64,000 nucleotides of DNA, taken from positions 41,292,001-41,356,000 of the forward strand of contig JBNRSN020000017.1 in NCBI GenBank assembly GCA_051313645.2, given 5' to 3'. Below are positions 1 through 64,000 of this stretch, one piece after another. The notes beneath the pieces are model-generated. The model was not told the origin of the DNA. It searched no databases and saw only the letters and a program-made list of their open reading frames with translations. Within the stretch, counting starts at the first letter, position 1; the number at the start of each line of letters is the position of its first letter. Both the position numbers and the translations under genes were made by a program. The stretch is from Centroscyllium fabricii (taxonomy: Eukaryota).

Positions 1-1529
1 AGTGATTTTCCAATTGTGCCTTTTCTTATTCCTGGAATGCCTACAAGTAGCTCAGTGTGGTCTCACAGCACCAAAAGCAAATAGTAAAATGCCCAGAACC
101 TGTAATTAAATAACTAGTAGCTGCAAGGTTCTGTTTTACAGTGACGCATAATTCCAACTGGTTGTACAAGAAAGTTTATATATAAAAAACACACAAATCT
201 GTGTGGTGCTGGAGTTATCCAGAGCTACTGTTCACGATTCGTTTTCAGCTCTTCTGTGTGAGTGCCAAGACATCCATTTGTATTTTTTTTTTAAAATCCT
301 CACATATTTTATTATATTTAAAAATATGTACACAGTGTTTGCACCCAAAAGAAATATAATAAACCAATTAGTCAAGAGCAACTGATTTCCATTCAGACCT
401 TGCACCAAAGGAATGACAAACAAAATAATAAAATGACATTAAGAGAGAATCAAAGACTGCACATAAAAATAAAAGCTGTAATTGGTTTCTGAAGCATTCT
501 ATTCACAATTGCATTTGTATACTTCAGAGATGCATTTGTAAAAGATATATTCGACAGAACCAACTGATGATCTTGGAATGGATGTAATTCCACGATGGGT
601 CATGAAATGCAAAACACGACATAATCACATTTTGTGCACTTTTTCAAAAAGACCCAATTTAAAGGTTCTCGTTATCTGGCCTGATATTAAGTGCCAGTAT
701 TTCTCATTTAAATATGTTAGTGGTAATGCATAAACACAGTTATGAATTCATGGTGGGAAGGAATAGGCAAAAAGAGAGGCCAACATTTATTTTTTCCCTA
801 GTTAGCTTACAGCTGAATTTGACTGGAGATTGCACTGACGGCACTTATATTGGCTAATAACTCTCTGCGTGCTGAGTGGCCCTTGTTGCATTCGGAGTAC
901 ACATATTTGCTGTCATGTAACATCTTCAAAAAATGGTTGTCTGCATGTCTGTCATGCAAAATATTAGAAAGTAGCTCAATAGTGTGAGAGTCACATACAC
1001 TTCTCAGTTTACAGCATCCTTTGATTCAGCGGAAAAAAATTCCATTTCATCATAGGCTTCCTTTTGGTTAAAGGGTATTACAATCTGTATTCAACATGGC
1101 AGAAGATTTGATAGACTAATGACAGGTGTTATCATCACCTATCGTGACAGAATCTAGATCTCCATTGTACTTCGGTTTACTGGACCATAATCACTTTTAA
1201 AAAGCTGCACCTCCTACATTTTTGTAATTATCGTGGTTTAAAAAATGTAACTTCTATTCAGGGCAGCGCACGATATATGAATGAATAAAGCAAACGCCCA
1301 ACAGCTTGCGAGAACGTTGTCATGCCGGTTGAGAGTGTATATAATTCAGAACGCTGGGTAGGGTTGGTTCAGAATATTTTACGACTCAAGTCGATAAAAT
1401 TCTCCATAGAAAAATATAACGCAAATAAACAGGAAGCATGCAAATGAGTATTCACCCAAAAAAAACAGAAAGGGAGAGAGAGCATCAGTCACTAGAGGCG
1501 ACTGTAGGAGGTTTCAGAAGGTAATATTA

Positions 1530-2679
1530 CAGGTTGAGCACGAGTAATCCGGCACGCGATGGTCCGACAGCTTCAGTGGTTTGGCACAATTGGTAACCGG
1601 TGCTCTTCATTTTGCAGAGCAGCCGCTCGGCGGCGCCACCATTCCTAGCGAGGGTGAGCGAGCGCCGAAGGCGTCGGGTGTTTGGGTTTCTGTTTTTTTA
1701 AGTTTTGTAAGTGTTCCATCCCCGGGCTCCCTCCCGGGGAGTGTACAACCCGCACGCTCCGGGCCCCGGGGAGTGTTCTACCTGCACGCTCCGCGCCCCA
1801 GGGAGTGTTCTACCCGCACGCTCCGGGCCCCGGGGAGTGTTCTACCTGCGCGCCCCGGGGAGTGTTCTACCCGCGCGCTCCGGGCCCCGGGGAGTGTTCT
1901 ACCTGCGCGCTCCGCGCCCCGGGGAGTGTTCTACCCGCACGCTCCGGGCCCCGGGGAGTGTTCTACCTGCGCGCTCCGCGCCCCGGGGAGTGTTTTACCC
2001 GCACGCACTGGGCCCCGTGGAGTGTTCTACCTGCGCGCCCCGGGGAGTGTTCTACCCGCGCGCTCCGGGGAGTGTTCTACCGCGTGCTCCGGGTCCTGGG
2101 GAGTGTTCTATCCGCGTGCTCTGGGCCCCGGGGAGTGTTCTACCCACGCGCTCCAGGCCCCGGGGCGTGTTCTACCCACGCGCTCCGGGCCCCGGGGAGT
2201 GTTCTACCCGCGCGCTCCGGGCCCCGGGGAGTGTTCTACCCACGCGCTCCAGGCCCCGGGGCGTGTTCTACCCACGCGCTCCGGGCCCCGGGGCGTGTTC
2301 TACCCGCACGCACCGGGCCCCGCGGAGTGTTCTACCTGCGTGCCCCGGGGAGTGTTCTACCCGCGCGCTCCGGGCCCCGGGGAATGTTCTACCGCGTGCT
2401 CCGGGTCCTGAGGAAGTGTTCTATCCGCGTGCTCTGGGCCCCGGGGAGTGTTCTACCCACGCGCTCCGGGCCCCGGGGCGTGTTCTACCCACGCGCTCCG
2501 GGCCCCGGGGAGTGTTCTACCCACGCGCTCCGGGCCCCGGGGCGTGTTTCTACCCACGCGCTCCGGGCCCCGGGGAGTGTTCTACTGCGCGCTCCCCCCG
2601 AACCTTCAGTGGTTCAGAGTTTTCAGTGGTCCGGCACCGGCCTGGTCCGGAGGGTGCCGGATTAATGGTGCCCAACCTG
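1530..2679. mobile_element. Non-autonomous Tc1/mariner (pogo/Tigger-like) DNA transposon with internal minisatellite
   Basis: Imperfect ~26-bp TIRs CAGGTTGAGCACGAGTAATCCGGCAC / GTGCCGGATTAATGGTGCCCAACCTG, flanked by TA at 1528-1529 and 2680-2681. Confidence 0.85.
1720..2595. repeat. GC-rich minisatellite, ~33-bp unit with shorter variants
   Basis: Tandem GGGGAGTGTTCTACCYRCRCGCTCCGGGCCCC units. This explains the long repetitive ORFs at 1581-2745. Confidence 0.95.
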
Positions 2680-3679
2680 TACTTGAATTATTTTATTCTT
2701 TTTCTGCCGATATTGTATTTCAAAAAAATGATTAAAAGCTCATAACTGCAGTTAACACATTTAAACATTTACTGACAGATAATAATGGCCTGAAACATTT
2801 TGGATAACATTTTCCTTCCCCGCCACCCCCCCCCCCCCCCCCCCCCCCACGCCAATACAGATGCAAGTGGGTTGGTTAAAAACAAGGCCGGGTAGTTGCC
2901 TCTCATACACTACTATGGAGAATGCTGGTGTACTGGATATTGAAAGTTAGTAGAAATATTCAGTACTCAGAGGGTGAAATGAGAAATGAACCACAGACGG
3001 CAATTAGAGGGATTCATGCAGGAGATAAAGGATGTCATTTTGTGATGTTATACTTTTAACAGAAAACCCAAGGGAAAGAGAAGACATGCCTTTGAAAAAA
3101 AAAGGCGCAAGTCTATTTTTGTTTAACATCATCGCATTAACAAATGTGGTCATTGGCAGTTTTGTTTTGATTAAAAAGTAAAATTAGTTGCATTATTGAC
3201 AGAAATAATGACTTGTTATACATTTTTAAATGTTTATATTTTCAGTTCTAATTATGTCATGTGCGAGACCTGTTCAAAGCCATAATTATCATTTGAAATC
3301 TGGACAAGCTTCACATCTGCCGTGGAATGGAGCAAGCCTGTACCCGTCTTTCTTTAAACACTTTACCTAATTGCAGTGTCGATTCACAGGGAATCGCAGG
3401 GAGCACAGATACAAAAAACATGCACTGCCAGTTAAATTACAAGAATCTCTCACATTGTTATGCTACTTTTTTTTTTTAGAAAGGAAGGGATATTGTGATA
3501 GTACAATTTATTTACATAGTCAATATTTCTAAAATCAGGTAATGTCCTCTATCTTAACATCGCAGCACTGCTAACTTCAGAGTGATTCACACAAACCACC
3601 AAATGTTTACAGGTTTGGTCCATTTGAAAATTTCAGGCTTTATTCTTTTAAATTAATTTACAAAACAGACAGGTCGCTC

Positions 3680-3990
3680 GATTCCCTGGACTCAGTGAAC
3701 TTAACCAGTGATACAGATCAGGAAGGCTCCGGGTCCGATCTGTGCTGAATTAGCTGTTCTCAGCCAAGCAGCAGGAGAGACGTTACAATTGGCCCCAGTG
3801 GCCCGGATCAGGGAAGAGAGCATCAGCCAAGGTACCTGCACCTGGTCTCCATCCAGTGATCACTGGAGTGTGTTTAGATGCCAGATCCAGACAGGATTGC
3901 TCTCTACTCTGAGATCCCTCACAGTTAACGAGACCTACTGTCATGGCTAACACACAATTAAATGAAGTACCAGAGGCGATCGGTGCTCAA
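3680..3990 (+). mobile_element. Old SINE-like interspersed repeat (family not named)
   Basis: Shares ordered motifs (CTGAATTAGYTGTTYTCAGC, ACARTTGGCCCCA, AGTGAYC) with the reverse complement of 12030-12410. Confidence 0.5.
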
Positions 3991-4788
3991 GTAATCAACC
4001 CGCTGCAAAGCGCCGATGTCTTCAGGAAAGTGGAAACATTTTTTTTTCCTTAAAGATTGTAAAAAAAAGTTTGTTTTGCTAAATTTCAAAAGCAGTTAAT
4101 CATCTTCAGCAACTAGATGGTATTAGTAACCCTTTGGGCACTGCATACGGGGTTTTTTTCCTTTCAAAGTATCTGCAACTGATATCATACAGTAACCATC
4201 AAAGAAACAACAATTCTGAATATTGCAAGGAAGTTTGGAGAATAGTAACGTACTGTGGGATTTGTTATCACCGTTTTTGGGATGATTAAAATTTGGATTC
4301 TGTAGTCAAAGGGCAGCTCAGTAACACCCATAGGGCTGATCTGTGAGTATAGCACTCTTGGAAAATATGAAACCAATCTAAGATGAAGAGATAGACTTAT
4401 GGGAAAGGATATTGAAGTCTTCAATAAAGGTCACAAATCAATAAGCACACAAGCAATTACAATTGAAAAAAAAATCTCTCGTATAAAATTTTGCCAAACA
4501 TAAAAATGAAACTAGCCAGTCAGTCAAATCATCAAATTTCTGACAGTGATGCGATGCTCAACAACTGAGTTTGTCTCATGTAATTTACAAACAGTGGTCG
4601 TTAAACTTTGCACAAAGTAGTGCCTCTTCTCTCTTTTGATTTCTGCAGCTGTTAGCAACTGCTGGAGGCAGAAACTCTATTTTCTAATCCCAGTTTTACT
4701 TGAAAGAGAGTATTTCTGATTAATAATTTTCACATGTATTCAGCTTTCATAGGATTTTCCTCTTTCAATACATTAAGCTATCCTAGAG

Positions 4789-5063
4789 CAGGGGTCCCCA
4801 ACCGCCGGGCCACGGCCCAGAACATTTTCACCGGGACACAGCCGCAGAAGGAATATTCCCCGCCCGCACCCGAGCACCCCCCCCACCCCGGTCCACAAAA
4901 GAAACCCCGCCAGCAAACCCCCCCCGGTCCGTGAAAACCCCCCGCCAGCACACCCCCCCCCCCGGTCAGTGAAAAAACCCCCGCCAGCACACCCCCCACC
5001 GGTCCGTGAAAAAATTGACCAGGTCAAAATGGTCCGCGGTACAAAAAAGGTTGGGGACCGCTG
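4789..5063. mobile_element. hAT (Charlie/MER1-like) MITE
   Basis: TIRs CAGGGGTCCCCAACC / GGTTGGGGACCGCTG with a perfect 8-bp TSD TCCTAGAG (4781-4788, 5064-5071). Short internal C-rich tandem repeats. Confidence 0.93.
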
Positions 5064-6859
5064 TCCTAGAGGACGCAACCTTTCATTTGAGTCCAGGCAA
5101 CTCCCGCTTTTAGTTCGCATGCGGTCAAGGAAAACTGAAACATTGCACAAAACGTTTACAGTATTTCTGAAGAACGCAAAGATATTATTCAAATTATTTT
5201 GTTGTGTCACTAATATTTTAGTGGGATTTCTTGTTACAAATGTACAAATGGAGTACAAGGGATATCGCCTCTTATATAAGGAAGTACATATCAAAAGTCA
5301 AGGACGTGCATGTAACAATTCCCTTTAAGATTCAAACATATGTTGGTTGTATGTTATTCAAGAGGCAGCAATTGCATGTTTTACCATTATATAATTTATG
5401 ACTGGGAATTAGTCACAAGACTACTGCACAGACATTAAAGCTCCTTATATCGCCAGGAATGTCACGTTAATAGTCAGAGTTAAGGTAGTGCTTTCATTGT
5501 TACAAATGCTACTCTCACTGAGTCTGGTTAAAAACAATATTGGTTGTAATATCATGGCAGATTAAATATGTGTGTCGCATTTACTACAACTAAACGTGCT
5601 GCTCCAGAAACAACATGTTCACAGAACTATCCTGCTCGCTAGCAAGAAATTCCTGATGACATGAGGGCATTCATCGAAGGTCAGGTAATGACAAAAATCA
5701 GCACCACCCGCTGGGTTGTGTATTCATTCTACGCTCTTTTTTGTCAGAAGTGACTCAAGCATTTTCTGTAAGCTTCATTCATGAATCTCTAAAAAAAATT
5801 AATCACAATGAGTAGCTTTACAAAGGATAATCCTACATTCAGTAAATTTTGAACCTAAGTTACTTGTTCTATGCATCCCACATGAGTGCACTCTGATATA
5901 ATTCAATGTATGGTTTGCAAAGACTGATACTTTGAGTACTGAGGTGCTTGGTTTGGGGGGGACAAAAAGTGACCTTCAATTATTAAAAGTAAAAACAGTC
6001 TTTAAGTACGAAAAGTTTCTGACTCGGTATATGGCGTACTGTATCACAGTAAAATGTGCAGAAACAGTTTCCATTAGCATCTGAAATAATATGAGTTTAC
6101 TGTAGTTTTGTTATCTATAAGTCTATAACAATGTTTAGAGGGACTTATCTTCATTGGTAGTGCATTGTCCTGACGATTCCTTTCAAATACAAGACCGCAA
6201 TCCATTAGTTTCACACTCAGTGATTCTCAAGCCATGTCCTTGCAGTGTGTAATGTAATTAGAACCCCCGATTGTATAAGTCACTTGTACCCATCTGTTAC
6301 TGTACACAATTCAGACAGCACCCAACTAACAACAGCAATCCTATTTTCAGACCCTGACCGAGTGCCTAAATGTTGAACAGCTTTTCCAACAATCAAAATA
6401 TACTTTTTTCCTGTTGAATTACAGTTCAATATAACGGACTTTCTGTTGCTCTCAATGCGGTACAGCACGGAGAAAAATGAAGTTAACCATAGATCCTTTC
6501 GTCAGTCAGTGTTTGAACAAATGGACAGATTTTAAAAAGAAGCTTAAAAAGAAAAGGCTGTGCAAATGTCACGATATGTTTTTACATGAATCCTGATCGA
6601 AGAAAATGTATCCATCTTTACCCCAATATATCTAAGATTCAACTTAATCCAGACAATGATTATTCATACCATTCAGAACAATAAGAGTGTACAGAAGGAA
6701 GGCATTCGGCCCATCATATCACACAGGCCGTTTGCAACAGCAATCCAAAACCAGGCCCACTGCCCTCTCCCCATAGCCCTAGTATCTATTTATTCTCTAT
6801 TCACTCCCCAAAACAAAAAATAGAAAGGATAGTTGTCAAGCCCTGATATAGTTCTATAT

Positions 6860-7235
6860 CAATTCAATTCAATTCAAATTGTATTGTCATTGCAGAGTAC
6901 TAGTACAATACAACGAGACGAAGACTCGACTCTCCCGAGAGTAGTGCAAACAAAAATAAATAAATTACATGAAAATTGCATACAGTAAAGTTCATTATCA
7001 GGCGTGCAGGTACCGAAGTTTCTTTTTAGAGTTCAGGAGGCTGACAGCCCTGGGGAAGAAGCTGTTCTGAAATCTAGTCGTGCGGGTGCAAATTGCTCTG
7101 TAGCGTCTCCCGGAGGGCAGAGGGGCGAACAGACTGTGGCTGGGGTGTGTGGGGTCTTTAATAATGTTCATAGACCTCCGTAAGCAGCGTTTGAGGTAGA
7201 TGCTTTCCATTGACGGTAGCTGTGTACCGGTAATT
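6860..7235 (-). mobile_element. Rex1/Babar-type LINE 3' fragment
   Basis: Encodes ...IIKDPTHPSHSLFAPLPSGRRYRAICTRTTRFQNSFFPRAVSLLN, the typical Rex1/Babar RT C-terminus. (TTGAA)n tail at ~6860-6876. Confidence 0.85.
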
Positions 7236-7588
7236 CAGAATCTGTAACTGTATCACTATCCATGCAACTATGAATATATCTTCATATATAGCTGATAGGG
7301 TTAGATAATGTAGGGTGGAGCATACACATAGACCAATTAGGCTGAATGGCTCATTTCTGTGCTGTCATTTCTATGTAATTCATAATAACAATGTTTGTGT
7401 CTGTCATGACTGTTCAATTTTTCTTCTTCCTTATTGGTTAGGTCACTTTGTTGTTCTTTCTAATTGGTTAGTCTCATTATTTTCCACTTGTTATTCACTA
7501 ATAATATCATGCAAAACCTCTCTCTCCAATCACCTTGCTCTGAAAGAGAATTCTATCCAATCTCAATGAAGCAAAACAAATCTTTCTG

Positions 7589-8893
7589 GAGATCTAATGA
7601 CACAGTGGGTTAGATACTGACTTTTCACCTCTCAGGGGTCATAAGAACATAAGAAATAGGAGCAGGAGTAGGCCAATCGGCCCCTCGAGTCTGCTCCGCC
7701 ATTCAACAAGATCATGGCTGATCTGATCCTAACCTCAATTTTATTTTAACTCTCCACCCCACCCAAACCCATGTGATCACCTGGGAGAGGCGAAAAACCA
7801 GATAAAAAACCCAGTGGCCAATTTGGGAGAAAAAATCTGGGAAATTCCTCTCCGACCCATCTAGGCGATCGAAAACTGGTCCAGGAGATCACATGGCCGA
7901 TCTGAACCTATCCTCACGTCCACTTACCTGCCCGCTCACCATAACCCCTAATTCCCTTTACTTCCAGGAAACTGTCTATCTCTGTTTTAAAATTATTCAA
8001 AGTAGTAGCTTCCACAGCTCTCTGGGGCAGCAAATTCCACAGCCCCACCACCCTCTGGGTGAAGAAATTCCTCCTCATCTCTGTCCTAAATGAGTCACCC
8101 CTTATCCTTAGACTATGGCCCCTGGTTCTGGACTCTCCTACCATCGGGAACATTCTTCCTGCATCAAGCCTGTCCAGACCAGTTAGAATTTTATACATTT
8201 CGATGAGATCCCCTCTCAATCTTCTAAACTCCAGAGAGTACAAACCTAGTCTACCCAGTCTCTCCCCATACGTCAATCCTGCCATCCCAGGTATCAGCCT
8301 GGTGAATCTCCTCTGCACTCCCTCCATGGCAAGAACGTCCTTCCTTAGATAAGGAGACCAAAACTGCACACAGTACTCAAGGCTTGGCCTCACCAAGGCC
8401 CTGTACAACTGCAGCAAGACCTCCCTATTCCTGTACTCAAAACCTCTCGCTATGAAGGCCAACATACCATTTGCCTTCTTAACCGCCTGCTGCACCTGCA
8501 TGCTCACCCTTAGCGACCGGTGCACCAGGACACCCAGGTCTCGTTGTACTTCCCTTTCTCCCAATCTATTGATTAAGTCTAGCCCAGACTGCTGATAGGA
8601 TGAAAATCCCCTCTATTTTCTGGCTGTAAAGGAACTAAGTGAAATTATTTTGGACAGTCTCAATCCAGTTCATAGTGGGTGCGGGCATACAGCACAAAAC
8701 TGCTCCTAATCCAGCACAAATTAGCGCGGTCATTCTGAAGGAACCACAGGATAGGTGATGTGGAGAATAGAAAAATGTCATACTGGTACAGTAGAGGATG
8801 TTCTCCTTAGCATGGGGTTGAGGTTCATTGTTGGGGCAGAGTAGTGGGAACTTTCCTCTGCATCTGCTTGTGCTATACTTGACCTGGAAGTGC
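7589..8893 (+). mobile_element. LF-SINE-like ancient tRNA SINE, split by the CR1 at 7641-8570
   Basis: Head CAGTGGGTTAG...CTTTTCACCTCT (7603-7632). The body resumes after the CR1 with GTGAAATTATTTTGGACAGTCTCAATCCAGTTCATAGTGG and GGGGTTGAGGTTCATTGTTGGGGCAG, resembling recalled LF-SINE consensus blocks in the same order. Confidence 0.55.
7641..8570 (-). mobile_element. 5'-truncated CR1 LINE (RT C-terminus and 3' UTR)
   Basis: ORF 7914-8564 contains QRDLGVLVH...LYRALVRPSLEYCVQFWSPY...TRGHSLRI, and the (TTCTTATG)n tail is present. The 3' UTR carries an extra ~170-bp module. Confidence 0.95.
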
Positions 8894-9778
8894 TTTTTCC
8901 CACATGACCCATTATCCCTCACCAGGCCTCACCAATAACCCTGAACTGAGGTACGTCCTTCCCCAATAATTCATGGCACAAGCCTGGTTCTCTCAGCGTT
9001 GGCCCCATTTATGTGGCACATGAAAGAAAGCCATTTGCACAAAGATCTCATTATCCCCTCTCTTGGCTGGCTGCCTTCTGTGCCTGCACAAGGAAAAGAA
9101 TCTGCCAACAGAGTACTCCCAGACTGCACACCCGCTTTCAGCACTCCCAAGGCCTGGGCCCCATTCCTGCTTTCATGTCACTGATGTGGGACCATCAGTC
9201 TCTGCCTTGCGAGCCTTGGGCCACCGACCTCGCTCTTCTCACCCTCTTGCCATTTCCCATATACTCTGTGTGCTTCCAGCCTTCCCATTGTCAGCTACCC
9301 GTGTCCCTAATTTCCCAGATTTCCCACTGCTCCTCAATGGTCTTGGTCAAATTATGCTCCTCAACATGGGCCCAGCCTCTGATCAGCTTCCTCGTATATG
9401 GTCCAGCTTCTCTTCCGGCCCATGCATGCTGTACTGAACAGTCATATCCTGATCTGTACTTTGCTCCATAATCTGCAGAATGCATCTGCTCTCTCTGTCC
9501 TTCTCCCCACTCCCTCTGAGACAGAGCACACGACTCCTTCCCAACCCATGCCCCGCCTCGCACTCGCTCAAATTAAAGCAGCCAACATGATAAATGGTAA
9601 TTCCCCACTCAAAGATTATTTCTGTGATGCTTTGAGCCCCACGTCTGCCACTAGATCTCCATGACTTATGACAGGAGAAAGAGAAAGTGCATTAGGCACA
9701 AAAAGACAACAGGACATTCAGAAAGAAATGGAGAGAAAATGTGTGAGAGGTATGTGACGACTGCCAAATAGAACGAGT

Positions 9779-9866
9779 GCAAGAAGTCACACAACACCAG
9801 ATTATAGTCCAACAGTTTTATTTTAAATCACAAGCTTTCGGAGCTTTTGCCCCTTTGTCAGGTGAA
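9779..9866 (-). mobile_element. Penelope-like element terminal fragment (degenerate hammerhead motif)
   Basis: Same family as 26791-26883 and the 56529-57370 arms. The core reads CTGACAA instead of CTGANGA. Confidence 0.8.
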
Positions 9867-10933
9867 AGAGAGACTGACTTGAAGAACGCACATATGGGAG
9901 GGAGAAATCCGATCTCGCCCACATCTCACCTTAGCAGAGATAGACAGAGCACACAAAGGCGTATTAACATATTTTAAGAGATTCATTTAAACATAGCAGA
10001 TATAGAGAGAGAGATATAACGAGGGAAAGGCCTGCAGAGAGTGACACACAGAGAGAAAAATGGAAACTGCATGATACATGTGCACAGAGAGCAAAAGTTA
10101 CAGAAAAGAGCAGACAGAGACAAGGAAGATTACACAAAGAGAAAAACAGCATTGGTACAAATAAATACAGCAATGACAACAAAAGCAAATATCTTTGAGA
10201 CATACAGAGAGAGACAGTTTAAGACAAACTAAAATACAGAGTAAGGGGGCTAGCAAGAATTAGGAAATGGAGACAAGAGAGGTAGGGTCCCAGAAAGAGA
10301 GGCACACAACATTTTTAATGTTTTGTGTTTGAGCAACAACACTGGAGATCAGCAAGTATATCACAGGTCACTGCGTCTCTCACAGCACGGTTCCTCCGCC
10401 AATTAAATGTTCTGTTATTAAATAAATCTGACATATTGCTGCAGCAGCAACCTTACCAGGTTTCTTCCAAGTCAGCCCACTTCCACTCCACGCGGGTCAT
10501 GCTCAGATCCATTACAGAATGCAAACTTCAGAGATCACAATGTCACGAAAAGTGCAACAGATCTGTGCAAAAGCTAATACAGTACCTCAACAATATGTTG
10601 AATACTGCAGACTAGGACACTGACCGGGAAAGTTAGTTAAAAGGCTACTGACTTCTATCAATGATTTTCAGACTTCCCCAGTAAAATAGCTCTGCTAATT
10701 TTATTCAATTATCAAGGTCTTCCCAGTTACATTATTGATCAATTTTGCCTGTTATCTTTCTAGGCACACCTCTGAATTTAGCTCCTGTGCTGTCAACAAC
10801 AGACAACAGTGTCCAAACCGACTACGATTACTGCCTGAAAGTGATGCTTTTCTGCAGGCACATGGATTTGAAAATAAGACAATTTCTGGTTTGCACAATG
10901 ATGATCCATGTATGGGTTGAGGCGGAAAAAAAA

Positions 10934-11385
10934 GAAAGACTTGCATTTATATAGTGCCTTTCACAACCATCGGACGTTCCAAAATGCTTTACAGCCAATG
11001 AAGCACTTTGAAGTGGAGACACTGTTGTAAATTGGGAAATGCGGCAGCCAATTTGCGCACAGCAAGCTCCCACAAACAGCAATGTAATGATCACCAGATA
11101 ATCTGTTTTTTGTTACGTCAATTGAGGGACAAATATTGGCCAGGACACCGGGGATAACTACCCTGCTCTTCTTTGAAATAAGGGCCATGGGATCTTTTAC
11201 GTCCACCTGAGAGAGCAGACTGGGGACTCGGTTTAACGTCTCACCCAAAAGACGGCACTTCTGACAGTGCAGCACACCCTCAGTGCAGCACTGGAATGTC
11301 AGCCTAGATTTCTGTGCTCAAGTCTTGAACCCACAACCTTCTGACTCAGAGGCGAGGGTGCTACCCACTGAGCCACGGCTCACAC
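10934..11385 (-). mobile_element. SacSINE1/DeuSINE-like SINE, near full length
   Basis: tRNA-like head at the 11385 end, Deu-domain-like core (GGCCATGGGATCTTTTACGTCCACCTGAGAG...GGTTTAACGTCTCA) and L2-like tail (GCACTATATAAATGCAAG). Confidence 0.85.
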
Positions 11386-11499
11386 CTACTTCATACTTCT
11401 TTTGTGCGAACAGCAAGATTGTGTGTCTGTGGCACGTTGTGAAGATGGGGCACATGAAGCAATTAGAACTACATAGAAAATTTAACAAGCTTATTTTAA

Positions 11500-11897
11500 T
11501 AGAAAAATAGAAGATAGGAGCAGGAGTAGGCCATTCAGCCCATTGAGCCTGCTCCGCCATTCAATGCGATCATGGCTGATCATCCAAATCCAGTACCCTG
11601 TCCCTGCCTTCTCCCCATATCCCTTGATCCCTTTAGCCCTAAGGAATATATCCAACTCCTTCTTGAATGTATTTAATGAACTGGCCTCCACCGCCCTCTG
11701 TGGCAGAGAATTCCACAGGTTCACCACTCTCTGGGTGAAGAAATTCCTCCTCATCTCAGTCCTAAATGGCTTACCCCTTATCCTTAGACTGTGACCCCTG
11801 GTTCTGGACCCCCCAGCCATCGGGAACATCCTTCCTGCATCTAGTCTGTCCAGGCCTGACAGAATTTTATAGGTTTCGATGAGATCCCCTCTAAATC
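11500..11897 (-). mobile_element. CR1 3' fragment
   Basis: Encodes MFPMAGGSRTRGHSLRIRGKPFRTEMRRNFFTQRVVNLWN, followed by the CR1 tail. Confidence 0.93.
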
Positions 11898-12029
11898 CTT
11901 TCTGAACCAGTCTTAAAGCGAATCTTCAGACACTAACTCATAGCAAATTGAATTGAATGCTGCAGTGTGAAGCCCCATTTGTTTTTTTCATTTTCTCCCC
12001 TCATCAACTACTATTGGCCGTTGATGCTA

Positions 12030-12410
12030 GGGTGTGGTTCCACAGACACTGGCAACCCTCCAATACCTCGCCCAAGAGGCCAGCCTATACAAGGAGTATC
12101 GGCATTCACCAATACAATGAGTGTTCACAGTCCATTTGACCTGAAGAGGCAACCAACTGAGTTTAATTCTTCCTTCCCCACTGTCCACCCACAAAGCACT
12201 TTCCAAGAGGGGTCACTCGACAGTGATCATGAATTGGAACACTGGCAGATTTCCCCTCTCCTAGCCTAGAGATAGTGGGGCCAACTGTATCTCCCACACA
12301 GCCACCGCCTGCTGAAAACAACTAATTCAGTGTAGACAAAAGATCAAACTGGACCTTTCCTAATCTCTATGGCTTCGTACCATTTATCCCCAAGTCGTCA
12401 GAGGAGCATT
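12030..12410 (-). mobile_element. Old SINE-like repeat (same family as 3680-3990)
   Basis: Reverse-complement similarity to 3680-3990. Confidence 0.45.
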
Positions 12411-13402
12411 AAGCATCATTTATGCTGCAACTCTAAATCTATACAGTGTATTGTGATTTGCTAACTAGTTCCAAGTAAAACTATACGTGCAAACAGTGCA
12501 GAGTTATTTACTCCAACCTTACTTTGGAGTAAAAATGTTCATTTCCTGATACGAGCTTAAAACCAGCTGCAAATCAAAGTAATTCAACTCACTCTCGTGT
12601 AAACACTCTAAATCAAATAGTCGGTCACTCTGGCCCCCAAGGAAAACCACAGCATAATAGGTTTAACAGTATTAGGTGTTTTATGTCAATGAATACTTTA
12701 TGTGCTGTACATGTCGTGTGATATGTGGTAGATGTTTATGCAGTCAGTTGCCTGGGTTCCAACAAGGTTACAGAACAGCTACTGACACAGATCCCAGCAG
12801 AATCTCTCTGACACAGCTCCCAAAACGGATTCCCAATAGAGGCGCGGGCAACTGCCAGTACAGCCAATGGTAAAACGACCAGCGCCACTCCAACACAGAT
12901 CCCAAAATACATCGCCAGTACAGCTCTCGACATACATCCCCAACTCCCAACATATATTGCAAAAAAAACAGCTCCCAACATTCATCCCAAATGAACTCCC
13001 AACGCACTCAATTTGCAGCTCAAAATGTGCTCAGCAATAACTGAAATCTTCTTCAGACCCTTATAAAAGACTGTAATTTATGAAAACTAAGTCAAGCTCC
13101 TTTTTTTCTCCAAAAACAGCCAATATAACAAGGTTACAAATGTTTCTTTTAATAACATTTCAGATAGGGAATGGTTTTGTTGCCCGTGACGCTTTCATAT
13201 TTACGGTATCCAGCATCCAAAAATAATTTTGGTAAATATATTAAATCGAGAAATGGATGCATTCTGAAAGCTGTAAAGGGAGATTAGCTTGGAGATAAAT
13301 TACAGAAACAACATTCTATTTGTAATGGTATCAAGACATTTATGAAATAGAAGCATCAACACTGATCAAAAGCAACTATAAAAGCTCTTAAAAAGCAGTA
13401 GA

Positions 13403-13510
13403 AAGAAAGGAATTGCACGATACAGCACCTTTAGCCTCCTCAGGACATCCCAAAGTGCTTCGCAGTCAATTAATTACTTTTAAAGTATAGTCACAGGTGG
13501 TTTGCTGGCA
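13403..13510 (-). mobile_element. SacSINE1-like tail fragment
   Basis: Similar to 10934-11030 (AGGACATCCCAAAGTGCTT). Confidence 0.6.
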
Positions 13511-16500
13511 TATACTGAAAATAGCAAACAACCATAGAAATGTCACTGTGAATAGAAATACAGTTTATTCAAAATCATGTACTCCTCAAAATGTGATTAT
13601 TTCTCCACAAAATGTTCTCTTCCTGTCTGCAGACCCTGGCACCATATAGTAAAACACGCCCTCTTCCTGTCACATGCCATGGAAAAGATTAAGGGGTATA
13701 ATGACAGCAGTTAACCATTGCAATTGAAAATGCAAAATGCATTGGATAAATGTCCAATAAATAAAATCTAGGAAAACAATTTAAAAAAAGGGAGAAGCAT
13801 CATTTATATGATTTTAAAAAGTCATATTTGGAAATACTTCAAGGCTACAACATATTTGCCAGCATTGGATAATTGCATAGCCATCTGAAGACCACATTCA
13901 GTTTATAGGCACTATGTGTGTTAAAGCCTTCTAAGAAATACCCAGGCAAGTTTACTATCTATATGTTATCTGAGGCCGGGGTTCAAATGGAATCATTAAA
14001 AGGCATTCCAGCAAGAAGTCTTTGTCAACTTTAACATGTATAAAAATCAGAATTAAATAATTTAGAGATTTCTAAGCTAGGCAAATTTAATATATTGTTT
14101 AAAGGTTCTAATCAAGAATATAGGATTCTGAGATCGCTGTATGAAGATGTCATTATTTGAAAACTAGAATGAAATAGCTAAAGATTTTAGGGACTATTTT
14201 TTGGCAATTAACTCCCCCCCCTGCACAGAAAGCTGCTGCTGTCTTCAACTACTGCAATCAGTTTGAGGAGTTGAGGATTGCTGTCTGACTTTAAAGACTG
14301 TGTTATTGCAAAATGATAATGACCACCAAAAATCTCAGAACGATAATCTCGTATGTTAAAAAAAACCTTTCCCTCCACATAATTGTGCTTATGTTGTAAA
14401 ACAATTTACAATTAATTTACTAATACGGATAAGTGGATAGATTGGATTACAATGATTAAAGTGTACAGCCCCTTGTCGAGTACATGTCTCAACATTTTAA
14501 ACAGTAATCTATGCTAACCATGGCACGGGTTTGGCCACATTTTTCCTCGATTGTGTACACCTCCACAATTTGTTACAACAAGCGGGTGTGCACGTTTTGT
14601 AACGTCTTTAAAAACCGGCAAATTGTTTCAAAAAAAATCTCAAGCCTCTCGTTTGAATCGAGAGTCGCGATTGGGAATGATCGCGATTTGAAATGGTTCT
14701 CAAAGGAAACTCGCTGGGATATTATTACCTGCTCCATTTAGACAGTCTGAAGGAACAATTGTAGCATTTTCTGTTGTCATTTCGGATTTAGTATTTTGCT
14801 ATCGTGAAGTAAAAATGTGTGTTTGATTTTATTTGTTTTGAAAATGCGCCGATTAAATTGCATCTGAAGAAACCAATCTGAGAATGTGGCCCCTGTAAAT
14901 GAGATATATAATGGAAGGGGGTGGCTGTTGTAAATGAGGGAGAAAATAAAACAGCCGAGGTTTTTCTAAACAGACTGAGTGAGGGGAGATCAGCGGGAGT
15001 TGGAGAGTAAATAAATAGTAAGATTAGAGAGGGCGGGGCGGGGATCTCAATTCAAACCCAGCACAATGCAGCAGCCCAGCCGCCCCGAGTCCTCACTTAT
15101 TTTTTTGAAAAACAGAATATTCCAAACAAAATTCAAATGAGCAAGTTCGCTGCATCTTCGCCTGCCTCGGCGGGATAAAGCAGAAAGGCGCGTAACAGCT
15201 CGAGTCTTGTCTAAAAGCCGTAAAGATTTTAACTGGGAGGAGAATCCCTTTAGGGTTTGACCACGGATGGTTTATTTTTTTAAAAAATATTTCTTTTAAA
15301 TCAGAACCGGTTCGCTACAGACGCCGGGAGCGGAGGGGATTTATTCTTCTTTAGCACAGCACCGGATTATTTAACACTTCGAAGTTAAATATCTCTGGTG
15401 TTTGACTTGATAAATCTGAGGCAGAGATATATAGGGTAACCTCCACTCGCTCCGTTTACGAAATGGTTAGTTAACTGAATTAGCAATTCAAGCCCGCCGC
15501 AGCCTCTGCTGTCTAATTTCCAGCCTGGATCTTTCATTTCGAAGCGAGATCTGCTTTGTGCCATACTTCGTCATATATTTCAGTCTCCCGAGTCCACGCT
15601 AGGTTGGAAATGCTGCAAAAAAAAAATCGATAGCAGAGCCCTGGTTTGGGGACCGGAGGAGTTTGCAAGGTTTTATGCCAGAACTGAGTCTCAATGCGTT
15701 TCTCCAAAGGAAGTACAGTAATTGCGAATGAAAAGAATGATTAAGGGATAAAAGCTGAATGTTTCAGCTGTACAAAAGCGAAGACCAGTTGTAATGCACC
15801 CTCGGAATCTCGGATCTAATCCTCGAGTTGGATTCGAGGACCCAGTAGAATTAAGAATCTCAAACGATCCGGGACGACTTTTTTTTTTAATGTGTTTTGT
15901 TTTTTTTGCAAACTCGGTACCGAGGTAAAGCACAGTCCCCAACCACCCCCACCCCCCACCCCCACACACAGCTTTTCCTAAAGAGCCCGGCTGAATTTGG
16001 GTGTTTGCAGTGTGGTGAGACGCAGGCTGCCCTCTGAGCGCCCCGCCAGGGCTGGCCAGGCGCGATCAAATGGGCTTTGGAAATGAGGGCGAATTTGCTT
16101 TATCGGTCACTTTCAGACTGACATTCAGCGAATGTGGAACACTGTTTTTTTTTAATATGTGTACAGTAGTTGCTAGTTACTTTAATGCATGGCATTTCTT
16201 GATGTGTGTAGAATCTGCATCCTCCTCCCTTATTGTTCCAGTCCTGGCCGTTTAAGTATTTTAAAGCAAAGGAAATTCTCCCCAGGAAATGCCTCATTGT
16301 CCATCAGAAAGTAAATGCCACAAACACGAATGAGGCTTTCAATGGCGTGATCTTGATTTGTAATCATTCTCATTTTTTTTAAATGCAAGAAACAACTTCA
16401 CTGTTTGATGTTTTTCTTGTCTTTCCAATCGCTCCTAATTCCAAAACTTTACAAAGGTCTGAGCGTCTTTATGTTTCCAAGGTTATATCAGAGGCATTAA

Positions 16501-18184
16501 CCCTCTAACATACCACAAGACCAGGAACGTTCCAGGAGCAAACGCTGCAATTCAGACTCGCAATTACCAGCAGAACCGGCTGGAGACCTTTCCACCATCG
16601 AATCTCTCGGCCTAAATTGGCCAACTTTTATTTTTCAGCGTGGCTGCTGTTTCATCTTTACTAAGTGCCAAAACATCCAAGGCAATCTTTTTTTTTCTCC
16701 AAATGTTCCAAATCGAAGATTTGAGGATATTAGGAGGAGTGTGGGGAGGGAGGGTATATTCAGGGCTTGGCACACAAAAAAAACTCGATAAATCAGCAAC
16801 AACAAAAAAGGAAAACTATAGCGACTGGACACTTCACAACCTCTAATGATAGAGAGGCGTTCGTGTCCAATCGCCCAGCTACTGAGAAAAACTACTGGGT
16901 GAGGCAAAACCCGAAGAAAGGCAGGGACCCAGTCCTCCCAGAACCATCAAACTGCCTGCTCCCACTCCGTCTAGTTCAGTTGCATGCCCATGTACACACG
17001 AACTGTACAGTTCTCCCAAACGAATATCAGTATTGACTTCATATTAAGAATGGTTCCCCGACTTTAATGTCCGGTATCTTTATTAATAATCGGCCATATT
17101 TATGTTTCTAAGTCAATATACTGCGTAGATACGACCTATCCTGTCGTGATATTAAATAGAGATTTGCCTGCCTGTGTACCGGTACCCATTATTGTTTCTG
17201 CTCGGTTTAAATGAAACGTTAGCTTTATGTACATGTTTCTCTGATAGGTACAAAATACACACGAACATACCTATCTATCTGCATCTCTCCGTTATGTTTC
17301 ATCTGATAAAAGTAATAAATCAACTCGTCTATCGACTTGTCTGTCCAATAAATCTATTTGACTAATAAAACTATCTAAATATTGATCTACTTTTCTATTG
17401 ACAGGCAATTTCACAAATAAAATGGGAAACCTTTACAAGTGGGCAGTGTGTTGTCGGTCGGTGAGAAACACAACCCGAGGCTGACAGCAACGGTGCAAAA
17501 ACAGCGAGAAATGACTTGGAGCCTGGCTAATGATACAGAGGCGAGAAACTGGGGGGGGTGGGGGGGGAGCGGGGAAAACTGAGATTCTTTGTATCGACAT
17601 GAACAAAAGCTGGCGGGGACATTAACAAAATAAAAGTGCAGAAATCGTCAGAAAAAAAACCAGAAGGCCAAAGAGGGAAATTTATGTTGAGATGAAACAG
17701 GCGCGATTCAAGTTCCTTCTGTGTGTGTTTGTCAGGCGGAGAGAGATCGCTTGATTTAACCTGGCTTCGGATGTGTAAATGGTGGATTTGCAGGTTTCGT
17801 TTCATTCTTGTGCAATTTCATTTGTAATATTTAAATGATCCAGTGATTGGAGAAATATGCGGGTTTGCAGCATTAACCTAAAGTGGACCCCATGGAACAA
17901 AAAATGTTTTTTAAAAATTGCAGTAAACGTCGCCCCGCCGTGAACCAGCAGACCGCTCCATTGTTGCCATTTTGGAAAGAACTGCATGTAGAAGACTATC
18001 AGTATATTCACACATTCCCAGCCTCTGAATATAGCATTACTATTCTTGTTCGCAAATGCCTGCAAACGCCGTGCAGAAATGACAAACATACTAAGATCAC
18101 CTTTTAGACGCTGGAATTAATGGGGCTTTGATATCTGGGGTGTACACTGAACCGGAACTGACCCTCGAACAGGTAGCTGCCAAT

Positions 18185-18252
18185 AATGGGAATAACTTTT
18201 TTTTATTAATAATGGGAATAACTTTTTTTTATTAATAATGGGAATAACTTTT
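18185..18252. repeat. Short tandem repeat, ~26-bp unit x ~2.7
   Basis: TAATGGGAATAACTTTTTTTTTATTAA repeated in tandem. Confidence 0.9.
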
Positions 18253-20878
18253 TCCGAAGACAGTTCAGTTAGGGCATAACTTGCTTTTGTTGTTTCACAG
18301 ATTTCCATTGTATCGGCTGCATGACTCTCTGGGCTGGGGCCGCTGATCAAATTCCTGGATCCTTTGGTTCCTGGTAGTTGATCACGTTCAGCAAAGTGCA
18401 AACTGGGGAAGAAAAGTTCGAACAGCAACGATCGAATTCAGCTCACTGCCCATTTGGACAATAGGAATAGCGTTTGCTTCAAGATACTGCCTGCCCGGTG
18501 TGAAAAGCGTTACTGTCTTGTGGTAAAACAAAACCAAAATCTGTTAAAAGTTCATTCGAATGAAGTCATGTATAAAAAAAAACTTTGGTGAAACGACACT
18601 GATATCTACAAACCAACAGGAAAAGGGGGATTACACAGATCATTCGAGTGAATTGGCCTAATTTTATGTTGTTGCATTTTGTCAAAAAAAAAGTATTTAC
18701 TCTGAACGGCTTCATTTGATGTAATGTGATTATTGTCTATCAATACACGGATCAATCGCTAGTTAAAAGCTTGAACAAAGAGATATTTAAAAACTGGTAT
18801 CTCTTAAAATTTCCGCTCGCCATTGGCTTCTGATCTTTATATGTAACGTGCACTGGTGAAAAGGAGCGGCTCCTCGGGTTCAATCAATGGCGAGCGCTGG
18901 TCACTTCAGTATAAAGGTAGAGCCCGCCTGCTAAGATTGGTTTACATTGCAGTCAGATTAATAAAACGTCTTGACTCGGTGCCAAGTGCATCAAGCGAAA
19001 CGTTAAAAAAACAGACATCTTACAGGACTTTGGTCTATTCAGAATCCCTGTCGATATTCGCAAACATGGTCGTGATTTCAATATTCCTCACAACCTTGTC
19101 ATCGTGCTGGTGAAATCCCTAATGAAAGTCTCGGATTCACAATTGGGATTTTAATCCACCAATTTGACCATTTCCAAACACGAATTTGCCGCCACATTAT
19201 AACTCGCATCAGACGGTATTAAATATGTTGGAACTAACAGTGATCCATCAATCCCAATACTTCCAGGCAACAATCTTCCTTCTCATTTGACTAATGCAAT
19301 ACCTGCTCAGCATTTGCCTCCAAGCAAAAATAGCACGGGATGGAAAATGACTTGTTTTATAGATCTCGAAACGTTTCTTTCTGCAGTTCCATGTGGGTTT
19401 GCAGAAACTCTGCGACTTACCAGCAGCCTCAGAGTGGAGCGGGTGACCGGGATATTGTCGACTACCTCAATGATGGCAATTTCAGCATTTTCCTATGTAA
19501 CACATGCAGAATCGCGCCACCTCTTTTACACTCCTAACCCCCAGCAAATGTATTATTTATCTCCCGCATTTGTCAGTGCATGCAAAGGTGGCGGCGAGTG
19601 GCTTGTTCTTCTGGGGGTGGGGGGTTGGAGATGGGACTGGGAGGGGTAGATGTTCCCTGACTATTCTCGGCGGTGACTGAAGTGATGTTGGGGTGTTTTT
19701 TTGTTGCCCAGAAATATTACCAAGCCCCGCCGAAGCCGGCACCACGAGGGACGCGCTTGTGTGTGTCTGTGTGTGATTTTCCTTTTTTTAAGATGAAACT
19801 TGATCCAAACTATATACTTAGAAACCATCACTGGGAGAGAAAAAAATCAGGAACACCAACATTCAAAACATCTGCTCTGACAAAACCAAGAACTGACAAC
19901 CTCTTTATTATTGTTACTGCTGTTACTACAGAGTAATGCCGAGTAGCATTTGTGAAGGACTGCGATGTTTGAATCGGAATTTCTCGTTGGAATGGTGCAG
20001 TGGAACTCTGTGCGTCGGTGGGTCTGTGAGTTCTACAATAGTGTCCTATATATATTTATATATTAAACTATATATATCATTAGTACCATTCCAAGGGCAT
20101 GGCGCATAGTTGCACACCAACCCAAGCTCAGCATTCTGCCTGCTGTTGCCTCTTCACGGAGCAGGCGGTAGAATACTTTTCTCTTGCTCCAACGCCTGTG
20201 CAGTATTTGCTTAACAGAATACCAGAAACACTTGACCAAGCCTCTGAATGTCGAGTGAACCCATTTTCACCCTTACACTTCGCAAACCATTTTAGAAACC
20301 GGATTTTCGAGCATCACACCACACTATTGCACACCCCGCAGACAGATCCACCGCCACTTAGCTTAACGTGACGGCGATCTCTGGTTGAGTAGCACCATTC
20401 AACATGGTATCGCACGATTACATTTCTGCAGAATAGGCAGAACATATAACGGTCAGAATGTACCTATTGCATTGCCCTGCATCAATATACACATCTCCTG
20501 TGAACAGCCTCGCTGTTCAAGGTGACTACAGTCTCTTTGTACTGGATAAGAGTATCTGAATATGCATCCCTTGCTTACTTTTCTGCAGAATGTGATACGC
20601 TTATCAGGTTTTTTTAAACAACAGTATAAAGCATTATTCTTCAAAGTAAGCGGAACAATTCTAGCTTTTAATGCTAACAGACATCGATTCATTGTATACT
20701 AAACATCGCTGCTTTTCTCCGACAGTGATAAATGCTATTTAACAAAAGCCTGCATGAGACCATGCTTTGGGTTAAAAAAAAAATCAGGGTAATTTGCAAA
20801 ATTATTTATTTCCACTATGCAGTCTAGACTTGTGTATATTATAGACACACGCGCGCCAGTTCGGGTTAAGAGTGACTA

Positions 20879-21239
<361 letters not shown>

Positions 21240-22795
21240 CTGCAAGAGAGGGAGAATCAGCCATCAATCGCACACATCTACACCCCGCACTTCAAGCCCA
21301 GACACAGAAACTTCGCGGGCTCCTTCCTGCCTTTCTCGCAGCCGCCATACTGCACCAACAAGTACAATAAGATCAAATGAAAACTCACACCCTTCCTCGA
21401 TCATTCAAAACCACTCCATTTTCCAGCTGGCTTCTAATAACAGAGAATGGAACAGATAAACTCACACACAGTCTCCCTTCAAACCATATATTTTAAGAGG
21501 AGAACGGACGATTTAAATAACCCGTTTTTGTTTTAAATTCACTCTCTCTTCCAAATCGCCCCAATTTACCTCAACACGGAGTCGGTCCAACAAGAGAAAG
21601 AAAATTAAACCAAATATCTGCAACACAGAGCCTGCATTCAGCGCACGGCTCCCGGGGACATAAATTACTCCTGACATTCAGAGGATTGAACAATGAAATG
21701 TTTATTAAAGGCGGCCCCTGTTTCTAAGACGAATTGGTTTATGCAGCAGAATTTGTACTGTATTTTGCTTTTAACGTTTTGTCCAGTTATGTGTGCAGGA
21801 TATTTTTACACACCCGCTTTGAGGCAAGCGCGCACACACACTGGGGCTGCATTGGCAATTCAGCACAAGCAGCGATCGCTCACATTCGGATGCTCGTAAT
21901 ATGTCTTTCATCCTTCCTGTCGATTTTCCAGCATTTTCCCTTTCTTGCCCTCCCCTCCTCTCTTTCTATCCATCTGACATCGCTTTCAAGAGAAAAGTTA
22001 CCATTGCCACAACCCGTACAGAGAGTTGTGCGAAATATTTGAATGACTAAATGGAGACGTTATTGTTGAGGAATTGAAATGGAAGACCCACACCCCCTCC
22101 CCTTCTTATCCAACGTGATTATCTCAAAATTTGCTTTTTATTTGTAAGGCCTCCGAGTCTGTAAAATACACATACATACAAATCCTAAAAAAGCAGACTG
22201 CATTCTGCTCTCTACAGCTAAAACGAATGCATGCCTCTTACCTACTCTACCTAGATTGCAATTTAAAGAATTGGCCACAAAGATGCAGCAATTAATCGAC
22301 CGACCACGATATTACGTTTTAAAAAATAATTAAAATGGGGATCGTGTAAACTGCTCGCTTTTTGTAATGTGGGGAGTCGAGTTGTCAGTTCCCAGTACAA
22401 TATGACCACTGTTTTCAGTCTCATTCTCCACCTGGCACTGCTGGGTTTTAAAATTAAAAAATCCAGGCGTTTCTTTCCTCGCCGACAAGACAGAGGTGAA
22501 AGTTATCGCTGCTTCTTGCTGCTTTCGTACGTTCAGGATTTAAACAAAAAATGATACCATCTCTCCAAATACCGAATCTGAATGAGACATTCCGTATCAT
22601 CACAGCGCGATAAGGAAGCGGCTTCAGCTCAGACCCGCTCCCTCTGCTCAGTGTCCTCCTGACCAGATCACAGCCTGCTCCACAGACTTTATATATATTG
22701 ATTGATATTTTTTTTGGAGAATTAGGGAAGCATTTGAGACGGTGTTTGGGGTTGGGGGAAAGCTTGGTGAGTGGGGATCTGATCGTTGTCCTCAC

Positions 22796-23200
22796 CAATG
22801 CAGCCGGGCTAGAGAGCGCACAGAGCGGGGTCCACAGCCACAGCTCGCCGCTGGCAGCTTCGGTCCCGTTTTATTTTTGCAGACCAAAGTGGGATTTCAC
22901 AAACCCCCCCGCCCACCCCCCCAAAAAAAAGAACGGTTTATTCATTACATTTCTTTTGATAACAAACAGACGGAAATACAATAGGTTACACTTTTAAAAT
23001 AACACATTTTAATTTTTGTTTTTGTATTTTGACTTTTATTGTACATATGTAGCAAAAACGTGTACTTACTGGAATTCCGAGTATACACTGCCTTATTGTG
23101 AAAAAAAAAGCAACAAAAAAAAATACTAATTTTTAATTATCTGGACGCTATGTGACATGCTACACTTCTGAAAAGGTTGCAGTTGAGCACGAGCACTAAA
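22796..23200 (-). other. Probable non-coding exon 1 of BAHCC1 (5' limit approximate)
   Basis: Minus-strand donor TTG|GTGAGG at 22796/22795 and an alternative donor CCA|GTAAGT at 23070/23069. Both lie just downstream of the CCAAT-containing promoter and upstream of the 21239 acceptor. Confidence 0.5.
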
Positions 23201-23254
23201 AGATTTCTTTGCTTCAACAACTTGTCTGTACAATGAGGCACGCACTGCTAGCAA

Positions 23255-23500
23255 TCCTGGGCTCTTGTCAATCAAACTGTGTAAACAAGACTCCCATTGG
23301 CTGGCGGCTGGCCAGAGTCCCGTCAATCAAACTGTGTAAACAAGCCTCTGATTGGCTGGCGGCCAGTCCCCGCGCCGGGCTGCCTGAGAAGTAATTAGGG
23401 TGCGGCGACGGTTTCGCGGCGCCCCCCCCTCCCGCCCCCCTCCTCGCTCAGAGCCTACGAGATATAAAGGGAAGTGACGGTTTCGCGGCGGCCGCTGAAG
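23255..23500. promoter_or_regulatory. CpG-rich core promoter, probably BAHCC1 and possibly bidirectional
   Basis: Two CCAAT boxes (ATTGG 23296-23300 and 23351-23355), a duplicated GTCAATCA/TGTAAACA module, GC boxes, duplicated GACGGTTTCGCGGCG (23407, 23476), + strand TATAAA at 23463-23468 and ETS-like GGAAGTG. Confidence 0.7.
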
Positions 23501-26500
23501 AGACCCAAATGGCCCCAGAGCAGAAAAGGGGAAGAGTGTAAGAGTGGAGTTGTAGTGCAGGAGGAAGGTGATCTTCACAGAGAAATACTGAGTGAGGAGG
23601 GGAGTAGGGGGGGAAGCAATTACGTGGGGGGTGGGGGTGGAAGTGGAAACGTAAGGCTGCAGGATTTCACAACAGAGAGGCAGTCAGAGTGATCAGCAAC
23701 GTGGAAGCAAAGGACAGAACAATTACAAGACAAAAAGGTGCTTGAAAGGAAACAGGAAGAGCGGGGGAGCAGACTTATTCCCAACACCAGGAAGGAGATT
23801 ACTGCGGCTGAATGAAATGACCAGAGGAGCCAGTAACCAGGGGACAGAATAGGAGACTTTCAAAGTCATTTAACATGCATGAGGGTGAGTGCGAGAGAGA
23901 TACAAAAAGAACAGGGATCCCATATGACCAAAATAAAAAAAGAGGGAAGATTGTGATTTCAGAGCTGCAGCTTAAATGGAGAGAAACACACACACAAAAA
24001 AATATGAGCTCGAAAAGAAGGAAAACAAATGTGTGATCTGAAAAGAATTCTACGCGATAGGCTGAAGAAATTCAATGCATGATGCTCGGCGTGAGGAGGA
24101 AGTTTGGAAGGCAACGTGCCTGTGGAAAACACATGGTGCTGTGAGCTCGCATCCGCGTGGACACATTTCCTTCTTCACTGCAGGAGTTTCAAAAAAGGGA
24201 AACAAGACAACTCGAGGTGGGTTTATTTTATTTTTTAATTCTATTTTTGTCTGTCACCCTCTCCCTTTCTTCTGAAGCAATACCAGTCTCGTTCAGATAT
24301 ATATATATGTAAACCTGTGTATCTGTTTGGTTCTCTCTCTCCCTCCTTCCCCCCCCCCTTTTATTTCTAACTTGTAATCCTTTTTGCCTCCCCTCTCTCT
24401 CACTTTACACCAACAGTGCACAGAGGCGCCCTGTTGAAGCCTGGAGGACCAGTGGATAGGATAATTAATGCAAAATGACTGATGGCTGTTGAAGAAGGCA
24501 AGTCCTGCAAAGAGGATTGCGCCTGGTCAATGAAGCATCACTGACTGACAGTTTCCTTCGATCTTACACCCAGATCCAACTACCGGAACGAGGGGTTGTC
24601 ACCGGAGGCCGGAGGCTACTCTCTACATGCTTGCCATGCGAGGCAAAACACACCAAAAACAGGGGGGGAAGAGGAACAGAAGGCTTCTTAAAAACGCAAT
24701 TTCACAAAAAAAACACAGGAGGAACCGATAGGTATAATAATTAGTGCGGAGTTGCATCTGAGCGAATGGAAATATTGTATGTTATATTTAATTGTGTATT
24801 AGAAACTTTTCAGTATATAGTCAGTCCACAAGGGTTTGCATAAGCACCCGTTTGTATAGGTTGACTACACAGATCTACTTGGATAAATTAACGTGTTAAA
24901 ATCGACAGTACCAACATCTCGTTTGCCCCTTAATATAAATTGTCCATTTTAGGCCGCTTTCATGAATTCAGAACCAAGCAACCAGTGATCGCTGGGCTCT
25001 GGAGCTGATTCGGCAGCCAGCTTACTGCAGTAAAATGGCAGTGCGTTTCAGAGGGGAAGTCGCGTCCGGTCAAAACAAAATGAGAGAAATTCAAACGGGA
25101 AAGGCACCAGCCCGTTATTTTTGCTGTCCGGCTCCAACATGAGGTTGTAAAAGAGCCTCGGCAAGCGGGAGGCTGTTACTTTAATCCGCCCAGCTTTGAG
25201 CGAATGTGAGAAATCTCTCTAATGGGGCACTGCATCTGTGTTGCATCAGGAGCTGTTGAGGTCACTCGTAAATGGTAGAAGCTATTGGCGCGGCCGCTTC
25301 ATTACGAGGCATTTTATTGAAGAAAAACATAAAAGTAAACGGGGCTCGAAAGGACTGAAAAGCGGTTTACAGTCAGCGGACGTTTAGTCCGGCCTTTTAT
25401 TTTTTTTGTTGCTTTCTTTAATCGTGTGTTTAAGTGGAATTTTCGGAGACATTAATCTGCACAGATCACGTTTCGAAAGAGGTGCTTTTTTTTTTGGAGG
25501 GGGGGGGGATCTGGTTTTCGCTTTAATAAGTTGGAATCTACCGATAGCCATAAAGAGCACTTTTAAACATCAATTAAGAGAAAGTGTTCCAAAGGTAAAC
25601 CAGATGTCTGTCCGTACTTAGTATTACAATTCTAAGTGACTGTAACGGCAAATCAAAGAAAACACATAAAAACCGAAATACCTCATAAGGTCAGACATTT
25701 CCTTCTTTAGGCTCGAACAGCTTTTATCAAAAAAAAATAAAGAATACACATTTGCACAATGGGCCCTTTATTGTCCGGTGGCGCTCTCACACGGTATCAT
25801 TAAGTAACTAACGTGTAATCGCAAGAAGGAAACTTGCCAAAATGATTGAAAATAAAAAGACAGCAATTCCCTTCCAAGGGCGGCGGGAACCTTTCTCCCG
25901 GCGTCTGTGAAAGGACTTTGTACTAAACTCTTTCCTTATTTATTTTAGAAATGAATCGGTAAAGGACGCGACAGTTCACTAAAACGGTGGAGCTTTTATC
26001 TTTTTTTAACAGGAACCCAACAATTTCTGCAAATTTCTTTCACACAATGAGTCCTTCCAAGGGGGACGAAATCAGACGTGCGATGAGCATACCCAACTGC
26101 AAACGCTGTTAATCTTCCTGCTGCGATGGTTCCCTTTCTCCCCAGTTTTCTTCAAACGGCAAGTTTCCACATTTAACAGCACAACACACGTGGATTACGT
26201 GAGAGAGAGAAAATCGCAAGCACAGATGGACATTGTGTGCCGGTGAATTCTTTACCAGTATCTTTCCCCCTAACCAGGGGCATTTCTGCCGGCTGGTGGT
26301 TTTTTTGTGTGTGTGGCCAGGGGTGCCTGGCTGAATTCGGAGTTTGAATGTGGTAAAGGGTCCTGATCGTCCTGCTGCTTAGATAAGCACACAAGTAATG
26401 CGAGCTTAGCACGACGTGAACTCGGCGGGCGTGAGCTTTCAAACCAACTCGAGGAGGTGAGATTCACTCTCCAACAAATTCTGGGCCTAACAAAAGGATT

Positions 26501-26790
26501 GCAATCCGGATTCTTTAGCCATATATGTGTATTGGACGCTGCTCATCTGATAATCACTGTCAGAACTCACACTTTTGTTGCTAAGTTTCATTATTGAGAA
26601 TGTTTACTTGCGGGCGCATATATGACAAATATCACTTTCTCTAGTTAATGTTCAAAGAACCCGAACGCCTTAAAACCAGCGCTTTATTTATGTTTGAAGT
26701 CGGGCAGTGTGAAATAGTTTTAAATCCCCCAAGTTCTAACAATCAAGTGTGTCATACATTTTACGAGAAGACTCCCTTATACTTGGAGAT

Positions 26791-26883
26791 CTCTTTGCCT
26801 GACGAAGGGGCAGACGCTCCGAAAGCTTGTGATTTAAAATAAAACGTTGGACTTTAAACCTGGTGTTGTGTGACTTTTTGCAT
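26791..26883 (+). mobile_element. 93-bp Penelope-like terminal fragment with minimal hammerhead motif
   Basis: CTGACGA-AGGGGC-AGAC-GCTCC-GAAA-GCTT-GTGA, with a perfect 14-bp TSD TTATACTTGGAGAT (26777-26790, 26884-26897). Confidence 0.85.
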
Positions 26884-27217
26884 TTATACTTGGAGATGCA
26901 ATTGTTGCTGGCTTGGTCAGGTTTTGTTAGTTCCTCATTGCACATTCTGATGATCCATTACATGCGGAGAGCAAGCCAACAACACCAGGGTAGGACAGGA
27001 CATTCGAATAGGTGGTTTCCATTTACGTTTTGTGAATATTGTTACGATTGCAGATTTTTTAATGGATTTGGCGTTTTCTGAATAAACCATTTTATGGGAG
27101 AAATCCACGTGTAACAAATGTCTGCGAAGTGGGCTAAAAATTCAGCTACAGATATTATATATACAGGGGTATATATGCTTTGAATATTTCCATGTATCCA
27201 CGGGTAATTAATTTAAA

Positions 27218-27363
27218 ATAACAGAAAACGCTGGAGAAATTCCAGGCAGCATCGGCGGAGAGAGAAACAGAGTTAAACGTTTCAGGTCTCTGAACTCTGT
27301 TTCTCTCGAGTTTCTCCGGCGTTTTCTGTTTCGGATTTCCAGCATCCGCAGTGTTTTGCTATA
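27218..27363. mobile_element. Penelope-like terminal fragment in inverted (foldback) configuration, second family
   Basis: AACAGAAAACGCTGGAGAAA...GAGAGAAACAGAGTT mirrored by AACTCTGTTTCTCTC...TTTCTCCGGCGTTTTCTGTT. Flanked by the direct repeat TAATTAATTTAAA (27205, 27364). Confidence 0.7.
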
Positions 27364-30300
27364 TAATTAATTTAAATATTGTTTTACAAGTCAGGGGTCT
27401 ATTTTTGACGCTGTGTCAGTTTAAAAAAAATATTTCGATGGCCTTTTTGCTGTGGCTGTACTCTCTGTTCTCTGTACACTGAGCGAGAGTCCCTGTCACT
27501 TAATTGATCGCTACTTTTAAAATTGTGGGGTGGGGAGATAAACTTGAGCGTTCATATCGCAAACTTGTCCAAAGCGTTATTGCTTCAACTGAAAGCATTG
27601 TCTGACTTGTCATAGTTGTTAATTATCAATTTGCTATTCAACAATATGACGAAAACACAATCGATGCTCAGTATGTAAGGTGCTTATTGGCAATCGCTAT
27701 CTGCTGATGAATTTATGTATTGTAATGAATTTAATTACCGATCTAAATAAATGATATACGTTGCACGCAGATGGTCATTTTAATATTGTATTGGGTTATT
27801 CCGCGATTTTACTTCCACGCCGGAGGCTGCTGAGACTGAGTTGCGAACCGAGACCGCTCCCCGCCCTCGCCCCGTCTAAAAGCTGCAACCGCTTGAAATT
27901 CAACCGAAGGCGGTCGCCTGGTTGAGGGCCGGGGTCCTTTCAGTGGGTTTCTCTGATACATTCAAGGGCGGCTCATATTTCAAGAGATTTGACAGAAGGA
28001 GCCGAAATGACGGTGTGTCTGTGAACATAAAGCCCCCACCCCCACCCCCCCCCCCGCCGCCCCAAGTTATTCCACCATATTCCAGGACTTGGAAAATCAA
28101 CACACGACTCGCCAAATATCTACTTAAACCGTATTTTAAACTGCAGCCCCCTCCCCCAGCTCTCCAGGACCGATACTTTCCAGGCAATTGTAAAATCACT
28201 TGATGGGGTTTCAGTTGATTTTAGGAATATACCACCCCACCCATCAGACACCGAGACTCGGTGACAGGGTGTCAATCTGCGGAACGGACGGGGGAACCTG
28301 AACTCGCCGAGCGGCCTGGACGTACTTTCGGTTTCAGATCGGAAGATGTGGAGGCTGTGGCTAGAAATCTGCAATTTATCAAAGTAAAAAAGGGCCTTTA
28401 TTTTACAGAGTAAATTACAGTGAGAGAAATAGAATGGCGATTAGAGACAGGAAAAAGACAAGAGAGAGGAAAACACGACAGAGCAGGCAGAGAACCCCGA
28501 GAGAGAGAGAGAGATTGCAGCGGTCAGGCAGGGGGGGGGGGGGGTGGCAAGGGTGCACTGGCAATGCCCACTTTGTTTTCTGTACTGAAAGGACTGCGTT
28601 TTTTTTTAAATTCAACGTGATGTGACACAGCCAAGGTGGGGGGAGTGTAACGTGTGTTCTTTGGGGTCTGCCAGGAGAGAGGAACCCGTGCATTTACTGA
28701 ACTATTTGCCCGAATGAAAACTCAATTCCTTTGCAAAGTATTACTATTTAACCTTTTTTTCCCTAACGTGAAGAGAAAAATGTCAAGGCTATACACAATT
28801 TGTTCTCTATCTATATATAGATATATATATGTGTGTGTGTCTATCGATAAACGCGTGCACATATTGAAACGTTAAACAAAGAGCAACACTCTTTGCAACC
28901 TCACTGTCTCAGTTGATGTGCCATATTTCACCATTTCTGGGGATAGTGCTGAAGGGCCGGATTGAATAAAAAAAAAATTTTGCCCGTCTATTTTAAGAGA
29001 CAGAATGCTTTTTTTTTGCAGAGTGGATCGCGGACATGAAATGAATGGCGAAGCAACGAATGTAAAAAAAAAAGAAAATGGCACAAATGCAGCCCCTGTT
29101 TACAATCGAATAAACACTCTGCTTTACAATATAAGCAGATCCTCGTGATGTTTGATCTGCCGGAGCTGACAGCGCTTGTTTGTGCAGTTGCAGACCGACC
29201 CCCACACTGGCTGCAGACTCTCTCCCCCTTGAGTGAGCGCCGAGCCTCCAACTAGCAGGAGAATTCACCCACATCATGATCCACACGGCAGAACTCCTGG
29301 AATAAAAACTTCAAACACACAGACAGACGTACAGACTTTGACTCTCTCTCTCTGTTAAACACACAAATACCTCGATACCAATGTTAAATTTGACACAACC
29401 TGTAACAACAGTATACCGGGGAGCCCCTGCACGTGTTGCAATGATCATTATTTTTCAAACTGTAATGGTACTAAGATGAAATCTATCACGCATATTTTAT
29501 TTATACAGGTTTACTTAATGCTAAAGTGCTTCCATAGATTAGGAGCCATGGGTCGTCCGAATCCCGATTTTCTACCGATGCCAATGCTTTTTATTAATTC
29601 CCACAAAGGCGCTAAAATAAAAGCAACCTCCATTGCCGAGTAAGCTTTCTTGTTTTGTTTTAGTGCGTTCTTCGCCCTGCATTTTAAGGACATAATTAGC
29701 AACCTAAGCCTTCAGTCAGTCGAATACAATAAGATGCTAGCTGATTACACCCAACCCCCCCATCACCGTTCCCCCCAACCGCGGGGTTCCTCTTTCAAAC
29801 TTCCTTTTCTAACTCTTTTGTTGTTTAAGACACAATAAGCAATAAAATAAATAAATGAAAAGGGTAAAAAGATGTTCCTGCTTTTACAACCCGACCCCCT
29901 TTCCCCCTGTAATGTGCCTGCAATCAAGGTTGCGTTTTATTCACCAATTGTATAACCTTTTTTAAAAGGGAATTGGGCAGACAGAGATGGGATTATAGCG
30001 TTCTACGTGGCTTCACTTCCCTCCCTGCCAACCGACCCTACTATCTGTTCATCGCCAAAGAAAATACTCCCAATTTCTGCTATAATTTGATTAAAAAACA
30101 AAAGAACTTTTGAGGTTCGAAATGTACTTGCAGCCCCCAAAGAGTTTAATCTATTTGCTTTAAGCCTGCAAAACAAGATCTAATTGGCAATGTATTTGTA
30201 ATCCTGCAACCGAAGCCCTGTCAGCTTTTTTACACTTTCAAAAAAAAATAGGATCTACCCGAACAGGCAATGAATGACATTGGCGAAACGCACAGACCTA

Positions 30301-32449
30301 GGCTGAGAACTGGGGACAGAACCTTAGCAAAAAATAACACACTGCTGGATTTTGTCATAAATGTGACCTAATTGTGGGAATTGCATTAACTACATTTTCG
30401 CCGGCTTAAGATTTTATATATATATCACCAGGCGTTTTGTTCGGTAGCTATTTATTACGGGTTCATTTGCCTTGATTCCCGATGCATCAACACGTCCCGA
30501 CAGTAATGGAAACGCAAGGAACAATAATTAAAAAATATATATCACAGGCGAAACAATCCTTTCAAATTAGCACAGCAAAACCATCAATAGATGAAAACTC
30601 GCGCATTTAGTTCAGATTTCCACCAATTAACATTTGGCACGTCTTTTTAAAAGTACCCCAAAAAAACTGATCTGGGAAATCTGAAGTTTAAATTAAGTAA
30701 TAAGGGCACTTATCACAATCCAAAGCAAGAATCCCAAGCTCAGCCACACTATCCTCCCTAACATTTCGAACGGAAACAAAAATAAGCCCATTATGTAGGA
30801 AATATATAATTGACTTCAAAATCCAAACTGCACATTTCTTTTTCTAGATTTCCAGGAAATCTAAACCTTGTCTCTTTCATCAGGGTTTCAAATGCGTGCG
30901 GATGTTGCAATATAGATAGGCTGGACGCTTTGAATTGGGGTGGGGGGGGAGTTATTTTTGAAGATAAAAGGAATCAGTCACCCCACATTCCTTTGCAGAG
31001 TAAAAGGCGAGCCCGTTGCAAGTACTGTAATGATAAGCTTATATTGCACGTTATTTGGAGACCGTGTGGTCAATGGTTTTAGAACATCTTAACCTTTAAA
31101 TGGTGTTGAGATGTTTTATAACATGGTGGGCCGTTTCATTGCTGATTATTTCTCCCACCCACTCCCCTCTACATTGTCGTGTTTATTTATAAACAGCCGA
31201 TGGGGAAAAAAAACAGCCACCCCCCACCCCCTAAAAAAACAACCCAAAAAGAACATACCGAGACGGTGCAGGCGGCAGATCGAGAATGTTTCCTAGAGAA
31301 ACTCCCGCTGTAAATATCTGGTAGGTTTGTGTTTTGTCCCGGGTTGCCTCTGTTTTGCTGATGGATGATGCTCAGACAGGACTCTACCTGCCTCCGTACA
31401 GTATGAGAGGGAATGAACTCGGTCAAACAGATGCGCTCTGCGCTGCCACTCTGCTCGCAAATTTATGGCTTAGCTGACGTGCCTCTTCCACAATGGAGCC
31501 GCTTGACATTAACCATAAAATTGATGAGAGAGAAGCGAAATCTAATCTCTTTTCCAGATCCTCTCCGCTTTCCCCCCAGTCCCAGTGTCCCCGCTTTGGT
31601 CAGCCAGCCTTTGTTACAAACACCGGCGCCTTCGCCACAATGTTTGTTGTTGGTACTTTTTTGGGGGGGGAGGGGGGGCGGAGAATGTTCAAAAAAAAAA
31701 TTCCTAATTCTCTGATCCGAAGAGAAGCTGCAATTCTCCCAACTTCCTAAACTCGGCCATTGTTGGGTTCCCAATATTCACAACTGTGATCAAAGCCCCT
31801 CTCGCCACGGAACCAGGAACTAGTCCCCCTCCCCCAACACCAGGGCCTTTTTTTTTGTTACAAAGAAACTACACAGATTAAAAAGAAATTGACACACGCC
31901 GAGGATTATTCTGATTGTGGTTTACTTTCTAAAGCTCATCTGCTTGCTTTTTTTTTGGGGGGGGGGGGGGGGATTTAATGTTCTGATTATGTTCCGCTGT
32001 AACAGCCGTTCCCGCATTGATCTGTTTCGGACAGACACACAGCCCCTGCGCGCTATTCCGTTCATTCTTCCTCCCATTCCCCGCCCAGTGCCAGAACTCC
32101 CAGGCAGGATTTTATTGTCCTGAACTTTCTGCCGAGGTCACAGCCCTGGGAAAAGAGTGACGTCGCTCCGGGAGCTCCCCCCCACCTCCCCCTGGAATGA
32201 CGTCACTCTGCTGGTGATGTATATGGCGTCATCCAGGTGATGTCACCGACCACTGAAATTTCAGGACAAGCCCAGGAGATTCAGGCTAGCCTGAATATTT
32301 AAACCATGCCCTTATTTCAGGTAAAATAAACACTGAGCAGAAATGTTCCACACAGCTTTATCTCATAGGTTCATCACAGAGTGTATGTATTCCATTTGAA
32401 ACCAGGTCTCCTCCCACATGGCAGCCGCCTCCCATTCTGCCAGTGCTTT

Positions 32450-32855
32450 TCATAAGAACGTAGAAATAGGAGCAGGCCAATCGGCCCCTCGAGCCCGCTC
32501 CGCCATTCAACAAGATCATGGCTGATCTGATCCTAACCTCATCTACCTTCACTCTCCATCCCGCCCAAACCCATGTGATCTCCCGGGAGAGGCAAAAAAA
32601 AAAGATAAAAAACCCAGTGGCCAATTTGGGAGAAAAAATCTGGGAAATTCCTCTCCGACCCATCTAGGTGATCGAAAACTGGTCCAGGAGATCAGTTGGC
32701 CGATCTGAACCTAGCCTCACGTCCACTTGCCTGCCCGCTCACCGTAACCCCGAATTCCCTTTACTTCCAAGAAACTGTCTATCTCGGTTTTAAATGTATT
32801 CAAGGTAGTAGCTTCCACAGCTGTCTGGGGCAGCAAATTCCACAGACCTACCACC
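32450..32855 (-). mobile_element. CR1 3' fragment with the same 3' UTR module as 7641-8570
   Basis: Near-identical to 7641-8050. Confidence 0.9.
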
Positions 32856-32859
32856 TAAT

Positions 32860-33165
32860 TTCACACCTAATCTATAGCTGTATTCTGTCCCCAGCCCCAT
32901 CACTATCTCGTCTCATTTTGAATACCTCTTAATGGCTTTTCTCTTTTGTTCTCTCTTCTCTTTTGTTTTCTCTTCCCTTTTGTTCCCTCCCAGCTCCCCC
33001 GGCCTTCCTACCTGTTTCATTTCCTGGCTTCAGTCTTGACAAAGGGTCCTAACCCGAAACGTCGACTCTATATTTCTCTCTCCACCGATGCTGCCTGGCC
33101 TGCTGAGTTTTTCCAGTATTTTCTGTTGTTATTTTGGATTTCCAGCATCTGCAGTATTTTGCTAT
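32860..33165 (+). mobile_element. Penelope-like 3' end (second family, degenerate hammerhead motif)
   Basis: Pyrimidine-rich tract, then TTGACAAAGGGTCCTAACCCGAAACGTCGAC...CCTGCTGAGTTTTTCCAG...GATTTCCAGCATCTGCAG. Confidence 0.7.
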
Positions 33166-34502
33166 CTTCATCTTTTGTTGGGTTATTGATTATTCATATG
33201 AATATTGCTTGGCAACAGTTTACTTTCTCCATCGCCTCCGTCAGTTGGTCATTGGAACTGCTACTATCAATTTTCAAGGTCCCCGGAGGTTGGGAGCGCA
33301 GCGACATGGCATTGTCCTGGTGGCTGTATCAGAATACACCCCCACTGCATTTTCTCAATTTTCAACTGCCATAATGTTGAGTACAATTTTTTTGTACACA
33401 GCCAGTTACAGTGAGAATCCCAATCTTGGGGAAATTGTGTTGCAAATGGACTGTTTAATGTATACAACTGTCAGTCAGCATCTCCACTGAATATAGAGAG
33501 AGGTGGGGTGCTGATACTGTTCGGCCTCAGCACTCAATCTTTCTCCACTTGGGAGCTGGCAACTTCAATTTGGTTGAGACCCAATGGTATTTATAAAATA
33601 GAAAAAAATGAAGATGTTTTACAGTACAAGGAATACTCTAGGATAACACCTTTATTAACTTCTTCTTGAAGTAATCCTTTAAATGCATCATATAATTTTC
33701 ATAGCCAACCATAAACAATTTTTTTGTTTTTATTTGCGAACATATTGATTCCTCATATAACTTTTTCTCAAAAGAAAACAAATCAATTTGAACATTTATT
33801 CTTTTATGGTGAAATTGCCCACCCTTTCCGGAATAATCCTTTCTCTCCATCACCTATTATATTTGGTTGTTTGATTTGTGTTTGCAGAATGTGATATTCC
33901 AATCTAATTCATTAGCAATTCACAAAGAAGACAGGATAAATTCATTTTTTCAGCTTTAGCTATGTATCACTCACAGATCAAAATTATGTGGGTAACTACT
34001 CCGATTATTTAATTCTCTGTAGGAATCATTAAACGATCATATTGCCATAATAGGAAAAACAAATGACCCGAAAACTTTTAGAAACATAGAAGATAGGAGC
34101 AGGAGTAGGCCATTCAGCCCTTCGAGCCTGCTCTTTGATTATGTATATGCAGCCTTAAGCTCTCAGTTAATTTCTTTTTGCCTTAATGTCCGATTGTATT
34201 TTCCTGTCTCTTCGTTAACAGTTTAAGTGACTAGCAACTGAAATTATTTTTCATATCACTGGTTCACAACTATTTAAACCTGTGACAGAATTTTGAACAA
34301 TAAATAAGAAAACAAAGTCTGAGATCTATCATTAGTATAAAATAGACCGCAAATACAGATTTTTGCATTAGCTGTTACTCTGGAGTGATGTTAACGTTGC
34401 AGTTAACTTAGCCATAGAGTATAAGGTCACAATGTATCTGTATGAAAAATTATTATCTTTAGGTAAAAGTAACGTTTCGCTTGTTTGGGGTTGATTTTTT
34501 TT

Positions 34503-35848
34503 GTCCAAAGATGTGCGGGTTAGGTTGATTGGCCATGATAAATTGACCCTTAGTGTTAGGGGGATTGAATATGCGGGGTTACGGGGATAGGGTGGGATAT
34601 GTGTCGGTGCAGGCTCGATAGGGATCGAGGGATGTGGGGAGAAGGCAGGGACAGGGTGCTGGGTTTGGATGATCAGCCATGATCTCATTGAATGGCGGAG
34701 CAGGCTCGAGGTGTAACGGAATGTGGTGGGGCCCAAATGCAGAGACACTGAAACGTCTTTCTAGAGAAAAACTCCTTTAATATAACCAGATACCAAAAAC
34801 CCAATAAATGCATTCATACACATAATATATATATATACATCTAAACAAGTCTTTGCTGAAGACTGGCACAAGCTTCATACAGTTACAACATAACAAGATA
34901 GAAATAGAAAACAAGTTCCCTTCGGAACTGGTACAAAAACTTCCAAAAGGTTGTGTGGAATGAGTAGAGGAATGCTACGCAGCCAAGCGCATCATTGACC
35001 AGAGGAATACATGTCCAAATCCTGAATACAGGTGGGTGCAAGCAATGTCCTGGGAGTAGATAACTGGATCTCTTCCGAGTCTGCCCTGCGGTCGAGACTC
35101 ACTCCAACGGAGTCTTCTGAGGAAGAGAATACCATCCTTAATCCTTAAGACCCCTCACATAGCCTACAGCAACGTCCAAACCTGAGTTCGGTTGATAATG
35201 ACCAAATGTCCAAGGAGTAGATAACTGGATCTCTTCCAAGTCCGCCCTGCGGTCGAGACTCACTCCACCGGAGTCTTCTGAGGAAGAGAATACCTGATCC
35301 ACTAGCAGGGGAACGCCCTTACTCGACAGATGAATGTCCAAGCCTGAACTGCAGAATAGCAGAGTGCAATGTCAAGGCTGAGTGATATGAGCTCCAAACC
35401 CCATTGCCTCTCCAGCAGCTCAGTCTGAACTGCAGAATAGCAGAGTGCAATGTCAAGGCTGAGTGATACGAACTCCAAACCCCATTGCCTCTCCAGCAGC
35501 TCAGCACAGAAACCAACTCCTCCAGCAGTATGAAGAAAGTCAATCCAATCCAATGAAGGTAGCTATTCAATGATCCCGCACCTGCCTCATCAAGACCTCC
35601 AGCTTAAGAGCAAAACCGGCAAACAGATCATATAGTGTTAGCCAATAAGCTGCAGGCAAAGATAACAGGGACACATAGGCATGTGAAACCGATAATCAAT
35701 ATGATAATAGGATAACAGGGGAACAAGTCCTCAATACAGGTGTGCAGCATACAACCAAGCTGTCTTAGAAACCTTAAAGGGAAAGGCACCCTGTGACACG
35801 AGGGGCCGAATGGCCTACTCCTGCTCCTATCTTCTATGTTTCTATGTT
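34503..35848 (+). mobile_element. 5'-truncated HE1-type SINE interrupted by a solo LTR
   Basis: Starts at GTCCAAAGATGTGCGGGTTAGG. The CR1-derived tail is split at GCTCGAGG and resumes at 35799 with CGAGGGGCCGAATGGCCTAC. Confidence 0.9.
34712..35798 (-). mobile_element. Solo LTR, 1087 bp (Gypsy- or ERV-type, class unresolved)
   Basis: TGTAAC...GTGACA termini with a 5-bp TSD CGAGG (34707-34711, 35799-35803). Internal tandem duplications; homologous to 61968-62957. Strand inferred from minus-strand TATA-like and ATTAAA motifs. Confidence 0.88.
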
Positions 35849-36038
35849 ACAGTCTGTAATGGTATCAGTGAGTCTCTTCCCAGTTTGGCCAAGTGGGACA
35901 GGCAGCCTCCACAACAGCAGTTCTCCGATGCCATCTAACTTAGGTTAGTGCCTTCTTGTCATTGAACACCAATCCTACTACTCACAGATCATCCTTGCCA
36001 GTGTCTAGAAACCAAATTGATGGCTATCAGTATGTAGA

Positions 36039-36443
36039 AACATAGAAACATAGAAACTAGGAGCAGGAGTAGGCCATTCGGCCCTTCGAGCCTGCTCCGC
36101 CATTCAATGAGATCATGGCTGATCATCCAAACCCAGTACCCCGCCCCTGCCCTCTCCCCATATCCCTCGATCCCTATCGAGCCTGCACCAACACATATCC
36201 CACCCTATCCCCATAATCCCACATATTCAATCCCCCTAACACTGAGGGTCAATTTATCCTGGCCAATCAACCTAACCCGCACATCTTTGGACTGTGGGAG
36301 GAAACCGGAGCACCCAGAGGAAACCCACGCAGATACGGGGAGAATGTGCAAACTCCACACAGATAGTACCCGAGGCTGGATTTGAACCCGGGTCTCCAGT
36401 GCTGTGAGACAACAGCACTAACCACTGTGCCACCGTGCCGCCC
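36039..36443 (-). mobile_element. Full-length HE1-type tRNA SINE with CR1 tail
   Basis: Head GGGCGGCACGGTGGCACAGTGGTTAG (A box), GGTTCAAATCC (B box), V-like core TGTGTGGAGTTTGCACATTCTCCCCG and (TTTCTATG)n tail. TSD ATGTAGA. Confidence 0.95.
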
Positions 36444-36839
36444 ATGTAGATCATCCAACAGCACCAATGTCTGGATATTATGTGACTGTTGCAGCAAGAC
36501 TATTTAAGGGCAGCAGCCATATGTGCCCTAATGATTGTAAACAGCACTGTCACTGGCAATGTTCTATGTTTACACAACAGGTCTTTATTTCGTATGTGGT
36601 CTTTCCGCAGCATTGCCAAGATATATCTGATGCACTATATCTCAAACTGAGACCGCGTCAAGGCTATGAAAGCAATATATTGGCAGCTGCAATGTGAGAT
36701 GACAGTACATGCATTTTGGTTAGGATTTGAACAACGTGGTACTGGAAAAATGGTTCCAGAAGGCATTCCACTCCAGGCACAAATTAAATGCAATAGCGAA
36801 TTTTTGTGTTTGTCATTTTTGTCTGACAGCAGATTACCC

Positions 36840-37745
36840 AGATATGTGGGGTGGTAAATAGCGAGGAGGGAAGCCTCAGTCTGCAGGACGATATAGATGA
36901 GTTGGTCAGATGGGCGGAACAGTGGCAAATGGAATTTAACCCTGAAAAGTGTGAGGTGATGCATTTTGGGAGGACTAACAAGGCAAGGGAATACACAATG
37001 AATGGTTGGACCCTAGGAAAGACAGAGGATCAGAGGGACCTTGGTATGCATGTATATAGATCCCTGAAGGCAGCAGGACAGGTGGATAAGGTGGTTAAAA
37101 AGGCATATGGGATGCTTGCCTTCATTAGCCGAGGCATAGAATATAAGAGCAGGGAGGTTATGATGGAGCTGTACAAAACGCTGGTAAGGCCACAGCTGGA
37201 ATACTGTGTGCAGTTCTGGTCGCCACACTATAGGAAGGATGTGATTGCTTTGGAGAGGATGCAGAGGAGATTCACCAGGATGTTACCTGGGCAGGAGCGC
37301 TTCAGCTATGAAGAAAGACTGGACAGGCTGGGGTTGTTTTCCTTGGAGCAGAGAAGGCTGAGGGGGGACTTGATTGAGATGTACAAAATTATGAGGGGCA
37401 TAGATAGGGTAGATAGAAAGGAGCTTTTTCCCTTAGTGGAGGGGTCAATAACAAGGGGGCATAGTTTCAAGTTAAGGGGCAGGAGGTTCAGAGGGGATTT
37501 GAGGAGGAACTTTTTCACCCAGAGGGTGGTTGGAATCTGGAATTCACTGCCTGAAAGGGTGGTAGAGGCAGGAACCCTCACAACATTCAAGAAGCATTTA
37601 GAGGAGCACTTGAAATGCCATAGCATAGAAGGCTACGGACCAAATGCAGGAAAATAGGATTAGAATAGACGGGGCTTGATGGCCGGTGCGGACATGATGG
37701 GCCGAAGGGCCTCTTTCTGTGCTGTAAAACTCTATGACTCTATGT
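36840..37745 (+). mobile_element. 5'-truncated CR1 LINE
   Basis: ORF 36851-37657 (WQMEFNPEKCEVMHFG...LVRPQLEYCVQFWSPHY), with (ACTCTATG)n tail. Confidence 0.95.
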
Positions 37746-38159
37746 AAATTCCACCTCAGATCATGCTTTGTTGTTCAAAATGCTTATTTCAGTGGTTCTA
37801 TTAGCACACCACAAGAAAGATTGTGTGAAATACCATGTGACAGTTTTGCCCAGTAGGTGAATTTTCTAAACATATTTAAAAACTAAATAAGAGGCACTCT
37901 TTTGTCAGTACACTAGAGTAATTAAGAAGGAGGATCCTGTTGGGTAACTTGGTGATTCAGCACATGCTGCATCACAGATGGCAAGTTTCAAATTCCTAAA
38001 TGGGATTTCCCACATGACGAGTTTTCCAATGATAATTGTCCAGTGTCTGTTGTGACAAAGCAGAGGCCAGATATTACCCACATGAAGGGAGAGAGGGATA
38101 AATGGTCCAGTCACCATTGGCTACTTTTGAATACCTTTTAGTGGCAGGCTATTCAATAA

Positions 38160-38530
38160 TAAGAAAGAACTTGCCTTTCTGCCTTTAACATCTACAGGAC
38201 ATCCCAAAACACTTTGCAGCTAATGAATGAATTTGAAATGCAGTAGCCAATTTGCACACAGCAAAGTCCCACAAACTGACCAGTTAATCTGTTTCGGTGG
38301 TGTTGATTGAGGGAGGAATGTTGGACAGGACATGTGGAGAACTCCCCTGCTCTTCTTCAAATAGTGTTATGGGAAATTTGATACCTGAAGAGCCAGACAG
38401 GACCTCTGTTTAACATTTCATCTGAAAGATGACAATTCTGACAAAGCAGCACTCCCTCCATACTGCACTGACGTGTCAGTTCAGATTATGTACTCAAGAC
38501 CTTGGAGTGGGGCTTGAAGCCATGACTTTC
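38160..38530 (-). mobile_element. Diverged SacSINE1/DeuSINE-like copy
   Basis: Colinear with 10934-11345. Confidence 0.75.
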
Positions 38531-41440
38531 ATAGAAGATAGGAGCAGAAGTAGGCCATTTGGCCCCTCGAGCCTGCTCCGCCATTTAATGAAATCATGGC
38601 TGTTCATCAAAATTCAGTACCCTGTCCCTGCTTTCGCCCCATATCCATTGATCCCTTTAGCCTTAAGAAATATATCTAACTCCTTGAATATATTTAATGA
38701 ATTGGCCTCAACTGCCTTCTGTGGTAGAGAATTCCACAGGTTCACCACTCTCTGGGTGAAGAAATTCCTCCTCATCTCAGTCCCAAATGGCTTCCCCTTA
38801 TCTTTAGACTGTGACCCCTGGTTCTGGACTCCCCCGCCATCACTGACATCCTTCCTGCATCTAGTCTGTCTAGTCCTGTTAGAATTTTCTAAGTTTCAAT
38901 GAGATCCCCTCTCATTCTTCTAAACTCCAGTGAATATAAGCCCAATCGACCCAATCTCTCCTCATACGTCATTCCTGCCATCCCAGGTATCAGTCTGGTG
39001 AATCTTCACTGCACTCCCTCCATGGCAAGAACATCCTTCCTCAGATAAGGTGACCAAAACTGCACACAATACTCAAGGTGTGGTCTCACCAAGGCCCTAT
39101 ACAACTGTAGCAAGACATCCTTGCTCCTGTACTCAAATCCTCTCATTATGAAGGCCAACATACCGTTTGCCTTCTTAACCGCCTACTGCACCTGCATGCT
39201 TACCTTCAGCGACGGGTGCACAAGGACACCCAGGTCTTGTTGCACTTCCCCTTCTCCCAATCTATAGCTGTTCAGATAATAATCTGCCTTCCTGTTTTTG
39301 CCACCAAAGTGGATAACCTCGCATTAATCCACATTATACTGCATCTGCCATGCATCTGCCCAATCACTCAACCTGTCCAAATCATACTGGAGTTTCTCGG
39401 CATCCTCCTCACAGTACACATGCCCACCCGGCTTTGTGTCATCTGCAAACTTGGAGATATTACATCTAGTCCCCTTGTCTAGATCATTAACATATATTGT
39501 GAATAGCGGGGGTCCTAGCACCAATTCCTGCAGTACCCTACTAGTTACTGCCTGCTACTCGGAAAAAGACCCGTTTATTCCAACTCTTTACTTCCTGTCT
39601 GCCAACCAGTTCTCTATCCAAGTCAGTACCTTACCCACAATCCCAAGTGCTTTAACTTTACATCCGATCCCGCCAATTACCGTCCCATCAGTCTACTCTC
39701 AATCATCAGCAAAGTGATGGAAGGTGTCGTCGACAGTGCTATCAAGTGGCACTTACTCAGCAATAACCTACTAACTAACGCCCAGTTTGGGTTCCGCCAG
39801 GGCCACTCAGCTCCTGACCTCATTATAGCCTTGGTCCAAACATGGACAAAAGAGCTGAACTCAAGAGGTGAGGTGAGAGTGACTGCCCTTGACATCAAGG
39901 CAGCATTTGATCGAGTGTGGCATCAAGGAGCCCTGGCAAAGCTGAAGTCAATGGGAATCAAGGGGAAAACTCTCCATTGGTTGGAATCATACCTAGCACA
40001 AAGAAAGTTGGCTGTGGTTGTTGGAGGTCATTCATCTCAACCACAGGACATCACTGCAGGAGTTCCTCAGGGCAGTGTCCTAGGCCCAACCATCTTCAGC
40101 TGTTTCATCAATGACCTTCCCTCCATCATAAGGTCAGAAGTGGGGATGTTTGCTGATGATTGCACACTATTCAGCACCATTCGAGACTCGTCAGATACTG
40201 ACGCAGTCTGTGTCCATATGCAGCAAGACCTGGACAACATTCAGACTTGGGCTGACAAGTGGCAAGTAACATTCGCACCACACAAGTGCCAGGCAATGAC
40301 CATCTCCAACAAGCGAGACTCTAACCATCTCCCCTTGACATTCAATGGCATTATCATCGCTGAATCCCCCACTATCAACATCCTGGGGGTTACCATTGAT
40401 TGGAAACTGAACTGGACCAGCCATATAAATACTGTGGCTACAAGAGCAGGCCAGAGGCTGGGAATTCTGTGGTGAGTGTCTCACCTCCTGACTCCCCAAA
40501 GCCTTTCCACCATCTACAAGGCACAAGTCAGGAGTGTGATGGAATACTCTCCACTTGCCTGGATGAGTGCAGCTCCAACAACACTCAAGAAGCTCGACAC
40601 CATTCAGGATAAAGCAGGCCGCTTGATTGGCACTCCATCCACCACCTTCAACATTCACTCCCTCCACCACCGGCGCACTGTGGCTGCAGTGTGTACCATC
40701 TACAAGATGCACTGCAGCAACTCGCCAAAGCTCCTTCAACAGCAGCTTCCAAACCCGCAACCTCTACCACTTAGAAGGACAAGGGCAGCAGATGCATGGG
40801 AACAGCACCACCTACAAGTTCCCCTCCAAGCCACACACCATCCTGACTTGGACCTGCATCGCCGCTCCTTCACTGTCGCTGGGCCAAAATCCTGGAACTC
40901 CCTTCCTAACAACATTGTGGGTGTACCTACACCATATGGACTGCAGCGGTTCAAGAAGGCGGCTCACCACCATCTTCTCAAGGGCAATTAGGGATGGGCA
41001 CTAAATGCAAGCCTAGCCAGCCAGTGACGCCCACATCCCATCAATTAATAAATTTAAAAAAACATGCTAATCTCTTATGCGGGACCTTATTGAAAGCCTT
41101 CTGAAAGTCCAAATACACCACATCTACTGGTTCTCCCTTATCTATTCTAGCAGTTACATCAAAAAATTCCAGTAGATTAGTCAAGCATGATTTACCTTTA
41201 GTAAATCCATGTTGGCTTTGTCTGATCCTGTCACTGTTTTCCAAGTGCTCTGCTATTACATCTTTTATAATGGACTCTAGCATTTGCCCCACTCCCGATG
41301 TCAGGCTTACCAGTCTATAATTCCCCATTTTCTCTCTGCCACCTTTTTTGAATAGTGGGGTTGCATTAGCTACCATCCAATCCATGGGAACTGTTCCAGA
41401 GTCCATCAAATTTTGGAAGATGACCAGCAATGCATCTAGC
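38530..41440 (-). mobile_element. CR1 LINE fragment split by a second LINE (CR1 parts 38530-39660 and 41060-41440)
   Basis: RT motifs KFADDTK and NYRLVSLTS...QHGFTKGKSCLTNLLEFF...VYLDFQKAF, with frameshifts. The sequence TTAACTTTACAT|GCTAATCTC is continuous across the insertion. Confidence 0.9.
39662..41060 (+). mobile_element. CR1/L2-group LINE of a second family (RT to 3' end)
   Basis: ANYRPISLLS..., QFGFR, ALDIKAAFDRVWH, GVPQGSVLGP, MFADD motifs. One stop near 40475; A-rich tail. Confidence 0.9.
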
Positions 41441-41529
41441 CTTTCTGACAGAGATAAGTACGCTTCCAACTGAGCCAAGCCAGTAAATTAGCCGAGGCCT
41501 GGGCGCAAGAGGCAGTACCTTTAGCCACT

Positions 41530-42050
41530 CTTCTTTTTCTTCTTCTTAGGCAGTCCCTCGGAATCCAGGATGACTTGCTTCCACATTAAAAATGATTTCA
41601 CAGGTGACTGATGAGTCCAATGCGGGACCTACAGTCTCTGTCACAGGTAGGGCAGATGTTGGTTGAAGGGGTGGGTGGGTGGGGTGCTTGGGTTGATGTG
41701 CGCTCTTTGCGTTGCCTGCGCTTGGCTTCTGCTTGCTCCCGGCGAAGAGACTCGAGGTGTTCGGCACCTTCCCGAATGCTTCTCCTCCATTTTGTGCGGC
41801 CTTAGGCCAGGGATTCCCAGGTGTCGGTGGGGATCTTGCACTTTTTCAAGGAGGCTTTGAGGGTGTCCTTGAAGCATTTCATCTGCCCACCTGGGGCTCT
41901 CTTGCCGTGCTGGAGCTCCGAGTAGAGCGCTTGTTTTGGGAACTCATATCGGGCATGCGGACAATGTGACCCATCTGTCAGAGCTGATCGAGCGTGGTCA
42001 AAGCTTCGATGCTGGGGATGTTGATCTGAGCAAGAACACTGATGTTGGGG
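41530..42050 (-). mobile_element. RTE (BovB-like) LINE 3' fragment
   Basis: Encodes PKQALYSELQHGKRAPGGQMKCFKDTLKASLKKC...WESLA, with an (AAG)n tail. Confidence 0.85.
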
Positions 42051-42699
42051 GACTAGGCCATTGAGGGACCTCATACAGTGCCTTCTTAGCAGGAATCAAT
42101 GTAGAACAGGGGTGTTTTCCTTGCTTCCAAGATACATTAAAGGCACTGTTTGCAGAATCAAGAAATTATTTTCTTTGCAATTCAGAAATTCTGTTTACAA
42201 ACCGCAGTCTTAATTATTAAAATGCTGTGGATGTACACTTTTGGAAAATTTCCAAAGTAGAATCTTCATGTTACATCTTTATCATAAAAATTGTGTCAAA
42301 GTCACATTTCACCTGCCATCTTCGATTCTACTAAACAAAGACAATTGCTAAATTAACAATTTAGACTGCACAAACTGGCAGCATAATTGTAGTTACTCCC
42401 TTATCCGTGCTTTTAAACTGGAAGGGACATCACTGAAGCTACCAATGCATTATTTGGGAAAGGAATAAACTCCTTGAAGAAAATTTTGTCTTTTAACAAT
42501 GGTTTTAACAATTTCTTTATCGTCTTTGGAGAAAATATATGTTTATAATGCTCTTCAGAGATTTGATTGCTTGGATTTTAAAAGCCTGAGTATTGTGAGA
42601 GGAAGGAACTTAAAGAGGTCTATGGTTTGAGTTCCTGGGAAGTTACAAGACTTTGTGGTGACTCTTGATTTCAACTCAGTGAAGCTGAAGAAACAAGGA

Positions 42700-43140
42700 A
42701 GAATGTGTAGAACAGCATATTTGGAGTTTCGGAGAAGCAAGAGATGAATGTTCAGAGGAGCACTGATCATAGTACTGTCAATAAAACAAAGACAAGAAAG
42801 GTTGCAAGAAGAGAGAAAGGGTTGAAACTAGAAGGGGAACAAGGGATTGTTTATAAGATGTCAATCTTTTTATTTTATCCTGCCCTGAAGTGTAAGTGCT
42901 TGAAGAACCTCCCCAGATATAGCCACTGTATTTGAGTTGTGGATGGATTTGGGCTTTACAGAGAGCTGAACCTTTGAAGGGAAACCGTGTTTGGCATGAA
43001 AGAGCAAACAACGCCTCTTGGAGACTGATCCAGCAACAGAAAGGTGTGAGTTCCATTTATGGCCAGATGAGATGGTGAGACTAGTAGTGTCATCAGATAA
43101 AGAAGGACTGAGGCTAAAACTGTCAAAGGTAAGAGGTGGC
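42700..43140 (-). mobile_element. Old LINE RT C-terminal remnant
   Basis: Encodes LCKAQIHPQLKYSGYIWGG, resembling the LYKAQIRPxLEY.S.IW motif. Confidence 0.5.
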
Positions 43141-43169
43141 AGTTGTTAGTTGGAATTATGAGAGATATG

Positions 43170-43785
43170 AAACATAGAAACATAGAATATAGGAGCAGGA
43201 GTAGGCCATTCGGCCCCTCGAGCCTGCGCCGCCATTTAATGCGATCATGGCTGATCATCCAAATTCAGTACCCAATCCCTGCTTTCTCCCCATATCCCTT
43301 GATCCCTTTAGCCTCAAGAAATATATCCAACTCCTTCTTGAATATGTTTAATGAATTGGCCTCAACTGCCCTCTGTGGCAGAGAATTCCACAGGTTCACC
43401 ACTCTCTGGGTGAAGAAATTCCTCCTCATCTCAGTCCTAAATGGCTTACCCCTTATCCTTAGGCTGTGACCCCTGGTTCTGGACTCCCCCGCCATCGGAA
43501 ACATCCTTCCTGCATCTAGTCTGTCTAGTCCTGTTAGAATTTTATAAGTTTCAATAAGATCCCCTCTCATTCTTCTGGATTCTAGCGAATATAAGCCTAA
43601 TCGACCCAATCTCTCCTCATATGTCATTCCTGCCATCCCAGGTATCAGTCTGGAGAATCTTCGCTGCACTCTCTCCATGGCAAGAACATCCTTCCTCAGA
43701 TAAGGCGACCAAAAACTGCACACAATACTCAAGGTGTGGTCTCACCAAGGCCCTGTACAACTGCAACAAGACATCCTTGCTCCTT
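43170..43785 (-). mobile_element. CR1 3' fragment
   Basis: ORFs 43265-43732 and 43617-43838 carry CR1 RT C-terminal motifs; tail present. Confidence 0.93.
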
Positions 43786-44213
43786 CGAAGAAATCGCTTC
43801 TTTGAAGAAGTGAAAGGAGCAAGATGTTCATAGCCCAACGTGGGACATGGAGGAGATCAACATGTAATGATTCAGCCAGTGTAATAGAAATGAAGATATG
43901 GTGTGATCCAACATTACTGTATTTGAGTTAGGTTGACTTTGAGTCTATTATTCATGCTGTCTCCATTTCCGTTTTGTTTATTGTTTATTTTTTCTCAAGC
44001 CGCAGGAAGTGCTGCCAAGGTCGCATTTATTGTCCATCCATAGTTGCCCTGGGGAGGCGGAGGTGAGCCTTCCCCTTAAGCTGCGATAGTCCTGTGGTGA
44101 TGGCTCTCTCACAATCCAACAGCAGTTGGGAATTTCAGGAATTTGACACAGAGATGATGAAAGACTGTCCAAGCCAGGATGATGAGTGAGTTGGAAGGGA
44201 ACTTGGAGATAAT

Positions 44214-44975
44214 GGGTGAAAGATTGGGTTGCTTGCGGCAGCCGTTAGCACCCTAAGAGGGCTGCTAATGGGGCGCAAGGCACCTAGCACCTGGGCTGGC
44301 CCCTCCCATGATATTCAGTGGGGCGCTGGCGGTGGCGGCAGTCGTTAGTGCCCCGTGGCGCTGCGCCGCCGGCGATGATGTAATTGCCATGCGCAGCACC
44401 TCGCTCGCGTCCCGGCCGTGAACTTCAGTCGCACCCCCTGACTTAGCACCGGACGCTGTCACCGACAGGGTCGGGGGGCACAGTTGCAGCCGGGGCAGCG
44501 CTATTTAAAGGGGGGGTGCCGGGCGGCCATTTTTCTTGCTGGTCGACTGCCAGCACCTGCCCCCTCTGCCGTCCCCGGCCTTCCCCGATGCCCCCGCCCC
44601 CCCCCCCCCGCGGAGTGCTGGCTGTGCTCCGTGAGCCCGACACTTCCCTCGAGTGCCGAGCTCCTTTGGCGGCACTCCGACCCCCGGCGGTCCAGCGGGG
44701 CTCCAGGCCGCGCCATGCTAGACCACTCCCCTTTAAGAAGGGGAGGGAGGCCTGCAGTACCGCGGCGCGGCGTGCTGTACAGCGTGGCACAGCGACCCAC
44801 AGCGGCCGAAATTGAGTTGTTGCGCCCAAGGAACAAGGTGGGGTGCCTGCAGTAGCGCCCCATCTCCTACATGGGGCGCTAAAACCCAATTACAGGCAGA
44901 TCGGCGCTAACTTTTTCGGGGCGCTAAAAGTAGCGCCCCACCGAGGTTAGCGCCCCAAACCCAATTTCCCCCCCC
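44214..44975. mobile_element. GC-rich non-autonomous DNA transposon (Harbinger/PHIS-like)
   Basis: GGG...CCC termini with imperfect TIR (GGGTGAAAGATTGGGTT / AACCCAATTTCCCC), 3-bp flanking repeat AAT and subterminal GGGGCGCTAA repeats. Confidence 0.7.
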
Positions 44976-45024
44976 AATGGAGTTTGCACAATATTGCTGC
45001 TAGGCCTTCAAAGTGGTAAAGATT

Positions 45025-45462
45025 GCAGGAAAGACTGGATAGGCTGGGTCTGTTTTCCTTGGAACAAAGGGGGCTGAGGGGAGACCTTATTGAGGTGTAT
45101 AAAATTGAGGGGCCTAGATGAAGTGGATAGAAAGGACCTATTTCCCTTTGCAGAGGGTTCAAAAACCAGGGGGCACAGATTTAAAGTAATTGGTAGAAGA
45201 TTTAGAGGAGATTTGAGGGGAAATTCCTTTACCCAGAGGATTGTGGGGGTCTCGAACTCACTGCCTGAAAGGGTGGTAGAGGCAGGAACCCTAACCACAT
45301 TTAAAAAGTACTTGGATGTGCACTTGGGATGCTGCAACCTGCAGGGCTACAGACCAAGAGCTGGGAAGTGGGATTAGGCTGGATAGCTCTTTGTTGGCCG
45401 ACGCGGACACGATGGGCCAAAATGGCCGCCTTCTGTGCTGTAACTTTCTATGATTCTATGAG
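45025..45462 (+). mobile_element. CR1 3' fragment
   Basis: Encodes DRKDLFPFAEGSKTRGHRFKVIG...; (ATTCTATG)n tail. Confidence 0.9.
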
Positions 45463-45671
45463 TTCTTTGAAGTAAACTTGCCGCAGTACGTCATGCCGAT
45501 TGTGTATACCTCAGTCACAGTGTGCTGACGGTGAGGAGAGTGGATACTGAGTCCAATAGTAGGGGTGTCAATGAAGCAAATCGCTCTGTCCTGAATGGTG
45601 TTAGTGTATCTGCATCCATCCAAGCAAGTGGCAAGTATTCCATCACACTCCTGACCTGAGCCCTGGAGGTA

Positions 45672-46074
45672 ATAGAAACATAGAAACTAGGAGCAGGAGT
45701 AGGCCATTCAGCCCTTCGAGCCTGCTCCGCCATTCAATGAGATCATGGCTGATCATCCAAACCCAGTACCCAGTACCCCTGCCCTCTCCCCATATCCCTC
45801 GATCCCTATCGAGCCTGCATCGACACATAACCCACCCTATCCCCGTAACCCCACATATTCAATCCCCCTAACACTAAGGGTCAATTTATCTTGGCCAATC
45901 AACCTAACCCGCACATCTTTGGACTGTGGGAGGAAACCGGAGCACCCGGAGGAAACCCACGCAGACACGGGGAGAATGTGCAAACTCAACACAGATAGTA
46001 CCCGAGGCTGGATTTGAACCCGGGCTCCAGTGCTGTGAGACAACAATGCTAACCACTGTGCCACCGTGCCGCCC
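45672..46074 (-). mobile_element. Full-length HE1-type SINE
   Basis: Near-identical to 36039-36443. Inserted in an old LINE remnant. Confidence 0.95.
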
Positions 46075-46079
46075 TGTTT

Positions 46080-47830
46080 AGAGTGGATTTGATGCGGTGT
46101 TTAGAGGGGTCAGGAGATGAGCCACTTATTGCAGCTTTAGCCTCTGCCCTTCTCTTGTAGCCATGCTGTTGATATGGTTGGCCCAGTTAAGTGCCTACAC
46201 AAGGGTAACCGCCCCCCCAAGATATTAATGGGAGAACTCGACAATGGTAGTGCCACTGAAGGTCAGGGGAGATGACTGGGTGTTATCTCATTCAAGATGA
46301 TCATTACCTGGCACTTATGTGGAGCAAATACCTGACACTTGTCAGCCTAAACCGGAATGTTGTCTGCATCTTGCTGTAGACTGACATGGGCTGCTCCATT
46401 CTCAGAGTTGTAAATAGAGCTGAACACTGTGGAATCATCAGGGAGCAGCCCCACTCCTGATTTTATGATAGAGGGAAGGTCATTGATGAAAATGGTTACC
46501 TGAGAAACTCCAGTTGCAATGTCCTGGGGCTGTGATGATTGGTCTCTAATGATGACAGCTATCTTCCTTTGTATCAGGTATGACTCCAGCCATTGGCGCA
46601 TTTTCCCATTGATGGCTAGTTTTGTTTGGGCTCCTTGGTACATGGTCAAATGCTGCCTTTGATGTCAAGGACCGGTACTGTCATCTCTCTTCTGGCATTC
46701 AGCACTTGCATCCATGTCTGTATGAAACTGTGGTGAGTTTTGAGCTGACTGGTTCTGGCAGAACTTGACATTAACATTGGTTAGCAGGTTATTGGAGAGT
46801 TGATGCTATTCAATGCACTGTTTGTGACTATTTCCATCGCTTTACTGACAATTGGAAAGGAGGCTGATAGGGTGGTAATTGGCCAGGTTAATGGTGGTGG
46901 CGCGGTGGCACAGTGGGTAGCACTGTTGCCTCACAGCACTGGAGACCCGGGTTCAAATCCGGCCTCGGGTGACTGTCTGTGTGGAGTTTGCACATTCTCC
47001 CCGTGTCTGCGTGGGTTTCCTCCGGGTGCTCCGGTTTCCTCCCACAGTCCAAAGATGTGCGTGTTAGGTTGATTGGCCAGGATAAATTGACCCTTAGTGT
47101 TAGGGGGATTGAATATGTCGGGTTACGGGGATAGGGTGGGATATGTGTGTCAGTGCAGGCTCGATAGGGATCGAGGGATATGGGGACAAGGCAGGGACAG
47201 GGTGCTGGGTTTGGATGATCAGCCATGATCTCATTGAATGGCGGAGCAGGCTCGAAGGGCCGAATGGCCTACTCCTGCTCCTATCTTGTATGTTTCTATG
47301 TTTCTATGTTAAATTTAACCTGTTTTTGTGGTTGAAACATATTTGGGGCAATCTTCTACATCGTTGTGTAGATGTCAGTGTCATAGCTGTACTGGAATAG
47401 CTCAGCTTGGGAAGCAGCTAGCTCTGGTTGGTGCACAGGTGCTCGGCCCTACAACTGGAATGCTGTCAGGCCCCTTAGCCTTTGCTGTGTCCAGTGTACT
47501 TAGCCACTTCTGAATGTCACGTGGAACAAACTAAATTGGCTGTACACTTGGGGACCTCAGGAGGAGGCTGAGTGGTATTGTTAAAGTGACACTTTTGACT
47601 GAAGGTACTTGCAAACACTTCAGCCTTGTTTCTTGCACTTGCGTGCTGAGTTCCATCATGGTTGGGAATGGGGACGTTCATGGAGCCTTCTCCTTCTGTC
47701 AGTCCTACCAATGCTATTCTGGACAGACATGGATGCAACAGGTAGGTTGGTGAGCACAATGTCAAGCAAGTTACCTCCTTGTGTTCCTCACCACCTTCAA
47801 GACTTGGTTAGCACAAGTGATCAAGAAGCA
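46080..47830 (-). mobile_element. Old decayed LINE of the 39662-41060 family (further remnants at ~43975-44210, ~45500-45660, ~48490-48980)
   Basis: Encodes QWLESYLIQRK...FINDLPSIIKS and KAEVFASTFSQKC. Interrupted by an HE1 SINE. Confidence 0.75.
46893..47307 (+). mobile_element. Full-length HE1-type SINE
   Basis: A box, B box, core and CR1 tail; flanking direct repeat GTTAA. Confidence 0.95.
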
Positions 47831-48487
47831 TTTAGATGAGCACTTGAAATGCCATAGCATACAGGGCTATGGACCAAATGCAGGAAAATGGGATTAGAAT
47901 AGACAGGGCTTGATGGCCGGCGGTAAGTTCAGAATCACCTCATCTGAGGAAGGATGTTCTTGCCATGGAAGGAGTGCAGCGGCGATTCACCAGGATGATA
48001 CCTGGAATGGCAGGAATGACCTACGAGGAGAGATTGTGTAGTTTGGGCTTGTACTCGCTGGAGTTTAGAAGATTGAGAGGGGATCTCATCGAAACATATA
48101 AAATTCTGACAGGCCTGGACAGGTTTATTCAGAAAGAATGTTTCCAATGGCGGGGGAGTCCAGAACCAGGGGCCACAGTCTAAGGATAAGGGGTAAACCA
48201 TTTAGGACAGATATGAGGAAGAATTTCTTCACCCAGAAAGTGGTGAGCCTGTGGAATTCCTTGCCACAGAGGGCAGTGGAGGCCAGTTCATTAAATATAT
48301 TTAAGAGGGAATTGGATATATTTCTTCAGGCTAAAGGGATTAAGGGTTACGGAGAGAAGGCGGGGATGGGGTACTGAACTTGAAAGATCAGCCAAAGATC
48401 AGCCATGATCTCATTGAATGGCGGAGCAGGCTCAAAGGGCCGAATGGCCTACTCCTGCTCCTATCTTCTATGTTTCTATGTTTCTAT
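47820..48487 (+). mobile_element. Two adjacent CR1 3' fragments
   Basis: 47820-47922 matches the 37590-37690 family; 47940-48487 matches the 43170-43785 family. Confidence 0.88.
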
Positions 48488-49459
48488 ATCCACTCTTGGT
48501 GGTGGACATTGAAGTCTTTCACCCAGAATACATTTTATGCCCTTGCTTCCCTCAAAGATTTTCCTGACTGTATACCACCATTTTCCCACTTCTGGTGGGT
48601 GAGGACACACACAGCAATGGTGATGGAGGAATCTGGGATATTGGCTGATAGATATGATTCTGTGAGAATGACTATGTGTTATTTAACTAGCCTCCCAAAT
48701 TGGACCCCACTCCCCAGATGTTAGTGAGGAGGACTGTGCATGTCAACTGGTCTGGAATTGTCTTTGTTTTATTGCCAATAGGTCCATCCAAGTTTTTCGT
48801 AATTTATAAACTTCACAGTGATTACTTACAATTGAGTGGTTTGCTAGGCATTAAGAGTTGGACTGGAATCAAGTGAAGGAGGTTAGTGAACCAGTTGGCA
48901 ACCTTTCGTGGTTATTATTCTGGTACTAGCTCACAAATTACCAGATTTATTTTTACAATTTGCCATGGTGGAATTGGAACTAACGGTCTAGTCCAGTACC
49001 ATAAACACTAAACTACTGGATCACTGCAATAGATTAGGGGAGTTTACCTATGAAAGTGCTGTCTCACAGTGCATCAGTATAATTACAGAATATTGCCTTT
49101 AGCACCATATACTTTTCTTAAGTGTAAAATAATATGGCCACAAATTATTTTGGAAGCTTTCACCACACTCCCAGCATAACTCCAGAAGGAGTCCAGCATA
49201 AAATGGCAGGGACCTACCCTACGTACCCAAGCCTGGGCTCAGGTTGAAAAGGTTGAACCTGTAATATTTGCATACTGAATTGTCATTGGCCTGCAGACAT
49301 CTGCAAGGACAGCTATTGTTTGGAAAGATCCGGAACAGGGGTCCTAAAGCCACACTTTCCCCGGTGGTGCTGGCTGAGTAAGATCACAGACCTATTGCTA
49401 AATAAAATAGTTAAACTTTAATACTCCGTTGTCCTGCAGTTTATTATTTTTGTACAAAG

Positions 49460-49810
49460 TGTGAGGGGCATAGATAGGGTAGATAGAAAGGAACTTTTTC
49501 CCTTAGTAGAGGGGTCAATAACAAGGGGACATAGTTTCAAGGTAAGGGGCAGGAGGTTTAGAGGGGATTTGAGGAAGAACCTTTTCACCCAGAGGGTGGT
49601 TGGAATCTGGAACTCACTGCCTGAAAGGGTGGTAGAGGCAGGAACCCTCACAACATTCAAGAAGCATATAGATGAGCACTTGAAATGCCATAGCATACAA
49701 GGCTACGGACCAAATGCAGGAAAATAGGATTAGAATAGACTGGGCTTGATGGCCGGCACGGACACTATGGGCCGAAGGGCCTCTTTCTGTGCTGTATAAC
49801 TCTGTGACTG
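49460..49810 (+). mobile_element. CR1 3' fragment
   Basis: Near-identical to 37390-37745. Confidence 0.93.
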
Positions 49811-52601
49811 TGTGCAAAACAAGATAGAACCTTAGTGTGGTTGAGGCACTCCTGGACTTTAAACCGCTAAAATCACTCAGCTCACCAAAATAAAGCTTCC
49901 TGTGGTTGTCCTATTAGGAGGACTAGCCTGCCATTAGGCCATTAGCTTGCAGTATTATTTGAAGGAGAGTGGGAAGAATTCCAGCCCCCACTGACAGTTT
50001 ACTTCTTTAGATCTTATCAACGAGCAGACTAGTTGGTTAATCATTAACAGGGTCAGGAAGTACTGCAGATCTGCTTGGCTTGGATATCTGATTGCCAAGT
50101 TTGCCACAGAGGATCAACTCAGTTCCAATCTCCCATTATCAAGCATATCACCTTGGAAGCAATGTGACTCGAGCGGGTCCCTACTTACCACCTACCCCAA
50201 GAAAACAATATCAAATTGGTCTTTGGACATCTGACAAATGCGGATTTGAGCCCTGCGCAGATGATCGCAAATAACTAATTCACCAATATGACCGTTTCCA
50301 ATGTCCAGGCTAACTATTCTTGTGGGTTTTCTAAACCAGATTGCCAATTTGTGTTGAGTTATGAGTTTTGGGCTTTAGATCCACATCTAATACGATGTGG
50401 GTTAAAACTGCTTAAAATTCATTTCACTTTAGGACCCTTAAGGCTGGCAGAGAGATGACACCTTTATCAGTTTGCAATGTATTCAAATTCAGGTCCCATC
50501 AGTGAATGAACAGAGGGCTTATCTACTTGGTAGCACTGTTAAAATGTATTGATATTTTTGTAATACATATGAAACCAGGATCAACATCCCTGTTTTGAAA
50601 AAAAAGTATGTTCTTCAACTAAAGGCCAGTGAAGTTGTAGGAATGTCGAGCTTTCAAGCAAGTTATATCTAGAAAATGGTATTTCACCAGTGACTACAAA
50701 ACGGTGCTAGCTAATCACAACGTACCTGCAAGAATAATCTTTTAACACTTCTCCAGCAGCTAACGTGCCACTTAACCACTATCATCCAGAGCAGAAGTGT
50801 GAAATTATTGGAGAAAATGTCTAAATTCCAGCAGGAAAAATCTGATTTACTAACAGGATTCTGGATGTGCCAGTAAGCACAGTAATGCAGTAATGCATGC
50901 ACATTTGGTGTGGAAGAATGGCCCCAAGTACTCAAAAAAAAAAGCACAAGACATGACAGGCAGGGTCAGCAATTGGGTAAATATTCATCTTCACCATCTG
51001 TACAGTAATTTGGTGGAGCAGATCACCCGCCCATAGTAGAACTCATCCAGTATTCATTTAATGTATTTCAGATTACTGCCCATGCAGTGAAGATCAAAAT
51101 TTACCCCAATACCGCTACAACATAGAGGACCTGGCAGGAACTCTGAAAGAGGATATACACATAAGAGTACAAAGATAAGGCTTACGTGCTACTGTAAAGT
51201 AACAAAGGACACATATGCACAAAGGACACAGATGCACATAATATCCTGACATCAGACAAATGTTAGGAAGGGTGTAGCAAGTAAGATATTAGAAGTGAAA
51301 ATAGCAGGGCTATGCAAATAAAATTATATACGTCAGGTCGTAATAGAAAATGCACATCAGGAAAGAAATCTGTCGGCCATATCACTATTTTTCAAACGCT
51401 ACTGCTCTTAGTTTCATATAAAAGCTACCACAGATTAGGAGGTCACAATCTACAACTGGTTTTGGACCCCCATACCTTAAGGAACTCATTCAATCAGCAG
51501 AAACAATAATTTATTTATTCAGGAGGGAGAGTTTAGAGGTTACTGCCACTGCCGAGATTGGAAGAGAGGACAGCACTAATACCATATTGATAATATATTC
51601 TATGATTTGCACAATATGTTAAATCATTGCGTCCATAAACATTGATTGTGGAAAAGCACATAATGGTGTTTGCAATGACATTACAGTACCCAAATGGCTA
51701 AGGGCAGTTATGTACTCATAATGTGCCAACTCTTATACCAATGATATGGTCCTCACCCCACTTAAAGCAGGCACCAGCACAGATGGACATGCAGGAGACC
51801 TAAATTTTGATGACGAGCAGGAGGCACAGAGGGAGGTGATGAGCATTAGTGAAGAAGGGATAGCAACAGTAGTTGTTGAGATGTCAACTGCTACAGGGTT
51901 CCAGGATCGCGAGTGCCCTACTCAGTTCTATCAGTAAATACAGCTTAGTGGGCCCGCTTTCAAATGAAGACTGGAACAGCACCCAGATTCTGACCAGGCA
52001 TTAATTGCCTCCTTACACATAATACTGTAAAGTGGTCTAGAACATAAGAACATAAATAAGAACATCAGAAGTAGGAGCAGGAGTAGGCCATACGGCTCCT
52101 CGGGCCTGCTCCGCCATTCAGTAGGATTATGGCTGATCCGAACTTAGACTCACGTCCACTTCCAGCAGTACACTAGAGACCCGGGTTCAAATCCAGCCTC
52201 AGGTACTATCTGTGTGGAGTTTGCACATTCTCCCCGTGTCTGCGTGGGTTTCCTCCGGGTGCTCCGGTTTCCTCCCACAGTCCAAAGATGTGCGGGTTAG
52301 GTTGATTGGCCATGATAAATTGACCCTCAGTGTTAGGGGGATTGAATATGTGGGGTTACGGGGATAGGGTGGGATATGTGTCGGTGCAGGCTCGATGGGG
52401 ATCGAGGGATATGGGGAGAAGGCAGGGATAGGGTACTGGGTTTGGATGATCAGCCATGATCTCATTGAATGGCGGAGCAGGCTCGAAGGGCCGAATGGCC
52501 TACTACTGCTCCTATTAACATAGAACATACAGCACTGTACAGGCTCTTGGGCCCTCAATGTAGTGCCGCCCTTATTCCGTCTCTGATTTTTCCTGTCCCC
52601 C

Positions 52602-55478
52602 CTACTGTTCCTTCCCTTCCATGTACCTGTCTATCATCCTTTTAAAAGCACCCAGACTGTCCGCATCCACTATTTCAGATGGTAGCCTATTCCATTCCCC
52701 GACCACTCTTTGTGTGAAGAACTTGCCCCTGCCATCCCGTCTGAATCTTCCTCCTTGAATCTTGTGCTCGTGTCCTCTTGTTGTCGTTCTTCCCGCCCGG
52801 GGAAACAGCCTTTGCACATTTACTCTGTCGATCCCCTTCATCATTTTGTACATCTCTATCAGGTCCCCCCTCTTCCTTCTTCGTTCCAGGGAGAAGAGTC
52901 CCAGTTCCCTTAACCGTTCCTCGTATGACTTTCCCCCCATTCCCGGCAGCATCCTGGTGAATCTCCTCTGCACTCTTTCCAGTGCCTCCACATCCCTCCT
53001 GTAGTACGGTGCCCAGAACTGCACACAGTACTCCACGTGTGGTCTCACCAGTGACCTGTACAACTGCAGCATGACCTCCCGGTTCTTAAACTCTATTCCC
53101 CTGTTGATGAAGGCCAATACACCATAGGCCTTTTTTACTGCTTTGTCCACCTGGGTGGCAGCCTTCAGTGATCTGTGTACATATACTCCCAGATCCCTTT
53201 GCTCCTCTGCTTCACTCAGGATCCTGCCGTTGACCCTATATTCCCTCTTCCTATTTGCCCTGCCGAAGTGCATCACCTCGCATTTCCCCGTGTTGAACTC
53301 CATTTGCCATTCTTCAGCCCAGCTCTGCATCCTGTCTATATCCCTCTGAATCGTTCTACTCCCTTCCTCCTCATCCACTACTCCCCCAATCTTTGTGTCA
53401 TCCGCAAATTTGCTGACCCACCCCTCAGCCCCCTCCTCCAAGTCATTGATGAAGATTACAAACAGTAGTGGCCCCAACACCGACCCCTGTGGTACCCCGC
53501 TGGTGACCGGTCTCCAGCTCGAGTATTGGCCTTCTACCACTACCCTCTGCTTCCTCTGAGCCAGCCAGTTCTCAATCCATCCCACCACTTTGCTGCTTAC
53601 CCCGCAACTCCTTACTTTCTTCATGAGCCGACCGTGCGGGACCTTGTCGAACGCCTTGCTGAAGTCCATATATATGACATCAACCGCCTTTCCCTCGTCC
53701 ACACTCTTGGTCACCTCTTCAAAGAATTCTATCAGGTTGGTCAGGCACGATTTACCCTTAACAAAACCGTGCTGACTGCTTCTGATTAATTTGCCCCTTT
53801 CTAGATGGTCGTAGATCTTGTCCCTCAGGACCCTTTCCATCATCTTTCCAACCACTGAGGTGAGGCTGACTGGTCTGTAGTTCCCTGGCACGTCCCTTTT
53901 CCCCTTTTTAAATATGGGAGCCACATTCGCCTCTCTCCAGTCCTCAGGGACTATCCCCGAGGATAGCGATGATCTAAAGATAGAGGTCAGTGGCTCTGCG
54001 ATTTCGTTCCTCGCCTCCCAGAGAATCCTTGGATATATCCCGTCTGGCCCAGGAGATTTGTCTACCTTTAGTTTCTCCAAAATATCTAATACCTCCCCCC
54101 TCTGGATATTTACTTCCCCCATCCTTTCCCCTTGTATCTTGAACTCCCCCTCTACTTTTTGTTCCCTCTCCCTTGTGAACACGGACGCAAAATATTTGTT
54201 TAGTGCTTCCCCAATTTCCTCTGGCTCCGTGCACGTTTCTCCCTTGCTGTCTTTGATCGGCCCTACTCTTACCCTAGTCATCCTTTTGTTTCTTACGTAC
54301 GCATAGAAAGCCTTAGGGTTCTCCTTTATCCTTCTCGCTAATGCCTTCTCGTGCCCTCCCTTTGCCTTCCTTAGCCCATTTTTCAGATTTTTCCTTGCTT
54401 CTTTGTACTCCCTTCCCGCCCCTTCTGTACTCTGTTTTCTCATTTTATCATATGCTTCCTTCTTCTTTTTTACTAATTGTTCTACCTCTTTCGTGATCCA
54501 TGGTTCTCTCATCTTACCCTTTTTTCCCATCCTACTCGGGACATGCTTATCCAGGGCTTTCAAAATTTTCTCCCTGAACACTCTCCATTTTTCTTCCGTT
54601 CCTCTCCCCGCAAGTTCCCGTTCCCAATTGGTGTTAGCTAAATCGTGCCTAACCCTGTCGTAATTTCCCCTCCCCCAGCTGTATACCTTACCCTGCCTCC
54701 TGCTCCTATCCTTCTCCATTACTATTGTGAACGTTACCGAATTGTGGTCACTGTCCCCAAAGTGCTCCCTTACCCCCAGTTCTACCACTTGGCCTGGTTC
54801 ATTTCCCAGAACCAGGTCCAACGTTGCTCCCCCCCTTGTTGGTTCCTCCACGTATTGTGTCAGGAAACCTTCCTGTATGCATTGTAGGAAAATCTCACCC
54901 TCTGCACTCTTTGATCTACCTAGATTCCAGTCTATATTAGGGAAATTGAAATCTCCCATTATAACTATCCTCTGTCCCCCACATCTTTCCTTTATTTGTC
55001 GCGCAATTTCCTCCTCCACCTCCCTGCTACTATTAGGTGGTCTATAGAAGACTGCCACTAACGTTACCGCCCCCTTCCTATTCCTAAGCTCCGCCCATAC
55101 TACCTCCGTTCGTGTGTCCCCCTCAAAGTTTTTTTCTGTAGCCGTCACGTTGTCCTTGACCAGCAGTGCTACTCCCCCACCGCGCTTTCCTCCCTCCCTG
55201 CTCCTCCAGAAGCTTCTGTATCCCGGGACCCCAAGCATCCAGTCCTGTCCCTGCTCCAGCCATGTCTCTGTAATGGCCACCACATCGTAGTCCCATGCCG
55301 CCATCCATGCCCCTAACTCCCCTGCCTTGTTCCTTATACTTCTTGCATTGAAGTAGGCGCATTTCAGACCCCTTTCCCTTCCCTGTGTCCTTGGTTCTCC
55401 CCCCTTTTCCTCGTTGCTCCCCGGTCTCCCCTGTGTTTCCCTGCCCGTTTCCCCATCCCCCTGGCCAGTTAGTTTAAA
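52602..55478 (-). CDS. CR1 ORF2, APE endonuclease + reverse transcriptase, uninterrupted (frame open to 55502)
   Basis: EN motifs GLKCAYFNARSI, ITETWL, YRPPN, MGDFN, LDLVL, SDHN; RT motifs NYRPVSLTS, DFSKAFD, GVPQGSVLGP, FADD. The first in-frame ATG (55304) lies inside the EN domain. Confidence 0.93.
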   Translation of the reverse strand, partial: FKLTGQGDGETGRETQGRPGSNEEKGGEPRTQGRERGLKCAYFNARSIRNKAGELGAWMAAWDYDVVAITETWLEQGQDWMLGVPGYRSFWRSREGGKRGGGVALLVKDNVTATEKNFEGDTRTEVVWAELRNRKGAVTLVAVFYRPPNSSREVEEEIARQIKERCGGQRIVIMGDFNFPNIDWNLGRSKSAEGEIFLQCIQEGFLTQYVEEPTRGGATLDLVLGNEPGQVVELGVREHFGDSDHNSVTFTIVMEKDRSRRQGKVYSWGRGNYDRVRHDLANTNWERELAGRGTEEKWRVFREKILKALDKHVPSRMGKKGKMREPWITKEVEQLVKKKKEAYDKMRKQSTEGAGREYKEARKNLKNGLRKAKGGHEKALARRIKENPKAFYAYVRNKRMTRVRVGPIKDSKGETCTEPEEIGEALNKYFASVFTREREQKVEGEFKIQGERMGEVNIQRGEVLDILEKLKVDKSPGPDGIYPRILWEARNEIAEPLTSIFRSSLSSGIVPEDWREANVAPIFKKGKRDVPGNYRPVSLTSVVGKMMERVLRDKIYDHLERGKLIRSSQHGFVKGKSCLTNLIEFFEEVTKSVDEGKAVDVIYMDFSKAFDKVPHGRLMKKVRSCGVSSKVVGWIENWLAQRKQRVVVEGQYSSWRPVTSGVPQGSVLGPLLFVIFINDLEEGAEGWVSKFADDTKIGGVVDEEEGSRTIQRDIDRMQSWAEEWQMEFNTGKCEVMHFGRANRKREYRVNGRILSEAEEQRDLGVYVHRSLKAATQVDKAVKKAYGVLAFINRGIEFKNREVMLQLYRSLVRPHVEYCVQFWAPYYRRDVEALERVQRRFTRMLPGMGGKSYEERLRELGLFSLERRRKRGDLIEMYKMMKGIDRVNVQRLFPRAGRTTTRGHEHKIQGGRFRRDGRGKFFTQRVVGEWNRLPSEIVDADSLGAFKRMIDRYMEGKEQ

Positions 55479-55602
55479 TCCCCCTTTATGGCTGAATCGA
55501 GTTTACCACCCAGAATGCTGATGCCCTTTCGGTTCAGGTGCAAGCCGTCCTCATCATACAGATCCCACCTTCCCCCGAACGATCCCCAATTGTCCACGAA
55601 CC
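55469..55602 (-). CDS. CR1 ORF1 C-terminal fragment (SGNH/GDSL esterase-like)
   Basis: Encodes FVDNWGSFGGRWDLYDEDGLHLNRKGISILGGKLDSAIKGDLN*, with the DGLHLN (DxxH) motif. Confidence 0.85.
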
Positions 55603-56578
55603 CCTATCTTCTATGTTTCTATGTTTCCCTGCCTGCTCTCCGTAACCCCTTATTCCCTTATTAGCTAGGAAACTGTTTATCTCCGTTTAAAATTTATTTA
55701 ATGTCACAGCTTCCACAGCTCTCTGAGGTAGCAAATTCCATAGATTTACTACCCTCTGAGTGAAGAAGTTTCTCCTCACCTCAGTTTTGAAAGGGCAGCC
55801 CCTTATTCTAAGATTATGCCCCCCAGTTCTAGTCTCACCCATCAGTGGAAATATCCTCACCGCATCCACCCGATGAAGCCCCCTCACAATCTTATATGTT
55901 TCGATAAGATCGCCTCTCATTCTTCTGAATTCCAATGAGTAGAGGCCCAACCTACTCAACCTTTCCTCATAAGCCAACCCCCTCATCTCAGTGGAAAAAT
56001 TCAACATCCAATCATTCACTGCCACCTCTTATATAAGTGATGCATTGGAGCATTGTGTTTTTGCATTTCAATCTGCAAATTATCTGCAATTGAGGCATTA
56101 TTTATGCAAGCAATTGATACAGTGGGAGCATTCATGAGAAATACTCGTATTTCTCATGAATGCTCCGACTGTTTCTATGAATGCTTCGGTATCCAAACTC
56201 GAATATACAATCAATACCAGCTTCAAATCTCTTGGAGAATTGCTCTAGACAACCATTCCAGAGGAATTCTTGTATCCCATGACTGCCCACTGTACTATGC
56301 TCACACATATGTGACATATGTGGAGTAGCACAAAAGCAGTCTGTTGGCACTTATAAATAAAACCAGAAAATACTGGAAAAGACACAGAAATTCCCTCAGC
56401 ATTTGAAAAAAGAAAAGCTTAATTAATATTTTGGCTGTTAACCCTTTCTCAGAACATTTGAAACCTTTTTTTTCTCAGTTCAAATGCTGATGATGTGGAG
56501 GTGCCGGTGTTGGACTGGGGTGGACAAATGTAAGAAGTCACACAACACCACGTTATAGTCCAACAGTTTTATTTGAAA

Positions 56579-56615
56579 TCACAAGCTTTCGGAGCATTGC
56601 TCCTTCGTCAGGTGA
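56579..56615 (-). ncRNA. Minimal type I hammerhead ribozyme motif (left arm copy)
   Basis: Reverse complement reads TCAC-CTGACGA-AGGAGC-AAT-GCTCC-GAAA-GCTT-GTGA. Confidence 0.7.
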
Positions 56616-57283
56616 AGCGAAGAGATTCATAAAGGCACAGCATATATGTAAAGAACAGTGAGGTGGGGGTCACAAGGGGTCAAATGTAAGAAAAACAAAA
56701 AACAGACAAAAAGCAACAAAAAATAAAATGAAAAAGAAAATGTTTTGCTGGAAATCACAGCAGGTCCAGCCACATCTGTGTAGAGAGAACGAGCCAACGA
56801 CGACTCGAGTCAGTTGGGGTTACATGTAGCATGGCATGAACCCAAGATCCCGGTTGAGGCCGTCCTCATGAGTACGGAACTTGGCGATCAGTTTCTGCTC
56901 GACGATTTTGTGTTGTCGTGGGTCTCGAAGGCCACCTTGGAGAATGCTTACCCGAAGATCGGAGGCTGAATGTCCTTGACTGCTGAAGTGTTCCCCGACT
57001 GGGAGGGAACACTCCTGCCTGGCGATTGTTGTGCGCTACATGTAACCCCACCTGACGTAGAGTCATCCAGACTCGAGTCGTCGTTGGCTGGTTCTCTCTA
57101 CACAGATGTGGCTAGACCTGCTGTGATTTCCAGCAAAACATTTTCTTTTTCATTTTATTTTTTGTTGCTTTTTGTCTGTTTTTTGTTTTTCTTACAGACC
57201 CCAGCATGTGCAACATTTGACCCCTTGTGACCCCACCTCACTGTTCTTTATATATATGCTGTGCCTTTATGAATCTCTTCACT

Positions 57284-57320
57284 TCACCTGACGAAGGAGC
57301 AACGCTCCGAAAGCTTGTGA
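57284..57320 (+). ncRNA. Minimal type I hammerhead ribozyme motif
   Basis: TCAC-CTGACGA-A-GGAGC(AAC)GCTCC-GAAA-GCTT-GTGA: stem I, core, stem II, GAAA, palindromic AAGCTT and a UH triplet. Confidence 0.7.
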
Positions 57321-57856
57321 TTTCAAATAAAACTGTTGGACTATAACCTGGTGTTGTGTGACTTCTTACAAATACTGATGGACCAGTAATTTCTCTTTTT
57401 ATTTTAGATTTCCAGCATTTGCAGTTTTTTCTTTATACTTCTACTATTGACATTCAGTTCAGCAGCTAAAGTTACATTAGACAATGCTTCTGAAAACAAA
57501 AGCACACAATGACTACAGCAACAATGAACCTTGGATGTAGGTCCATCAGGGTGCGTCACAGATACAGGTGGAGAGCCTTCTGTATCCTCCATAGGTCATC
57601 AGTTGTTATGTGACATTCATCAGTGCTACTCGTTCAACTTATGAGAGACTTCATAGTAGGACACATGCACAACCAATGCAGAGAAGTTAATGACACACTG
57701 GAGGCAAATTCACCAGCAAAGCACATTAAATATCTACATCAGTGGCATTGCACAGCTGAATAAAATTAATTCACTTTTAATAAACCTTGCAGTCTGTCAT
57801 TGCTCTATTGTGCAGAAAGGAACGTGCCAGTTGTTCAAAAGCCAAACAAACAAAAA

Positions 57857-58258
57857 GGGCGGCATGGTGGCATAGTGGTTAGCACTGTTGCCTTACAGCA
57901 CTAGAGACCCGGGTTCAAATCCGGCCTCGGGTACTATCTGTGTGGAGTTTGCACATTCTCCCCGTGTCTGCGTGGGTTTCCTCCGGGTGCTCCGGTTTCC
58001 TCGCACAGTCCAAAGATGTGCGGGTTAGGTTGATTGGCCAGGTTAAATTGACCCTTAGTATTAGGGGGATTGAATGTGTGGGGTTACGGGGATAGGGTGG
58101 CATATGTGTCGGTGCAGGCTCGACAGGGATCGAGGGATATGGGGAGAGGGCAGGGACGGGGTGCTGGGTTTGGATGATCAGCCATGATCTCATTGAATGG
58201 CGGAGCAGGCTCGAAGGGCCGAATGGCCTACTCCTGCTCCTAGTTTCTATGTTTCTAT
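57857..58258 (+). mobile_element. Full-length HE1-type SINE
   Basis: A box, B box, core and CR1 tail. Confidence 0.95.
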
Positions 58259-58886
58259 ACACATAGGACAGCAAAAAACTAAACAGAGAGTACAAACAGC
58301 AATTCCATAATTGTAACTATGTGCAAAAGAATATAAGAACGCTCGACTGCAGTGCTGGCTGGAAGAAAAAGGCAATGAAACACTCTCACTCTGTGACTCC
58401 CAAGCTACGGTCTACTGCTGTTTCTGCGAAGTTGTAGTTTGGAGGAGGTACTTAAGGTGCCTCCTCAGCGGAGGGATATAGAATTCACGGGTAGCGGACT
58501 TTGTTGAGATGCACCCACTGCCTGGGGTAGTATCTGTTGCAAGTATTACATCTGTGTCCTCTGCTCTTCTGTTCCATCCTTTTGTCCTCTTGTTGAATTT
58601 ACACGGGATCTTCTGATGTAGGGAATTCCGTCCCCCCCCCCACCCCAACCCGATCCCCGATTTAGGAAATTCCTCCCCTCTCCCACCCCCACCCACACTA
58701 CTTACCTTGTAAGGAGCAGGCAGAGGCTCCAGCCCCTACAAGGCCCCACAGAATCCCCAATGTCAGGCTGGGACCCAATGTATCCTGGTCTTGGCCTATT
58801 TTGTGGACCTTCTCCTGCAGGAGTTTATTAATGTGGAATTATTGAACTAGTGAAGAGAACCTCCTATATAACTCACAAACATCGAT

Positions 58887-59724
58887 GGGCCAGAATTTCG
58901 AGTTTGCCGGTTGGTGGGGAACTAGGACCATGCGGATCCCTAACGAACCGCACCAACATCGCACTTTTTTTACTCCCAGCATTTCAGCTCGGCTCCGCCC
59001 CCTTCCTGCGCAATGTGGCAGTCCAGCCACGCTAGGAGCGCAGTGTATGCCCCGCCCACAGATCCCAAATTTAAATTTAAAAACGCCCACAGATCCCCAA
59101 TTTAAATTTAAAAACGCCCACAGATCCCGAGTCGGATCTTTTAGAGAGCAGGGACGTGAGGCGCTGCACTCACAGACTCGGCAGTGAGCAGCGCGGCCAG
59201 ACCAGCTTTTGACCGAAGGTAAGTCAGCGACTTTTTCTCTTAGTTTTTTAACTTCACTAAATTAGTTAAAAATTTCAGAACTCTAAATTTAAAAATTAGC
59301 GATTTGGAATAGGTATAGCAATTCAAAATCGGATTTGTAATTAAAAAAAAAAAACTTTAACATCCAAATTTATTGATACCGATCTGGTCACATTACTCCC
59401 CAAAACTGTTAAAACTTAAGATTAAAGGTCAAAAAATAACTTACCTTGTTTAAAAACGCATTTTACTCCGTCACGCACGAGTTACAACTGGTTTTCTCCC
59501 GTGCAGCTTGTGGGCCCGTTGCCCACAGAATCACTGACCAAAAATCACCCTTTTGGAGCCCAAATTCTGGGTGCAACTCACTCCTGCGTTTGATGCCGAG
59601 GGCCCTTCTCCCTCAGCATCGGAAATCTCGGATCCGTGGGCATCTCCCGTGCGTTCATCGCACGGGGCATTTTGGACCCGTTCGTGCGTGGGCATCTGGT
59701 TTGAGGCACCCGAAATTCTGGCCC
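58887..59724. mobile_element. Non-autonomous DNA transposon (Harbinger/PHIS-like MITE)
   Basis: Perfect TIR GGGCCAGAATTTCG / CGAAATTCTGGCCC, flanked on both sides by ATCGAT. Internal 31-bp tandem repeat at ~59055-59128. Confidence 0.85.
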
Positions 59725-59855
59725 ATCGATCATTATTTGACCCCTCATTTATAGGATAGATTCTACACTATGTTGTATTCCACTGAATATTTTCTGGGGA
59801 ACATTGGGCTTCATACTACTGCCAATCAAAAAACCGTTCTAGATTTTGTTACATT

Positions 59856-61300
59856 GGAGGGTGATTTTCACCTTACGGCCAGAAATGGGGCGATGACAAG
59901 ATAAAAATCATGTGGTCCACTTGTTCTGAATTTTAGGTGGACCTCGATTTAGGTGGCTCCTGCCTGAAACTGGCGGGCACCGAATGAATATATGCTAATC
60001 AGCATCAAATGATGTTGTCAAGACCTCAAGACCATTTTTGTCTTTGTCCGCAATGATACCACCAGCTCCTCATCCTACCCACAAACCATGGGCGGTACAA
60101 GTTGGGAGCTGGCCACTTCCAATGGTATTTAAGTGGCTCCTCAGCTGCTTTCAAGTAACATGCTGGAGAGTTTTGGGAGATATTTTGTATTGTTGCGCAT
60201 TTTTGGCTATGTAAACCACTACAAAGTGGCTGTCGAACATGCTGAACACTTAAGGGACTTCTGGCAACACACTTTATTCTTCATGGTGGTCCTTCTGGCA
60301 GTTCCACTCTGGCCAGAGGAGGAAAGAACAATTAGATTTGCAGCTGCATGGAGAACAAATAGAATCCTTACTCTCCCTACAGAGTTTATTGATCCAGGAC
60401 AATGTACCTGCAGTCCCCTTGGAAGCAATGCATAAGGAAGCTGATCTTCTCCTTGGAGGCAGTCACGGAGTTGTGGCACCTCCTGTAACAAGACCTGTAG
60501 AAACTGCCACAGCCAACCTGTTGCAGCCAAGGCCACTGCAGTCCTGAACTTCTTTGCCTCTGGCTCCTTCCAGGCTGCTAAAGGGGATATAAGTGCCCTT
60601 TCTGACTGCAAAACGCTCCCCTCAACCTATCGTTGTTAGCAGCAGGCGGTAAGGCAGGGGACGTCACTCAATATCCAGTCCGGGGCGCTACCGGGGTGTT
60701 GCACACTCGAATGACATCACCATCTGCCGGCGCAGGAGATCGTGGCGGTAGTGGTTAGCGCCGCCACAAAATGTCTAGTTAATTTCGCGAGCGGCACAAA
60801 CATCGCTGCGCCCCGGCCGCTAGTTGCTTTACACCCCATTAGTGCCCTCATAAGGCGCCAACGGGAGGTGCAACCAACTGAATTTTTCCCCCTTAGAGTC
60901 CTTGGCTAATAACTTTTCTCAGGAACCCACGCTCAGTGGCTCAACTGCACTACAATTAGATCCATGGCTTAACTAGAGCCCTCATTGAGCAAACCAGTGG
61001 AGTCTCAAACAATGATTACACTGCCTGACAGGAATGGTCACTTTCTGCAATACAGACCACAAAGATTATCCCATATGATAGAGGTTTGGTGTATGCTGCA
61101 TACGTTTGCATTGCAATGGAGCCACCATTAGACAAGGTTCTTCCGCATGATGAGGGAGAGGACATTGATGACATAGAGGATGGTGAGGAAGCAGGAAGAC
61201 TTCAACGTTTACTTGCAGCCAGAGCTCTTCAGCAATAGCTCAATGAAGAGCACTTTAACTGAACAATCCAATCTCCCCTGCATTAACAGTCACGCCCAAT
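59856..61300 (+). pseudogene. Decayed Harbinger (HARBI1-like) DDE transposase within a Harbinger element
   Basis: 60529-60594 encodes KATAVLNFFASGSFQAAKGDIS; from 60900, PWLITFLRNPRSVAQLHYN*IHGLTRALIEQT...DRNGHFLQYRPQRLSHMIEVWCMLH. Contains stops and frameshifts. The middle is replaced by a GC-rich MITE end (~60600-60892). Confidence 0.8.
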
Positions 61301-61698
61301 ATCTCTCCCAATCCTTCCACTCTCAAATCAACATTGATATTCATGTCAACTAACAATTCGACAGGTACTACAGGAACAATCTCTGCACACAAAGATTTCA
61401 AAAAGGATTATAATTTTTCAGCCTTATAAAAAAAAGCCTAACACTAATTATCACGCCGGTGGGAGCTCCTAGTGCCTGTCCTATCTACTCTAGTACTTCA
61501 CAAGGTACTTCCCCAGTGGCTTCAACATTGGAGGTGGCAGGTTACTGTGGCTCAGTCAAGGGCTCTTGAGCTGCCTGTGGTTCACAACCTCCAGGAGATC
61601 AGGCCTGAGAAGGCAGCAACTCGGCAGCTGGTAGGGCACTTTCACCCAGCTGGCTTTCTGACTCCAATATGGGCTTTGGTTCCGCTGTGGGCTTTGTT

Positions 61699-62970
61699 TC
61701 CAAAGATGTGCGGGTTAGGTTGATTGGCCAGGATAAATTGACCCTTAGTGTTAGGGGGATTGAATATGTGGGGTTACCGAGATAGGGTGGGATATAGAAA
61801 CATAGAAACATAGAAGATAGGAGCGTGTCGGTGTAGGCTCGATAGGGATATGGGGAGAGGGCAGGGGCAGGGTGTTGCGTTTAGATGATCAGCCATGATC
61901 TCATTGAATGGTGGAGCAGGCTCGAAGGGCCGAATGGCCTAGTCCTGCTCCTATCTTCTATGTTTCTTGTAACGGAGGGGTGTGGGGCCCAAATGCAAAG
62001 ACACTGATAAAACTGTCTAGGTCTCAAATCCTTTATATACCAAACAGTAATGAAAAAACATACATGCATACATTCAAGAAGTTACAAAACATAATTACAT
62101 GGCATACAAATAGTTATAATAGAAAACAAGTTCATTTACGAACTGGTACTAAACTTCCCTTGGTGCATGGAACGATACGCAACCAAGCGCATCCTAGTGT
62201 TGTGAATTACATGTCCAACCCTGACTACAGGTGGTATAGAGAAAATGTCCAGGAAGTTGAATTAGGAATACTCCCGAGTCCGCCCTACGGTCAAAACTCA
62301 CTCCAACGGAGTCTTCAGAGGAAGAATCCATCCTCACAAACAAGGAAACTCCTCACATACACAACTGAAACGTCCAAACCTCAGTTCGGGTGATAACGAC
62401 CATTGTCCAGGAAGTTGAATTAGGAATACTTCCGAGTCCGCCCTACGGTCGAAACTCACTCCAACGGAGTCTTCAGAGGAAGAATACCTGATCAACTTAG
62501 CAGGGGAACGCCCTTACTTAACTAATGGAATGTCCAAACCTGAGCCCAGGTGGCAGAACGCAATGTCCAGAATGTAGAAACCAGGATCTCTTCAAAGTCC
62601 GTTCCACCGCGGGGACTTAACCCAACGGAGTCCACAGAACGAGAATACTTGATCTACAAGGCAGGGGAACGCCCAAACCCATTGCCTCTCCAGCAGCTCA
62701 GTCCACAGCTACCACTCCTTCCAGTGGTTCATAGTAAGTAGAATCTAATGATCCGGCACCTGCCTGGTCAAAGCACCCAGCTTATAAGCCAAACAGGCAA
62801 ACCAGATTATTTAGTGCTGGCCAATAAGCTGCAGGTATTGATAACCAGGAACACACAGGTATGTGAAACAGTTAATTGAGATACTATGAACAAGAATAGA
62901 GAAACAAAACCTAGAATTCCAAAATGGATTCCTTAAAGGGGAATGCCATATGTGACAGTTTCTATGTTTC
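61699..62970 (+). mobile_element. 5'-truncated HE1-type SINE containing a solo LTR, inserted in the 18-bp minisatellite
   Basis: Starts at TCCAAAGATGTGCGGG; tail split by the LTR; TGTTTCC repeated at both junctions. Confidence 0.88.
61968..62957 (-). mobile_element. Solo LTR, 990 bp, related to 34712-35798
   Basis: TGTAAC...GTGACA termini, flanked by GTTTCT on both sides. Shares blocks such as GGGGCCCAAATGCA, CTCACTCCAACGGAGTCTTC and GCCAATAAGCTGCAGG. Confidence 0.88.
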
Positions 62971-64000
62971 CGCTGTGGGCTTTGGCTCCACTGTGGGCTT
63001 TGGTTCCGTTGTGGGCTTTGGGCCTGTTGTGGGCTTTGCCTCCGCTGTGGGCTTTGGTTCCACTGTGGGCTTTGGTCCCGCTGTGGGCTTTAGTTCCGCT
63101 GTGAGCTTTGGTCCCGCTGTGGGCTTTGGATCCGCTGTGGGCTTTGGTTCCGCTGTGGGCTTTGTTTCCGCTGTGGGCTTTGGCTCCGCTGTGGGCTTTG
63201 GTTCCATTGTGGGCTTTGTTTCCGCTGTGGGCTTTGGCTCCACTGTGGGCTTTGGTTCCGTTGTGGGCTTTGGTTCCACTGTGGGCTTTGGTCCCGCTGT
63301 GAGCTTTGGTCCCACTGTGGGCTTTGGTTCCGCTGTGGGCTTTGGTCCCACTGTGGGCTTTGGTCCTGCTGTGGGCTTTAGCTCCACTGTGGGCTTTGGC
63401 TCCACTGTGGGCTTTGGTTCCACTGTGGGCTTTGGTCCCGTTGTGGGCTTTGGTTCCACTGTGGGCTTTGGTTCCGCTGTGGGCTTTGGCTCCACTGTGG
63501 GCTTTGGTTCCGTTGTGGGCTTTGGTTCCGCTGTGGGCTTTGGTCCCACTGTGGGCTTTGGCTCTGCTGTGGGCTTTGTTTCCACTGTGGGCTTTGGTTC
63601 CACTGTGGGCTTTGGTTCCACTGTGGGCTTTGGTTCCACTGTGGGCTTTGGTTCCACTGTGGACTTTGGTCCCATTGTGGACTTTGGTCCCATTGTGGAT
63701 TTTGGTTCCACTGTGGGCTTTGGTTCCGCTGTGGGCTTTGGTTCTAACATGGGCTTTGGTCCCGCTGTGGGCTTTGGCTCTGCTCTGGGCTTTGGCTCCG
63801 TTGTGGGCTTTGGTCCCGTTGTGGGCTTTGGTTCCAACATGGGCTTTGGTCCCGCTGTGGGCTTTGGTCCCACTGTGGGCTTTGGCTCCGCTGTGGGCTT
63901 TGGTCCCGTTGTGGGCTTTGGTTCGACTGTGGGCTTTGGTCCCATTGTGGGCTTTGGTCCCACTGTGGGCTTTGGTCCCTTTGTGGGCTTTTGTTCCACT
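62966..64000. repeat. 18-bp minisatellite (first ~2 units at 61669-61701; runs off the window end)
   Basis: Tandem TGTGGGCTTTGGYYCCRC units. The minus strand reads ([VATM][EG]PKPT)n without a stop. Confidence 0.97.

What the first reader, a model, noticed from the sequence alone, without database searches (positions are those of the whole stretch)
55439..55505. Candidate -1 programmed ribosomal frameshift joining CR1 ORF1 to ORF2 (U_UUA_AAC followed by a G-quadruplex motif)
Seen in sequence: on the minus strand ORF1 ends GAT TTA AAC TAA (55480-55469), placing the heptamer T_TTA_AAC (55478-55472) in the correct X_XXY_YYZ phase. The ORF2 frame is -1 relative to ORF1 and is open from 55502 through this site (...FKLTGQGDG...GLKCAYFNARS...). 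It has no in-frame ATG, GTG or TTG until 55304, which is downstream of the first endonuclease motif. The nearby ATG at 55456 is out of frame. Ten nt after the heptamer is GGGGG-AT-GGGG-AAAC-GGG-CA-GGG (55461-55439), a canonical G4 pattern. Established: U_UUA_AAC is the coronavirus slippery site, RNA G4s can stimulate -1 frameshifting, and L1 ORF2 is made by re-initiation instead. Inference: this LINE may make an ORF1-ORF2 fusion in retrovirus style. ORF overlap in CR1 has been noted before, but I do not know of a demonstrated mechanism.
Basis: partly seen in the sequence, partly recalled or inferred. Interest (0 to 1): 0.85.

Follow-up and report, generated by a model that had tools for sequence, protein, structure and literature searches.

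The report
Ribosome slip site in CR1 retrotransposons
Where the two genes of a common vertebrate jumping gene (a CR1 LINE) meet, distant families keep a seven-letter slippery sequence right before the first gene's stop codon, so the second gene is likely made when ribosomes slip back one letter, as retroviruses do.

Summary
Observation confirmed at the stated coordinates. This copy is 5'-truncated (44 ORF1 codons left), but the junction is the family state: 61 of 61 family copies carry T_TTA_AAC plus stop, 59 have ORF2 in the -1 frame, 60 lack an AUG before the endonuclease motif. The heptamer is constrained at nucleotide level. Across 12 lineages all 44 other conserved ORF1 columns vary synonymously; TTA, AAC and the preceding T do not, and a distant lineage has G_GGA_AAC. 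Among 50%-identity ORF1 representatives, 53 of 59 ends in Asn fit X_XXA_AAC (LN, GN, KN) against 338 of 1700 internal tripeptides. A -1 programmed frameshift giving an ORF1-ORF2 fusion is the best reading (0.78); it is inferred, with no translation data. The G4 claim is weaker: canonical G4 in 1 of 12 lineages; what recurs is a G-run 8-12 nt downstream (11 of 12). Against: one young sublineage has ORF2 in frame 0 behind UGA with an AUG, and 8 of 14 lineages have some in-frame AUG. Ten paper searches found no CR1 frameshift report; this scan noted it before in two other genomes.

The parts
55469..55603 (-). 3' remnant of CR1 ORF1 (44 codons, end of the SGNH/GDSL esterase domain, ending GDLN) with stop TAA at 55471-55469; the copy is 5'-truncated
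   Evidence: full-length family ORF1 (329 aa from ATG, L018) matches PF13472 and PDB 4c1b
55472..55478 (-). Slippery heptamer T_TTA_AAC in X_XXY_YYZ phase, directly before the ORF1 stop
   Evidence: 61 of 61 family copies; codon-invariant across lineages
55457..55461 (-). G-run starting 10 nt after the heptamer; the positionally conserved candidate stimulator
   Evidence: G>=4 run at +8 to +12 in 11 of 12 lineages; chance per position 1-8%
55439..55461 (-). Canonical three-tier G4 pattern, specific to this family
   Evidence: canonical pattern in 1 of 12 lineages
52602..55502 (-). ORF2 frame (-1 to ORF1), 966 aa stop to stop; 956 aa lie after the predicted slip
54744..55355 (-). AP-like endonuclease domain; first motif YFNARS begins at 55355
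   Evidence: PF03372 and PF14529
53232..53906 (-). Reverse transcriptase domain
   Evidence: PF00078
55302..55304 (-). First in-frame ATG of ORF2, downstream of the first EN motif
55454..55456 (-). ATG in the ORF1 frame after the stop, out of frame with ORF2
55603..55607 (-). 5' copy of target-site duplication ATAGG
   Evidence: read
52511..52515 (-). 3' copy of target-site duplication ATAGG after the element's tail
   Evidence: read

Best explanation
This is the ORF1/ORF2 junction of a young CR1 LINE family, and it likely works as a -1 programmed ribosomal frameshift that makes an ORF1-ORF2 fusion protein. Shown: ORF1 ends in U_UUA_AAC plus stop, ORF2 continues one base back, and in this family no AUG lies before the first endonuclease motif. 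Inferred: most ribosomes stop and release ORF1p. A minority, with tRNA-Leu and tRNA-Asn on UUA and AAC, slip to UUU and AAA, pass the stop and read a charged linker into EN and RT. The product would be about 1285 aa (329 + 956), with junction ...KGDLN-LIGQGDG... in most copies, which would tie scarce EN-RT to the ORF1p oligomer as Gag-Pol is tied to Gag. The pause is inferred to come from the adjacent stop plus the G-run 10 nt downstream. That run may bind a protein or form a weak two-tier G4; the three-tier G4 is a feature of this family only. This particular copy lacks its 5' end and is a record of the signal, not a likely source of protein.
For: Family state: 27 of 27 junctions found with an EN-only query keep the heptamer and 25 the -1 phase. 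Overall 235 of 247 junctions ending at the expected place have X_XXY_YYZ and 207 are -1 (319 loci examined, 259 junctions found). Codon test on 12 lineages (mostly 34-70% aa identity between groups): 0 of 44 control columns are codon-invariant, while TTA is 11 of 11 and AAC 12 of 12. The base before TTA is T in 11 of 11 although its residue varies among D, G, V, S and H. Background: TTA 81 of 438 Leu codons, AAC 112 of 275 Asn codons, 7 distant in-frame heptamers in 3588 ORF1 codons. Covariation: L068 has CAG GGA AAC TAG with ORF2 in -1. ORF1 ends switch among xLN, QGN/SGN/AGN and SKN, at tail lengths of 24-39 aa. These are three of the four heptamers named most shifty on mammalian ribosomes (PMC5009743). 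Linker lengths from 92 to 242 nt in the 12 representatives all keep the -1 phase. Published consensuses from crocodilians, bowfin, frog, coelacanth, chimaera, sharks, rays and a lizard show the motif at the ORF1 end (PMC13343379 supplement).
Against: No translation data exist; the run search listed no RNA holder (not evidence either way). No stable hairpin or pseudoknot follows the site (z -1.8 to +1.9; z 0.76; no Rfam match), so the stimulator is unidentified. A young sublineage of family B has ORF2 in frame 0 behind UGA with an AUG at +18: 15 of 30 sampled copies, 10 of 12 with an intact 917-codon ORF2 and its own SNPs. 8 of 14 lineages have an in-frame AUG before the EN motif. A distant clade ends in VLN, yet copies with R or W at the stop read into EN in frame 0 (no DNA seen), so a terminal LN does not always mean -1 phase. 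26 of 79 representative ORF1 ends fit no heptamer. G_GGA_AAC rests on one DNA locus and A_AAA_AAC on proteins only. The copies sampled are top-scoring, mostly young, and several lineages are related.
Confidence: 0.78

Rival explanations
1. Termination-reinitiation: ribosomes stop at the ORF1 stop and restart on a nearby AUG or non-AUG codon, as for L1 (AUG-independent) and SART1 (UAAUG), giving a separate ORF2p.
For: Known for other LINEs (passages of PMC5009743; PMC3708506). Most family A copies read TAA-TT, placing AUU in the ORF2 frame in UAAUG-like geometry. Family B has an AUG 14-18 nt after the stop, and a sublineage that left the -1 phase still expanded.
Against: It does not predict an invariant upstream X_XXY_YYZ or its switch to G_GGA_AAC. 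No near-cognate codon or AUG position is shared among 14 lineages, and the TGGGA motif of calicivirus-type reinitiation (recalled) is missing or scattered. In 6 of 14 lineages an out-of-frame AUG lies within 15 nt of the stop. It may still be a second route in family B.
Confidence: 0.13
2. Protein-level or dual-coding constraint: ORF1p needs a terminal Leu-Asn and ORF2p an overlapping Phe-Lys, which together fix TTTAAAC without any slippage.
For: Terminal Asn is invariant in 29 of 29 aligned ORF1s. A distant clade keeps LN with ORF2 apparently in frame 0.
Against: The penultimate residue switches among L, G and K, always as X_XXA_AAC allows. Tail length varies from 24 to 39 aa. The solved L2-type esterase 4c1b aligns only to profile position 306 of 311. 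In several lineages the -1 frame opens only 22 nt before the stop, with no shared start codon.
Confidence: 0.05
3. The motif acts on RNA or DNA outside translation: a splice branch point (CUAAY overlaps the stop), transcriptional slippage, or a protein-binding site in the RNP.
For: TAA lineages contain CTAAC or CTAAT. The G-run could be an RNA-binding-protein site. Splicing could not be tested without RNA runs.
Against: TAG and TGA lineages lose the branch-point pattern yet keep the heptamer, and the downstream sequence is purine-rich, not a pyrimidine tract. Slippage during copying would leave indels in the heptamer, but 61 of 61 family A copies are intact there. The strict codon phase to ORF1 points to translation.
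Confidence: 0.04

Closest known systems
Retroviral gag-pol and corona/arterivirus ORF1a/1b -1 frameshift sites
   Same: X_XXY_YYZ heptamer in phase; U_UUA_AAC, G_GGA_AAC and A_AAA_AAC are named among the most shifty (PMC5009743 passage); structural protein upstream, RT downstream in the -1 frame.
   Different: No hairpin or pseudoknot found; non-LTR element; Pfam shows no protease in ORF2, so the fusion would stay joined unless a host protease cuts it.
PRRSV nsp2 -2/-1 frameshift (protein-stimulated, C-rich motif)
   Same: Unstructured downstream RNA and a short homopolymer-rich motif at a 10-nt spacer (PMC4937337 passages).
   Different: G-rich, not C-rich; no binding protein known; only a positional likeness.
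Dictyostelium TRE5-A and TRE3-A non-LTR retrotransposons
   Same: APE-RT LINEs stated to need a -1 frameshift for ORF2 (figure legend of review PMC5911963; primary papers not seen).
   Different: Different clade and a different ORF1; no signal described in the passage seen, and none compared here.
L1 and SART1 ORF2 translation
   Same: Bicistronic LINE mRNA with rare ORF2 translation.
   Different: They reinitiate and make a separate ORF2p; here the frames overlap at a slippery site.
Synthetic G4-stimulated -1 frameshift (PMC3919603)
   Same: UUUAAAC followed by a G4 gives -1 frameshifting in reporters.
   Different: Optimum spacer 6-8 nt with short loops; here 10 nt and 8 loop bases, and canonical in 1 of 12 lineages.

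Membership tests
CR1 LINE | ORF2 with AP endonuclease followed by reverse transcriptase | tested here: met
   PF03372, PF14529, PF00078
CR1 LINE | Esterase-type ORF1 with N-terminal Cys motif | tested here: met
   PF13472, 4c1b, in full-length family copy L018; homologs named from sharks and rays
CR1 LINE | Placement in the CR1 clade by RT phylogeny | not tested
   No tree built; the junction resembles rows labelled CR1 in the PMC13343379 supplement
-1 programmed ribosomal frameshift site | X_XXY_YYZ heptamer in zero-frame phase | tested here: met
-1 programmed ribosomal frameshift site | -1 frame open from the heptamer into the downstream gene | tested here: met
   59 of 61 family A copies; 207 of 247 overall; exception in the family B sublineage
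-1 programmed ribosomal frameshift site | Conservation beyond the encoded protein | tested here: met
-1 programmed ribosomal frameshift site | 3' stem-loop or pseudoknot 5-9 nt downstream | tested here: not met
-1 programmed ribosomal frameshift site | Transframe product shown | not testable with these tools
   needs reporter, ribosome profiling or mass spectrometry
G4-stimulated frameshift | Conserved three-tier G4 at 6-8 nt spacer | tested here: not met
   canonical in 1 of 12 lineages, two-tier pattern in 9 of 12, spacer 10 nt
Protein-stimulated frameshift (arterivirus type) | Short unstructured motif at about 10 nt spacer | tested here: inconclusive
   G-run at +8 to +12 in 11 of 12 but missing in some published consensuses; may also reflect Gly codons of the linker
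Protein-stimulated frameshift (arterivirus type) | Trans-acting protein binds the motif | not testable with these tools
   no binding data
SART1-type coupled stop-start | Overlapping UAAUG | tested here: not met
   TAATT in most family A copies, other bases elsewhere

The most novel reading that the evidence does not exclude
A large part of the esterase-ORF1 CR1 group, from crustacean-like elements to sharks, crocodilians and lizards, has kept an ancestral -1 frameshift and makes its endonuclease-RT as an uncleaved Gag-Pol-like fusion. The slip is driven not by folded RNA but by a G-run at a 10-nt spacer bound by a protein, a mirror of the arterivirus C-rich signal. Lineages with UGA can convert to frame-0 readthrough or AUG restart.
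Probability: 0.35. Interest if true: 0.9.

Novelty: new variant of a known kind. Interest (0 to 1): 0.75.

Why it matters
CR1 is the dominant retrotransposon of most vertebrates (abstract of PMC13343379), and how its ORF2 is translated is treated as unclear (PMC3708506). A conserved seven-base signal makes the question directly testable with one reporter. If true, LINE ORF2 is not always a separate protein, ORF2 annotations that begin at the first AUG cut into the endonuclease, and engineered CR1 assays need the native junction. It would also add a vertebrate-wide natural frameshift with no folded stimulator.

Tried and rejected
Copy-specific loss of an AUG: rejected. G4 as the general stimulator: rejected. 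Long-range pairing of the G-run: no partner shared among 12 lineages. Conserved near-cognate start or TGGGA motif: none. Rfam: no match. Random genome sampling was low-yield, 2 ORF1 ends in 200 kb. Viral contig scans found nothing. The GTDB scan gave 2 bacterial esterases, left out of the counts. The metagenome scan gave 3 loci, 2 with a junction. A search for longer fused proteins found none, which is weak evidence. Sequencing runs: no RNA holder listed; DNA contigs laid on the junction showed no joints and were not used as evidence. Three papers were not held, so the L1, SART1 and early CR1 primary papers were not read; the early chicken and turtle CR1 descriptions (recalled) may already discuss the overlap. 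Only the first 400 nt of each consensus in the PMC13343379 supplement could be searched, so it gives no true denominator. bioRxiv supplements were closed.

Full report
Observation. The element is a 3.1-kb, 5'-truncated CR1-type LINE on the minus strand with an intact EN-RT frame, 44 remaining ORF1 codons and a 5-bp target duplication. The host genome is 7.2 Gb. The nearest named ORF1 homologs are from sharks and rays, so a cartilaginous fish is inferred. TTTAAAC occurs 21 times in the window, so the motif had to be tested by conservation.

Family state. The junction query found 1259 candidates, 40 scored and 30 fetched; 29 anchored copies share the heptamer and a first in-frame ATG at codon 58, and the thirtieth shows the same junction. 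An EN-only query avoids selecting on the junction. Of its 29 other loci, 2 are truncated, 27 keep the heptamer and 25 keep the -1 phase. For family A in total: 61 of 61 heptamer, 59 of 61 in -1, 60 of 61 without an AUG before EN.

Other lineages. I located ORF1 ends by the esterase motif and ORF2 by the EN motif, independently of the heptamer, in loci found with divergent protein queries and a Pfam family. Of 319 loci, 259 gave a junction; in 247 ORF1 ended at the expected place, 235 of those had X_XXY_YYZ and 207 had ORF2 in -1. The 12 dropped rows have a displaced ORF1 stop. 22 of the 40 junctions not in -1 are the family B frame-0 copies. A later 20 loci gave 17 junctions, all with the heptamer, 16 in -1 (some repeat earlier places). 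Sampling favours young, top-scoring copies.

Codon test. One representative was taken for each of 10 lineages of this genome plus two metagenome loci. Codon identity at shared residues is 0.27-0.52 between the main groups (A, B, H, L067, L068 and the rest), near saturation; D/K/L/C and E/F/G are closer to one another and are not independent. None of 44 conserved control columns is codon-invariant. Leu(-2) is TTA in 11 of 11, Asn(-1) is AAC in 12 of 12, and the base before TTA is T in 11 of 11 while its residue varies (lineage C contributed only 31 codons). Backgrounds are 81 of 438 for TTA, 112 of 275 for AAC, and 7 distant in-frame heptamers in 3588 codons. L068 (33% identity) ends CAG GGA AAC TAG with ORF2 in -1.

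Protein ends. 30 of 31 vertebrate-like and 10 of 14 L068-like ORF1 ends fit a slippery heptamer, but only 3 of 11 distant ones, against 641 of 18854 internal tripeptides (5 proteins cut before the end were dropped). In the 150 best 50%-identity representatives, 48 lacked the motif and 79 ended 22-32 aa after it. 53 of the 79 fit: 41 xLN, 10 xGN, 2 SKN. 53 of 59 ending in Asn fit, against 338 of 1700 internal xxN. The profile came from LN-ending proteins, which favours LN hits but not GN or KN. The L2-like DGLHP proteins do not fit, so the signal marks only part of the esterase-ORF1 group.

Published consensuses. In the supplement of PMC13343379 only the first 400 nt of each sequence were searchable. 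17 of 23 hits for the heptamer plus TA lie, by eye, at an ORF1 end, as do 2 of 7 hits with TG. In a motif-independent search, all 5 rows showing both the esterase motif and the junction had it. Species are read from the row abbreviations (recalled): alligator, crocodile, bowfin, bullfrog, chimaera, coelacanth, rays, sharks, bearded dragon.

Stimulator. The canonical G4 is in 1 of 12 lineages and a two-tier pattern in 9 of 12. A run of four or more G starts 8-12 nt after the heptamer in 11 of 12, where chance per position is 1-8%. Some published consensuses lack the run. No hairpin stands out and no long-range partner is shared. Synthetic G4s give up to about 7% frameshifting at 6-8 nt spacers (PMC3919603). 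The PRRSV protein-bound motif works at 9-11 nt (PMC4937337). I rate a family-wide canonical G4 as unlikely and a protein-bound or weakly folded G-run as the more likely helper; this step is inference.

Evidence against. In family B, the one UGA lineage here, an AUG follows the stop by 14-18 nt. An upstream-only query gave 15 of 30 copies in frame 0, 13 in -1 and 2 in +1. The frame-0 group has its own synonymous SNPs, and 10 of 12 have a full ORF2. It either makes ORF2 by AUG restart or UGA readthrough, or is moved in trans by its -1 sister; I cannot tell which. In-frame AUGs occur before EN in 8 of 14 lineages at unrelated places. A distant clade ends VLN, and copies with R or W at the stop run into EN in frame 0. 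That shows LN without -1 phase, and also suggests that an esterase-EN fusion can exist.

Mechanism and rank. A -1 programmed frameshift giving an ORF1-ORF2 fusion explains the phase, the codon invariance and the switching among three shifty heptamers (0.78). Reinitiation explains the family B exception but not the heptamer (0.13). Protein constraint (0.05) and non-translational roles (0.04) fit poorly.

Literature. Ten searches listed no paper on frameshifting in CR1. I saw passages only of PMC5009743, PMC11835228, PMC13343379 (26, plus supplement), PMC3708506, PMC4255032, PMC4937337, PMC5911963, PMC5006619, PMC3919603 and PMC3905857. PMC5009743 names HeT-A gag frameshifting and says natural G4 use was not known in 2016; a 2026 paper on G4 and codon-repeat frameshifting appeared only as a listing. 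PMC5911963 states that TRE5-A and TRE3-A need a -1 frameshift, so a frameshifting LINE is not without precedent. Subscription papers, including the early CR1 descriptions, were not searchable. This scan noted the same idea in two other genomes; those notes are not independent evidence. Verdict: a real feature, likely a -1 frameshift signal, new variant of a known kind, interest 0.75.

Noticed in passing
L162 (G000:C723:104783500-104789500): A Ty3/gypsy-like pol stretch (RT, RNase H, integrase motifs by eye) sits in one open frame with the esterase tail of a family B CR1 ORF1, probably a nested insertion.
   Followed up: no
L182-L211, L322-L333: Young CR1 sublineage with UGA, ORF2 in frame 0 and AUG at +18, intact ORF2 in 10 of 12 copies; a natural test of readthrough versus restart.
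   Followed up: yes
P0036, P0037, P0040, P0063-P0098: Distant esterase-ORF1 clade ends VLN; 8 listed proteins (P0040 and 7 cluster members) have R or W at the stop position and continue in frame into EN, suggesting UGA readthrough or a fused ORF.
   Followed up: partly
L072, L095, L244, L212: Four related lineages have two overlapping slippery heptamers, G_GGU_UUA then U_UUA_AAC.
   Followed up: no
P0148, P0168, P0183, P0217, P0232, P0239: Other ORF1 clades end with FF, GF or FL one to three codons before the stop, compatible with U-rich heptamers; no DNA seen.
   Followed up: no
L018:541-562: A C-rich stretch in the family A 5' region can pair with the junction G-run (-22.1 kcal/mol, third-best window); not found in other lineages.
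   Followed up: partly
P0010, P0100: CR1-type ORF1 proteins carry the source names 40S ribosomal protein S24 and prefoldin subunit 5, likely misannotations.
   Followed up: no
window 7956-49685 and 55657-55986: 15 further tblastn segments match ORF2 (29-70% identity), all 3' fragments without an EN domain; one abuts this copy.
   Followed up: no
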